Origin: an uncultured Anaerolineaceae bacterium
GTDB lineage: Bacteria > Chloroflexota > Limnocylindria > Limnocylindrales > CSP1-4
Assembly: GCA_964451745.1 (NCBI GenBank)
Contig: CAYVJP010000002.1
Span: forward strand, 1-37,533
Length of the DNA stretch: 37,533 nucleotides
Reading direction: 5' to 3'
Within the stretch, counting starts at the first letter, position 1; every line of letters begins with the position of its first letter. This document shows, in pieces, positions 1-37,533 of this stretch. The translations under genes were made by a program, and so were the position numbers. The notes under the pieces were generated by a model. It saw only the letters and a program-made list of their open reading frames with translations, did not search any database and was not told the DNA's origin.

Positions 1-85
1 CGCCGGCGGTGAAGAGGAGTCGTTCGGTGAGGGTGGTCTTACCGGCGTCGACGTGGGCGAGGATGCCGAGGTTGAGCGTGCGCAT
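1..85 (-). CDS. N-terminal 28 codons of a translational GTPase (EF-G / TetM-type ribosomal-protection-like); gene continues past the window start
   Basis: Reverse complement reads ATG CGC ACG CTC AAC CTC GGC ATC CTC GCC CAC GTC GAC GCC GGT AAG ACC ACC... = [28 protein letters not shown]. This contains the AHVDxGKT P-loop typical of trGTPases. Start codon complement lies at 83-85. Absent from the ORF track because it is truncated. Confidence 0.55.
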
Positions 86-275
86 GGGGCCTCATGTCGT
101 GCAAGGAGGTACGGACCTTCCGGCTGGACATGGGTGCTCCCATCTCGCTCCTTTCTCGGGTATGCCGCTGGACGATGCGACTACGGTCGCATGGCCGTCA
201 AGGGGCGTACGTTGGACCCCCGGCCTACCTCACGATGGGCCGGGGGTCATCGGTCGTGCGGACTGGCCTGGGTGG

Positions 276-1598
276 TCAGTGCCTGCGTTCGAAGTAGTGG
301 TCGGCGACCCAGTCCGCGATCTTCTTGCCGAGCCAGGCGCCCTGGACGTCGGCGCGTCGGAAGTGGAGGCCGATGTAGACGCGACCGTCGATCGCGTCGT
401 TGATCACGGCGCTGAACCGCGTGTAGTGGCGGGTGACCGGGGCAGCCCCGACGCTCGTCAGCGAGAACTCCATCCTGTTGGTGCCGAAGTACTCACGAGC
501 GGCGGCCATGCTCCCGGCCGTGAAGCAGTTGTACCCCGATGGCGGGTCCGGGTAGCCCGGAGTCGCGACGAGCGACTCCCAGGTGGGATCCGGCACGGTG
601 GCATCGTTCCCGTCGGAGCCGGCCAGCTGGATCGCCGTCTGCGGGCGCCAGAACAGCCAGTGGTCCTTGTTCTCCCAGCACGAGATGAGCGAGTCAGCCG
701 ATGAGAAGCTCGTCATCGCGAAGAGCCGTGCCTGCTCGCTCGTCGAGAGGCGGCGCTTGATCGCGATGTCGCGCAGTCCGCGATTGATCATCGGGACCGG
801 GTTGACCGAGACGAAGCTGGCGATCTCGGCCTGCTCGGGCGTCCGGATCGAGGTCTTCCCACCGAGCGACTTGCCCTCGTTGAACTCCTTGGCGTACCGG
901 GCGCTGTGGAGCGGGAACGGCGGCCCGATGCGGTACTGGTCCGGACTCCGCAGCGTGAATGGCTTGACCACGCTCACCCAGTGGAACGAATTGGCGTTGA
1001 GCGGCGGCACGAGGCGCCACTCGCCAGGCTCGGTGCCGCTGGCGTCAAAGGTGGTGGTGCCGAACCGGCCGTCACCGACGCGATCGGCAAGCATCGCGGC
1101 CGCTGCGGCCGCCCCGACCTTGATCCCACGCTCCTTGGCCTTGCCGTCTCGGATCTTCGCGAGTGAGGCGGTGTACATCGCGAGCACGCTGGCCTTCACC
1201 GGCGCCATCTCCGGCGTCGTGGGAACGAGGCCGTCGAGGACCCCGTAGCCTGCCGCGGCCACGGCAGCGGCCTGGGAGGCGGACCTACGGGCGTGGAGAC
1301 CGTGAAGGTACGGCTCATGGGTGCGGACGATCGCCATCACCGCGTCGTAGATCGCGCCATGGACCATCGCGATGTGGATCGGCGACAGCGGCGGCGGCTG
1401 GCCCAGACCCGGTGGGGTCCCGGTCAACGGATTGGAAATGGTGCTGACGGCGTTGATGTTCCACTCCAGGACCATGTCCTTGGGTTCGTGACCGGCCATC
1501 GACGAGGCCGGGATCAGCATCGATACGACGATCAACGCGATCGCCATCGGCAAGGACGACCAGCGCCTGGTCGTCGAACGCTGCCGGAACGGGTTCAT
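276..1598 (-). CDS. Secreted PAP2-superfamily phosphoesterase / vanadium-haloperoxidase-like protein
   Basis: ORF 276..1598, ATG preceded by GAGGAG. Hydrophobic signal/anchor LPMAIALIVVSMLIPASSMA. PAP2 signature pieces near the C-terminus: KDHWLFWRP (Kx6RP), PPSGY (PSGH-like), GRVYIGLHFRRAD (SRx5H-like). Confidence 0.75.
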   Translation of the reverse strand: MNPFRQRSTTRRWSSLPMAIALIVVSMLIPASSMAGHEPKDMVLEWNINAVSTISNPLTGTPPGLGQPPPLSPIHIAMVHGAIYDAVMAIVRTHEPYLHGLHARRSASQAAAVAAAGYGVLDGLVPTTPEMAPVKASVLAMYTASLAKIRDGKAKERGIKVGAAAAAAMLADRVGDGRFGTTTFDASGTEPGEWRLVPPLNANSFHWVSVVKPFTLRSPDQYRIGPPFPLHSARYAKEFNEGKSLGGKTSIRTPEQAEIASFVSVNPVPMINRGLRDIAIKRRLSTSEQARLFAMTSFSSADSLISCWENKDHWLFWRPQTAIQLAGSDGNDATVPDPTWESLVATPGYPDPPSGYNCFTAGSMAAAREYFGTNRMEFSLTSVGAAPVTRHYTRFSAVINDAIDGRVYIGLHFRRADVQGAWLGKKIADWVADHYFERRH

Positions 1599-1903
1599 GA
1601 GGAGACTCCTCGTGTCGATCGATCACCGTCGGCGCAGAGCGCCGCGGACGCCGAGCAGGCGGGTCGGGGCCTCAGGCGCTGCCGGTGATCCGTCATCGCG
1701 TCCCTCCCTTCGGGTGCGGCCAACGGCGACCCGTTCTCCGTGGGTCGCTCTTCGCGTCGGCATCGATGTGCCGCGCGTTGGTCCCGAGGCGTGGTCCCCT
1801 AAGCAGTAAGGGGTCCGGCGCGACCGATTTGGTTCGATCTTTTCCGACGGTCAGGGCCACGGGAGCGTGGTCGGAGCGTCCGGCTCGCGGTACGCTCGGA
1901 CGC

Positions 1904-2686
1904 ATGGACGGACCTCGCACTCGATCGCTTGGTCGCTCGAGCCGCCTGCTGCTGGGCGCGGTCGGCCTCGTCGCAGTCGCGGTCGTCGGGGTCGTCGTGG
2001 CCACGAACGTGACCCGGTCCACCCAGATTCTGAGCGGCGATCCGCCCATCCTGGCGGGACGGCAACTCTGGGGATCCTGCGCCGGGGGGTTCTATGCGCG
2101 ACGCGGGGCCACGATCGTCCTCACCTCGTCCGCCCACTGCGCCGGCGAGGGCACCACGGCCTACGACCCGGATGGGCGCGGGGTTCGGGGCGTCTTCGGC
2201 CCAGGCGCCGTGCTCGACCCGTGTCCGCACGACGGCCACACATGCCGCCCATCGGACATGAACTACCTGGTCGTGGCCGCCGATCGCATCCCGTGGGGGC
2301 GCCTCAACATCGTCGACATGGGCGAGGGCGGGCTGCGCGTCATCGAGCCAGGTACCGCACCCCTCGCCTGTGCGGACATCGGCATCGGTGATGCCGTCGA
2401 GATCAACGGGCGCGATACGTTCCGCGAGGGACACGTGGCGGAGACCGGCGAGTACCTGCACGAGCCTGCGGCCGATGGCGACTACTTCCCCTGCATGGCC
2501 GTGGCCGCGGACGTCTCCGTGGGCGTCGGTGATTCGGGAGGGGCCGTGCTCGTGCGCGGCGTGCCGGGCGGGGTCACCAGCCGAAGCTTCGGTGGCAGCC
2601 TCGGGTTCACACCACTCGCCGAGGGCCTCGCGGCCTTGGGTCTCGAGCTGTGCACCACCCCGGACTGCGGGATGGTCGCGCCCTGA
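1904..2686 (+). CDS. Membrane-anchored trypsin-like (S1, chymotrypsin fold) serine protease
   Basis: In-frame ATG at 1904 within ORF 1685..2686 (MDGPRTRS...). TM segment LLLGAVGLVAVAVVGVVVA. Catalytic His motif TSSAHCAG and Ser motif GDSGGAV. The upstream part of the long ORF is Arg/Pro-rich and not protein-like. Confidence 0.75.
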   Translation: MDGPRTRSLGRSSRLLLGAVGLVAVAVVGVVVATNVTRSTQILSGDPPILAGRQLWGSCAGGFYARRGATIVLTSSAHCAGEGTTAYDPDGRGVRGVFGPGAVLDPCPHDGHTCRPSDMNYLVVAADRIPWGRLNIVDMGEGGLRVIEPGTAPLACADIGIGDAVEINGRDTFREGHVAETGEYLHEPAADGDYFPCMAVAADVSVGVGDSGGAVLVRGVPGGVTSRSFGGSLGFTPLAEGLAALGLELCTTPDCGMVAP

Positions 2687-2689
2687 CCC
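2659..2689. repeat. Copy 1 of a 31-nt imperfect direct repeat (covers the last codons and stop of the protease gene)
   Basis: cccggactgcgggatggtcgcgccctgaccc; 29/31 identical to 2961-2991. Encodes PDCGMVAP-stop. Confidence 0.85.
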
Positions 2690-2900
2690 GTCATGGGCGC
2701 GACCCGGTCCGTATGCGCGCGGGCCGGACGCGCGGCGCACGGACCTCGCCGACCGGCGCGACACCGGTACTGTCGCGAGGCGGACGAGTGTGCGGCGGTC
2801 ACCTCACGGATCGCCCATCTTCGACAGCAACGCGGTGCGCTCGTCCGGTTCGCGACACCAGTAGTTGCGAGGGCACCAGGGCCGCACGGGGGTCGGAAAC

Positions 2901-2958
2901 GCGGGCCGGGCGCAGCGGCCGTGCACGCGGGCCGGGCGCAGCGGCCGTACGCGCGGGC
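2901..2958. repeat. 26-nt tandem repeat, about 2.2 copies
   Basis: gcgggccgggcgcagcggccgtgcac / gcgggccgggcgcagcggccgtacgc / gcgggc. A related stretch (cgtatgcgcgcgggcc) lies at about 2709-2727. Confidence 0.85.
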
Positions 2959-2960
2959 AA

Positions 2961-2991
2961 CCCGGACTGCGAGCTGGTCGCGCCCTGACCC
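2961..2991. repeat. Copy 2 of the 31-nt imperfect direct repeat (orphan duplicate of the protease 3' end)
   Basis: cccggactgcgagctggtcgcgccctgaccc. Would read PDCELVAP-stop; lies 302 nt downstream of copy 1. Confidence 0.85.
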
Positions 2992-2995
2992 CCGC

Positions 2996-3031
2996 TTGAC
3001 AGGTCTGTCATACAACCGTATGGTTGTATCA
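2996..3031 (+). promoter_or_regulatory. Candidate sigma-70-type promoter plus palindromic operator directly abutting the ArsR start (possible leaderless mRNA)
   Basis: TTGACA at 2996-3001, 17-nt spacer, TATGGT at 3019-3024, ATG at 3032. Inverted repeat ATACAACC-GTAT-GGTTGTAT at 3010-3029 overlaps the spacer and -10. No Shine-Dalgarno sequence. Confidence 0.4.
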
Positions 3032-3367
3032 ATGCAGCCCACGTACGACGTCGATCATGTCTTCGCCGCCCTCGCCGATGCGACGCGGCGGGACATCGTC
3101 CTACGCGCCCTGGACGGTCGCGAAGGCGTCGCCGAGCTGGCCGCGCACTACCCGATGAGCTTCGCAGCCGTGCAGAAGCACGTCGCGGTGCTCGAGCGGG
3201 CCGGCCTGGTGACGAAGCAGCGGATCGGTCGACGCAAGGTCGTGCGCACGAACATGGAGGCGTTGCGCCATGCCCGGGGGCTGCTCGACCAGTACGAGGC
3301 GCTGTGGCGCGGTCGCATCGATCGCATGACAGACCTCATCAGCCGCACGAAGGAGCCGCGCACATGA
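3032..3367 (+). CDS. ArsR/SmtB-family winged-helix transcriptional regulator
   Basis: In-frame ATG at 3032 of ORF 2693..3367. FAALADATRRDIVLRAL...VAELAAHYPMSFAAVQKHVAVLERAGLV is the ArsR HTH signature. Confidence 0.85.
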   Translation: MQPTYDVDHVFAALADATRRDIVLRALDGREGVAELAAHYPMSFAAVQKHVAVLERAGLVTKQRIGRRKVVRTNMEALRHARGLLDQYEALWRGRIDRMTDLISRTKEPRT

Positions 3368-3864
3368 CCGTGACCGCCGTCCACAAGGACCCCGAGACGC
3401 TGACCATGACCTTGACCGCGGAGTTCGACGCCACGCCCGAGCGCGTCTGGCAGCTGTGGGCCGATCCACGCCAGCTCGAGCGCTGGTGGGGTCCGCCCAC
3501 CTACCCCGCCACGTTCACCAAGCACGACCTGGCGGTGGGCAGCCACATCGAGTACCACATGACCGGTCCCACCGGCGACCAGCCCCACGGGTTCTGGGAC
3601 ATCGTCGAGGTCGATCCCCCTCGCAGGCTCGTGTTCGTCGACGGCTTCGCCCACGCGGACGGGACGCCGAACGACGACTTCCCACGCGCCGAGGGCCGGG
3701 TCACGATCGAGCCGATCAGCGCCGGCCGGACCCGGATGTCCATCGAAAGCCAGTTCCCGAGTACGGAGGCCATGGAGCAGGTCCTGGCCATGGGCATGGA
3801 GGAAGGCCTCACCGAGGCCGTGGGCCAGATCGACGCGATCCTGGCGGAAGGAGTCCCGGCATGA
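3364..3864 (+). CDS. SRPBCC / Aha1-like (START-fold) domain protein
   Basis: ATG at 3364 overlaps the ArsR stop (ATGA). PERVWQLWADPRQLERWWGP... is typical of the AHSA1/SRPBCC proteins that are commonly paired with ArsR regulators. Confidence 0.85.
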   Translation: MTVTAVHKDPETLTMTLTAEFDATPERVWQLWADPRQLERWWGPPTYPATFTKHDLAVGSHIEYHMTGPTGDQPHGFWDIVEVDPPRRLVFVDGFAHADGTPNDDFPRAEGRVTIEPISAGRTRMSIESQFPSTEAMEQVLAMGMEEGLTEAVGQIDAILAEGVPA

Positions 3865-4745
3865 CCACGCTGACCGAGCCGACCACCCGAACGCTCGAGG
3901 CACCCGGCGCCACCCTGACCTACGACGTCCGACCGGCCGAGCCCGGTGCCGCCCCGGCCCCGGTGCTGCTGCTCATCGGCTCCCCGATGGGCGCGGGCGG
4001 GTTCGGAACGCTCGCATCCCACTTCCCCGATCGCACGGTCGTGACCTACGACCCGCGCGGCGTCGAGCGCAGCGTGAAGGTAGATCCGGCGACCGAATCG
4101 ACACCGGAGCAGCACGCGGACGATGTGCATCGGATCATCACGGAGCTCGGGGTCGGTCCGGTCGACCTGTTCGCGAGCAGCGGCGGCGCCGTGAACGCGC
4201 TCGCGCTCGTAGCGGCCCACCCCGGCGATGTCCGGACGCTGGTGGCGCACGAACCGCCGCTCGCGTCGATCCTTCCCGACCGCGAGCACGCGCTGGCCGT
4301 GTGCCGCGCGATCGGCGAGACCTACCAGCGCAGCGGTTTCGGCGCCGGGATGGCCCACTTCATCGCTGTCGTGAGTCATCAAGGCCCAGTGACCGCGGAC
4401 TTCGCCGCGCAGCCGGGTCCCGATCCGGCCATGTTCGGGATGCCGGCCGACGACGACGGCACCCGGACGGACCCGCTGCTCTTCCAGAACATCATCACCT
4501 GCACGGGATACGAACCGGACTTCGCGGCCCTCACGTCCGCGTCCACCAGGATCGTCCCGGCGGTCGGCGTGGAATCCGGCGAGACCCTCGCAGCCCGCGG
4601 GGCGCTCACCGTTGCCCAGCGACTGGGGACGGACGCGGTCCGCTTCCCGAGCGACCACGGCGGGTTCATGGGCGGCGAATACGGCCAGGCCGGCGACCCC
4701 GACGGGTTCGCAGCGAAGCTGCGCGAGGTCCTCGCCGAGGCGTGA
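3861..4745 (+). CDS. Alpha/beta-fold hydrolase
   Basis: ATG at 3861 overlaps the preceding stop (ATGA). PVLLLIGSPMG oxyanion region, nucleophile elbow DLFASSGGA, C-terminal FPSDHGGF (His). Confidence 0.8.
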   Translation: MTTLTEPTTRTLEAPGATLTYDVRPAEPGAAPAPVLLLIGSPMGAGGFGTLASHFPDRTVVTYDPRGVERSVKVDPATESTPEQHADDVHRIITELGVGPVDLFASSGGAVNALALVAAHPGDVRTLVAHEPPLASILPDREHALAVCRAIGETYQRSGFGAGMAHFIAVVSHQGPVTADFAAQPGPDPAMFGMPADDDGTRTDPLLFQNIITCTGYEPDFAALTSASTRIVPAVGVESGETLAARGALTVAQRLGTDAVRFPSDHGGFMGGEYGQAGDPDGFAAKLREVLAEA

Positions 4746-4951
4746 GCGATCAGCCGGACACGAGCGAGTTCACCGCGCGCATCGGCAACGTCGCGCGTCG
4801 TGCGCTCGCTCTGCACGGCTACACCCGATACGAGCACCTGACCCGGGTCACGGCGAAGGAGCTGCTCGACATCCACGGCGTCGGTCGCAAGGCGATCCGG
4901 ATCCTTGGGGAGGAGCTGGCCGAGCGGGATCTCGCCTTCGCGATCGAGTAG
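4742..4951 (+). CDS. Small helix-hairpin-helix DNA-binding protein (RpoA-CTD-like)
   Basis: GTG at 4742 overlaps the hydrolase stop (GTGA). LTRVTAKELLDIHGVGRKAIRILGEEL is an HhH motif. The long upstream extension of ORF 4301..4951 is Arg-rich and out of context. Confidence 0.55.
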   Translation: MSDQPDTSEFTARIGNVARRALALHGYTRYEHLTRVTAKELLDIHGVGRKAIRILGEELAERDLAFAIE

Positions 4952-4994
4952 GAGTCGTGCCGCAGATCGCCGAGCATCGGCTAAGGTGTCGAGC

Positions 4995-6092
4995 ATGCAG
5001 TTCGGCATCTTCACCGTCGGCGACGTCACGCCAGACCCCACCACCGGCCGAGAGCCGTCCGACGAGGAGCGCCTCCGGAACCTGATCACCCTCGCCATCA
5101 AGGCCGAGGAGCTGGGTCTCGACGTGTTCGCCCAGGGCGAGCACCACAACCCGCCCTTCGTGGTCTCCTCCCCCACCACCACCCTCGGCTTCATCGCGGC
5201 GCGAACGTCGCGGATCATCCTGTCCACCGCGACGACGCTCATCACCACCAACGACCCGGTCAAGATCGCCGAGGACTACGCGACGCTGCAGCACGTGGCG
5301 GACGGCCGGGTGGACCTCATGCTGGGCCGCGGCAACACGGGCCCGGTCTACCCGTGGTTCGGCCAGGACATCCGCAACGGGATCCAGCTCGCGGTCGAGC
5401 ACTACGCATTGCTGCATCGCCTCTGGCGTGAGGATGTCGTGGACTGGCAGGGCCGTTTTCGCACGCCGCTGACGGGCTTCACGTCCACGCCGCGCCCGCT
5501 CGACGGGGTGCCGCCGTTCGTGTGGCACGGATCGATCCGCAGCCCGGAGATCGCGGAACAGGCCGCGTACTACGGCGACGGCTACTTCCACAACAACATC
5601 TTCTGGCCGATGGAGCACGTGGAACGCATGGTCGCGCTCTACCGTCGGCGCTTCGAGCACTATGGCCACGGCTCGGAGAAGGAGGCGATCGTCGGTCTCG
5701 GCGGACAGGTCTTCATGCGGCCGAACAGCCAGGACGCGATCCGCGAGTTCCGGCCGTACTTCGACCACGCCCCGGTCTATGGGGGCGGCCCGTCCCTCGA
5801 GGACTACATGGCCCAGACGCCGCTGACCGTCGGGAGCCCGCAACAGGTCATCGATCGGACCCTCGCCTTCCGCGACGCGGTCGGCGACTACCAGCGCCAG
5901 CTGTTCCTGATCGACCACGCCGGGCTGCCGTTCGACGTCGTCCTCGAACAACTCGAGATCCTGGCCGGCGAGGTCGTGCCGGTCCTGCGCCGGGAGTTCG
6001 CGGCGCGGCGCGAACCGGGCGTGCCCGATGCCCCGCTCCATCCACGGGTCCTGGCCGCGCGTGGCGTCGGTGCCGCGACCCCGGCGGCGTGA
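4995..6092 (+). CDS. Luciferase-like (LLM) FMN-dependent monooxygenase
   Basis: In-frame ATG at 4995 (MQFGIFTVGDV...). LLM hallmarks are GLDVFAQGEHH and DGRVDLMLGRG. Resembles the LLM subfamily that pairs with a dedicated FMN reductase; the next gene is one. Confidence 0.85.
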   Translation: MQFGIFTVGDVTPDPTTGREPSDEERLRNLITLAIKAEELGLDVFAQGEHHNPPFVVSSPTTTLGFIAARTSRIILSTATTLITTNDPVKIAEDYATLQHVADGRVDLMLGRGNTGPVYPWFGQDIRNGIQLAVEHYALLHRLWREDVVDWQGRFRTPLTGFTSTPRPLDGVPPFVWHGSIRSPEIAEQAAYYGDGYFHNNIFWPMEHVERMVALYRRRFEHYGHGSEKEAIVGLGGQVFMRPNSQDAIREFRPYFDHAPVYGGGPSLEDYMAQTPLTVGSPQQVIDRTLAFRDAVGDYQRQLFLIDHAGLPFDVVLEQLEILAGEVVPVLRREFAARREPGVPDAPLHPRVLAARGVGAATPAA

Positions 6093-6096
6093 CCCG

Positions 6097-6723
6097 ATGA
6101 CCACGCGCCGGATCGTTGCCGTCAGTGGCGGCCTCAGCCAGCCATCGGCGACGCGCCTGCTCACCGACCGCCTGGCGACGGCCACCGAGACCGCCCTGGT
6201 GGCAGCCGGCGTCGATGCCGATGTGGAGATCGTCGAACTGCGGGATCACGCCCAGGACCTCGTCAACCACCTGCTGAGCGGCTTCCCCAGCCCACGCCTC
6301 AAGGCGGTCATCGATGCCGTCCTCGCGGCGGACGGGCTCATCGCCGTCTCGCCCATCTTCAACGCCTCGTACTCGGGGCTATTCAAGATGTTCTTCGACG
6401 TCCTGGAACGCGACTCCCTCGCCGGTCGTCCCGTCCTGCCCGGTGCCACCGGGGGCACGGTCCGCCACTCCCTCGCGATCGACCACGCGCTGCGCCCGCT
6501 CTTCGCGTACCTCGGGGCCGCCGTCGTCCCGACCGCGGTCTTCGCCGCCGCCGAGGACTGGGGCGCGGGCGGCACGGGCGATGCGTTCGATGGCGCGCTC
6601 GCCGAGCGGATCGACCGCGCCGGGCGCGAGTTCGCCGCGGCGGTCGCCACCCACACCCCCACCCAGGCCACGGACCCCTTCGCAGACCCGACCCCGTTCA
6701 CCGAGTTGCTGCGCGGATCGTGA
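6097..6723 (+). CDS. NAD(P)H-dependent FMN reductase
   Basis: In-frame ATG at 6097 (MTTRRIVAVSGGLSQPSATR...). Flavodoxin-like fold with SPIFNASYSGLFKMFFD, typical of SsuE/MsuE-type reductases. Confidence 0.85.
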   Translation: MTTRRIVAVSGGLSQPSATRLLTDRLATATETALVAAGVDADVEIVELRDHAQDLVNHLLSGFPSPRLKAVIDAVLAADGLIAVSPIFNASYSGLFKMFFDVLERDSLAGRPVLPGATGGTVRHSLAIDHALRPLFAYLGAAVVPTAVFAAAEDWGAGGTGDAFDGALAERIDRAGREFAAAVATHTPTQATDPFADPTPFTELLRGS

Positions 6724-6756
6724 CCGCAGCGGCGCCATCCGGGGCATGATTCCCGC

Positions 6757-7722
6757 ATGACGACCACCCCCGGCTCCCGCCCCATCTGGTTTGGCCTGCA
6801 TCTTCCCAGCTACACCCACCCCGACGTCCCGCCGGAAGCCCTGTTCGACCGGGTCGTGGAACAGGCACGCGCGGCCGAGACCGCAGGTTTCGCGGTCGTC
6901 ACGGTCATGGACCACCTTTACCAGATCGGCGGCGTGGGACCCGTCACCGACCCGATGCTCGAGGGCTGGTCGGTCCTCGCCGCGCTCGCTCGGGAGACCA
7001 CGACCGTGCGCCTGGGGACGCTCGTCTCGGGCGTCACGTATCGGAACCCGGCCCTGTTGGCCAAGCAGGTCACGACCCTGGACGTCCTGTCCGGCGGGCG
7101 CGCCATCCTGGGCCTGGGGGCGGCGTGGAACGAGGAGGAGCACGATGGGTACGGGTTCGAGTTCCCACCCCTGCGGGAGCGGATGGACCGCCTCGACGAG
7201 GCGCTGACCATCATCCGCTCGATGCTGACCCAGGAGCGACCCTCGTTCGCCGGGACCCACTACCGGATCAAGGACGTCCTCAACGTGCCGCGCCCGATCC
7301 AACCCGGTGGACCACCCATCCTCGTGGGTGGTGGCGGTGAGCAGCGAACGCTGCGGATCGCGGCGCGCCACGCCGACATGACCCACTGGTTCCCGCTTGG
7401 CCTCGAAGCGCTCCAGCGCAAGAACGAGCTCATCGCCCGGTACTGCGAGGAGATCGACCGCGATCCCGCCACCATCGAGCGCACGATGGCCACCCCGGTC
7501 ATCGTCGCGGCGACCGAGGCGGCCGCCGCCGCGGCAATGGAGCGTGTCCCGCCCGAACGGCGGCCGCACGTGGTCGCGGGCACGGCCGAACAGGTCGCCG
7601 ACGCGCTCGGGGCCTACATCGACGCCGGGTTCACGGGTTTCACCTTCAACAACACCATCTATCGCACCCCCGACGACATCGCCGGGGTCGGCGAGCTCCT
7701 GCGACTCGTGCAGGATCGGTAG
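6757..7722 (+). CDS. LLM-class F420-dependent oxidoreductase
   Basis: ORF 6757..7722. FAVVTVMDHLYQ, GTLVSGVTYRNPALLAKQVTTLDVLSGGRAILGLGAAW and EEH...GFEF are characteristic of the actinobacterial F420-dependent LLM group. Confidence 0.85.
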   Translation: MTTTPGSRPIWFGLHLPSYTHPDVPPEALFDRVVEQARAAETAGFAVVTVMDHLYQIGGVGPVTDPMLEGWSVLAALARETTTVRLGTLVSGVTYRNPALLAKQVTTLDVLSGGRAILGLGAAWNEEEHDGYGFEFPPLRERMDRLDEALTIIRSMLTQERPSFAGTHYRIKDVLNVPRPIQPGGPPILVGGGGEQRTLRIAARHADMTHWFPLGLEALQRKNELIARYCEEIDRDPATIERTMATPVIVAATEAAAAAAMERVPPERRPHVVAGTAEQVADALGAYIDAGFTGFTFNNTIYRTPDDIAGVGELLRLVQDR

Positions 7723-7730
7723 GCGGCGTC

Positions 7731-8222
7731 ATGGTCGATTGGTCGGTCTTCGCCGCCGAAGCGCCGCACATCGCCGAGATCTTCGCGCGCCGACACGCGG
7801 CGACCGGGAACCTGTGTCTGCTGGGCACGCTTCGCTCCGACGGCTTTCCGCGCATCAGCCCGCTCGAGCCGCGGATCTTCGAGGATCACCTGGTCCTCGT
7901 GGGCATGCCCGGGACGTACAAGTTCCAGGATCTTGCCCGCGATCCTCGATTCACCCTGCACACCGCCACGGTGGACACGCAGGTGGGCGACGGTGACGCA
8001 AAGGTGTGGGGCTTCGCCCGCAACCTGCAGGATCCCGCGCTCCACGCACGATTCGCGAGCGATCTCTATGACGAGTCTGGGTTCGATCTCCGGGGCCAGG
8101 CGTTCGATCCGTTCTTCGTCGCCGACCTGACCGGCGCGTCCTCCCTGGAACTCGTGGGCGACCGCTTGCGGATCACCATCTGGAAGCCCGGCGAGGGCGA
8201 ACGGATCGTCGAGAAGACGTGA
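7731..8222 (+). CDS. Pyridoxamine 5'-phosphate oxidase (PPOX)-family, split-barrel flavin/deazaflavin-binding protein
   Basis: ORF 7731..8222. LCLLGTLRSDGFPRISPLE...LVLVGMPGTYKFQDLARDPRFTLH fits the PPOX-like split beta-barrel pattern. Confidence 0.7.
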   Translation: MVDWSVFAAEAPHIAEIFARRHAATGNLCLLGTLRSDGFPRISPLEPRIFEDHLVLVGMPGTYKFQDLARDPRFTLHTATVDTQVGDGDAKVWGFARNLQDPALHARFASDLYDESGFDLRGQAFDPFFVADLTGASSLELVGDRLRITIWKPGEGERIVEKT

Positions 8223-8229
8223 CCGTCGC

Positions 8230-8808
8230 TCAGGCGGGAACAGGCGTGGCGGCCAAGGTGGCGGCGATCTCGCGCGCCCATGCCTCGATGGCTTCCCAGT
8301 CGCGATAGTCGCCCGGAGGCAGGAGCCCCTTCGACATGGGCATCATCCGGACGAGCCGTTCGGCGATCGCGCGCGGCGGATCGGCCGGGTCGAAAGCTCC
8401 CGCGAACACGCGATGGTCGAGCGGGTGCGTGATCGCGCTGAGTTCCTCGATCTTCTTGCGACCGCCACTCCCGGGGCCCTCCGCCGGTCCCAGCGCGTCC
8501 GCGATCGGGTCACCGCTCATCTTGGCCGTGGAGCCGAGCAGCGGCCCACTGCTGAACAACCACAACGGTCGCGTGGCGAGCATCGCCTCGTTGCGCTCGA
8601 TGACCGAGGTCGCCTCGGGGAGCCAGCTGCCCATGTACACGCCGCTGCCGATCACGTAGGCGTCGGCGGGCGGCAGGTCGGCGCGGAGGTCGTTCGCGTC
8701 CGCCGCGTCACCGCCCAGACCTTCCGTCCGCAACACCTCGAGGATCCGTTCGGCGATCCCGCGCGTCGCGCCGTGCCGACTGCCATAGACGACGAGCACC
8801 CTGGTCAT
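8230..8808 (-). CDS. Flavodoxin-domain protein (HemG-like long-chain flavodoxin fold)
   Basis: ORF 8230..8808, ATG preceded by GGAGG. N-terminal VLVVYGSRHGATRGIAE FMN-binding loop. Confidence 0.75.
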   Translation of the reverse strand: MTRVLVVYGSRHGATRGIAERILEVLRTEGLGGDAADANDLRADLPPADAYVIGSGVYMGSWLPEATSVIERNEAMLATRPLWLFSSGPLLGSTAKMSGDPIADALGPAEGPGSGGRKKIEELSAITHPLDHRVFAGAFDPADPPRAIAERLVRMMPMSKGLLPPGDYRDWEAIEAWAREIAATLAATPVPA

Positions 8809-8941
8809 GACTGCGCCTCCTGCGCGTCAGTAGACCGCGTCTGGCCGGCGACCGGAAGGGTCCGACGGCCCGGGCTCGTGAGCCGTTCGGCTTGCCCGTC
8901 GCGATACGCTGGCCGCCTACGGATCCGGAGGTGCGACGCGC

Positions 8942-9313
8942 ATGGAACTCGGCAACTTCTCGGTGAGCCTTGCGGTCAAGGATCTGGCGGCATCCCGGGC
9001 GTTCTACGAGAAGCTCGGGTTCACGCCGATCGGCGGTGAGGCCGAACACGGCTGGCTGATCCTCCGGAACGGCACCACGGTGATCGGGCTGTTCCAGGGG
9101 ATGTTCGAGCGCAACATCCTGACGTTCAACCCCGGTTGGGACGGGGACGCGCAGCCCCTGGCGTCGTTCACCGATGTTCGGGAGCTTCAGCGACAGCTCC
9201 GCGCGGCCGGGGTCGCCTTCGAGCAGGAGGCCGACGAGACCACGACGGGTCCGGCGAGTCTCGTCGTCGTGGATCCGGACGGGAACCCGATCCTGCTCGA
9301 CCAGCACGTCTGA
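8942..9313 (+). CDS. VOC (glyoxalase/bleomycin-resistance/dioxygenase) family protein
   Basis: ORF 8942..9313, GGAGG 9 nt upstream. [12 protein letters not shown]... and C-terminal [11 protein letters not shown] are typical VOC modules. Confidence 0.8.
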
Positions 9314-9330
9314 AGGTCGGGAGACGTGCC

Positions 9331-9356
9331 GAGGCCCCGTCTCGCGACGGGGCCTC
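9331..9356. terminator. Perfect 11-bp-stem hairpin between convergent genes (I-shaped terminator candidate, no U-tract)
   Basis: gaggccccgtc-tcgc-gacggggcctc. Lies between the VOC stop (9313) and the stop of the minus-strand gene (9384). Confidence 0.5.
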
Positions 9357-9383
9357 GATCGCTACGGCGACGTGCGACGGGGG

Positions 9384-10031
9384 TCAGCCGGCGAACGCGG
9401 CCGCCCATTCGGCTGCGGTGGCCGCGTCGTAGTCGAGCGTGTAGCCGCAGGCATTGATCGTGCCGCCGTTGGCCGTCACGAGGTACCGGCCACCCACCGC
9501 GAAGTCCGGGATCGGACCGGAGATGGCGACATCCACGACCGGGGCCGTCAGCGTGATGCTGCCTTCGGCGCCCTTCCAACCCTCGTTGACGTCGAACGTG
9601 ATCTGGTCGCCGTCCACCGCGGTGACCGTGCCATCGAAGGCGACCTCGTTGTTCGGCACGTTGGCGGCTTCGTAGACGAGGCACGACGCGACGCCACCAC
9701 CGCCCGCGGCAGGGTTCTGCGTCGGGCTGGGTGCGACACCCACCGGTCCCGGGTCCCTCGTACCGAGCCCACCGGCCCCGAACGCCACGGCGAGGGCGAC
9801 GACGCCGATCAGGGCCAGGCCGCCGAACAGGGCGAGCGGGCCGCGCGTGGGCCGGATGGTGGGATCGAACTGCTTGTCGGACATGATGTGCTCCTGGGTC
9901 CTCGCCGTCACGCGGGCGACACTCGCGGCGGGCAGGTCATCCGCACGGACCGGGTCGGCAGCGCGGAGACGGTCGATCGGATCGGATCCGGTCGGCAGGC
10001 TCACTTCACGACTCCTTCCATGCGGCACCAT
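9384..10031 (-). CDS. Single-pass membrane protein downstream of the ECF sigma factor (putative anti-sigma / sigma-associated protein)
   Basis: ORF 9384..10031; ATG overlaps the sigma gene end by 26 nt. About 60-aa cytoplasmic N-terminus, TM LALFGGLALIGVVALAVAF, about 130-aa extracytoplasmic domain. No zf-HC2 motif. Alternative start is MSDKQF at 9884. Confidence 0.55.
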   Translation of the reverse strand: MVPHGRSREVSLPTGSDPIDRLRAADPVRADDLPAASVARVTARTQEHIMSDKQFDPTIRPTRGPLALFGGLALIGVVALAVAFGAGGLGTRDPGPVGVAPSPTQNPAAGGGGVASCLVYEAANVPNNEVAFDGTVTAVDGDQITFDVNEGWKGAEGSITLTAPVVDVAISGPIPDFAVGGRYLVTANGGTINACGYTLDYDAATAAEWAAAFAG

Positions 10032-10590
10032 TCGTGCCCTTCACATCGGTCGATGTCCGGCTCGGGTCCGGATATTTCAGGTCATCGCTCACGATCTTCG
10101 CGAGCGCCTCGGTGAAGCGAGCCCGGGCTCGATGCAGGCGGATCGCGACGGCGTTCGCGGTGATCCCGAGGACGGCGGCGATCTGCTGGTTGCCGAGCTC
10201 CTCCCAGGCGACCAGCCGCAGCACCTCCTGGTCGGCTGGCGACAGCTGCGCCAGGGCCGCGAACGCGGGCCCGTCCCGGTCCTCCCCGGTGGGGATCGGC
10301 GTCGCGACGTCCTCGACCCGGAGCAGCGCCGCGAGCCGTTCCCGGCGGCCCAACCCGCGCCGGTGGTTGGCAAGGACACGGCGCGCAACGGCGTACAGCC
10401 ACGGAAGCGGTTCCGCGACCGGGATGGAATCGAGCTTGCGCCACGCGATCGCGAACGTCTCCGACGCCACGTCCTCGGCATCCGCGAGTGACGTCGTCCG
10501 GCGCATCGCATACGCGAGCACCGGCCGCTGGCACTCGGTGAAGATCGCGTCGAAGCGAGCGAGGGGCGTCGGCTGGGTGGGGCTGGTCAC
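10006..10590 (-). CDS. ECF (group IV) RNA polymerase sigma-70 family factor
   Basis: Region 2 DAEDVASETFAIAWRKL...LPWLYAVARRVLANHRR and region 4 LSPADQEVLRLVAWEELGNQQIAAVLGITANAVAIRLHRAR. I prefer GTG at 10590 because the longer ORF (to 10758) runs into the upstream lipoprotein gene and is Arg-rich. Confidence 0.8.
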   Translation of the reverse strand: MTSPTQPTPLARFDAIFTECQRPVLAYAMRRTTSLADAEDVASETFAIAWRKLDSIPVAEPLPWLYAVARRVLANHRRGLGRRERLAALLRVEDVATPIPTGEDRDGPAFAALAQLSPADQEVLRLVAWEELGNQQIAAVLGITANAVAIRLHRARARFTEALAKIVSDDLKYPDPSRTSTDVKGTNGAAWKES

Positions 10591-10598
10591 CGTGCCCG

Positions 10599-10624
10599 GA
10601 CGACCTCGCGCGGCAGGAGGTTCC
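10599..10624 (-). promoter_or_regulatory. Candidate ECF-type (autoregulatory) promoter GGAAC-N17-CGTC
   Basis: Minus strand reads GGAAC (10624-10620), 17 nt, CGTC (10602-10599), then 8 nt to the GTG at 10590. Matches the generic ECF -35/-10 pattern and implies a very short or absent leader. Confidence 0.35.
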
Positions 10625-10696
10625 ACGTCGGGTCGACGGCTTGCCCGGTTCCGATGACCGCGACAGCGATCGGCACACGGATCGGCACGAAGACCG

Positions 10697-11401
10697 TCAC
10701 GGCGCCGCGCCGCCGATGACGACCGACTCGAGAACGGGTTCGGCGACTGCGAGCGCACGGTCCCAGTCCGCCGCCGCGCCCCCGACGAGGACCGCGAGGA
10801 GGCCGTCGCTGGTGTCGAAGAACGACATCCACAAGCGCCGCCCGGGGTCGAAGGCGAGTCGGCCCGGCGCGACCTCCAGGACCGGCGAGGTCACGGTGCC
10901 GGAGTTCTCGACCTCGATCGTGAACCCGTCCAGACCGCCGAGCCGCGAGCCACTCTCCCCGAGGACGGCGACCCCGGGGTTCTGCTTCACCGCGCCGACG
11001 GCATCGGCAGCGGTGGTAGCGGGGATCATCGCGCCGTCCGCGCCGACGACCGCATCCACCAGCGCGAACTGGACGGCGATCACGCCCGGCGTGCCCGGGT
11101 CCTGCTGGACGTCGAAGAACCCGTCGCTGATCGTGCCGCCGACCCAGCCATCATCGATGGTGAAGGTCACCGGCGGCACGAAGCCCGTCCGTGTGTAGGT
11201 CCCGGCGGGAAGCGCGCCCACCGCGACTTCGCGGGGTCCGGACGCGACCGAGGGTGCCGCCGTCGGCGCCGCCGAGGCGAGGGGTGTCGGACTGACCGCC
11301 GCCGGCGATGCTGACGGCGTCGGCGCGGGCGCGCAGCCCACCGCCAGGAGGCACGCGCCGATCGCGAGCCATCGAGCGAGCGATGTCGACCTGGTGGCCA
11401 T
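10697..11401 (-). CDS. Lipoprotein of unknown function
   Basis: ORF 10697..11401. Signal peptide with lipobox LLAVGC, followed by an Ala/Pro/Ser-rich linker and a globular domain. Confidence 0.7.
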   Translation of the reverse strand: MATRSTSLARWLAIGACLLAVGCAPAPTPSASPAAVSPTPLASAAPTAAPSVASGPREVAVGALPAGTYTRTGFVPPVTFTIDDGWVGGTISDGFFDVQQDPGTPGVIAVQFALVDAVVGADGAMIPATTAADAVGAVKQNPGVAVLGESGSRLGGLDGFTIEVENSGTVTSPVLEVAPGRLAFDPGRRLWMSFFDTSDGLLAVLVGGAAADWDRALAVAEPVLESVVIGGAAP

Positions 11402-11406
11402 GCGCC

Positions 11407-12393
11407 CTACGCTTCCGGGATCACGAGGACCTTGCCCTTGGCACGGCCGTCGTCGACGTAGCGCAGGGCATCGACGACCTCGGCGAGCGGATACCGGCGA
11501 TCGATCACCGGGCGGAGGACGCCGGCCGCGTGGAGCTCACCGAGCGCGGCGACGTCCGGCGGATGGAACGGCTTCCACCACAGCATGAGGCCCTGCGACT
11601 TGCCGGTCGCGAGTGACGCGACCGGGCCGACGATCAGCGACTGGACCAGGCTGGGCGTGGAGCCCCCGAGGGTGACGTAGACGCCCTTCGGGCGCAGGGC
11701 GCGGCGGATCCTGAGGATCGAGTGATGCGATTCGGCGGCGAGGATCCAGTCGTAGCGCTCGCCGGTCGAGGTGTAGTCGGTCGTCGCGTAGTCGATCACG
11801 TGATCGGCACCGAGCGAACGCACGAGGTCCGCTTTCCCGGCGCTGCAGACACCGGTCACCTCGGCACCCAGATGCTTGGCGATCTGGACCGCGAAGGGCC
11901 CCACGTTGCCCGAGGCGCCGTCGATCAGGACCCGATCACCGCGCCTCGGTGTACGGCCGTCGCGCCGTCGAAGGCCCTGGATCGCCAGGACCGCCGAGTG
12001 CGGCATCGTCGCCGCGTCCTCGAACGACATCCCGTCCGGGATCTTCTCGAACGCCCCTTCGGGGGCGGCCACGGCCTCGGCGAAGCTGCCCGAGCCGCTC
12101 GGATAGAGATCGGCGAAGACCCGATCGCCGACACGGAACCGTGCGGCGCCCGTTCCGACCTTCTCGACGACACCGGCCACATCGCACCCGACACGTCGGT
12201 TCCGTGGCCCCCGGATGCCGAGGAACAGACGCAGGAATCCGGGCTTGGGCATGATGAGATCGAGGTCGGCTCGATTCACCGACGCGGCCCGGACGCGCAC
12301 CACGATCTGCCCGTCGGCGGGCGTGGGATCGTCGACATCCTGCACCGCGACGACCTCGGGCCCGCCGTATCGCTCACGAAGGGCCGCCTTCAC
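11407..12393 (-). CDS. NAD(P)-dependent medium-chain dehydrogenase/reductase (quinone oxidoreductase / Zn-ADH family)
   Basis: ORF 11407..12393 (GTG start, GTGA overlap with the upstream ORF). VRVRAASVNRADL, GCDVAGVV, Rossmann LIDGASGNVGPFAVQIAK. Confidence 0.85.
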   Translation of the reverse strand: MKAALRERYGGPEVVAVQDVDDPTPADGQIVVRVRAASVNRADLDLIMPKPGFLRLFLGIRGPRNRRVGCDVAGVVEKVGTGAARFRVGDRVFADLYPSGSGSFAEAVAAPEGAFEKIPDGMSFEDAATMPHSAVLAIQGLRRRDGRTPRRGDRVLIDGASGNVGPFAVQIAKHLGAEVTGVCSAGKADLVRSLGADHVIDYATTDYTSTGERYDWILAAESHHSILRIRRALRPKGVYVTLGGSTPSLVQSLIVGPVASLATGKSQGLMLWWKPFHPPDVAALGELHAAGVLRPVIDRRYPLAEVVDALRYVDDGRAKGKVLVIPEA

Positions 12394-12668
12394 GGCTCTC
12401 GCCCGTTCCCGTCGGCCGGCTGGCCCGCCGTCTCATCTTCAGCCTTGGTCGCGCGATAGGCGGCCAGGTCCGCCTTGGCCTTGCGGTCGAAGAACGGGAT
12501 GAGCAGGGGCAGCATCAGCAGACCGGCGACGAGGAGCGCCGCGAATGGGACGAGCCCCTGGAGGGCCGCCGGCAGGACGGCCCCGAGGACGGCCGCGCCC
12601 ACCAGGTAGCCGACAGCGCCGGCCGGGAACGCGAGGAGGAGCAGGATCGTCGGCATATTGGATCGCAT
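12390..12668 (-). CDS. Small membrane protein (two hydrophobic segments, charged tail)
   Basis: ORF 12390..12668, translationally coupled (4-nt overlap) to the dehydrogenase gene. High GC3, hydrophobic helices. No family recognised. Confidence 0.5.
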   Translation of the reverse strand: MRSNMPTILLLLAFPAGAVGYLVGAAVLGAVLPAALQGLVPFAALLVAGLLMLPLLIPFFDRKAKADLAAYRATKAEDETAGQPADGNGREP

Positions 12669-12724
12669 CGACAGCGATCGTACCCCGCGCCGTCGTGGAT
12701 CGACCGGGCCGCCACGGATCGGCG

Positions 12725-13129
12725 CTATCCCGGTGAGATGGCCACGATGAGACTGGAACCGAGCATCACGAGGGCGACGGGGACCCAGATCCGCCGCTCA
12801 CCGGCGCTTCGCGAGGCGGCGTTGAGGACGACGCTGACCGCGGAGAAGGCGACCACGAGCCAGATGAGCGACGGGAGCCCGGAGAGCAACGGCACGACGA
12901 TCAGGCCGGCGCTCGAGAGCACGATCAGGACCAGCAGGACGAGCAGTGCCGCCATGCCCGCCGCCGCGACGCGCATCCGGGGTGGGTACCGCCCGGGGAA
13001 GGCGCCGCCCATCGCGTAGGCGCCCCACGGGGCGCCCAGTGCGAGGGCGATCTGGAAGGCGATCACGCCCACGGTGACGGCCGAGAACAGGATGGCGGCG
13101 GCTTGCGTCACCCGGGCATGATGCCCCAT
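12725..13129 (-). CDS. Integral membrane protein (about 4 TM), unknown function
   Basis: In-frame ATG at 13129 of ORF 12725..13321 (MGHHARVTQAAAILFSAVTVGVIAF...). The longer N-terminus is Arg-rich and would overlap the upstream gene. Confidence 0.55.
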   Translation of the reverse strand: MGHHARVTQAAAILFSAVTVGVIAFQIALALGAPWGAYAMGGAFPGRYPPRMRVAAAGMAALLVLLVLIVLSSAGLIVVPLLSGLPSLIWLVVAFSAVSVVLNAASRSAGERRIWVPVALVMLGSSLIVAISPG

Positions 13130-13176
13130 CCGACTCCCGACGACGACGCCTGGGCGGTCGGACGCGCGGTCGCGTG

Positions 13177-13842
13177 TCAGATCGGCGGCGCGACGATGAT
13201 GTAGCGGCCGTACCAGGCCTTGTCGTAGTTCGCCGGCGCGTCGAGCTCGCGATACGTGTTCAGGGGACTCGCCTCGGCGGCGTACCGACGGTGACGCGAG
13301 CCGTAGGGATCGCTGATCCACACGTTGATGAGCTTGAAATCGCCGCGCCGCGGGTCACGCGTGGCCTCGAACCCGGTCATGACCACCGCGTGACGGCCGT
13401 TCTGGACGAGGAGCCCGACGGGCTTGCGCTCTTCGGCGATCACTCGGGCGGCGTGCTTGAGGGCGATGTACTCCGAGGAGTACGCCTCCCAGCGATACTC
13501 GAAGTTGCCGCGGCCCGCCTTCCAGGAGAAGTACGTCATCGCTCGCGCCCACCCGAGCGGGTCGGAGCCGCGCTGCACCCGATCATTGAGGGTGTCGCGA
13601 GCTTGCGCCCACTTGAGGATGTACGCCTGGTTGAGATTCAGATCACGCCGCGCGATGAAGTTGAGCATCATCGCCGTCGCCGCCGCGGTGCACGTCCGCG
13701 AGTTGATCTGGCGCTCGTAGCCGTCGCGGAAGTAGAGATCCTCCACGTGCAGGGCGGCAGCGGCCGGCGCCGGCGCGCTCGACAGCAGGCCGAACGCGAG
13801 GGCCAAGGCGACGACTCCCGGTAGCAGGGCGCGTTTGGTCAT
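13177..13842 (-). CDS. Secreted papain-fold cysteine peptidase (C39-like)
   Basis: In-frame ATG at 13842 preceded by GGGAGGGAG. Signal peptide [29 protein letters not shown]. Gln-x5-Cys ([16 protein letters not shown]), His in [11 protein letters not shown], Asp in WISDPYG. Confidence 0.65.
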
Positions 13843-14074
13843 CCCGGATCTCCCTCCCCCGGCGTGCGCGTGGACCACGAAAGTGTCGCATCCGCCGGTG
13901 GTGCGGCGGGCAGCACGGATGTCCGCCCGACGTTGCATGGACCTTACAGGAGCCGTCGTGACCGGTGTCTGGCCCATCCGTCCCGTCGCGGCCGGGACCA
14001 CCGTCGTAGGACGTTCCGGCTACCGCGCCGGACGAGTCCACGCCCCGGGAGGCGACGCATGCCAGAATCCGGTG

Positions 14075-14518
14075 ATGCCACTCCGCGGTGAATACGAACC
14101 AGGCACGTCCGCATGGGCGCGCCGACATGCCGAACGATACGAGGCGTCCGGCGGCACCCGGTCGAGCGAATTGGGCGGACGTCCGATCGTCGTGCTGACC
14201 TCCGTCGGGGCGAAGACCGGGAAGCTTCGCAAGACCGCGCTCATGCGGGTGGAGCACGACGGGACGTACGCGGTCGTCGCGTCACTCGGTGGTGCCGCTC
14301 GGAACCCGGCCTGGTATCACAACCTCCGGGCGCACCCACAGTGCGAACTGCAGGACGGACCGACGAGGCGCGACTATGTCGCCCGCGAAGCCACGGGCGA
14401 CGAGCGGGTCACCTGGTGGCAGCGGGCGGTGGAAGCCTTTCCCATGTACGCGGGGTACCAGAAGAAGACGCGACGGATCATCCCGGTCTTCGTCCTGGAA
14501 CCGGTCGAGGCGGCCTGA
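14075..14518 (+). CDS. Deazaflavin (F420H2)-dependent nitroreductase-family oxidoreductase (Ddn-like)
   Basis: In-frame ATG at 14075. [47 protein letters not shown] and C-terminal [11 protein letters not shown] are the family signature. Confidence 0.85.
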
Positions 14519-14559
14519 CTGCCCGGGCTCCCCTCGTGACGCTCGGCGACGCTCGCCGA

Positions 14560-14733
14560 TCAGAACGGCACGGCCATGCCGGCAGGGTCAGGCGTGATGT
14601 CGAACGACGGGCCGGCGACCTGGACGCCGACGATGGCCGTCACGACCACGATCACCGCGACGGCGATGGCTGCGATCAGGAAGATACGACCGACGCTGCC
14701 AAGCGTGGTCTGGGTTGGCTGATTGAGCGCCAT
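14560..14733 (-). CDS. 57-aa single-TM small protein
   Basis: Minus-strand ATG at 14733 preceded by GGAGG 7 nt upstream. MALNQPTQTTLGSVGRIFLIAAIAVAVIVVVTAIVGVQVAGPSFDITPDPAGMAVPF. Forms the C-terminal end of the spurious 685-aa ORF. Confidence 0.5.
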   Translation of the reverse strand: MALNQPTQTTLGSVGRIFLIAAIAVAVIVVVTAIVGVQVAGPSFDITPDPAGMAVPF

Positions 14734-14909
14734 GATTCGCCTCCATCGGGTGGGTGCCATGTGCCAGCCGGCCGGCGACGACGTGCGCCTTGGCGACCCG
14801 ATCGAAGCGCACGGCCCCAACGTCGCCGGCGGCAGCGCCCCCTGGGACCGATGCTGCATCGCCCGAATCCCGTTGCCAAGTGCCACCCGGCCGTAGAACC
14901 TCGGGCCGT

Positions 14910-15665
14910 TCAGGGGTCGTGCGTCGGATCCATGGCGCCGAGATCGAGCGTGATGGGACGGCCTGCGCCATCGACCAGTCGCCATCGGATCCCCAGCTCC
15001 TCGTCGCGGCCATCGAGGAGGGCTCCGGCGATGGCGGCTGCGGGAGCCGCCGGCCCGAGGGCAGCGATCCGGCGCGCAACGGCAAAGGTGGCGACCGCCG
15101 GGACGTTGCCGACGACGTCGCGGCGAACGATCCCCTCGGCGTCGGGGGCGCCGGCAGCGGTCAGTCGCTCCAGGAGACGGCGAGCCCGTCGGCGATCCTC
15201 GTCCTCGAGCGCGCTGATCCACGACGGCTCCGTCGCTTCGGCCCGTGCGGCCGTGGCGGGCTTGGCCTTCGTTGCGGGCTTCACCCTCGTGCCGGGTTTC
15301 GCCGCCGCACCGGGTTCCGCCGACGTGTCGGGCCGTACGGGCTTCGCGTCCTGGGCGACGGCGCTGCTCGAGGCCGTCTTCGTCCGGCCGGTTGCCGACG
15401 CCGCTCCCCGGATCCGTTCGGCCCGCGCCGGGAGCGGCGAGGTGACCGGCTCGGCCTCGCGAGCCACGGCGATGGCAGCCTTGGCCGCGCCGAGACTGCC
15501 GAATGGGCCGCGGACCAGCGGGAGGCCGAGGTCGTCGACCTGCTCGCCGTCCACGACGACCCACGTCCCCGACTGCGGCTCGATCGTGAAGCGCGCGTCG
15601 CGCGTCTGCCACCGCCCGCCACCGAGACGCTTGAGCGCTTCGTCCTTGTCCGCCGCTGCCGCCAT
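14910..15665 (-). CDS. Hypothetical protein with two small globular ends joined by an Ala/Pro/Lys/Thr-rich linker
   Basis: ORF 14910..15665. High GC3 and balanced composition in the end domains (RWQTRDARFTIEPQSGTWVVVDGEQV...; ...LGIRWRLVDGAGRPITLDLG). Linker contains KPGTRVKPATKAKPATAA. No family recognised. Confidence 0.6.
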   Translation of the reverse strand: MAAAADKDEALKRLGGGRWQTRDARFTIEPQSGTWVVVDGEQVDDLGLPLVRGPFGSLGAAKAAIAVAREAEPVTSPLPARAERIRGAASATGRTKTASSSAVAQDAKPVRPDTSAEPGAAAKPGTRVKPATKAKPATAARAEATEPSWISALEDEDRRRARRLLERLTAAGAPDAEGIVRRDVVGNVPAVATFAVARRIAALGPAAPAAAIAGALLDGRDEELGIRWRLVDGAGRPITLDLGAMDPTHDP

Positions 15666-15689
15666 GGGGCCACGATACCGCGCCAGCCC

Positions 15690-16502
15690 TCACTCGGCCG
15701 ATGGGGCTCCGTCGTACAGCGCGTCCAGCTGATCGTCGGAGCGGCCACGGATCAGCCGCCAACCGTAGGCCCACAGGGTCAGGTTCAAGGCGAGCCAGAC
15801 CATCAGGATCGGGATCAGCATCGGATGATCCACGCCGCCCGCGGTCAGCGTGGTGAGCGCCATGACGTCGAGTGCGACATGCAGCGCGACGACGGGCCAG
15901 AGGCTCCCTGACCTGATCCGCAGCGCCGCCAACGTCACGCCGCCGGCCGTCGTGGCGGCGATCTGCATGACCGTGAACCCCGCGTGCGCGCCCGCGACGA
16001 TGTTGACGGCGTGGGCGAACCCGAAGAGGAGCGCGGAACCGATGATCGCGTTCCGCCAGCCTTGCGGTCGAAGGCCTTCGAGCACGATCCCTCGGAAGAA
16101 GATCTCCTCGTTGAGGGCGATGAGCGGCGCCCCGACCAGCACGATGGGCACGATCTGCGATCGCTCGATATGGATCCCGAGGAGGAGGAACACGGCTCCC
16201 GTGAGCGTCGGGTACGCAAATGTTGCGATCGCTGCCCTCCGGCCGAGCCGTGTCAGCCCGATCCGGTCCCACCAGCCGAGGGCGGCGACCAGGCCCAGGG
16301 CGAGCACGGTGTAGAAGCCCCAGATGACCGGCCCGAGCCACGCGTCCGGCAACCCGGGCACCACCGATCGAACAAGACCGGCGTCGTTCCAGGCGATGGC
16401 GATGTGGATGGCTTCGAACACGGCGAAACAGCCCAGCACGAAGGGCGCAGGGTGCCGTCGACGCCAGGAGACACCCACCGGAGCCGAACGGACGACGACC
16501 AT
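15690..16502 (-). CDS. CPBP-family (CAAX/Abi) intramembrane glutamic endopeptidase
   Basis: ORF 15690..16502. Multi-TM with NEEIFFRG (EExxxR), FGFAHAVN (FxxxH) and HVALD motifs. Confidence 0.8.
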   Translation of the reverse strand: MVVVRSAPVGVSWRRRHPAPFVLGCFAVFEAIHIAIAWNDAGLVRSVVPGLPDAWLGPVIWGFYTVLALGLVAALGWWDRIGLTRLGRRAAIATFAYPTLTGAVFLLLGIHIERSQIVPIVLVGAPLIALNEEIFFRGIVLEGLRPQGWRNAIIGSALLFGFAHAVNIVAGAHAGFTVMQIAATTAGGVTLAALRIRSGSLWPVVALHVALDVMALTTLTAGGVDHPMLIPILMVWLALNLTLWAYGWRLIRGRSDDQLDALYDGAPSAE

Positions 16503-16615
16503 GGCTGGATCGTCGTGGCTCGCCTCGCGCCGATGCCAGTGTCGTTCGTCGTGCCGCCACCGTCCGGATGGCCTGCCGGTCCGACACCGCTTGCATCGGG
16601 TGTGATGATGCGCAC

Positions 16616-16828
16616 ATGGTCGAGTACGGGCACGGCGTCAGCGAGGGGGCCGGTCAGGTCTCCGGGTCCCAGGGCGGCCTCGGTTCGGGTGGTGGCGACT
16701 GGGGGGCCCGGATCGGCGACATCGCGAATGACGCGGTCAGCGGACTCGCGGCGCTCTCGCCGGCCCAGCTGCTGCTGCTGATCGTGGTCGTGGTGATCGG
16801 CTTCTTCGTGCTGAAGCGCGCGCTCTAG
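16616..16828 (+). CDS. Small Gly/Ser-rich protein with a C-terminal TM anchor (hypothetical)
   Basis: ATG at 16616 inside ORF 16568..16828. High GC3. Ends LLLLIVVVVIGFFVLKRAL. No homology recognised. Confidence 0.4.
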   Translation: MVEYGHGVSEGAGQVSGSQGGLGSGGGDWGARIGDIANDAVSGLAALSPAQLLLLIVVVVIGFFVLKRAL

Positions 16829-16851
16829 GCTCGGTCAGGCGCCAGCAGTCC

Positions 16852-17256
16852 TCATCCGTCCGCCGGTCGCTCCTGGATGGCCCAGCGGTTCCCGTCCGGG
16901 TCGGAGAAGAAGACGAACGAGTTCCAGCGGCCTCCGGGGCCCTCGACGAACGCCTCGCCGTCGTGGTGCTGGATCGAGCTCACGGGCACGCCACGCGCCC
17001 TCAGCTCGGCGTGCGCGGCCGCGATGTCGTCGACCACGAGCTGCACACCCTGCAGCGAGCCGGGCGTCATCTCGGTGATGCCCTTGCCGATGGTGACCGA
17101 GCACCCCGAACCCGGCGGCGTCAGCTGGACGACGCGGAACCGTTCGTTGGGGGCGTGGTCCACATCGACGGTGAAGCCCATCATCTCCGCGTAGAAGTGC
17201 TTCGCGCGGTCCACGTCCGACACGGGCACGACCACGACCTCGAGCTTGTAGTCCAT
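16852..17256 (-). CDS. VOC (glyoxalase) family protein
   Basis: In-frame ATG at 17256 (MDYKLEVVVVPVSDVDRAKHFY...), GGAGG upstream. C-terminal FFSDPDGNRWAIQE. Confidence 0.8.
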   Translation of the reverse strand: MDYKLEVVVVPVSDVDRAKHFYAEMMGFTVDVDHAPNERFRVVQLTPPGSGCSVTIGKGITEMTPGSLQGVQLVVDDIAAAHAELRARGVPVSSIQHHDGEAFVEGPGGRWNSFVFFSDPDGNRWAIQERPADG

Positions 17257-17413
17257 CGGGGGTCGATTCCTCCAGGAAGCCGGCTCAGGCGTCCATCTTG
17301 CCACCCGGATCCCGGGCCGGGGAGCGCGCGATGAGCGGGTCGGCGGTCGCCCGACTCGTGGGCTGCCCACATGGGGTGTAGGCTGCCCGCCGAACGCACG
17401 GAAGGGACACCTC

Positions 17414-18343
17414 ATGCCGATGCCGCATCGGACCTTCGCCCAGGTCGCGAAGCGACGGCTCGTGGGAAAGGAAGGCCGGGAGCGGATCCGCGAGGTGCGC
17501 GCGCTACTCGCGGAACTCCCCGACTACAAGAACGGGCCGTACGCGGACCTGCGCAAGGCCCTGTTGGCCGAGATCGAGGACACGAGAGTCCGGTCCAGCG
17601 CCGTCCACCGCGACTCGATCGCCGTGCGCCGCGAGGGCGCCGCCCAGATCGCACTCGTCGGCTCGCCGAACGTCGGGAAGTCGTCGTTGCTCCAGGCGCT
17701 GTCCGAGATCCAGATCAAGACGGGCGACTACCCGTTCACCACGCTCCGCCCGGTCCCCGCGCTGACCCGGATCGGCGGCGTGCTGGTGCAGCTCATCGAG
17801 ATCCCGGGGCTCATCGGTGGCGCGAGCGATGACCGTGGCGGCGGTCGAGCCCTCCTCGGCGTCCTTCGCTCGGTCGATGCGATCCTCTACTGCGCGCGCG
17901 CCGGGTCGGACCCTTCCGAGCTCGCCGTCGTGCGCGAGGAGGTGGCGATCGCCGGGATCGAGAAGCCTGCCGCGCTCGCCGTGACCCGGGCGGACGAGGC
18001 CGGTGATGAGGCATCGGCGCGACTCGCGGCGGCCTTCCCGGACCTCCCGATCATCCGCGTGTCGATCCTCGACGATGCCTCCCTCGATGCCGTCCGCGAC
18101 ACGCTCTGGGGACTCACGGGGCTGATCCGCGTCTGGCTGCGCAGCGACGGCGTCGTCGCCTCCGAGCCGATCGCCCTGGAGCCCGGTGCGACCGTCACGG
18201 ACGTCGCCGACTGGGTCCACCACGACCTGGGCGCCTCGTTCAGCGGCGCACGGCTGTGGGGTCCGTCGGCGCGGTTCGATGGGCAGCGCGTGGGGCGCGA
18301 TCAGGAGGTCCGCGACGGCGACACGGTCGAGATCATCCGCTGA
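17414..18343 (+). CDS. OBG-HflX-superfamily GTPase with DRG-like architecture (helical N-terminus, G domain, C-terminal TGS domain)
   Basis: ORF 17414..18343, GGAAGGG upstream. G1 GSPNVGKS, G2 YPFTT, G3 position EIPG, G4 position TRAD. C-terminal LIRVWLR...GATVTDVADWVHHDL...ARLWG...QRVGRDQEVRDGDTVEI is TGS-like. Confidence 0.8.
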   Translation: MPMPHRTFAQVAKRRLVGKEGRERIREVRALLAELPDYKNGPYADLRKALLAEIEDTRVRSSAVHRDSIAVRREGAAQIALVGSPNVGKSSLLQALSEIQIKTGDYPFTTLRPVPALTRIGGVLVQLIEIPGLIGGASDDRGGGRALLGVLRSVDAILYCARAGSDPSELAVVREEVAIAGIEKPAALAVTRADEAGDEASARLAAAFPDLPIIRVSILDDASLDAVRDTLWGLTGLIRVWLRSDGVVASEPIALEPGATVTDVADWVHHDLGASFSGARLWGPSARFDGQRVGRDQEVRDGDTVEIIR

Positions 18344-18370
18344 CGGCCGATGCCCGGCGGGTAGTGCGCC

Positions 18371-19567
18371 TCAGGTCTGGTGCACCCCGCGATGGAGTCG
18401 GGCGCCGGAGAGCGGCAGGCAACAGGCGACGAACACGACGGACATGGCGGCCAGCAACCAGAGGCTCGCACCGAACCCGCCGCTGGCATCGCGGACCGCG
18501 CCGAGGACGAACGGGCCCAAGGACGAGAGGATGTACCCGCCGAAGAGCATCATCGCTGCAACGGCGCCCACCTGTGACGGTTCGTCCGCCACGTCGAGCG
18601 GCAGGGTCAGCACGAGCGGGAAGATCGCCCCGAGGGCGAGTCCCAGCAGCACCACCCAGGCCACGGTCAGCGTCGGGGCCAGGTTGATCCCGAGGAAGGC
18701 GACGGTCCCGGCCACCGCTGCCAGGAGCAGCTGGGAGCGCCGGCTGCCGAGCCGGTCCGCGACGAGCGGGACGCCCAGGGTCGTGATGAGCCCGACGGCG
18801 TTGAAGATCCCGATGAGGATCCCGGTCTCGGCCGGCGACCACCCGCGCTCCACGAGGGCGTTGGGCAACCACGCCACGACCCCGTAGAACAGCAGCGACT
18901 GGAGGCCGAACACCACCACGAGCAGCCAGGCGGTGCGGCTGCCCCACGGCAGGCGCACGGCGCGCGCCTCGACGGGTCGGTCGTGCCCGTCTCGTCGGAC
19001 CAGCAGGAGCCACGCGACGAGTGGGCCGAACGACGCCAGTGAGACGATCGCCAAGGCGCGCTGCCAGTCACCATCGATCGCCAGGGGTACGGCGATGACC
19101 GCGCTGATGGCCGATCCGGCGACGATCCCGCCGGCGTAGGCGCCGGTCCCCATGGCGCGGTGCGACGGCATGCGTTGCGACACGACCATCGACGGCACCG
19201 CGCCCGCGATCCCGATGCCCACCCCGATCCCGAAGGTCGCGAGGAGCAGGAGCTCCACCGACGGCACCGTCGCCCGGATCAGGCCGAAGCCACCGATCAG
19301 GGCCAGGCACGACGCGAAGGCCAGCCGCGGGCCGAGCCGTGCCGCCACGCGCGGTCCGACGGGCGCGAAGATCCCCATGCACAACACGGGGATCGTCGTG
19401 ATCAGCCCGGCAACGCTCGCGGGGATCCCCAGGTCCTCCCGGATGAAGGGGAGCAACGGGCCGATCGCGAGGAGTTGCGGGCGCAGGGCGATGGAGGCGA
19501 GGAACAGACCGGCGACGACCGTCAGCGGGACGGTCCTCGCCGCCTGGGTGGCTGGGCCGGACACCAA
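18371..19567 (-). CDS. MFS transporter (CynX/NimT-like, 12 TM)
   Basis: ORF 18371..19567 (TTG at 19567 or GTG at 19564). Typical MFS loop GPRVAARLGPR and repeated 6+6 hydrophobic segments. Starts 27 nt after the rhodanese stop. Confidence 0.85.
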   Translation of the reverse strand: MVSGPATQAARTVPLTVVAGLFLASIALRPQLLAIGPLLPFIREDLGIPASVAGLITTIPVLCMGIFAPVGPRVAARLGPRLAFASCLALIGGFGLIRATVPSVELLLLATFGIGVGIGIAGAVPSMVVSQRMPSHRAMGTGAYAGGIVAGSAISAVIAVPLAIDGDWQRALAIVSLASFGPLVAWLLLVRRDGHDRPVEARAVRLPWGSRTAWLLVVVFGLQSLLFYGVVAWLPNALVERGWSPAETGILIGIFNAVGLITTLGVPLVADRLGSRRSQLLLAAVAGTVAFLGINLAPTLTVAWVVLLGLALGAIFPLVLTLPLDVADEPSQVGAVAAMMLFGGYILSSLGPFVLGAVRDASGGFGASLWLLAAMSVVFVACCLPLSGARLHRGVHQT

Positions 19568-19593
19568 GCCACCCTACCCGAACGCGACGGGCG

Positions 19594-20916
19594 TCAGGCG
19601 ACCGCCTCGTCCTCCAGGACCGGATCGAGCGGCTCGCCGATCTCGATCGGGTTGTTGATCGGGTCCTGGCTCCACTCGAACCAGCCACCGTCGTAGACGG
19701 CGATCCGCGGCCAGTCCTGCAGGAAGGCGTAGAACCAGGTCTCGCTGGCCCGCCACCCGGTCCCGCAGTAGAACGCGACCCATTTGTCGGCGGTGATGCC
19801 CGCGTCGGCCCAGTTCGCCGCGATCTCCGGGTACGCCCGCATCGTGTTGTCCACGTTGCGGTAGTGCTGCATGTGGTAGGCATCGGTCCCGCAGTTGCCC
19901 CACACGTCACCCTTGATCCGTCCGGCCGGCCCGATGTAGTTGTAGCCACTCACGTTGCCGATGTGCTCGCGCCACGTCCGCACGCTCACCAGTGCCGCAC
20001 CGTCCGGGTCGGCGATGATCTCCTTGGCCTCCTCGATGTCCACGATCACCTCTGGGCGCAGCGGGATCGGCACCCCGAACGATTCGACCGGTACGGGCTC
20101 GCGCAGCACCGTCTCCACGGGATGGCCCGCGCGGACCCACCAGTCGTAACCCCCATCGAGGAGTCGGACGTCATCGACGCCCGCGTAGCGCAGGATCATC
20201 AGCGCCCGGGTCGCGGCGATCTGGCCGGCGCGCCGACCAGGCCACTTCTCGTTGGCGTCGCCCTCCGTGTCCCGGCCGTACAGGACGACCGTCGTGTCGG
20301 CGGTGATCCCCAGGTTGCGGATCGCCGCATCCAGGACATCGGGGGCGCGTCGATTCCAGTCGGCGGGATCCTCGAGCCAGTTCGTGTCGAGATAGAGCGC
20401 CCCCGGGATGTGGTTCTCCGCGTACTCCTCCGGAACCCCGAAGTTGACGTGGAAGAGGAGGAACCTGCCGGTCGGGGCCGCCTCGGGTCGCTCGCCCGCG
20501 AGCACCTGCTCCAGCCACTCGACGTGCACGAGATGCTCATGCTTCGCGAGCTTGTCCACGGGCAGGCTGGCGTCCGCGGCCCACGCCGGGAACCCGCCGT
20601 CGAGCACGGCGACGTCGGTCAGGCCGCGAGCTCGAAGGACGTCGGCCACGCGCGTGGCGTCGTCGACGCCGTTGCCATAGACGACCGCGCGTCGCCCCTC
20701 GGTCAGTCCCTTCTCGGTGAGGATCCGCTGGACTTCGGGACCGTCCACGCTGTCGAGCCACTCGACCGGGAACGAGACGGCGCCGGGAACGTGCCCGCCG
20801 CGTGGATCGTCGCCCTGACGCCATCCGTTGTAGGCGCGGAGCGGTCGGACATCGACCACCGCCTGGTGCGGGTCGTCGAGTCGGTCGCGAAGGGAATCGG
20901 TGGTGATGGAGGTCAT
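19594..20916 (-). CDS. Multi-domain rhodanese (thiosulfate/3-mercaptopyruvate-type sulfurtransferase)
   Basis: ATG at 20916 preceded by GAAGGA (20929-20924). Three rhodanese-like repeats; only the last has an active-site loop FYCGTGWRAS. Repeated HIPGA/HVPGA motifs. Confidence 0.85.
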   Translation of the reverse strand: MTSITTDSLRDRLDDPHQAVVDVRPLRAYNGWRQGDDPRGGHVPGAVSFPVEWLDSVDGPEVQRILTEKGLTEGRRAVVYGNGVDDATRVADVLRARGLTDVAVLDGGFPAWAADASLPVDKLAKHEHLVHVEWLEQVLAGERPEAAPTGRFLLFHVNFGVPEEYAENHIPGALYLDTNWLEDPADWNRRAPDVLDAAIRNLGITADTTVVLYGRDTEGDANEKWPGRRAGQIAATRALMILRYAGVDDVRLLDGGYDWWVRAGHPVETVLREPVPVESFGVPIPLRPEVIVDIEEAKEIIADPDGAALVSVRTWREHIGNVSGYNYIGPAGRIKGDVWGNCGTDAYHMQHYRNVDNTMRAYPEIAANWADAGITADKWVAFYCGTGWRASETWFYAFLQDWPRIAVYDGGWFEWSQDPINNPIEIGEPLDPVLEDEAVA

Positions 20917-20947
20917 GCGGTGTTCCTTCGGTACGTGGGCGAACGGC

Positions 20948-20975
20948 AAACAAAAAACCCCTGCCAGGCAGGGGT
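20948..20975 (-). terminator. Strong intrinsic terminator on the minus strand, inside the leader of the rhodanese gene
   Basis: Minus strand reads ACCCCTGC-CTG-GCAGGGGT followed by TTTTTTGTTT. Located 32 nt upstream of the rhodanese ATG, with no upstream minus-strand protein gene nearby to terminate. Confidence 0.6.
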
Positions 20976-21017
20976 GTCGGGGTGAGAGCTGGCGTACGGG
21001 TCACACGGGTCGCACGC

Positions 21018-21092
21018 CTAGGTACACCACCTGCCCTGCTCGGCAGCGGAGTGACACATACAGCGACACATGGGGGGCGTGACGGGATCCAT
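21018..21092 (-). CDS. Candidate 24-codon Cys-rich leader peptide (MDPVTPPMCRCMCHSAAEQGRWCT)
   Basis: Minus strand reads ATG GAT CCC GTC ACG CCC CCC ATG TGT CGC TGT ATG TGT CAC TCC GCT GCC GAG CAG GGC AGG TGG TGT ACC TAG. Possible promoter is TTGTGG (21130-21125)-N17-CACAAT (21107-21102). No SD. Sits between that promoter and the terminator. Confidence 0.4.
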   Translation of the reverse strand: MDPVTPPMCRCMCHSAAEQGRWCT

Positions 21093-21246
21093 CGAGGCCG
21101 GATTGTGACACCGTCCCGAGCTCACCACAAGCCCCTGATTCGCAACCTTCGGGAATCCGCGGTCCCACATCGTGCGCTTCAGGCGCCATCCCGCCTTGAC
21201 AGGGTGTCGCACGCTGGCACCGAGCGATCGCGACGGAGGACGGACC

Positions 21247-21576
21247 ATGGCCAGCCCAGAGAGCGTCGACGTGCCCAGCCGCTGGGCACTCGCGACGGCC
21301 CTGTCGCCCGTCGTGCTCTGGGTCGTCCTCCTGCTGATGGCTCCAGGATTCACCGACCCGTTGTATGCGAATCCGCCTGGGATCCTGGGGCTGCCCGCCG
21401 GACTGGTCATGGTGGGGCTGGCCCTCGTACTGGCGGTCAGCGGGGTCGTCGTCGTCTGGCGCTCGGCGTCGTCCGTGGTGCAGGCACGGGCGATCGGCCT
21501 CCTGACCATCCCGGCGCTCCTGCTCATCGGCCTGGGTCCCTGGATCGTGGGCACCCTCGGGGACCTGTCCGTCTAG
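21247..21576 (+). CDS. Small integral membrane protein (3 TM), unknown function
   Basis: In-frame ATG at 21247 with GGAGGA at 21235-21240; TTGACA at 21196-21201. Hydrophobic segments LSPVVLWVVLLLMAP, GLVMVGLALVLAVSGVVVV, LLTIPALLLIGLGPWIV. Confidence 0.6.
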   Translation: MASPESVDVPSRWALATALSPVVLWVVLLLMAPGFTDPLYANPPGILGLPAGLVMVGLALVLAVSGVVVVWRSASSVVQARAIGLLTIPALLLIGLGPWIVGTLGDLSV

Positions 21577-21578
21577 CG

Positions 21579-21914
21579 TCACCGACCGAGTCGGTCGAAC
21601 CGGCCGTCCGCCGCGCGCCGCACCGGCAGGACATCGACGATGGCCGCGGCGGGGATCGCGCCGTGGACGTGCGGATAGATGCCGGCCGCGTCTTCCACCC
21701 GCCAGGGCGCATCGACCACATCGAGGTCGATGGTGAGGACCACGTACGCCCGCGGGTCATCGCGGTAGTAGCGGTTGGCCGTGGCGATGAGCTCCTCCGC
21801 GCCGTCCGTGCAGTGGATGAATCCCTCGGACTCGAGGGTGGCGGCCGCGTACTCCGTGCCCGGCACGTGGCGCGCCCAGACCTCGGCGGGGACCAGGTGG
21901 AACGTGGGCCGCAT
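21579..21914 (-). CDS. DUF952-family protein
   Basis: ORF 21579..21914. FHLVPAEVW...EGFIHCT...YVVLTIDLD...PHVHGAIP matches the DUF952 pattern as I remember it. Confidence 0.7.
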   Translation of the reverse strand: MRPTFHLVPAEVWARHVPGTEYAAATLESEGFIHCTDGAEELIATANRYYRDDPRAYVVLTIDLDVVDAPWRVEDAAGIYPHVHGAIPAAAIVDVLPVRRAADGRFDRLGR

Positions 21915-21940
21915 CGGGCCATGATGCCACCCCGCCTATC

Positions 21941-22375
21941 ATGGGTCGGATGGCCGCCACCCGGTTCCCCTTTCGCCTCGGTCGCCGCTCGATGCCGCTC
22001 CTGCGGCTGTTCGGCGTGAGCGGCATCGAGGACGCCTACGTGGATCTCGATGCGTCGACGTTCACGGCCCGCTTCGGGCGGTTCGCGGTGGCGACGCCCG
22101 TCGCCGACATCGTCTCGTGGCGGATCGAGGGTCCGTGGCGCTGGATCACGGCGATCGGTGTGCGCCGCAGTGTCCGGCATGGCGACCTGACGTTCGGCGG
22201 GTCCCATCGCGGTGGCGTCCGAGTGGATTTCCGCGATCGCCCGGTCGTGGGGCCATTCCGCATCCCGGCGCTCTACGTGACGGTCGAGGACCTCGATGGT
22301 CTGGGCGCCGCGCTGACCGCGCTGGGCATCCCGGGCGAGGATGCTCGCGCCCAGCGCGGCGGACGGATCGCATGA
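21941..22375 (+). CDS. Hypothetical protein
   Basis: ORF 21941..22375. Protein-like composition. Stop overlaps the next start (ATGA). No family recognised. Confidence 0.5.
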   Translation: MGRMAATRFPFRLGRRSMPLLRLFGVSGIEDAYVDLDASTFTARFGRFAVATPVADIVSWRIEGPWRWITAIGVRRSVRHGDLTFGGSHRGGVRVDFRDRPVVGPFRIPALYVTVEDLDGLGAALTALGIPGEDARAQRGGRIA

Positions 22376-23238
22376 GCGACGAGCCGCCGGCCGGTCACGA
22401 CCACATCCGTCCGGCGACCCAGGCGGAACGGGACGACATCCGCAGGATGCATCGGGCCAATCGCGCCGCATGGGACGAGGCCGCCGAACGGTACGAAGGC
22501 TGGTTCGACGAAGCGGTCGAGATCATCCGCTCCGGTGGCACGAACCTCCTGCCGCCGGAGCTCGAGCTCATCGGCGACCTGCGCGGACGCTGTCGACGGG
22601 CCATCCACCTGCAGTGCGCCGGGGGTCGCGACACCCTGTCGCTGTGGAATGCCGGGGCCGACGAAGTCGTCGGCGTCGACTTCAGCCCGCGGATGCTGGA
22701 GCTGGCACGGCGCCTGACCCAGGCGACGGGGGCGCCTGCCCGATGGATCGAGGCGGACGTCCTCGATACGCCGCACGAGCTGGACGGCAGCGCCGACCTC
22801 CTGTACACGGGTCGCGGCTCGCTGCTGTGGCTCCAGGACCTGGATGCGTGGGCTCGCGTCCTCGTTCGCCTCCTCGCGCCTGCGGGTCGGCTCGTGATCT
22901 TCGAGGGCCATCCTGCGGAGTGGCTCTTCGACTCGGACGAATCGGGTCACTGGATCGTCACCGACTATGACTACTTCGCTGGCCCGGAGGCCTCGAAGGG
23001 TTGGTCGCCGGGCTACATCGACCGGCTCTCGATCGCCGACGACGACCAGCACTGGAAGTTCGCCCGATCGTGGACACTCGGGGAGATCGTCACGGCGCTC
23101 CTCGGGGCCGGGCTCCGGCTGGAGCGCGTCGCCGAGCACCCGACGGATTGGTGGGGCGGGCACGACGACGTTCGCCCCGAGGATCGTGGCCGCGTCCCGC
23201 TCTCCTTCTCCGTCCTGGGCGGCCTGCCTCAGCCCTGA
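22372..23238 (+). CDS. Class I SAM-dependent methyltransferase
   Basis: In-frame ATG at 22372 (MSDEPPAG...). Motif I-like AIHLQCAGGRDTLSL, then VVGVDFSPRML and LAPAGRLVIFEGHP. Confidence 0.8.
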   Translation: MSDEPPAGHDHIRPATQAERDDIRRMHRANRAAWDEAAERYEGWFDEAVEIIRSGGTNLLPPELELIGDLRGRCRRAIHLQCAGGRDTLSLWNAGADEVVGVDFSPRMLELARRLTQATGAPARWIEADVLDTPHELDGSADLLYTGRGSLLWLQDLDAWARVLVRLLAPAGRLVIFEGHPAEWLFDSDESGHWIVTDYDYFAGPEASKGWSPGYIDRLSIADDDQHWKFARSWTLGEIVTALLGAGLRLERVAEHPTDWWGGHDDVRPEDRGRVPLSFSVLGGLPQP

Positions 23239-23240
23239 GG

Positions 23241-24647
23241 TCAGGCGGGCGGGATGTTGTGGTTGAACCGGAACACGTTGTCGGGGTCCAGGCGACGTTT
23301 GAGCGCCGTCAGGCGGGCGAGCTTCTCCTCGCCGTACACCGCCAGCGCCGCGTCGCGCGCCGCGTCCTGCGCCGTTCCCTCGTGGCCCAGGAAGTTGACA
23401 TAGGTCCCGCCGCTGCTGAAGGGGGCCATATCCGCCGCGAAACCGCGCACGAACGCGATGCGCGCCTCGTCATCGGCGGCATCGGGCCAGAAGCCGTACA
23501 CGTTGAGCCAGAAGCGCGCCGATCGATTGGGGAATGGCGTCGCGTCTTCCGGCACCCGCCCGTACGCCCCTTCCATGTGATGGACGTCGAACGACGTGCC
23601 CCGCCAGGTCTGTTCCCGGCCGCGACGCACCAGGATGTCGATCACGTCGTCGTCCAGCCGGTCGAATGAGGTGTTCTTCCAGTACGCCCGCACCCCCTTG
23701 GGGAAGAGCAGGTCGGCCTGGGATTGCCAGGCCACCCAATCCGTCGGTTCCACGACCTCCACGTCGGGCGGCGCGGCCGTGCGGAGCGGAGCGATGAGGG
23801 CCTCGCCGGCCGCATGGTCGGGGTCAGTGGAGGCGAACCCGATCAGCAGGACCGGTTCGTCGCCCAGGTCGAACTCGGGCGGCGGGACCAGCGTCGAGGT
23901 GATGGCCGTGATCTCGTCCGGGAGGTCGGCCGTCCACGCCGCGAAGGCCCGCAGGGCATCGCTCCAGCGGTCCTGTCGGTAGATGAAGGTGCCTGCGAAC
24001 ACCTTGGGGCCGAGCGGGAAGGCCCGATAGGTGAACGAGGCGACCACGCCGAAGTTCCCTCCCCCGCCGCGGAGGCCCCACAGGAGCTCCGCGTCGCCGG
24101 TCTCGCTCGCGTGGATCATCGAGCCGTCGGCCGTCACGACGTCGGCGGCGAGGAGGTGATCCGCGGTGAGGCCATGCGCACGGGTCTGCCATCCGACGCC
24201 GCCCCCGAGGGTCAGGCCGGCCATCCCGGTCCCGGACACGACACCGATCGGCACGGCGAGATCGTGCGGCGTGGTCGCCCGATCGACGTCCGCCAACGTC
24301 GCACCCGGCGCGATCGTGACCGTCCGTGCGTCACGATCCACGTGCACGGCCGTCAACCCGCCCAGGTCGAGGACGATGACGTCATCGATGGTCCCGTTCC
24401 CAGCGACGTTGTGACCGCCGCCGCGGACGGCGAGCGGCGATCCGAGCTCCCGCGCCGCCAGGATGGTCGGCCCGATGTCACCGATGGCGCCCGCGCGGAC
24501 GACCGCCGACGGCCGGCGATCGATCATGCCGTTCCAGACGCGACGCGCTTCGTCGTACGCGCCGTCGGTCGGCGTGACCACCGTCCCGGAGATCGCCTGG
24601 CGCAGGCGCTGCAGGACCTGGTCCCGCTCGGCTTCGGTCGACGTCAT
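23241..24647 (-). CDS. FAD-linked oxidase (FAD_binding_4 / PCMH fold) with a berberine-bridge-enzyme-like C-terminus
   Basis: In-frame ATG at 24647 preceded by GGGAGGTG. PLAVRGGGHNVAGN FAD-binding motif. C-terminal LTALKRRLDPDNVFRFNHNIPP is the BBE-type tail. Confidence 0.85.
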   Translation of the reverse strand: MTSTEAERDQVLQRLRQAISGTVVTPTDGAYDEARRVWNGMIDRRPSAVVRAGAIGDIGPTILAARELGSPLAVRGGGHNVAGNGTIDDVIVLDLGGLTAVHVDRDARTVTIAPGATLADVDRATTPHDLAVPIGVVSGTGMAGLTLGGGVGWQTRAHGLTADHLLAADVVTADGSMIHASETGDAELLWGLRGGGGNFGVVASFTYRAFPLGPKVFAGTFIYRQDRWSDALRAFAAWTADLPDEITAITSTLVPPPEFDLGDEPVLLIGFASTDPDHAAGEALIAPLRTAAPPDVEVVEPTDWVAWQSQADLLFPKGVRAYWKNTSFDRLDDDVIDILVRRGREQTWRGTSFDVHHMEGAYGRVPEDATPFPNRSARFWLNVYGFWPDAADDEARIAFVRGFAADMAPFSSGGTYVNFLGHEGTAQDAARDAALAVYGEEKLARLTALKRRLDPDNVFRFNHNIPPA

Positions 24648-24762
24648 CGGCCCACCTCCCTGGTCGTCATCGGTCGCGTCCGCTGCCGTCGGCGCGGGCG
24701 CGTATCGTCGCGCAGGCATCGGGGTCGCGGCAAGTGACCCCGCGGGCCCGCGCCCGGAGCGA

Positions 24763-25758
24763 TCAGTCGGCGGGTCGGGTCTGGATGACGGTCGTCGGAG
24801 CGTTGTGCACGGCCGGGATGCTGCCGAGCCGGCCGGCCTGGTAGTCGACCATGGCCTGCATGACCTCTTCACGGGTGTTCATCACGAACGGACCCATCCA
24901 CGCGACGGGTTCGCGGATCGGTCGCCCGCCCAGGATCAGGACATCGAGGTCAGGGCTGCGGCGCTCCTGCACAGGAGCTGCGCCGAGCGTGATCGCGTTC
25001 CCGTCGCCGAACACCGTGAGCTGGCCCGGCGCGACCGGACGGGCGTCCGCCCCGACCGTCCCATGGCCGGCCATGACATACACGAGGGCGTTGTAGTCGG
25101 GCCTCCACGGCAGGGTGACCTTCGCCCCGGGGCTGAGGGTGGCGTGCAGCAGGGTCATCGGACTGTACGTGGACCCCGGGCCTGCGTGACCGGCGACGTC
25201 GCCGGCGATCACCCGGATCAGCGCACCGCCGTCGGGCGACGTGACGAGCGCGACCTGGTTGGCGCGGATGTCCTGATAGCGCGGCGGGGACCACTTCTGG
25301 TCGCGCGGCAGGTTGACCCACAGCTGGAAGCCGTGGAACAGCCCGCCCGTGCGGACGAGTTCCTCGGGCGGCTTCTCGATATGCAGGATCCCGGCTCCGG
25401 CGGTCATCCACTGGGTGTCGCCGTTGGTGATCAGCCCCCCGCCGCCGTTGGAGTCACTGTGCTCGAACGTACCGTCGATCATGTACGTGACGGTCTCGAA
25501 CCCCCGGTGCGGGTGCCACGGGGTCCCCTTGGGCTCGCCTGGCGCGTACTCCACTTCCCCCATCTGGTCGAGATGGATGAATGGATCCAGGTCCTCGAGC
25601 GCGACGCCCGCGAAGGCGCGGCGCACCGGAAACCCCTCCCCTTCGAAGCCATGCGGAGCGAGGGTCACGCTCCGGATCGGTCGCTCGCGGGCGATGGCGG
25701 GATCCGGACGTGGGATCCGGGGCAGGACGGTGATGTCGTCGATGGTCAGGGCGGGCAT
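24763..25758 (-). CDS. Pirin-family bicupin protein
   Basis: ORF 24763..25758. DPFIHLDQMG, HPHRGFETVTYMIDG and QWMTAGAGILHIE are classical pirin motifs. Confidence 0.9.
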   Translation of the reverse strand: MPALTIDDITVLPRIPRPDPAIARERPIRSVTLAPHGFEGEGFPVRRAFAGVALEDLDPFIHLDQMGEVEYAPGEPKGTPWHPHRGFETVTYMIDGTFEHSDSNGGGGLITNGDTQWMTAGAGILHIEKPPEELVRTGGLFHGFQLWVNLPRDQKWSPPRYQDIRANQVALVTSPDGGALIRVIAGDVAGHAGPGSTYSPMTLLHATLSPGAKVTLPWRPDYNALVYVMAGHGTVGADARPVAPGQLTVFGDGNAITLGAAPVQERRSPDLDVLILGGRPIREPVAWMGPFVMNTREEVMQAMVDYQAGRLGSIPAVHNAPTTVIQTRPAD

Positions 25759-25799
25759 GTGAACGGCTCCTTGGTTGCGATCCCACGATAGCCGATTAC

Positions 25800-25817
25800 T
25801 AGTTGCGGCGTCAACTA
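25800..25817. repeat. Inverted repeat TAGTTG-N6-CAACTA in the divergent pirin / secreted-protein intergenic region (possible operator)
   Basis: tagttgcggcgtcaacta lies in the most AT-rich patch of this intergenic region. No cognate regulator gene is visible. Confidence 0.3.
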
Positions 25818-25938
25818 CCTCGCGTTAGCGGTGAGCCCGGGTGCAGGGACCGTGCACCCCGAGGTAAGGGCCCCTCCGTACGGTGCCTGCAAGCCGAACG
25901 GTGTCCCGCCACCGTCGGGGCCGCCGGGGAGGTCTGCC

Positions 25939-26538
25939 ATGCGCCACGTCCGACCGCTGTTGCTCGTTGCGGGAGTGCTCCTGCTGTTGTCGCCGCCCGG
26001 GGTGCTTGCCGGCGGCGGTCCGGCCCCCAACGAGACGTGCGTGCCGGGCACGATCTGGGAGGACACGTCGAGCGGGGCCAAGTACATCTGCGTCTACGAC
26101 GAGTTGTACGGCGGGACGCGCTGGGAGCTGCTCCCGGGCGGGCAGTCGGGCCAGGAGGCCTGGACGTATCGCTCGTCGACATACGGCTGCTCGTACGGCA
26201 CCGTGGGACTCACGGGCGTCGGCGGCGCCGGCGCCGATTCCGTGGTCCGCACCTATCGATGGCCGTGCCGGACCGTCGCCGACCGGATCTCGCAGCCCAC
26301 CGGTGAGCTTCGTGCCCGGGTCGTCATCCAGCGCTACGCCGCCGGCTGGACGACCTGTCGCGACTCCGGATACCTGTACAGCACCACGGTCGCGACCGGG
26401 TGGCTGGCCGGGCTCGACATGGGCTCGCTCGCCGATTGCGGCGCCGGTATCTACCGCGCGTGGGGCGCGGGCGCGTTCTTCCAGGGCGGCGCCTGGCGCG
26501 GCGGCACGCTCTTCACCCCATCGATGACGTTCCGGTGA
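25939..26538 (+). CDS. Secreted Cys-containing protein, unknown function
   Basis: In-frame ATG at 25939 preceded by GGGGAGG. Signal peptide MRHVRPLLLVAGVLLLLSPPGVLA. Mature part is rich in Trp/Tyr/Gly and has 6 Cys. Confidence 0.6.
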   Translation: MRHVRPLLLVAGVLLLLSPPGVLAGGGPAPNETCVPGTIWEDTSSGAKYICVYDELYGGTRWELLPGGQSGQEAWTYRSSTYGCSYGTVGLTGVGGAGADSVVRTYRWPCRTVADRISQPTGELRARVVIQRYAAGWTTCRDSGYLYSTTVATGWLAGLDMGSLADCGAGIYRAWGAGAFFQGGAWRGGTLFTPSMTFR

Positions 26539-27437
26539 GAGCGGGCTACCTGACCTTCGCGTTCGCGGCGCTCGGGCTCCTCCTCGTCGGCGCGTTGGCC
26601 GGACCCGAGTCGCCGCCTCCGCGCTCCGTGGAGGTGATGCTCGGTCTGGCGGGTCTCGATCCGGTCGAGCTGGAGCGGCGACGGGCGATCGAGGTCGCGC
26701 GCCGGACCGCCTCGTGCATGCGATCGCTCGGGTTGCCGTACGACCCCATCCCGGAGCCCACGATCCCCATCCCCGATGGGGCTCTCGGGCCGATCGACTG
26801 GGCGGATCGCTGGGGATTCGGTGTCACGACGTCCATCGGAGCGCCGATGGGCCAGCAGCACGTCGACGCCAATGCGGCCCGCGCGCAACGGCTTCCACCG
26901 GCTGAGCGGGAGCGCTACGCGCAGGCCCTCCACGGCGACGGGACCGTTCCCGGCTGTCATGGGGCCGCCACGACGGCGGCGTACGGGCTGCGCGAGCGGT
27001 TGCTCGCGCCGTTGCGGTCACACCTCGTCGATCTCGAGCGGACCATCGACGCGGACCCGGCGATGGATCGCGTCCGGGCGTCTTGGGTGGCCTGCGCACG
27101 CACCGCGACCGTACCTCTGGGATCCCTGCCGGTAGCCCTCGATCGCGAGCGGCTGCCGAATCGGCTCCTGGGCTGGTTCGCGGCGCGGCTCGGCGCGATC
27201 CGAACGGCACGCGACCTTGCGAATGCCCAGGCGCTGGAACGCTGGGTCGCCGTCGCGATCGCCCGCTGCGAGGCGGCGGTCGCCCGGGGCCGGGCGGTCG
27301 AGGCGGCGCCCCACGAGATCGCCTTCCTCGACATCCACGGCGAGGCCGTGCGACGCGTCGGAGCCGCCATCCGGGAGGCGGAGGCACGATGGGCGTCGCC
27401 CCGGTCGACGCCGCCGCGCGCGGGTCCGGACCGGTGA
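26535..27437 (+). CDS. N-terminally membrane-anchored hypothetical protein
   Basis: GTG at 26535 overlaps the preceding stop (GTGA). TM YLTFAFAALGLLLVGALAG, then an Ala/Arg-rich helical domain. No family recognised. Confidence 0.5.
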   Translation: MRAGYLTFAFAALGLLLVGALAGPESPPPRSVEVMLGLAGLDPVELERRRAIEVARRTASCMRSLGLPYDPIPEPTIPIPDGALGPIDWADRWGFGVTTSIGAPMGQQHVDANAARAQRLPPAERERYAQALHGDGTVPGCHGAATTAAYGLRERLLAPLRSHLVDLERTIDADPAMDRVRASWVACARTATVPLGSLPVALDRERLPNRLLGWFAARLGAIRTARDLANAQALERWVAVAIARCEAAVARGRAVEAAPHEIAFLDIHGEAVRRVGAAIREAEARWASPRSTPPRAGPDR

Positions 27438-27443
27438 GCCCCG

Positions 27444-29237
27444 TCAGTCGGACGTCGGGCGGCTGTCCACGGAGACCCAGCGGGGATCGAGGGTCAGCTG
27501 GATCACCGTGGTCCGCTCTTCGGCGAGCGCCTGGCGGAGCGCGGGTTCGAGGTCGACGTCGTGCTCGACGTGGACACCGCGGGCGCCCAGGGCACGACTG
27601 ACGGCCGCGAAGTCGACCGGACCGAGTTCGGTCGCGATCCCCTCCCCCGTTCCGCGCCGGGCCTGCCACATCGCGATGGTGCCGTACCGCCGGTTGTCGA
27701 AGCAGATCACGATCACGCGGGCATGTTCGCGGACCGAGGTCTCCAGCTCGGCCATGGTCATCGCCAGCCCGCCGTCACCCACCAGCGCCACGACGGGCCG
27801 ATCGCGATGGATCAGCGACGCCGCGATGGCCGCAGGGAGCCCATACCCCATCGCGCCCGACGTCGGACCGATGAAGCTTCCTGGACGCCGGAACCGGAAC
27901 CCGCGACCCGCCCAGCCGGCGAAGTTGCCCGCGTCGGTGGTGACGATCGCGTCGTCGGGCAAGACCTGGCGCAAGGTGGCCACCACACGGCCCGGGTGGA
28001 CCCCAGGCCCGGACCAGGCATCGGCGCCGGCGGTGACGTCGGACGCCGCCTCCCACGCGAGACGGTCGGCAGCATTGTTCGCCTGACGTTCCCCGACGAG
28101 TGCGGCATCGAGGACCGCCTTGCCGACGAGGCGTTCGTTCGCGGCGCGCAGGAACGCCCGGGCGTCGGCCGCGATGACGAAGTCGGGGCGATTCCCGCTG
28201 GTCTGTCCGGGTTCGAGGTCCACGTGAGCCCAGCGGGTCGTGGCGGCAGGCACCGTGTCCTCCCAGGATGTCGGCTCGTTGAGCCGGCAGCCGATCACGA
28301 GCATCGCGTCCGCGGCCGCCAGTCGGTCGCGGACCGTGGGTGCGGCTCCCAGCCCCGCCATCCCGAGATACAACGGATGATCGTTGGAGATGACGTCCGC
28401 ACGCCGCCATGCAGCGATGACCGGCACCTGCAGGAGTTCCGCGAATCGGAGGAGCTCGGTCGAGGTGCGTGCGTGCAGGACCCCGCCACCGGCGAGGATC
28501 ACGGGTCGCCGGGCCGAGGCCAGCAGTTCGATGACCGCCCGGATGTCCTCATCGGGCGCCCGCGCCGGCGCGGAGCGGCCACCCTCCACCTTCGCGTCGC
28601 TGGGTGCCGCCAGGTCGAGGAGGTCCTCGGGGAATGACAGGAGGACCGGCCCCGGACGGCCGCCCAGGGCCTGGCGGATCGCCTCGCCCATCGCAGGTGC
28701 GACCGCGTCGGGCGAATCCGGCTCCACGGCGAACTTCGCCAGCCCACCGATCGTGCCGACCTGGTCGATCTCCTGGAAGGCCTCGTGACCGCGATGCGAT
28801 CGTTCCACCTGGCCGACGATCGCGAACATCGGGGCAGAATCCTGGCGGGCCGTGTGGATCCCGATCGCGAGGTTCGCAGCACCGACGGCCCTGGTGCCGA
28901 GGCAGGCGGCGGGTCGGCCGGTCAGTTGCGCGTGGGCCTCGGCCATGAAGGCCGCGGCCCCCTCGTGACGGGTCGCCACGACGCGGATGCCCGCGTCCCC
29001 GAGGGCATCGAGCAGGCCGAGGAACGATTCGCCGGGCACCGTGAACGCGTAGCGCACGCCGGCCGAGCGCAGGGCGTCGGCGACGAGGCGCCCGATCGTA
29101 CGCGGCGCGGGCTCCGGCTCGTCGGTCGCGGGCACCGGCTCGTCGGTAGCGGCCGGAGCGGGCTCGTCGGCCACGGCCGGCGCCGGCGCCGCCTCATCGG
29201 CGGCAGGCGCCGCCTCCTCGGCTGGATCGACGGTCAT
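27444..29237 (-). CDS. Thiamine-pyrophosphate-dependent enzyme (acetolactate-synthase-like family)
   Basis: ORF 27444..29237. N-terminal Pyr domain GVRYAFTVPGESF, TPP-binding motif LVGDGGLAMTMAELET...N. The first 45 or so residues are an acidic Ala/Pro/Glu/Asp repeat, so the true start could be the internal GTG near VPATDEPEP. Confidence 0.85.
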   Translation of the reverse strand: MTVDPAEEAAPAADEAAPAPAVADEPAPAATDEPVPATDEPEPAPRTIGRLVADALRSAGVRYAFTVPGESFLGLLDALGDAGIRVVATRHEGAAAFMAEAHAQLTGRPAACLGTRAVGAANLAIGIHTARQDSAPMFAIVGQVERSHRGHEAFQEIDQVGTIGGLAKFAVEPDSPDAVAPAMGEAIRQALGGRPGPVLLSFPEDLLDLAAPSDAKVEGGRSAPARAPDEDIRAVIELLASARRPVILAGGGVLHARTSTELLRFAELLQVPVIAAWRRADVISNDHPLYLGMAGLGAAPTVRDRLAAADAMLVIGCRLNEPTSWEDTVPAATTRWAHVDLEPGQTSGNRPDFVIAADARAFLRAANERLVGKAVLDAALVGERQANNAADRLAWEAASDVTAGADAWSGPGVHPGRVVATLRQVLPDDAIVTTDAGNFAGWAGRGFRFRRPGSFIGPTSGAMGYGLPAAIAASLIHRDRPVVALVGDGGLAMTMAELETSVREHARVIVICFDNRRYGTIAMWQARRGTGEGIATELGPVDFAAVSRALGARGVHVEHDVDLEPALRQALAEERTTVIQLTLDPRWVSVDSRPTSD

Positions 29238-29262
29238 CGCGGACGGCCCACGGATCGTGCGA

Positions 29263-29367
29263 TCACACCGAGACCGGATAGGCCACGGCCGAGGCGACCA
29301 GGCCGAAGATGATGAGCACGGTGACGGCGATCATGATCGCCTTGGCGTAGCGCGAGCCAGGCAGCAC
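29263..29367 (-). CDS. Possible 34-aa hydrophobic micro-protein (speculative)
   Basis: Minus strand reads GAGG-N6-GTG CTG CCT GGC TCG CGC TAC GCC AAG GCG ATC ATG ATC GCC GTC ACC GTG CTC ATC ATC TTC GGC CTG GTC GCC TCG GCC GTG GCC TAT CCG GTC TCG GTG TGA = VLPGSRYAKAIMIAVTVLIIFGLVASAVAYPVSV. High GC3. Below the ORF-track size cutoff. Confidence 0.25.
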   Translation of the reverse strand: MLPGSRYAKAIMIAVTVLIIFGLVASAVAYPVSV

Positions 29368-29375
29368 GGGAGACC

Positions 29376-29867
29376 TCAGCGGTAGTTCTGGAACTGCAGC
29401 GGAACGGGCTCGTCGAGCTCGCGAAGCCGGGCGATGACCCGCTGGAGATCATCCTTGTTCTTGCCCGATACGCGCACCGCGTCGCCCTGGATCTGCGACT
29501 TCACCTTGGGAAACTCGTCGCGGATCAGCTTGGTGATGCGCTTGGCGATCTCGTCGCTGAGGCCCCGGCGCAGCTTGATCTGCTGGCGGACCTTGTTGCC
29601 ACCTGCGGGCTCCACCTTGCCCCAGTCGAAGATCTTGAGTGACAGGTTCCGCTTGATCGCCTTGGACTCGATGAGGTCCTTGACGGCCGTCGCTCGGTAC
29701 TCGTCATCGGTGACGAGGACCAGCTCGTCCTTGGCCTGGGTCAGCTCGACCGTCACGCCCTTGAAGTCGAACCGCTGGCCGACCTCGCGACGCACCTGAT
29801 CGAGCGCGTTGCGCAGTTCCTGTTCGTCGAAGTCGCTCACGACGTCGAACGAGACGTCTCCTGCCAT
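29376..29867 (-). CDS. yajQ: YajQ-family (UPF0234) nucleotide / cyclic-di-GMP-binding protein
   Basis: ORF 29376..29867, AAGGAGAG upstream. SFDVVSDFDEQELRNALDQVRREVGQRFDFKG...QFQNYR is the YajQ signature. Confidence 0.9.
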   Translation of the reverse strand: MAGDVSFDVVSDFDEQELRNALDQVRREVGQRFDFKGVTVELTQAKDELVLVTDDEYRATAVKDLIESKAIKRNLSLKIFDWGKVEPAGGNKVRQQIKLRRGLSDEIAKRITKLIRDEFPKVKSQIQGDAVRVSGKNKDDLQRVIARLRELDEPVPLQFQNYR

Positions 29868-29885
29868 CCTGGATCTCTCCTTGTC

Positions 29886-30275
29886 CTACGCCGCGACGGG
29901 CGTCTCGCGCTTGTGCCACCACTCTCGGAAGCGGGCCACGCGCCCATCTGCGGCGATCTCGAGGGTCATGAACCCGGCGATCCGAACCCGTGCTCGGCCC
30001 GGTCGGCGGATGAAGCTGGCGTGCCAGGCGGCGAGGACCGTCGGTCCGACCACCCAGTGGCGCTCGACGGTCATCTCGACCTGGTCCTGCGCCGCCGCTG
30101 CTTCCAGCAAGTATGCGCGAAGGGCGTTGTGTCCGACGATCGGGGGCTCGAACGGGTCCTCGTGGTACTCGGCGTCGTCCGTGAACAGGGCCACCCATCC
30201 GTCGCCATCGAACGACTCCCACGCCTGCCGGTAGCGGTCGAGCAGGTCGCCAGCAGCGGCGTGGTCGATGTCCAT
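29886..30275 (-). CDS. NTF2-like / SnoaL-like domain protein
   Basis: ORF 29886..30275, GGAGGG upstream. LLDRYRQAWESFDGDGWVALFTDDAEYHE is the typical SnoaL_2 N-terminus. Confidence 0.7.
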   Translation of the reverse strand: MDIDHAAAGDLLDRYRQAWESFDGDGWVALFTDDAEYHEDPFEPPIVGHNALRAYLLEAAAAQDQVEMTVERHWVVGPTVLAAWHASFIRRPGRARVRIAGFMTLEIAADGRVARFREWWHKRETPVAA

Positions 30276-30287
30276 CGTCGGTCCCTC

Positions 30288-31862
30288 CTAGGCCCCGGCT
30301 TGGGGTGCGCTCGCAGTCTCGAGGTGCTCGAGCAGTCGATCGCCGATGCGATAGCTGTGGCCCCCACCCATGACCAGCACGACATCACCCGCGGCGACAT
30401 GGGCGGCCAGCCAGTCGGCCGTCGCCTCGACGGACCCCGGTGCCGCAGCCGTCATCTCCGGGCGGACCCGGTGCACGGCGGCGGCCAGCCCGGCGGCAGA
30501 CGCCACGGTCGTGTCCTGGTCGCGTCCGGCCCAGATGTCGGCCACGGCCGCGGCATCCGCGCCCGCGAGCGCATCCGCGAACCCGGCCAGGAGCGCCGCC
30601 GTCCGATGGTACGTCAGCGGCTCGTACACGGCCCACAGACGTCGACCCGGTTCGCGCTGGCGGACCGCGTCGATGGTCTCGCGGATGGCCGTCGGATGGT
30701 GACCGTAGTCGTCATAGACGACGACCCCGGCCGCTTCGCCCTTCCGTTCCAGGCGGCGACCGACGCCTGCGAACCCGGCCAGACCTTCGACGATGCCCGG
30801 GACCGGGACGCCGAGGGCGAGGGCAGCTCCGGCGACGGCGAGGGCGTTCGCGGCGTTGTGCCGACCCGCGGTGCGGAGCGTGACCGTCACGGGACCCGTG
30901 AGCGGGTCCAATCCATGGATCTCGAGCATCGTGCCCGAGGGTTCCGCACGGACGATCCGGCCCAGCACCGGGCGAGCCGGTCCTTCGGGCGTCGTGAAAC
31001 GCTCGGCGATGCCACGCGTGAACCCGGCTCCCGCCGGGGATGCGTCAAGCAACGCGTAGGCGACGATGTGGGTCGCCCGATCCAGGAGCCGCTCGACCAC
31101 CGACGCTGCGCCCCGATCGCCGACATTGGCGACCAGCGTGGAGCCGTCGGGCGTTCGGCTCAGCCATCGCGCGAACGCCGATTCCACGGCCGCGGCGTCC
31201 GCGAAGACGTCGGGGTGGTCCCATTCCGCGCCCGTCAGGACGGCCACGTCGGGTCGGTACACGTCGAAGTTGCCGGCGTACTCGTCCGCCTCCACCACCA
31301 CGACCGGCCCGTGACCCCAGCGGGCCGTCGCCGGAGGGCCACCGGTGACCGCGCTGGGCATCAGGGCCCCGACGAACGCCGATGGGTCCACACCGGCACC
31401 CGCGAGCACCTGGACGAGCCAACCGGACGTCGTGCTCTTTCCGTGCGTCCCGGCGACGGCGACGAGTCGCTTGCCGACCGCGGCATCGGCGACGACCTGC
31501 TGCCACGGCTCCAGGAGCGTTCCCTGCGCGCGCGCCGCCCGCAGCTCTGGATGATCGGGATCCACCGCCGTGAGTGCCTTGGTCACCGCGACGCGGTCCG
31601 GTCGCGGCGCGTCGGTCACGTGGGCGGGGTCGTGCGTCCATGCGATGCGGATCCCGAGGGCCTCGAGGGCAGGCGTGTACGGCGACGGCCCGCCCGCATC
31701 GCATCCGGTCACCTGCGCACCGGCGTGGTGGGCCAGGATCGCCGCGGCGCTCGCTCCCGCCCCTGCCACGCCGATCACGTGGATCCGCTGCCCGGCGGGG
31801 ATCGCCGTGGCTGGTCGTGCCACCGCGAGCCCGGCGCCGACCGAAGCGGCGTCGCGGGTCAC
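30288..31862 (-). CDS. murC: Mur ligase, MurC-like (UDP-N-acetylmuramate--L-alanine ligase)
   Basis: GTG at 31862 chosen (32 nt after the cinA stop); the rest of ORF 30288..32081 upstream is not protein-like. IHVIGVAGAGASA, P-loop AGTHGKSTTSGW, EADEY, GRHNAANALA, DDYGHHPTAI, YEPLTYHRT. Confidence 0.7.
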   Translation of the reverse strand: MTRDAASVGAGLAVARPATAIPAGQRIHVIGVAGAGASAAAILAHHAGAQVTGCDAGGPSPYTPALEALGIRIAWTHDPAHVTDAPRPDRVAVTKALTAVDPDHPELRAARAQGTLLEPWQQVVADAAVGKRLVAVAGTHGKSTTSGWLVQVLAGAGVDPSAFVGALMPSAVTGGPPATARWGHGPVVVVEADEYAGNFDVYRPDVAVLTGAEWDHPDVFADAAAVESAFARWLSRTPDGSTLVANVGDRGAASVVERLLDRATHIVAYALLDASPAGAGFTRGIAERFTTPEGPARPVLGRIVRAEPSGTMLEIHGLDPLTGPVTVTLRTAGRHNAANALAVAGAALALGVPVPGIVEGLAGFAGVGRRLERKGEAAGVVVYDDYGHHPTAIRETIDAVRQREPGRRLWAVYEPLTYHRTAALLAGFADALAGADAAAVADIWAGRDQDTTVASAAGLAAAVHRVRPEMTAAAPGSVEATADWLAAHVAAGDVVLVMGGGHSYRIGDRLLEHLETASAPQAGA

Positions 31863-31893
31863 CGGGCCAAGTGTGTCGGGCGACGGTACGCGA

Positions 31894-32397
31894 TCACGGG
31901 TCGACACCCGACAGGCGCTCCGCGACCAGTGCCAGTGCTGCCGCCGCGCTCGAGCGCTTGTTCCCGGAACGGTCCTCGGACCAGGCGTACTTGCGCACAT
32001 CGTCGCCCGCCCCGTCGGCGACCGCGACGTAGGTGAGGCCGACGGGCTTGGCCGGCGTCCCTCCGCCAGGACCGGCGACACCCGTGATCGCGACCGCGAG
32101 GTCGACGCCGAGTCGGCTCCTCGCTCCTTCGGCCATCGCCACGGCGACCTGCGCGGAGACCGCCCCGTGGGCCGTCAGCGTCTCCTCCGGGACGTCGGCG
32201 AGCGCGGTCTTGACCTCGTTCGCGTACGTGACCAACCCGCCGCGGAAGTAGTCGCTGGACCCGGGGATCTCCGTCAGGAGGTGCGCCACGAGACCCGCGG
32301 TGCACGACTCAGCGGTCGCGATCGTGATCCCGCGCGCCCGGCACGCGGCACCGACGCGCTCCGCGAGGTCGAGCAATTCGTCGTCGGTCGGCGGCAC
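31894..32397 (-). CDS. cinA: CinA-family nicotinamide-nucleotide amidohydrolase domain protein (PncC-like)
   Basis: ORF 31894..32397 (GTG start). TIATAESCTAGLVAHLLTEIPGSSDYFRGGLVTYANEVK and AITGVAGPGGGT are CinA C-terminal domain motifs. Confidence 0.85.
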   Translation of the reverse strand: MPPTDDELLDLAERVGAACRARGITIATAESCTAGLVAHLLTEIPGSSDYFRGGLVTYANEVKTALADVPEETLTAHGAVSAQVAVAMAEGARSRLGVDLAVAITGVAGPGGGTPAKPVGLTYVAVADGAGDDVRKYAWSEDRSGNKRSSAAAALALVAERLSGVDP

Positions 32398-32402
32398 GCT
32401 CG

Positions 32403-33767
32403 TCAGCGGCGTTGCGTCTTGACGGGTGCATCCGGGGGCGCGAACAGCCAGGTCTCGGGCACGCCACTGCGTCCGAGCGCCCCGAGCGACGTCCCGTTGA
32501 GGGTGAACTCGGTGACCCCCGACGAGCCGGTCCGGACTTCCACGGACTCCTTGCCGGTGAACGTGAGCGTCTTGCCGTCGCTGTAGACCTTGCCCGCGGC
32601 CCCGACGTTCTCGGCGATCTTGCCGTCCACCCAGACCTTGATCCAGGCCTTGCCTCCGTCGATGCTGACCACGAGGTTCACGCCCTTGAAGACGACCGAC
32701 ACGTTGCGCGTCAGCGATGCGGTCTTGCCCTCTTCGCTCGAGGCCGTGACCGTGATGGCCCAGCGCCCGGTCGTCAGCTCGAAGGGCGTGCTGAACGCGC
32801 CATCGGCACCCACCGGGACCGTCACCGGGTCCGGGGCCTCGGGCGGGGCCGGCGTCGCGGCGTCCTCGGCCACGGGTTCGGTGGGACCGGTGTAGCGCGC
32901 GCTCACCACGACCGAATCCGCATTCGTCGTGCGGCCCTGGACAGGGATCGCGCCGTTCTCGAACGTCGCCCCCTCGGAGGGCTGGTCGACCGTCAGGGTG
33001 GGCGCTTCGATCACGAGGAACGGAACGGTGATGAGGAGGCTGACCGTCTCTTCCGACTGCTTGCCGGTGTCGGGATCGACCGAGCTCACCTCGAACGGGT
33101 TCTGCCCGCGGCGCAGCTCGACGGTCGCATTCCAGTCGCCGTCCGCGTCCGCGCTGACCGAGTACGGATCCCGTCCGGGCGTGGCGATCGAGACGGTCGC
33201 GCCCGCGGTCGTGGTGCCTCGCATGACGAACTCCGTGGCACCCTCGTCCACCTCGACGACGGCGACGGCCGGGTTCGTCACGGCGATCGTGGGTGGCTTC
33301 GCGAAGCGCAGCAGCTGGACGCCGAGGTACACGGCGAACGCGAGCACCGCGATGCTGAGCAGCGCGAAGACCACAAGACTGGGCGAGAACGTGAGCCCGG
33401 GCCGTGGCGTGACGATCGGTCGCGGGACGGCGATGACCGCCTGGGGCTCGCGGCTCTCACCGCGCTCGCGCCGCCACTGGAGCAGCACCTCGTCCGGGTC
33501 CAGGCCGAGGTACAACGCGTAGTTCCGAAGGAATCCCTTCGTGTAGACCGCACCGGGCAGTTCGCGGTAGTCGCCCCGCTCGAGGGCCGCGAGATAGCGT
33601 GCCCGGATCTTCGTATCGCGCTCGGCGCGATAGAGGTCCACACCTTTGCGCTCGCGGGCGGTCAGGAGGCGCTCGGGAAGGCTGGGCGTGGGTTCGACGG
33701 CAGGACCCCGTGCGGCATCGCCGCGCGCGGCCCCGACGGCTCGTCGGACCTGGTCCCGTGTCGTCAA
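32403..33767 (-). CDS. RodZ-like protein: N-terminal HTH, one TM, Ig-like repeats, C-terminal DUF4115-like domain
   Basis: ORF 32403..33767 (TTG start). LLTARERKGVDLYRAERDTKIRARYLAALERGDYRELPGAVYTKGFLRNYALYLGLD is the RodZ-type HTH. TM LVVFALLSIAVLAFAVYLGV. C-terminus reads AWIKVWVDGK...VEVRTGSSGVTEFTLNG. Confidence 0.75.
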   Translation of the reverse strand: MTTRDQVRRAVGAARGDAARGPAVEPTPSLPERLLTARERKGVDLYRAERDTKIRARYLAALERGDYRELPGAVYTKGFLRNYALYLGLDPDEVLLQWRRERGESREPQAVIAVPRPIVTPRPGLTFSPSLVVFALLSIAVLAFAVYLGVQLLRFAKPPTIAVTNPAVAVVEVDEGATEFVMRGTTTAGATVSIATPGRDPYSVSADADGDWNATVELRRGQNPFEVSSVDPDTGKQSEETVSLLITVPFLVIEAPTLTVDQPSEGATFENGAIPVQGRTTNADSVVVSARYTGPTEPVAEDAATPAPPEAPDPVTVPVGADGAFSTPFELTTGRWAITVTASSEEGKTASLTRNVSVVFKGVNLVVSIDGGKAWIKVWVDGKIAENVGAAGKVYSDGKTLTFTGKESVEVRTGSSGVTEFTLNGTSLGALGRSGVPETWLFAPPDAPVKTQRR

Positions 33768-33896
33768 CTGCTGTGCCCCGTCTGAACGCGCTCGCTTCCG
33801 GTCTCGTCGCCTCGGCGCCGCGCCAGCGTGGCGTCGACCGCTGCGACAGGATACCCCAGCTGGGTCAGGGGGCCCACCGGGACGTTGGTCCGGGCA

Positions 33897-35963
33897 TCAC
33901 TCGCCCGGATCGTCGATGTCGTCCTGCGAGATGAACCAGTTCTCGCGCCCGTAGATCTGGCGGGGCGAGGCGGGGTTGCGCGGGTCCTGCGGGCCGATGA
34001 TGCCGTAGCGCTCGAGTTCGTCCATCACGCGGCTGGCCCGGGCGAACCCGAGCTTGAGCTTGGTCTGGAGCATCGAGGTGCTCGCCCGCTGGGTGCTGGT
34101 CACGAGCTCGGCGGCCGGCACGGTCATCTCGTCCACCCCCAGCTTGCGCAGCCAGGCGAACTGGCCGCCCTCGCCGTTGGCCCCCTCCTCGGCGTCGGTG
34201 AAAGCCAGGATCTCCTCGTCGTAGAAGGTCCGGCCATCGGTCTGGTCGAGCCAGTGCTTGGTGATCGCGCTCACTTCGCGATCGCTCACGAAGACGCCCT
34301 GCATGCGCACCGGCCGCGGCAGGTCGACGGGCTGATAGAGCATGTCGCCGCGTCCGATGAGATCCTCGGCGCCGGGCGCGTCCAGGACGGTCCGCGAGTC
34401 GATCATCGAGGCCATCGCGAACGCGATCCGCGACGGGACGTTGGCCTTGATCAGCCCGGTCACGACATTCACCGAGGGGCGCTGGGTGGCCAGGACGAGG
34501 TGGATCCCCACGGCCCGGGCCTTCTGGGCGATCTTGACGATCGGGTCCTCCACCTTGCGGCCCTCGCGCATGATCAGGTCCGCGAGCTCGTCGATGATCA
34601 GGACGATGTAGGGCATCCGTTCCGCGGCGCCGTCCTCGCCGCCATTGACCGCCTCGGGTCGGCCGTTGAACGCCGCGATGTTGCGCACCCCGTGCGCGGC
34701 CAGGAGCTTGTAGCGCTCCTCCATCTCGCGGACCGCCCAATTGAGCACGGCCTTCGCCTCCCCGGGCTCCACGATGACGTGCTGGAGCAGGTGCGGCAGC
34801 CCGTTGTACGGGGCGAGTTCCACGCGCTTGAGGTCCACGAGCACCATGCGCACCTCGTCGGGCCGGGCTCGCATCAGCAGGCTCGTGATCAGCGCATTCA
34901 CGCACACGCTCTTGCCGGACCCCGTGGCACCGGCGACGAGCAGGTGGGGCATCTTGGCGAGGTCCACGGCATACGCCTTGCCCGACACGTCGCGCCCCAG
35001 GGCGAACGTCAACGGGCTCGTGGCCCCCAGCATCTGGCTCTCGTCCACGAGCGGCCGGAACCCGACCACCTCGCTGACCGAGTTGGGGATCTCGATGCCG
35101 ACGACGTCCTTGCCCGGGATCGGCGCCTCGATCCGGATGGATCGGGCGGCCAGGGCCATGGCCAGGTCGTCGGCGAGCGCCTCGATCCGCGACACCTTGA
35201 CGTGGTGCTCCGGGCGGACCTCGTACTGCGTCACGACCGGCCCGGAGTTGATCTTGGTCACCTTGGCCGGGATCGAGAAGCTCAGGAGCTTCTCTTCGAT
35301 CCGCCGGGCGTTGGCGGCGTGGTCCACCTCGCCGGACACCCGACCCGCGGCACGCGCCTCGAGCAGATCGATGGCGGGCAGGGTCCACTCGATGGCGTTG
35401 AGCGACTCCTGGGCGGTCGGGGTCTCGGTGGCCAGGGCCGTGGCGGTCCGGGCAGCGGATGCCGTCGCCCCGGTCATGGCGCCGCCCGTGGCGAGCGTGG
35501 CCGGCGCGCCGAGCGATCCACCATCGCCAGGCCCCGTCCAGACCGTCTGGCTCATCGGTGACTGGCTGGTCCTCGGCGCCGGATCGTCGAGGATGCTCCG
35601 GCTGGATCGCGCGGGGTCCTGGTCGTCGGCCTGGATGGGGACCGCCACCGGCGCCTTCGCGCCGTTGCCCGCCGTCGCGGTCTTCCCCTTGGCACCCTTC
35701 ATCGCGCCAGCGGCGGACGCGGCTCGTTGCTCCTGCGTCCGACGGACCGAATCGGCGGCGGTGGTGACGACCCAGTGCGCGGTCCCGGTCACGGGGTCCG
35801 TGAGCTGCCGCAGTCGCAGGTTGAACGCGAGCATGATCCCCAGGACGCCGATCGCCACGAAGAACACGAAGGTGCCTGGGCCGGTGCCCATGCCTCCCGC
35901 GGCCGCGGCGACGGCCGCGTCGTCCAGGAACTTGCAACGCGGCCTTGCACGATGGACATTCAA
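33897..35963 (-). CDS. ftsK: DNA translocase FtsK, C-terminal fragment (last TM, linker, motor alpha/beta, gamma domain); separated from its N-terminus by the 146-bp insertion
   Basis: ORF 33897..35963 (TTG at 35963; first ATG at 35891 directly after GGGAGG). Walker A VAGATGSGKS, Walker B LIIDELADL, ATQRPS, gamma domain STSMLQTKLKLGFARASRVMDELERYGIIGP. Confidence 0.85.
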   Translation of the reverse strand: MNVHRARPRCKFLDDAAVAAAAGGMGTGPGTFVFFVAIGVLGIMLAFNLRLRQLTDPVTGTAHWVVTTAADSVRRTQEQRAASAAGAMKGAKGKTATAGNGAKAPVAVPIQADDQDPARSSRSILDDPAPRTSQSPMSQTVWTGPGDGGSLGAPATLATGGAMTGATASAARTATALATETPTAQESLNAIEWTLPAIDLLEARAAGRVSGEVDHAANARRIEEKLLSFSIPAKVTKINSGPVVTQYEVRPEHHVKVSRIEALADDLAMALAARSIRIEAPIPGKDVVGIEIPNSVSEVVGFRPLVDESQMLGATSPLTFALGRDVSGKAYAVDLAKMPHLLVAGATGSGKSVCVNALITSLLMRARPDEVRMVLVDLKRVELAPYNGLPHLLQHVIVEPGEAKAVLNWAVREMEERYKLLAAHGVRNIAAFNGRPEAVNGGEDGAAERMPYIVLIIDELADLIMREGRKVEDPIVKIAQKARAVGIHLVLATQRPSVNVVTGLIKANVPSRIAFAMASMIDSRTVLDAPGAEDLIGRGDMLYQPVDLPRPVRMQGVFVSDREVSAITKHWLDQTDGRTFYDEEILAFTDAEEGANGEGGQFAWLRKLGVDEMTVPAAELVTSTQRASTSMLQTKLKLGFARASRVMDELERYGIIGPQDPRNPASPRQIYGRENWFISQDDIDDPGE
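35855..35886. repeat. Direct repeat copy A (32 nt, perfect), inside ftsK
   Basis: ccacgaagaacacgaaggtgcctgggccggtg, identical to 36001-36032. On the coding strand it encodes TGPGTFVFFV. Confidence 0.95.
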
Positions 35964-36000
35964 AAACGATCATGGGGATCAACTCCAAACAAAGAGTCGT
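35887..36000. other. 114-nt unique insert between the two repeat copies; compositionally foreign at one end
   Basis: 35951-36000 has 21/50 G+C in an otherwise very GC-rich gene. Carries the TGA (35960-35962) that ends the N-terminal ftsK ORF. A third frame reads MIVFECPSCKAALQVP. Confidence 0.8.
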
Positions 36001-36496
36001 CCACGAAGAACACGAAGGTGCCTGGGCCGGTGAGCAGCGGCTGCAGCGTCTCCGACAGGAACCGCCCGATGCGGCCACCGCCGCGTTCGACGTCGAGGAT
36101 GTCAAGGGCCAGGACCTCGAACGCCCCGAGCAGCGCGACGTAGGCGATCCCGAGCCCGATCAGGGTCATCCCCCACCCCGAGCCCGGATGGCGGCCGGGG
36201 CCGGCAGCCACGTACCAGCCCCCGATCAGGAGCAGGAACGGGAGCAGCCAGCGACCGGTCTCGAACCACGGCGCGATCGAGTCGCGCCACCAGTCGGTGA
36301 GCGCGCCTTCGCCGGGGAGGAGCAGTGCGATGAGCGTGATGGCGCCCAGGGCCATCATCAGCGTGCCCACCACCGAGCGGACGACGTCCGGGGTGATCCT
36401 GCCCAGCAACGCATCCGAGCGGGACCGTCGAGGCCGACGCGAGCTCCGTGTCGCGGTGGTTCGCGACGTGGACCGTCCGGTCCTGCGGGTCGCCAC
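35960..36496 (-). CDS. ftsK: DNA translocase FtsK, N-terminal membrane fragment (TM1-TM3 and the start of TM4), terminated inside the insertion
   Basis: ORF 35960..36496 (GTG start 2 nt after the RNase J stop). Arg-rich N-terminus then TM helices. ...GGGRIGRFLSETLQPLLTGPGTFVFFV then runs into DDSLFGVDPHDRF-stop. Confidence 0.8.
   Translation of the reverse strand: MATRRTGRSTSRTTATRSSRRPRRSRSDALLGRITPDVVRSVVGTLMMALGAITLIALLLPGEGALTDWWRDSIAPWFETGRWLLPFLLLIGGWYVAAGPGRHPGSGWGMTLIGLGIAYVALLGAFEVLALDILDVERGGGRIGRFLSETLQPLLTGPGTFVFFVDDSLFGVDPHDRF
36001..36032. repeat. Direct repeat copy B (32 nt, perfect), inside ftsK
   Basis: Identical to 35855-35886, offset 146 nt. Confidence 0.95.
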
Positions 36497-36498
36497 CG

Positions 36499-37533
36499 CT
36501 AGACCTCGACCACGACCGGGAACACCATCGGTCGTCGCTTGGTCTGCTCGTAGAGGTAACGCGACACGCCGTCCTTGATCTGCGACTTGAGGAGGGCGAC
36601 TTCGCTGATGTGGTCGCCGGGCGTATCGATCGCCTGCATGACCCGCTCGACCGCCTCTTCCATGATCGGGTCCTTCTCGTTGAGATGGACGAACCCGCGG
36701 GTCACGATCTCGGGCCGACCCACGACCGCTCCGGTCTGCTTGTCCACCGTGACGACGATCATGAACATGCCGTCGTTCGCGAGCGAGCGTCGGTCGCGCA
36801 GGACGATCTCCCCCACGTCGCCGACCGACAGGCCGTCCACGAACACGTACCCGGCGGTGACGGGAGCCCCGCGGCGCGCCGATCCGTCGGCGAAGAGCTC
36901 GATCGGCGTGCCGTTCTCGATGATGAACACGTTGTCCGGCTGGACCCCCGTCTCGATCGCCAGGCGGCCGTGCTGGACCTGCATCCGGAACTCGCCGTGG
37001 ATGGGGATGAAGTGCCTGGGCTTGGTGAGCCCCAGCATCAGCTTGAGCTCCTCCTGGCTGGCATGCCCGGACACGTGCGCCCGCTTGATGGTGTGGTAAT
37101 AGACGTTCGCGCCCGCCTTGAAGAGGTTATCGATCGTGCGCGACACGTACTCCTCGTTGCCCGGGATCGGGCTCGCGCTGACGATGACCGTATCGCCCGG
37201 TTCGATCTCCACGAATCGATGATCCCGGTTGGCCATGCGCGCGAGGCCGGCCATCGGTTCGCCCTGGGCCCCGGTCGTGGCGATCACGAGCTTCTGATCC
37301 GGGTGATCCTTGATCTTGTCCTTGGGGACGATCCGCGACGGATCGTAGGTGAGGTACCCGAGGTCGGTCGCGATCCGGAAGTTCTGCTCCATGGAGCGCC
37401 CGATGACCGAGACGTTGCGACCCATGTCGGCGGCAGCGTCGAGGACCTGCTGGACGCGCGCGATGTTGCTCGCGAACGTGGCGACGATGACGCGACCATC
37501 GAGCGGTTCCATGATCTCGCGGAAGGCTTCGCC
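36499..37533 (-). CDS. rnj: Ribonuclease J (beta-CASP metallo-beta-lactamase RNase), C-terminal two-thirds; 5' end lies beyond the window
   Basis: ORF 36499..37512 continues in frame to the window edge. ATFASNIARVQQ, VIGRSM, VSGHASQEELKLML, FIPIHGE and the C-terminal domain are typical of RNase J. Confidence 0.9.
   Translation of the reverse strand, partial: GEAFREIMEPLDGRVIVATFASNIARVQQVLDAAADMGRNVSVIGRSMEQNFRIATDLGYLTYDPSRIVPKDKIKDHPDQKLVIATTGAQGEPMAGLARMANRDHRFVEIEPGDTVIVSASPIPGNEEYVSRTIDNLFKAGANVYYHTIKRAHVSGHASQEELKLMLGLTKPRHFIPIHGEFRMQVQHGRLAIETGVQPDNVFIIENGTPIELFADGSARRGAPVTAGYVFVDGLSVGDVGEIVLRDRRSLANDGMFMIVVTVDKQTGAVVGRPEIVTRGFVHLNEKDPIMEEAVERVMQAIDTPGDHISEVALLKSQIKDGVSRYLYEQTKRRPMVFPVVVEV

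Follow-up and report, generated by a model that had tools for sequence, protein, structure and literature searches.

The stretch of DNA analysed here (37,533 nucleotides from an uncultured Chloroflexota bacterium, called the window below) carries on its minus strand a sulfurtransferase gene and a transporter gene, preceded by a leader with a short upstream open reading frame (uORF) and an intrinsic terminator (Table 1). In the first-pass annotation, which was made from the sequence alone, the two genes were described as a rhodanese-MFS operon. They are adjacent and on the same strand as described, and the “rhodanese” is better named as an enzyme of the EanB/YnjE type. EanB is the anaerobic ergothioneine synthase. 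The sulfurtransferase aligned end-to-end with EanB (PDB 6H98/6KTV; E = 1e-118) and also matched YnjE of E. coli (2e-88). Its SGYNYI and FYCGTGWR motifs are conserved, and in the alignment to 6H98/6KTV the catalytic Cys412, Tyr353 and Arg417 of EanB, whose roles have been described (PMC10903977), are all retained. The transporter scored 223 bits against TIGR00896, which is below the cutoff of that model. No EanA/EgtD-type histidine methyltransferase (Methyltransf_33) was found within about 8 kb in three neighbourhoods. Thus the enzyme resembles EanB and YnjE as a full-length homologue with three rhodanese domains and the EanB residue motifs, while it differs from EanB in having no EanA/EgtD nearby, in its link to an MFS transporter and in its predicted regulation by cysteine. 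Other lineages control the orthologous sulfurtransferase gene via DNA operators.

Leader layout, promoter and terminator

The neighbouring gene on the upstream side (21247-21576) lies on the opposite strand, so the terminator of the leader ends no upstream gene, as had been remarked before. The ATG of the sulfurtransferase gene is at 20916, and the 31 nt between it and the U-tract leave no room for a separate promoter of this gene. The promoter that had been proposed for the leader (TTGTGG-N17-CACAAT, ending 9 nt before the ATG of a uORF without Shine-Dalgarno sequence) is present in the window and conserved in orthologous leaders. An NANNNT hexamer (CAGAAT, GACAAT or CACAAT) was found 7-12 nt 5' of the uORF ATG in all 48 leaders from genomes, at a distance of 8-9 nt in 38 of them, and the uORF has no Shine-Dalgarno sequence. 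Transcription is therefore predicted to start 0-3 nt 5' of the uORF ATG, which would make the transcript leaderless or nearly so.

The perfect terminator reported in the first-pass annotation was recovered by a pattern scan at 20975-20957, followed by its U-tract. It has an 8-bp GC-rich stem with a 3-nt loop and folds with -14.4 kcal/mol (z = -2.55). An intrinsic terminator lies between the uORF and the sulfurtransferase gene in every leader of the two sets examined (48 and 52). Across leaders CCCCUG in the 5' arm is invariant, and in the 52 leaders the helix is 99.2% paired, the sole changes being U-A to U-G.

Table 1. Position of the genes and leader elements in the window (all on the minus strand)
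Feature	Position	Strand	Remark
MFS transporter, CynX/NimT type	18371..19567	-	Pfam MFS_1; starts 26 nt after the sulfurtransferase gene
Three-domain rhodanese-family sulfurtransferase, EanB/YnjE type, 440 aa	19594..20916	-	Pfam Rhodanese x3
Shine-Dalgarno GAAGGA of the sulfurtransferase gene	20924..20929	-	
U-tract UUUUUGUUU	20948..20956	-	T-rich tail after the stem in 48/48 leaders
Terminator 3' arm GCAGGGGU	20957..20964	-	Loop CUG at 20965-20967
Terminator 5' arm ACCCCUGC	20968..20975	-	CCCUGC (20973-20968) doubles as 3' strand of the antiterminator base
Antiterminator middle, 3' strand CACCCC	20979..20984	-	Partner of GG-U-GGUG in the constrained MFE structure
Hairpin B, antiterminator apex, GGCGUGCG-loop-CGUACGCC	20991..21018	-	Begins at the last G of the TAG stop
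Antiterminator middle, 5' strand GG-U-GGUG	21025..21031	-	Overlaps the Trp and final Cys codons
Antiterminator base, 5' strand GCAGGG	21034..21039	-	Third base of codon 18, CAG, and GG of GGC
Segment 1 CUGCC	21042..21046	-	Pairs locally with GGCAG at 21035-21031
Cys sensor cluster TGT-CGC-TGT-ATG-TGT	21054..21068	-	Cys9, Cys11 and Cys13 = positions Q-10, Q-8 and Q-6
Leader ORF, MDPVTPPMCRCMCHSAAEQGRWCT	21018..21092	-	24 codons and TAG
-10 box CACAAT	21102..21107	-	Preceded by TGT (extended -10-like); 17-nt spacer from the -35 box
-35 box TTGTGG	21125..21130	-	TTGNNN at the matching position in 46/48 orthologous leaders, 17-18 nt spacer

Conservation of the leader and its cysteine codons

To judge the leader we relied on comparison, since the signals of the single window are only modestly beyond chance. 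The covariance model R1 placed a single copy immediately before the orthologous gene in 52 of 80 GTDB species genomes as well as in the window, with scores of 70-135 bits, and on this conservation in 52 other genomes we consider the feature to be real. The unit of promoter, uORF and terminator, for which a search upstream of orthologous genes had been suggested, is thus conserved, and one of its hairpins covaries (see below). A pattern of the uORF tail plus terminator matched at least 120 metagenome loci. Among the matches listed, the sulfurtransferase gene follows in all 119 genuine ones that could be checked, and in those listed with at least 100 nt of downstream sequence it lies 38-118 nt past the terminator; the exception, L167, turned out to be a chance match in an unrelated repeat. 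The carriers, well over a hundred, are uncultured soil Chloroflexota known as metagenome-assembled genomes. Within the window no second copy of the tail motif was found and there was no Rfam 15 match at gathering score; at a permissive threshold the best Rfam hit of the leader region (E = 0.043) lies on the opposite strand and is confined to the terminator, with nothing relevant besides. No tRNA genes were found, and a literature search gave no earlier description of this leader element.

The cysteine-rich uORF of 24 codons noted before, with four Cys codons that are all TGT and three of them within five codons, was found at 21092-21018. To examine its frame, we chose the ATG solely by its distance from the -10 box and then compared it with the frame of the conserved tail. 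The two frames agree in 46 of 48 genome leaders and in 90 of the 92 metagenome leaders listed (together 136 of 140), and in both groups, the metagenome part again among the matches listed, the distance from ATG to tail changes only in steps of three. The N-terminal part is free to differ in both sequence and length. The frame, the steps of three and the constant spacing to the -10 box suggest that the uORF is translated.

The cysteine codons are counted here from the Q codon (CAG) of the tail. Q-8 is Cys in 39 of 46 leaders with synonymous variation (TGT 23, TGC 16) and Q-6 in 44 of 46 (TGT 41), and the codon between them is free to vary. As a rule the spacing is C-x-C(-x-C), with the cluster 6-10 codons ahead of the Q codon; consecutive Cys runs are rare variants, for example in L044. 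Cys at Q-8 and Q-6 is the sole amino-acid feature conserved family-wide. His runs precede the cluster in many leaders (metagenome matches listed included) but are limited to one clade. Overall, Cys makes up 15.5% of the uORF codons in 46 leaders versus about 0.5% in the regulated ORF, and the ratio TGT:TGC is 122:46 in the uORFs versus 0:100 in the regulated ORFs (Fisher p = 7e-38); among the metagenome matches listed the leaders give 262:67. One more TGT Cys codon, two codons 5' of the stop, is near-invariant. It does not fit a simple model of ribosome stalling, since a ribosome stalled there would cover the antiterminator strand.

At the tail, the nucleotides are conserved beyond the peptide. 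The amino acid encoded before CAG varies (E/M/K/V/A/R/G/P), whereas the third base of this codon is always G, and the following GGC is almost never swapped for another Gly codon. On this comparative evidence the tail is constrained as RNA.

Alternative helices and the position of the ribosome

The first-pass annotation had proposed a classical arrangement of 1:2, 2:3 and 3:4 pairings, and the alternatives are conserved, though not all at the proposed place or strength. The local hairpin of CTGCC (21046-21042) with GGCAG (21035-21031) folds as claimed with -9.3 kcal/mol; over 52 leaders it reaches 92% pairing, and in 6 cells both sides have changed, and CUGC/GCAG as an alternative local hairpin has less support. 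Pairing of the uORF tail with the 5' arm of the terminator also stands. The register suggested for it, GGCAGGUGG (21035-21027), is possible in the window sequence, but the conserved pairing lies 4 nt further 5', between GCAGGG (21039-21034) and CCCUGC (20973-20968). The alignment shows no change in GCAGGG, its complementarity to the CCCUGC of the terminator arm is 99.4%, and because of this invariance the base helix shows no covariation. The helix that closes the region in RNAalifold is the same one. Run on MAFFT alignments, the program recovered the terminator, the weak local hairpin and the antiterminator base; hairpin B was misaligned in them, which made realignment with a covariance model necessary.

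Hairpin B, a conserved stem-loop just past the stop codon that was absent from the earlier description, is present in all 48 leaders (-12.0 kcal/mol, z = -3.1 in the window). Compensatory changes occur in 5 of its 8 pairs, and none of 500 shuffles reached the observed covariation. The part between hairpin B and the base is less regular. Some variant tails come with matching partners (GGCGGUGU:ACACCGCC in L078, GAGAGGU:ACCUCUC in L137), but a fixed register was not supported: with GCAGGG and the terminator arm as anchors there was no clean column-wise pairing, and the duplexes of single sequences gained only about 1.4 kcal/mol over shuffles. For this middle part, a G-rich:C-rich pairing whose geometry varies is the best description. 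In the window the long antiterminator hairpin spans roughly 72 nt with -32 kcal/mol. The minimum free energy of the whole leader is not unusual (z = -0.38); the signal resides in the alternative helices and not in overall stability.

Folding with and without masked ribosome footprints, which had been suggested as a check, reproduced the switch, with the terminator formed when the ribosome is at the stop and its 5' arm captured when the ribosome stalls at the Cys cluster. We masked only the footprint at each ribosome position in 46 leaders; a mask of everything 5' of the ribosome was dropped as too generous. Before the 3' arm of the terminator is present, the antiterminator base had a probability above 0.5 in 40-41 of the 46 leaders stalled at the cluster, versus 6 of 46 at the stop. 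In the full transcript the terminator exceeded 0.5 in 14 of 46 leaders stalled at the first Cys, versus 36 of 46 with the ribosome at the stop. For the window itself the antiterminator probability was 0.99 when stalled, and the terminator probability was 0.98 with the ribosome at the stop codon. When the 3' part of the uORF was shuffled, capture of the terminator 5' arm fell from 0.66 to 0.07. If the ribosome stalls at the cluster's last Cys, the terminator is still favoured at equilibrium in 26 of 46 leaders, so the model relies on kinetics. About half of the leaders are predicted to form the antiterminator without any ribosome. The 1:2 pairing of the classical layout is therefore too weak to prevent this predicted antitermination, and the “super-attenuation” branch is weak.

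Taken together, the comparative and folding evidence supports the core of the earlier proposal, that translation of the uORF chooses between antiterminator and terminator before the sulfurtransferase-MFS operon. We consider it probable (about 0.78) that transcription is attenuated here by a ribosome-mediated leader-peptide mechanism that responds to the supply of charged tRNA-Cys. The conserved promoter would start the transcript at or just before the uORF AUG, and a ribosome would translate the 24 codons while RNA polymerase proceeds. If Cys-tRNA is plentiful, the ribosome would reach the stop, cover GG-U-GGUG and melt hairpin B, which begins at the stop codon. With the long antiterminator blocked in this way, the 8-bp stem and its U-tract would form and transcription would end before the sulfurtransferase ATG. 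If Cys-tRNA is scarce, the ribosome would stall at C-x-C(-x-C), mostly at the otherwise avoided, wobble-read TGT, with at least 5 nt between its leading edge and the invariant GCAGGG. The antiterminator could then form, with GCAGGG, hairpin B and the G-rich tail folding onto the C-rich spacer and CCCUGC, and the polymerase would read through into the genes of the EanB/YnjE-type sulfurtransferase and the MFS transporter. Termination efficiency would in this way follow cysteine supply.

Three other explanations were weighed against these results. Any delay of the ribosome 5' of GCAGGG would have an equal structural effect, and the ribosome-free state is also predicted to read through, so that the leader could report general translation stress (ribosome-targeting compounds, oxidative stress or slow elongation) instead of cysteine. 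Stress-sensing uORF attenuators such as that of whiB7 exist (cited in 10.1101/834739), and the His runs before the cluster would suit this reading. We find it improbable, considering that these runs occur in one clade only, that Cys at Q-8 and Q-6 is shared by the family, that the wobble-codon bias is specific to Cys codons and that the regulated gene encodes a sulfur-transfer enzyme. The conserved residues could also point to a functional Cys-rich micro-protein, for instance a metal- or persulfide-binding partner of the sulfurtransferase, in which case the terminator would set the ratio of peptide to enzyme without sensing. The C-x-C motif and a C-terminal Q-G-R-W-C are kept in most of about 140 leaders (metagenome matches listed included), among the matches listed the ORF is strictly linked to the enzyme gene, and a small-protein role was left open for the mycobacterial leaders as well (10.1101/834739). 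This is nevertheless very improbable: the invariant third base and the nearly fixed GGC explain the tail as RNA that is complementary to the terminator arm, the N-terminal half is free in length and sequence, the ORF uses a rare TGT that the same genomes otherwise avoid, and shifted stop codons add unrelated residues in L015, L033, L038 and L046.

Control of the terminator by a sulfur metabolite through a riboswitch-like or protein-bound RNA, with the ORF incidental, was given the least weight of all and seems very improbable. It would account for the strong nucleotide conservation of GCAGGG, GGUGU and the terminator stem and for the covarying hairpin B, and the DNA operators at the same gene in other lineages make factor-based regulation plausible. 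Against it stand the frame and start codon kept in nearly all leaders as given above, with indels all in threes, the Cys codons conserved with synonymous variation, the absence of an elaborate conserved fold beyond the two hairpins and the lack of an Rfam family match.

Relation to known attenuators and meaning of the leader

Leader-peptide attenuation is textbook knowledge for Trp, His, Leu, Thr, Phe and Ile/Val. For cysteine, to our knowledge, tests have been confined to the translational attenuators of mycobacteria, and the sole terminator-type motif predicted is the one at cysS in Rhodobacterales. Like the enterobacterial trpL, hisL, leuL, thrL, pheL and ilvL leaders, the leader described here has a short ORF rich in codons of the amino acid that would be sensed. 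As in those leaders, the first structural gene is closely preceded by an intrinsic terminator, one strand of which can pair into an antiterminator instead, unless a ribosome at the stop blocks this. Hairpin B could, by analogy, act as a pause hairpin like the 1:2 hairpin of trp. It differs from these systems in the amino acid predicted to be sensed, in codons spaced as C-x-C and not in a run, in the predicted leaderless transcript without a uORF Shine-Dalgarno sequence, in the weak 1:2 anti-antiterminator, in its target (a sulfurtransferase and a transporter, not a biosynthetic operon) and in its Chloroflexota host.

The leaderless polycysteine sORFs of mycobacteria (Ms5788A/Rv0815A and others; Canestrari et al. 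2020), one of which controls the cysA2 sulfurtransferase operon, contain up to eight consecutive Cys codons and act on translation without a terminator, as the Cys tract pairs with the Shine-Dalgarno sequence of the next gene (10.1101/834739). Both types place a Cys uORF at the 5' end of a transcript that is leaderless (here by prediction) and are expected to stall on cysteine limitation. The present leader differs in its canonical terminator, in Cys codons that lie outside the switch helix and in having no sequence similarity; the leaders examined have, apart from rare variants, spaced Cys codons instead of a run at the 3' end of the uORF, and in the constrained folds the Cys cluster did not pair with the GAAGGA region. 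In Actinobacteria, candidate Cys leader peptides with Cys runs near the stop were described upstream of cys and cbs operons; that study found neither a terminator nor alternative hairpins for them and did not settle how they act (Seliverstov et al. 2005, PMC1262725). These share with our leader a short ORF with Cys codons upstream of sulfur-metabolism genes, whereas here all parts of an attenuator are present.

A further precedent is uORFC-8-2, a computational prediction from Rhodobacterales in which a uORF with conserved Cys codons precedes cysS. A stem and a U-run come after the uORF, and transcriptional read-through is proposed to depend on Cys-tRNA (Brewer et al. 2021, PMC8632094). Its tandem Cys codons, mostly UGC, are at about positions 14-15 inside the first stem. 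Judged by that description, our leader differs from it in gene, in phylum (Chloroflexota versus Alphaproteobacteria), in codon arrangement and in structure, and the two are unrelated in sequence. The first-pass annotation had regarded a terminator-based Cys uORF as a new instance. The family is indeed new, but given this prediction the concept is not wholly so, and the leader is a new family of a known mechanism.

If the main reading is right, this would be a complete and well-conserved transcription attenuator for cysteine. It would extend the taxonomic range of such control to Chloroflexota, to Limnocylindria-like soil lineages in which RNA-based regulation is almost unexplored, and to an apparently leaderless transcript. 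The strong bias for TGT suggests that wobble-read codons tune the sensor, a codon effect that can be tested. The organisms themselves are uncultured and beyond genetic study.

The leader also gives a functional clue, as an EanB/YnjE-type enzyme, in the window together with an MFS transporter, appears to be turned on when cysteine runs short. The logic of inducing an EanB-like enzyme, which consumes sulfur, under such conditions is not obvious. One explanation, which we regard as unlikely, is that in these abundant soil bacteria enzyme and transporter form a sulfur-starvation response that feeds salvaged sulfur into cysteine synthesis and does not make ergothioneine; the source would then be imported ergothioneine, another thio-heterocycle, thiosulfate or polysulfide. 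If this holds, the large set of EanB/YnjE-like enzymes that so far lack an assigned function would gain a physiological role, and the leader would be a ready-made reporter for it.

Leader organization and conservation

In the window, the gene of an EanB/YnjE-type sulfurtransferase ("rhodanese") is preceded by a promoter, a short Cys-rich ORF (uORF) and a terminator, all found on the minus strand as the first-pass annotation had described. All four Cys codons of the uORF are TGT, and three of them fall inside a five-codon stretch. The U-tract and the ATG of the regulated gene (20916) are just 31 nt apart, an interval that holds a GAAGGA Shine-Dalgarno sequence. Since the neighbouring gene is indeed divergent, the terminator ends no upstream gene, as had been proposed, and the regulated gene can be transcribed only through it. 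The leader promoter shares its 330-nt intergenic region with the divergent 109-aa ORF, which has a strong Shine-Dalgarno sequence and hydrophobic segments and for which searches of Pfam and NCBIfam gave no match. Rfam gave no match for the leader region or the whole window.

Features of the leader and its surroundings in the window
Feature	Position	Strand	Description
-35 box	21130-21125	-	TTGTGG; 17-nt spacer to -10 (sequence)
-10 box	21107-21102	-	CACAAT; uORF ATG 9 nt beyond box end (sequence)
uORF	21092-21018	-	product MDPVTPPMCRCMCHSAAEQGRWCT (sequence)
Final uORF Cys codon	21024-21026	-	two codons before stop
Terminator stem-loop	20975-20957	-	ACCCCUGC-CUG-GCAGGGGU with UUUUUGUUU tail (pattern scan)
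Sulfurtransferase gene	19594-20916	-	regulated gene
MFS gene	18371-19567	-	CynX/NimT-like
109-aa ORF	21247-21576	+	

We compared 80 genomic loci at species level, most from Chloroflexota MAGs (Candidatus Limnocylindrales, uncultured Chloroflexia) and some from Gaiellales/Thermoleophilia, in which the regulated-gene protein is strongly conserved. Most of them encode a peptide ending in ...C-x-C-x3-4-A-x-Q-G-R-W-C-x-stop about 100-180 nt 5' of the gene. A covariance model built on 48 leaders matched 52 of the 80 genomes and the window (70-135 bits), with a single copy per locus directly 5' of the orthologue, so that the Cys-rich uORFs sought before orthologues are present. In metagenomes, scanning for a pattern of tail plus terminator gave at least 120 loci; among the listed ones with at least 100 nt downstream, the same gene starts 38-118 nt past the terminator in all except L167, which was rejected as a chance match within a repeat. 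Judging from one copy per locus and the same gene downstream, the element is a dedicated cis-element of the sulfurtransferase gene.

The promoter is conserved across the 48 leaders: the -35 box is TTGNNN in 46 of them, the spacer is 17-18 nt, and the -10 box is a NANNNT hexamer. The ATG lies 7-12 nt past this hexamer (8-9 nt in 38 of 48), which leaves no room for a Shine-Dalgarno sequence, and a leaderless or nearly leaderless mRNA is therefore predicted, as the promoter spacing in the window had already suggested. When the ATG was picked solely from its distance to the -10 box, it turned out to share the reading frame of the conserved tail in 46 of 48 genome leaders and 90 of 92 unique metagenome leaders. 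Spacings between ATG and tail change only in threes, with 57/60/63/66 nt measured to the final Cys codon and 45/48/51/54 nt to CAG, and the N-terminal part varies freely in length and sequence. By these patterns, the uORF is predicted to be a translated sensor rather than a conserved peptide.

Three leaders are aberrant. The ATG is out of frame relative to the tail in L018 (2823-2966) and L044 (2783-2929), the L044 ORF having a CCCC run and then reading through the terminator, while in L031 (397-525) promoter and terminator remain and the body of the uORF is missing. All three may stem from indels in sequencing or represent decayed or alternative forms.

Cys accounts for 15.5% of uORF codons. 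Counted from the conserved Gln, it occupies Q-8 in 39 of 46 leaders with synonymous variation (TGT 23, TGC 16) and Q-6 in 44 of 46, and the codon separating them is unconstrained. The uORFs contain 122 TGT and 46 TGC codons, whereas in the same 48 loci the regulated ORFs contain 100 TGC and no TGT (Fisher p = 7e-38); the TGT:TGC ratio in metagenome leaders is 262:67. The final uORF Cys codon is TGT in all 46 in-frame genome leaders. Stalling at this position would put the ribosome over the antiterminator strand, at odds with a simple attenuation model; this codon may reflect an RNA constraint (GGUGU) instead of a sensor codon, or a second checkpoint.

Alternative RNA structures and the predicted switch

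The "conserved" C-terminal residues of the uORF, by their codon usage, reflect the RNA and not the peptide, because GCAGGG never changes, not even where it includes the wobble position of a codon that specifies different amino acids between leaders (E, M, K, V, A, R, G, P), and the GGC that it partly takes in is almost never replaced by other Gly codons. GCAGGG faces the terminator 5' arm CCCUGC as the antiterminator base (99.4% of cells paired). The terminator stem is itself essentially invariant (99% paired; sole changes U-A to U-G). Besides, a stem-loop directly after the uORF stop, hairpin B (GGCGUGCG/CGCACGCC), whose first G is that of the TAG stop codon, was found in 48 of 48 leaders. 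Compensatory changes affect 5 of its 8 pairs (e.g. GCGCGGG/CCCGCGC and GCGCUGAC/GUCGGCGC), and none of 500 shuffles reached the observed covariation. The expected covariation thus appears in hairpin B but not in the antiterminator base, where both strands are invariant.

In constrained folds, the GCAGGG:CCCUGC helix closes a long interrupted hairpin at its base, hairpin B forms the apex, and the G-rich tail (GG-U-GGUG) pairs with the C-rich spacer (CACCCC) in the middle. The whole antiterminator of the window folds with -32.0 kcal/mol, versus -14.4 for the terminator. A column-wise pairing test across leaders gave no single register for the middle helix; variant tails have matching partners (GGCGGUGU:ACACCGCC, GAGAGGU:ACCUCUC).

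The ribosome was represented as a footprint mask only (A-site -15 to +10). For transcripts ending before the terminator 3' arm, the antiterminator base exceeded P = 0.5 in 40-41 of 46 leaders with a ribosome stalled at the Cys cluster, and in 6 of 46 with one at the stop codon. For full-length transcripts, the terminator exceeded P = 0.5 in 14 of 46 (stalled at first Cys) and 36 of 46 (stop codon). In the window, the antiterminator reached 0.99 with a stalled ribosome and the terminator 0.98 with a ribosome at the stop codon, the outcome anticipated for masked folding. A composition-kept shuffle of the uORF 3' part lowered 5'-arm capture from 0.66 to 0.07 and raised the terminator from 0.31 to 0.87. 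The switch is also geometrically consistent: with the A site at the Q-6 Cys codon, GCAGGG begins 17 nt downstream, past the leading edge of the ribosome, which partly covers CUGCC. Once the stop codon occupies the A site, the G-rich tail and the hairpin B 5' arm lie under the ribosome.

On this computational evidence, from conservation and modelled folding, the element most likely attenuates transcription in the classical leader-peptide manner, with cysteine as the signal. When Cys-tRNA is plentiful, the ribosome would reach the stop codon and dismantle the antiterminator, leading to termination. When it is scarce, the ribosome would stall on the TGT-rich C-x-C cluster, the antiterminator would form, and polymerase would read through into the sulfurtransferase and MFS transporter genes. 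Hairpin B may also be a pause hairpin synchronising polymerase and ribosome.

The Cys-uORF switch of the first-pass annotation is thereby retained, but its 2:3 register (GGCAGGUGG:CCCCUGCC) gives way to the conserved GCAGGG:CCCUGC, and the antiterminator takes in the hairpin adjacent to the stop codon. In its 1:2 / 2:3 / 3:4 arrangement, the 1:2 hairpin (CUGCC/GGCAG, -9.3 kcal/mol) shows conservation across leaders, with 92% pairing and slight covariation, but this branch is weak and read-through is predicted for about half of leaders without any ribosome. Because the antiterminator is not always the favoured fold at equilibrium, the attenuation model requires kinetic control.

Other upstream elements, regulated genes and known systems

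Four loci (L020, L040, L047, L050) carry a second, unrelated leader about 250 nt 5' of the orthologue, with a different Cys-codon uORF (e.g. MIAHRCSRDMCPCWRPRH...) and, after it, a terminator that also differs (GCCGCAGUC...GGCUGCGGC and a U-tract). The sequences suggest two separate origins of Cys-uORF attenuation at this gene. Of 163 leaders, 60 have a C[CG]GTCA[CA] box 10-70 nt past the terminator, where shuffles predict about 9; the box sits between terminator and Shine-Dalgarno sequence (e.g. L010, L018, L048, L070), also occurs in the second leader type and is not clear in the window (20917-20947). Orthologues lacking the leader have other conserved upstream motifs and form two sets (L049, L058, L063, L065; and L054, L057, L059, L061, L066, L069, L071, L073-L077, L079). 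Among them, a GTTGAC...GTCAAC palindrome in one group and a TCGCTTTACTTTGTA-like box in Actinomycetota loci look like protein operators.

The regulated protein has three PF00581 domains and matches Chlorobium limicola EanB over its full length (PDB 6H98, 6KTV; E = 1e-118), E. coli YnjE being the next best, weaker match (2e-88). EanB is an O2-independent (anaerobic) ergothioneine synthase in which residue roles are described for Tyr353, Cys412 and Arg417 (PMC10903977), and the motifs holding them, SGYNYI and CGTGWR, are kept. Three neighbourhoods, followed out to about 8 kb, contained no EgtD/EanA-type methyltransferase, so the ergothioneine-synthase role is only putative. In 18 of the 80 loci, the sulfurtransferase gene has the CynX/NimT-like MFS gene linked to it (named with the window: L002, L004, L006-L008, L014, L016, L017, L019, L025, L029, L035, L042). 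It lies 5' of the leader on the same strand in 13 of these 18, and downstream in the window. What is conserved is the linkage, not membership of the attenuated unit, inside which the MFS gene falls only in some genomes, including that of the window.

Mycobacterial polycysteine leaderless sORFs are cysteine-responsive, with the cysA2 sulfurtransferase operon among their targets, but they act through Shine-Dalgarno unmasking with no terminator, whereas the Chloroflexota leader has an intrinsic one (10.1101/834739). Actinobacterial Cys leader peptides were likewise reported without terminators (PMC1262725). Our literature search found no description of the present element, in line with the claimed novelty, but a terminator-type arrangement had been predicted earlier: uORFC-8-2, a Cys-Cys uORF with an intrinsic terminator before cysS in Rhodobacterales (PMC8632094). 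Induction of the enzyme on Cys shortage could possibly serve sulfur salvage. The Chloroflexota element is a new family with an already known mechanism, and it would bring leader-peptide attenuation of this kind to a phylum and a gene for which it was not previously known.

Follow-up and report, generated by a model that had tools for sequence, protein, structure and literature searches.

ftsK on a Limnocylindria metagenome contig, interrupted by 114 nt of heterologous DNA between perfect 32-nt direct repeats

The window analysed here, a complete 37.5-kb metagenome contig from an uncultured Limnocylindria-like member of the Chloroflexota, carries on its reverse strand an ftsK gene that is split into two open reading frames. 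The 32-mer CCACGAAGAACACGAAGGTGCCTGGGCCGGTG occurs exactly twice in it, at 35855-35886 and 36001-36032, with zero mismatches. In the order in which they are met on the coding strand, the main features are as follows.

35960..36496, reverse strand: N-terminal ftsK fragment, 178 aa, ending ...TGPGTFVFFVDDSLFGVDPHDRF with TGA at 35960-35962
36001..36032, reverse strand: repeat copy 1, first on the coding strand; TGPGTFVFFV, where TM4 starts, is read in frame with the N-terminal ORF
35887..36000, reverse strand: heterologous insert of 114 nt, without counterpart in the orthologues or in L002/L006
35855..35886, reverse strand: repeat copy 2; TGPGTFVFFV is read again, here in frame with the motor (C-terminal) ORF
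33897..35963, reverse strand: C-terminal ftsK fragment, with the rest of TM4, the linker and the alpha, motor and gamma domains

The 32-mer pair is the sole perfect short-range direct repeat in the window, and the number of second copies expected by chance is 0 (100 shuffles). The repeat ends at 32 nt; the bordering bases differ between the copies, so no 33-nt match exists. The initial annotation of this DNA had described exact 32-bp repeats that both encode TGPGTFVFFV, one in the frame of each ftsK ORF, and this description agrees with our own. So does its account of an offset of 146 nt (2 mod 3), with the upstream ORF ending at the TGA at 35960-35962. Native downstream ftsK runs on directly from repeat copy 2. 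Deletion of 35887-36032 (146 nt) was recomputed to leave 2454 nt, or 817 aa plus a stop, as had been claimed for a repeat-to-repeat deletion that yields one 817-codon ftsK.

The N-terminal fragment has 165 native residues, which span TM1-3 and reach halfway into TM4, and 13 residues encoded by the insert, and its match to the 4TM domain falls below threshold (18.9 bits vs 23.1). The C-terminal fragment comprises 688 aa if read from TTG 35963 and 664 aa if read from ATG 35891, the start chosen by the gene call of the protein collection (P0006). In the 664-aa ORF we found FtsK_alpha (PF17854, 1.6e-31), FtsK_SpoIIIE (PF01580, 9.5e-62) and FtsK_gamma (PF09397, 3.8e-17). The single continuous ORF that would join a 4TM domain to the motor is broken here, at TM4. 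Both restart codons named in the initial annotation are present, TTG 35963 overlapping the upstream TGA as TTGA (35960-35963). The GGGAGG reported ahead of ATG 35891 is also there, but it makes a poor ribosome-binding site because its spacing of just 1 nt is too close. The nearest GGAG to TTG 35963 is spaced at 19 nt. Promoter-like and terminator sites were sought at the insertion and none was found; no Rfam model came near threshold, and the DNA fold (z = -1.9) is not notable.

Relatives of this gene are intact. In eight orthologues (74-95% identity) the sequence ...ETLQPLLTGPGTFVF.VA.GVLG... runs on unbroken, with no insert. Intact orthologues of equal length share 95% identity with the reconstructed 817-aa protein, whose gene lies in a conserved rnj-ftsK-rodZ-like-cinA-mur ligase neighbourhood. 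Aligned with these orthologues, as proposed when the split was first described, the 817-aa protein is collinear throughout, and the orthologues hold no extra in-frame segment. A second assembly from the same population (L002/L006, run SRR13871838) matches both flanks at 99.1-99.9% identity, with a single 32-mer and no insert. Over 7 kb, the window contig departs from L002 by only 40 SNPs and a single in-frame 21-nt indel, with no frameshift besides the one at the insertion; outside the insertion the contig is clean in this comparison and does not look error-ridden. Among the contigs listed that carry the window's exact CinA (10 of 23), only L006 reaches the site. The RodZ-like allele of the window type was seen in three further runs, SRR36351797, SRR22401993 and SRR27422802. 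Exact look-ups among ~15 billion proteins placed both split products on the window contig alone, and the exact reconstructed protein and the guessed products of contigs cut at the repeat were absent from the protein collection. Because no related sequence has the insertion, we regard it as a private mutation or an assembly fault and not as a genetic system.

One apparent parallel was set aside. Short N-terminal FtsK fragments on long ENA contigs could be taken for a lineage-wide split, but they break at scattered positions and carry frameshift-type tails. At the one such locus examined (L015) the break lies near TM4 and two ORFs that overlap by 1 nt make up 817 aa together; rnj and cinA are also shortened there, which is the error pattern of long-read indels and not the phenomenon seen here.

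Within the insert, a low-GC core and a GC-rich part can be told apart, along with a short direct repeat.

35996..36003, reverse strand: 8-nt direct repeat TGGACGAC, copy 1, straddling the junction of repeat copy 1 and the insert
35927..35995, reverse strand: low-GC core, 69 nt, 48% GC, with a leader-like stretch, GGAG at 35983-35986 and ATG at 35971-35973
35919..35926, reverse strand: 8-nt direct repeat TGGACGAC, copy 2, at the GC-composition break, 77 nt from copy 1
35887..35923, reverse strand: GC-rich part of the insert, 37 nt, 84% GC, containing the palindrome CCGCGGCCGCGG

The insert had been called compositionally foreign at one end, and we reproduced the figure given (21/50 G+C at 35951-36000). 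Nowhere else in the contig is GC as low as in this part: all 57-nt segments with a GC content of 46% or less fall within the region of the low-GC core. Its third-frame reading is MIVFECPSCKAALQVP, with GGAG (a Shine-Dalgarno site) 9 nt upstream; the core codons after the ATG read MIVFECPSCKAALQV, and the 16th codon, Pro, finishes at 35926. These 16 zinc-ribbon codons have a GC3 of 0.50 vs 0.90-0.94 in host genes, where every 16-codon segment reaches at least 0.69. The parallel drawn earlier between KFLDDAAVAAAAGGMG and the native RFLSETLQPLL did not hold up, being only a 7-nt match at chance level, and we accordingly rejected the idea that the GC-rich part is homologous to the native FL...TGPG loop.

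With their left flanks included, the two TGGACGAC copies agree at 11 of 12 bases (TTCCTGGACGAC vs TTCGTGGACGAC, compared by eye on the sequence), and our own rough estimate of the chance of such a pair is 0.01-0.03. The 37-nt GC-rich part and one 32-mer add up to 69 nt, which is in frame if the inner 77 nt are removed; this hypothetical remainder would add DDAAVAAAAGGMG and a second TGPGTFVFFV. Both the TGGACGAC pair and the in-frame remainder may be coincidental if the 114 nt are one contiguous foreign fragment, in which case the insert would read as a zinc knuckle with a tail rich in Arg and Gly.

In an effort to place the insert, its coding content was searched as peptide and as DNA. A search with MIVFECPSCK returned three soil contigs (L017-L019) with homologous gene starts, none of them the donor, and the suggestion in the initial annotation that the insert carries the start of a CxxC zinc-ribbon gene is thereby borne out. 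The first 11 insert codons differ from these CxxC...CxxC plus DUF1559 genes at third positions only. On this likeness we propose that at least 69 nt of the insert derive from the 5' end of a Planctomycetota-type DUF1559 zinc-ribbon gene. The fragment itself is truncated and has only the first CxxC of the two, scoring at best 16-17 bits where the Pfam cut-offs are 27-30 (Zn_ribbon_4/MJ0042-like), despite its homology to the starts of real genes.

A donor was sought without success in the window, 185,579 species-representative genomes, JGI metagenomes, IMG/VR, phages, plasmids or 5.8 billion protein clusters, so that the database search for 35887-36000 proposed earlier returned no copy in any collection covered. 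A degenerate pattern for MIVFECPSCKAALQVP had 0 matches in genome contigs and 0 in metagenome contigs, and pattern scans of viral contigs gave 0 matches to the insert. Searches with blastn against phages and plasmids produced noise alone, confined to the GC-rich half, and the insert is therefore not phiX or vector. A word search for the insert peptide in the 5.8 billion protein clusters gave no candidate, and HMMER against 1.84 billion representatives recovered generic multi-knuckle zinc-ribbon proteins only. One match to CPSCKAALQVP was rejected as a donor, since it is a single chance match inside an Atopobium membrane gene.

We put at about one half the chance that an ordinary 817-codon ftsK is present here as a private, broken copy. 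The leading explanation, which we judge about evenly balanced between true and false, is that foreign DNA was captured, and the target duplicated, in one illegitimate event. A single illegitimate DNA transaction at ftsK codons 156-165 would have left two copies of a 32-nt target segment, with 114 nt of heterologous DNA set between them. The resulting frameshift would truncate FtsK inside TM4 and leave a membrane stub of 178 aa, with the motor ORF translatable only from weak internal starts. Judged on sequence, the allele is most likely null or hypomorphic and not a designed split, and slippage between the 32-mers could precisely restore the gene. The geometry also bears on how the structure arose. 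At least two junctions return to one locus, 32 nt upstream, for which a locus-tethered process would be a natural source; such a structure would not readily come from random ligation, from chimeric reads that arose independently or from a k-mer graph of clean reads.

Several observations touch on whether such an event took place in a cell. In its favour, the TGGACGAC microhomology joins junction 1 to the internal GC break and the remainder is in frame. Against it, ftsK is highly conserved and single-copy, and selection should keep such alleles rare, while artefacts land anywhere; moreover, the donor is apparently of another phylum, and its DNA certainly shared the tube, though not with equal certainty the cell.

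An artefact of assembly or library preparation is nearly as likely, at a little short of an even chance. Here the population's ftsK would be intact and the repeat-insert-repeat structure would come from a chimeric assembly path or a library chimera. Contig ends overlapping by k-1 = 32 may have been left unmerged and the gap filled with mis-recruited reads; local reassembly, polishing or multiple-displacement amplification chimeras are other possible routes. Consistent with this, the split is confined to the window contig among the ~15 billion proteins and all DNA collections searched, and ftsK is uninterrupted in the one further assembly to span the site, which derives from the same population (99% identity). 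The insert resembles DNA of a co-occurring soil phylum, and the lesion falls in a strongly conserved gene, as expected for a position blind to selection. The contig is also a mosaic consensus of a population with a diversity of ~0.5%, and 0 of 13 public contigs of that population are identical to it. As expected of an assembly chimera, the insert is absent from the independent L002/L006 assembly and an outlier in both GC and GC3; its absence there and its foreign composition are also compatible with a private real mutation.

The length of the repeat can be read both ways. A setting of k = 33 gives a 32-nt (k-1) overlap in assemblers of the Velvet, ABySS, SOAPdenovo and minia type, but common metagenome assemblers end at k of 55 or more, or use odd k with overlaps of k, and 32 is unnatural for them. 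A k-mer graph that exits ftsK at the end of the 32-mer and re-enters at its start would need reads with both junctions, and two independent chimeric reads linking the same loci within 32 nt and 114 nt would be very improbable. No assembly damage was seen elsewhere over the 8.5 kb compared.

Of the four explanations first offered for the split, an artefact and a genuine disruption remain, and the other two, a two-polypeptide FtsK and a reversible ON/OFF switch, are argued against by our data. In these accounts the stub would work with a TM4-anchored motor, or the gene would exist in heritable states reset through the 32-nt repeats; we consider this highly improbable. The TTGA stop/start overlap at 35960-35963, the placement of ATG 35891 in frame with TM4 and the motor, and the intact alpha, motor and gamma domains of the motor ORF would all suit a functional split, and recA-independent deletion works well on perfect 32-nt repeats that lie 146 nt apart. 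Nonetheless, both accounts are disfavoured because this contig alone carries the split and the signals for restarting translation are weak (GGGAGG 1 nt from ATG 35891, GGAG 19 nt from TTG 35963, no promoter-like site). Every relative has a single ORF and no other record has this split. Half of TM4 is lost from the N-terminal fragment, and the insert is no dedicated element but a piece of some unrelated gene. The recurrence of both states expected of a phase-variable locus was not seen, the split products lying on one contig alone among ~15 billion proteins.

Equally improbable, in our estimate, is the fuller scenario in which a soil Limnocylindria cell captured ~70-114 nt of Planctomycetota-type DNA in vivo and the allele has persisted through working fragments or by flipping back through slippage. 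If it were true, a persisting allele with slippage would amount to a stochastic ON/OFF state of a gene for cell division and chromosome segregation.

Least probable of all is an insertion made by a dedicated enzyme, be it a MITE with target duplication, off-target Cas1-Cas2 activity or the remnant of an integrase element with att-core repeats: a target duplication does flank the insert, and 32 nt lies within the typical range of CRISPR repeat lengths, which is compatible with Cas1-Cas2 without being specific to it, but searches of the window, L001/L002 and the genome, metagenome, viral, phage and plasmid collections turned up no further copy of the insert, which lacks terminal inverted repeats, is bounded by a duplication far exceeding the 2-14 nt of transposases, is ~3x the length of a spacer (about 30-40 nt) with no repeat array in the 37.5-kb window, and is too short to hold a recombinase gene, its content being the 5' end of a gene.

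Returning to the single illegitimate insertion, if the junctions are real, this locus would be a natural example, in an uncultured soil bacterium, of a tiny cross-phylum DNA fragment fixed by illegitimate recombination, and would indicate that a truncated FtsK can be carried by a population. If they are not, the case is one of annotation caution, in which a MAG is scored as being without intact ftsK owing to a 146-nt chimeric patch. Either way, no new genetic system is revealed.

Comparison with known systems places these readings side by side. The reconstructed protein has the 4TM N-domain, FtsK_alpha, FtsK_SpoIIIE motor and FtsK_gamma of an FtsK/SpoIIIE translocase, which here is cut inside TM4 into ORFs of 178 aa and 664/688 aa. 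Transposons, MITEs and Cas1-Cas2 insertions share the direct target duplication that bounds the insert; they differ from this locus, where a single copy of 114 nt is found with no inverted ends, no array and a 32-nt duplication. As in the sigK skin and the nifD, fdxN and hupL heterocyst elements, direct repeats flank the interruption of a gene and the ORF is restored by precise deletion, but those elements span kilobases, carry their own recombinase and are conserved in their lineages, whereas the 114 nt here encode nothing complete, hold only a truncated zinc-ribbon start, lie on one contig and are absent in relatives. Metagenome misassemblies and chimeras resemble the locus in that it is a singleton with foreign DNA of a co-occurring phylum and a duplication length that fits a k = 33 graph; unlike them, it shows no visible k-mer common to ftsK and the insert, and the remaining contig is clean.

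Illegitimate capture of very short foreign fragments is known mostly from laboratory selections in Acinetobacter. Ku/LigD-type NHEJ, in which filled 5' overhangs are ligated to a captured fragment, would give a duplication-insert-duplication pattern, and this expected pattern is the one seen here; it would call for a stagger of 32 nt. In SPDIR, bacteria integrate heterologous single strands, foreign DNA included, at microhomologies, leaving microindels of 3 to about 100 bp, and in wild-type cells the process is extremely rare, below about 1e-12 (bioRxiv 10.1101/2023.11.22.568220). The 32-nt target duplication sets our locus apart, duplications being unmentioned in that report (bioRxiv 10.1101/2023.11.22.568220), as does its occurrence on one metagenome contig only. 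The likeness lies in a short heterologous patch within a chromosomal gene that calls for no dedicated enzyme and may stem from beyond the genome, in the 8-nt microhomology-like repeat at one junction, and in the size of the 69-nt core, which falls within the 3 to about 100 bp range, the full insert being 114 nt.

Deletion of positions 35887–36032 from ftsK, which is read on the minus strand, yields 2454 nt encoding 817 amino acids and a stop codon. The 146 nt so removed comprise one copy of the 32-mer CCACGAAGAACACGAAGGTGCCTGGGCCGGTG and a 114-nt insert (35887–36000). The 32-mer occurs exactly twice, at 35855–35886 and 36001–36032 (chance expectation, none), and is the sole perfect short-range direct repeat of the window. 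Different bases adjoin each copy, which limits the repeat to exactly 32 nt. Just one further short-range direct repeat exists in the window, 34 nt at 2656–2689 and 2958–2991 (91% identical, spacing 302 nt), and is probably an internal repeat within a protein. Two ORFs cross the copies of the 32-mer:

35960–36496, minus strand: N-terminal ftsK ORF, 178 aa, crossing the first 32-mer and ending ...TGPGTFVFFVDDSLFGVDPHDRF-TGA
33897–35963, minus strand: C-terminal ftsK ORF, 688 aa from TTG or 664 aa from ATG 35891, crossing the second 32-mer into the FtsK linker and motor

The N-terminal stub lacks half of TM4. On recheck, every coordinate and sequence statement in the initial annotation on the exact repeats, the split ORFs and the 817-codon reconstruction was correct. 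The GGGAGG it placed ahead of ATG 35891 is present, with a spacing of only 1 nt that makes it a weak ribosome-binding site; a GGAG lies 19 nt from the TTG start of the motor ORF.

The reconstructed protein matches thousands of FtsK proteins, the nearest of 817 and 816 aa and 95% identical, and its named matches point to Candidatus Limnocylindrales (Chloroflexota). Eight orthologues (74–95% identical) and P0121, an intact 817-aa FtsK from a Logan contig of run SRR13871838, run unbroken and without an extra segment through ...GGGRIGRFL.E.L.PLLTGPG.FV...A...LG.M.AFN, which bears out the reconstruction; aligned with them, the two window ORFs share TGPGTFVFFV as an overlap. The orthologue DNA on the GCA_021733565.1 contig (L001) also spans the site, with a clean 146-nt gap in the alignment. 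The host gene is an ordinary FtsK, except that in the window it lacks one defining trait, a continuous single ORF.

The 664-aa ORF is a public gene call (P0006) on an NCBI contig of 37,533 nt, so the window amounts to an entire contig of a metagenome-assembled genome. P0121 is the one further member of the 90% cluster of P0006. Its contig (L002/L006) is 99.9% identical to the window over 36001–37533 and 99.1% over 28918–35886. These two alignments overlap by exactly the 32-mer, and the SRR13871838 assembly therefore carries the 32-mer once and lacks the insert. A 7-kb comparison of the two sequences shows 40 substitutions, a single in-frame indel of 21 nt and no further frameshift, which indicates that the window is good-quality sequence of a closely related strain that differs disruptively at one point only. 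The 21 nt (seven codons) of L006 8770–8790 are missing from the window at 29125/29126, in ORF 27444–29237 (minus strand); because CCGGCTCGTCGGT occurs twice in the stretch at this site, the indel looks like a repeat-mediated strain polymorphism. Downstream of ftsK, the start of a RodZ-like gene (32403–33767, minus strand) is ambiguous: the longest ORF runs 454 aa from TTG, and most public gene calls start at a GTG 42 codons later (412 aa).

The minus-strand 5' part of the insert is compositionally foreign. All of the window's 57-nt stretches with GC of at most 46% fall there, at 35941–35963. GC3 of the 16 codons MIVFECPSCKAALQVP is 0.50, against 0.90–0.94 in host genes, and none of 2120 sliding 16-codon host windows has a GC3 below 0.69. 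Pfam returned zinc-ribbon matches to the insert peptide, all sub-threshold. In JGI metagenomes, a scan with MIVFECPSCK hit three soil contigs that carry a real gene, and this is the closest relative of the insert's gene fragment:

L017, 1000–1300: soil metagenome Ga0182040
L018, 179–1282: soil metagenome Ga0310916
L019, 74–374: soil metagenome Ga0182034

In the 358-aa product, an N-terminal zinc ribbon of the form CxxC...CxxC (MIVFECPSCKAKMRAAEEYAGQTVVCPDC...) is followed by a TM segment and then by a DUF1559 domain (PF07596, 9.4e-27), an architecture typical of Planctomycetota. A second DUF1559-like ORF adjoins this gene in the soil contigs. Within the first 33 nt, insert and soil gene disagree at five positions, every one a third codon position, and a GGAG lies 9 nt upstream of the zinc-ribbon ATG. 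The earlier reading of the third frame as the start of a CxxC zinc-ribbon gene thus holds up: low GC and GC3, together with differences confined to third positions, indicate that this part of the insert, at least, is a genuine 5' end of such a gene from a lower-GC organism. No exact donor was found in any collection searched. The insert has no second copy in the window or L001/L002, no significant match among phages or plasmids and no Rfam match; no inverted ends, promoter or terminator were found in it.

The 8-mer TGGACGAC occurs twice on the minus strand, 77 nt apart:

36003–35996, minus strand: copy 1, straddling the junction of the first 32-mer and the insert
35926–35919, minus strand: copy 2, at the composition jump from 48% to 84% GC

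Extended by its left flank, each copy agrees with the other at 11 of 12 bases, and if one 8-mer plus the 69-nt core is taken out, an insertion of 69 nt remains in frame, ...TGPGTFVFFV-DDAAVAAAAGGMG-TGPGTFVFFV-AIG.... By our own rough estimate, about 0.01–0.03 8-mer pairs with one copy on the junction are expected by chance, which suggests serial template switches or two insertions nested one in the other, each flanked by a duplication. Alternatively, all 114 nt could be one unbroken piece of foreign DNA, encoding a zinc knuckle and then an Arg/Gly-rich tail. In the ftsK frame the GC-rich part has a high GC3, but CGN/GGN codons in the other frame produce this automatically, and it is therefore not evidence of host origin. 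Two weak, imperfect inverted similarities between the insert and native ftsK on both sides of it (35904–35922/36067–36085, 19 nt, 84%; 35970–35981/35834–35845, 12 nt, 92%) are near chance level and could be template-switch footprints or chance matches in GC-rich DNA.

In a 15-billion-protein collection, the 178-aa and 664-aa split products occur on this contig only, and neither the exact reconstructed protein nor the products predicted for contigs broken at the repeat are present. The population itself is common. The window's exact RodZ-like, CinA, SnoaL-like and YajQ proteins are present in Logan assemblies and NCBI (CinA on 23 contigs), and 13 population contigs were retrieved from about a dozen runs (SRR13871838/9, SRR27422800/01/02/09, SRR24114281/2, SRR36351797, SRR22401993, SRR29445362, DRR784958) at 98.7–99.9% nucleotide identity to the window (27829–37533). 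These contigs are short, and only L006 crosses the insertion site. None of those retrieved (L003–L014) is identical to the window, which is thus one haplotype or a mosaic of a diverse population. The window ends (37533) inside the RNase J gene and the sister-strain contig L006 just 507 nt beyond; two independent assemblies thus stop within one gene, which suggests that the stretch there varies between strains or is repeated.

An N-terminal-domain search returned many short FtsK N-fragments on long ENA contigs, with scattered break points and frameshift-type tails. In a related contig (L015 4001–6456; ENA ERZ25039504 contig_32491, 873,747 nt), the one case with its break near TM4, a simple frameshift leaves ftsK called as 178 + 639 aa with a 1-nt overlap, breaking just after TGPGTFV, and RNase J (rnj, 409 aa) and CinA (94 aa) are both shortened. 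Shortened neighbouring genes are the usual signature of long-read indel errors, and we rejected L015 and the scattered fragments as the same split FtsK, since they are probably such errors in long-read assemblies and not biology. There is no lineage-wide split FtsK.

We consider it an even bet that the insertion is a real private allele. Any route would require at least two junctions, leaving ftsK at the end of the 32-mer and re-entering 32 nt upstream. This geometry would arise directly from a process tethered to the locus: a staggered break that is filled in and captures filler DNA, a template switch at the replication fork, or a heterologous single strand annealing at microhomologies (SPDIR). 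Foreign DNA can serve in SPDIR, which produces microindels of 3 to about 100 bp (bioRxiv 10.1101/2023.11.22.568220). An assembly or library artefact is a serious contender, somewhat short of even: the lesion, a singleton, falls within a gene that is strongly conserved, its insert resembles DNA of another phylum of the same habitat, it is missing from the only other assembly crossing the site, and 32 nt is k-1 of a k = 33 graph. Nonetheless, random ligation, two independent chimeric reads or a clean-read k-mer graph would, we infer, arrive at this geometry only via improbable coincidences. The two-polypeptide FtsK or ON/OFF state entertained in the initial annotation is very improbable, given a split confined to this contig, weak ribosome-binding sites, no promoter found and a halved TM4. 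Least credible is a dedicated mobile element or CRISPR-type integration: the insert is single-copy, without inverted ends or a repeat array, its length is triple that of a spacer, and transposases make duplications far shorter than this one.

The lesion resembles an illegitimate insertion with flanking duplication, of the SPDIR or filler-DNA kind, and would be a candidate for that class. It represents no novel type of system: the best case is a new instance, from nature, of a mutational class already known, and the worst a chimeric patch within a metagenome-assembled genome.
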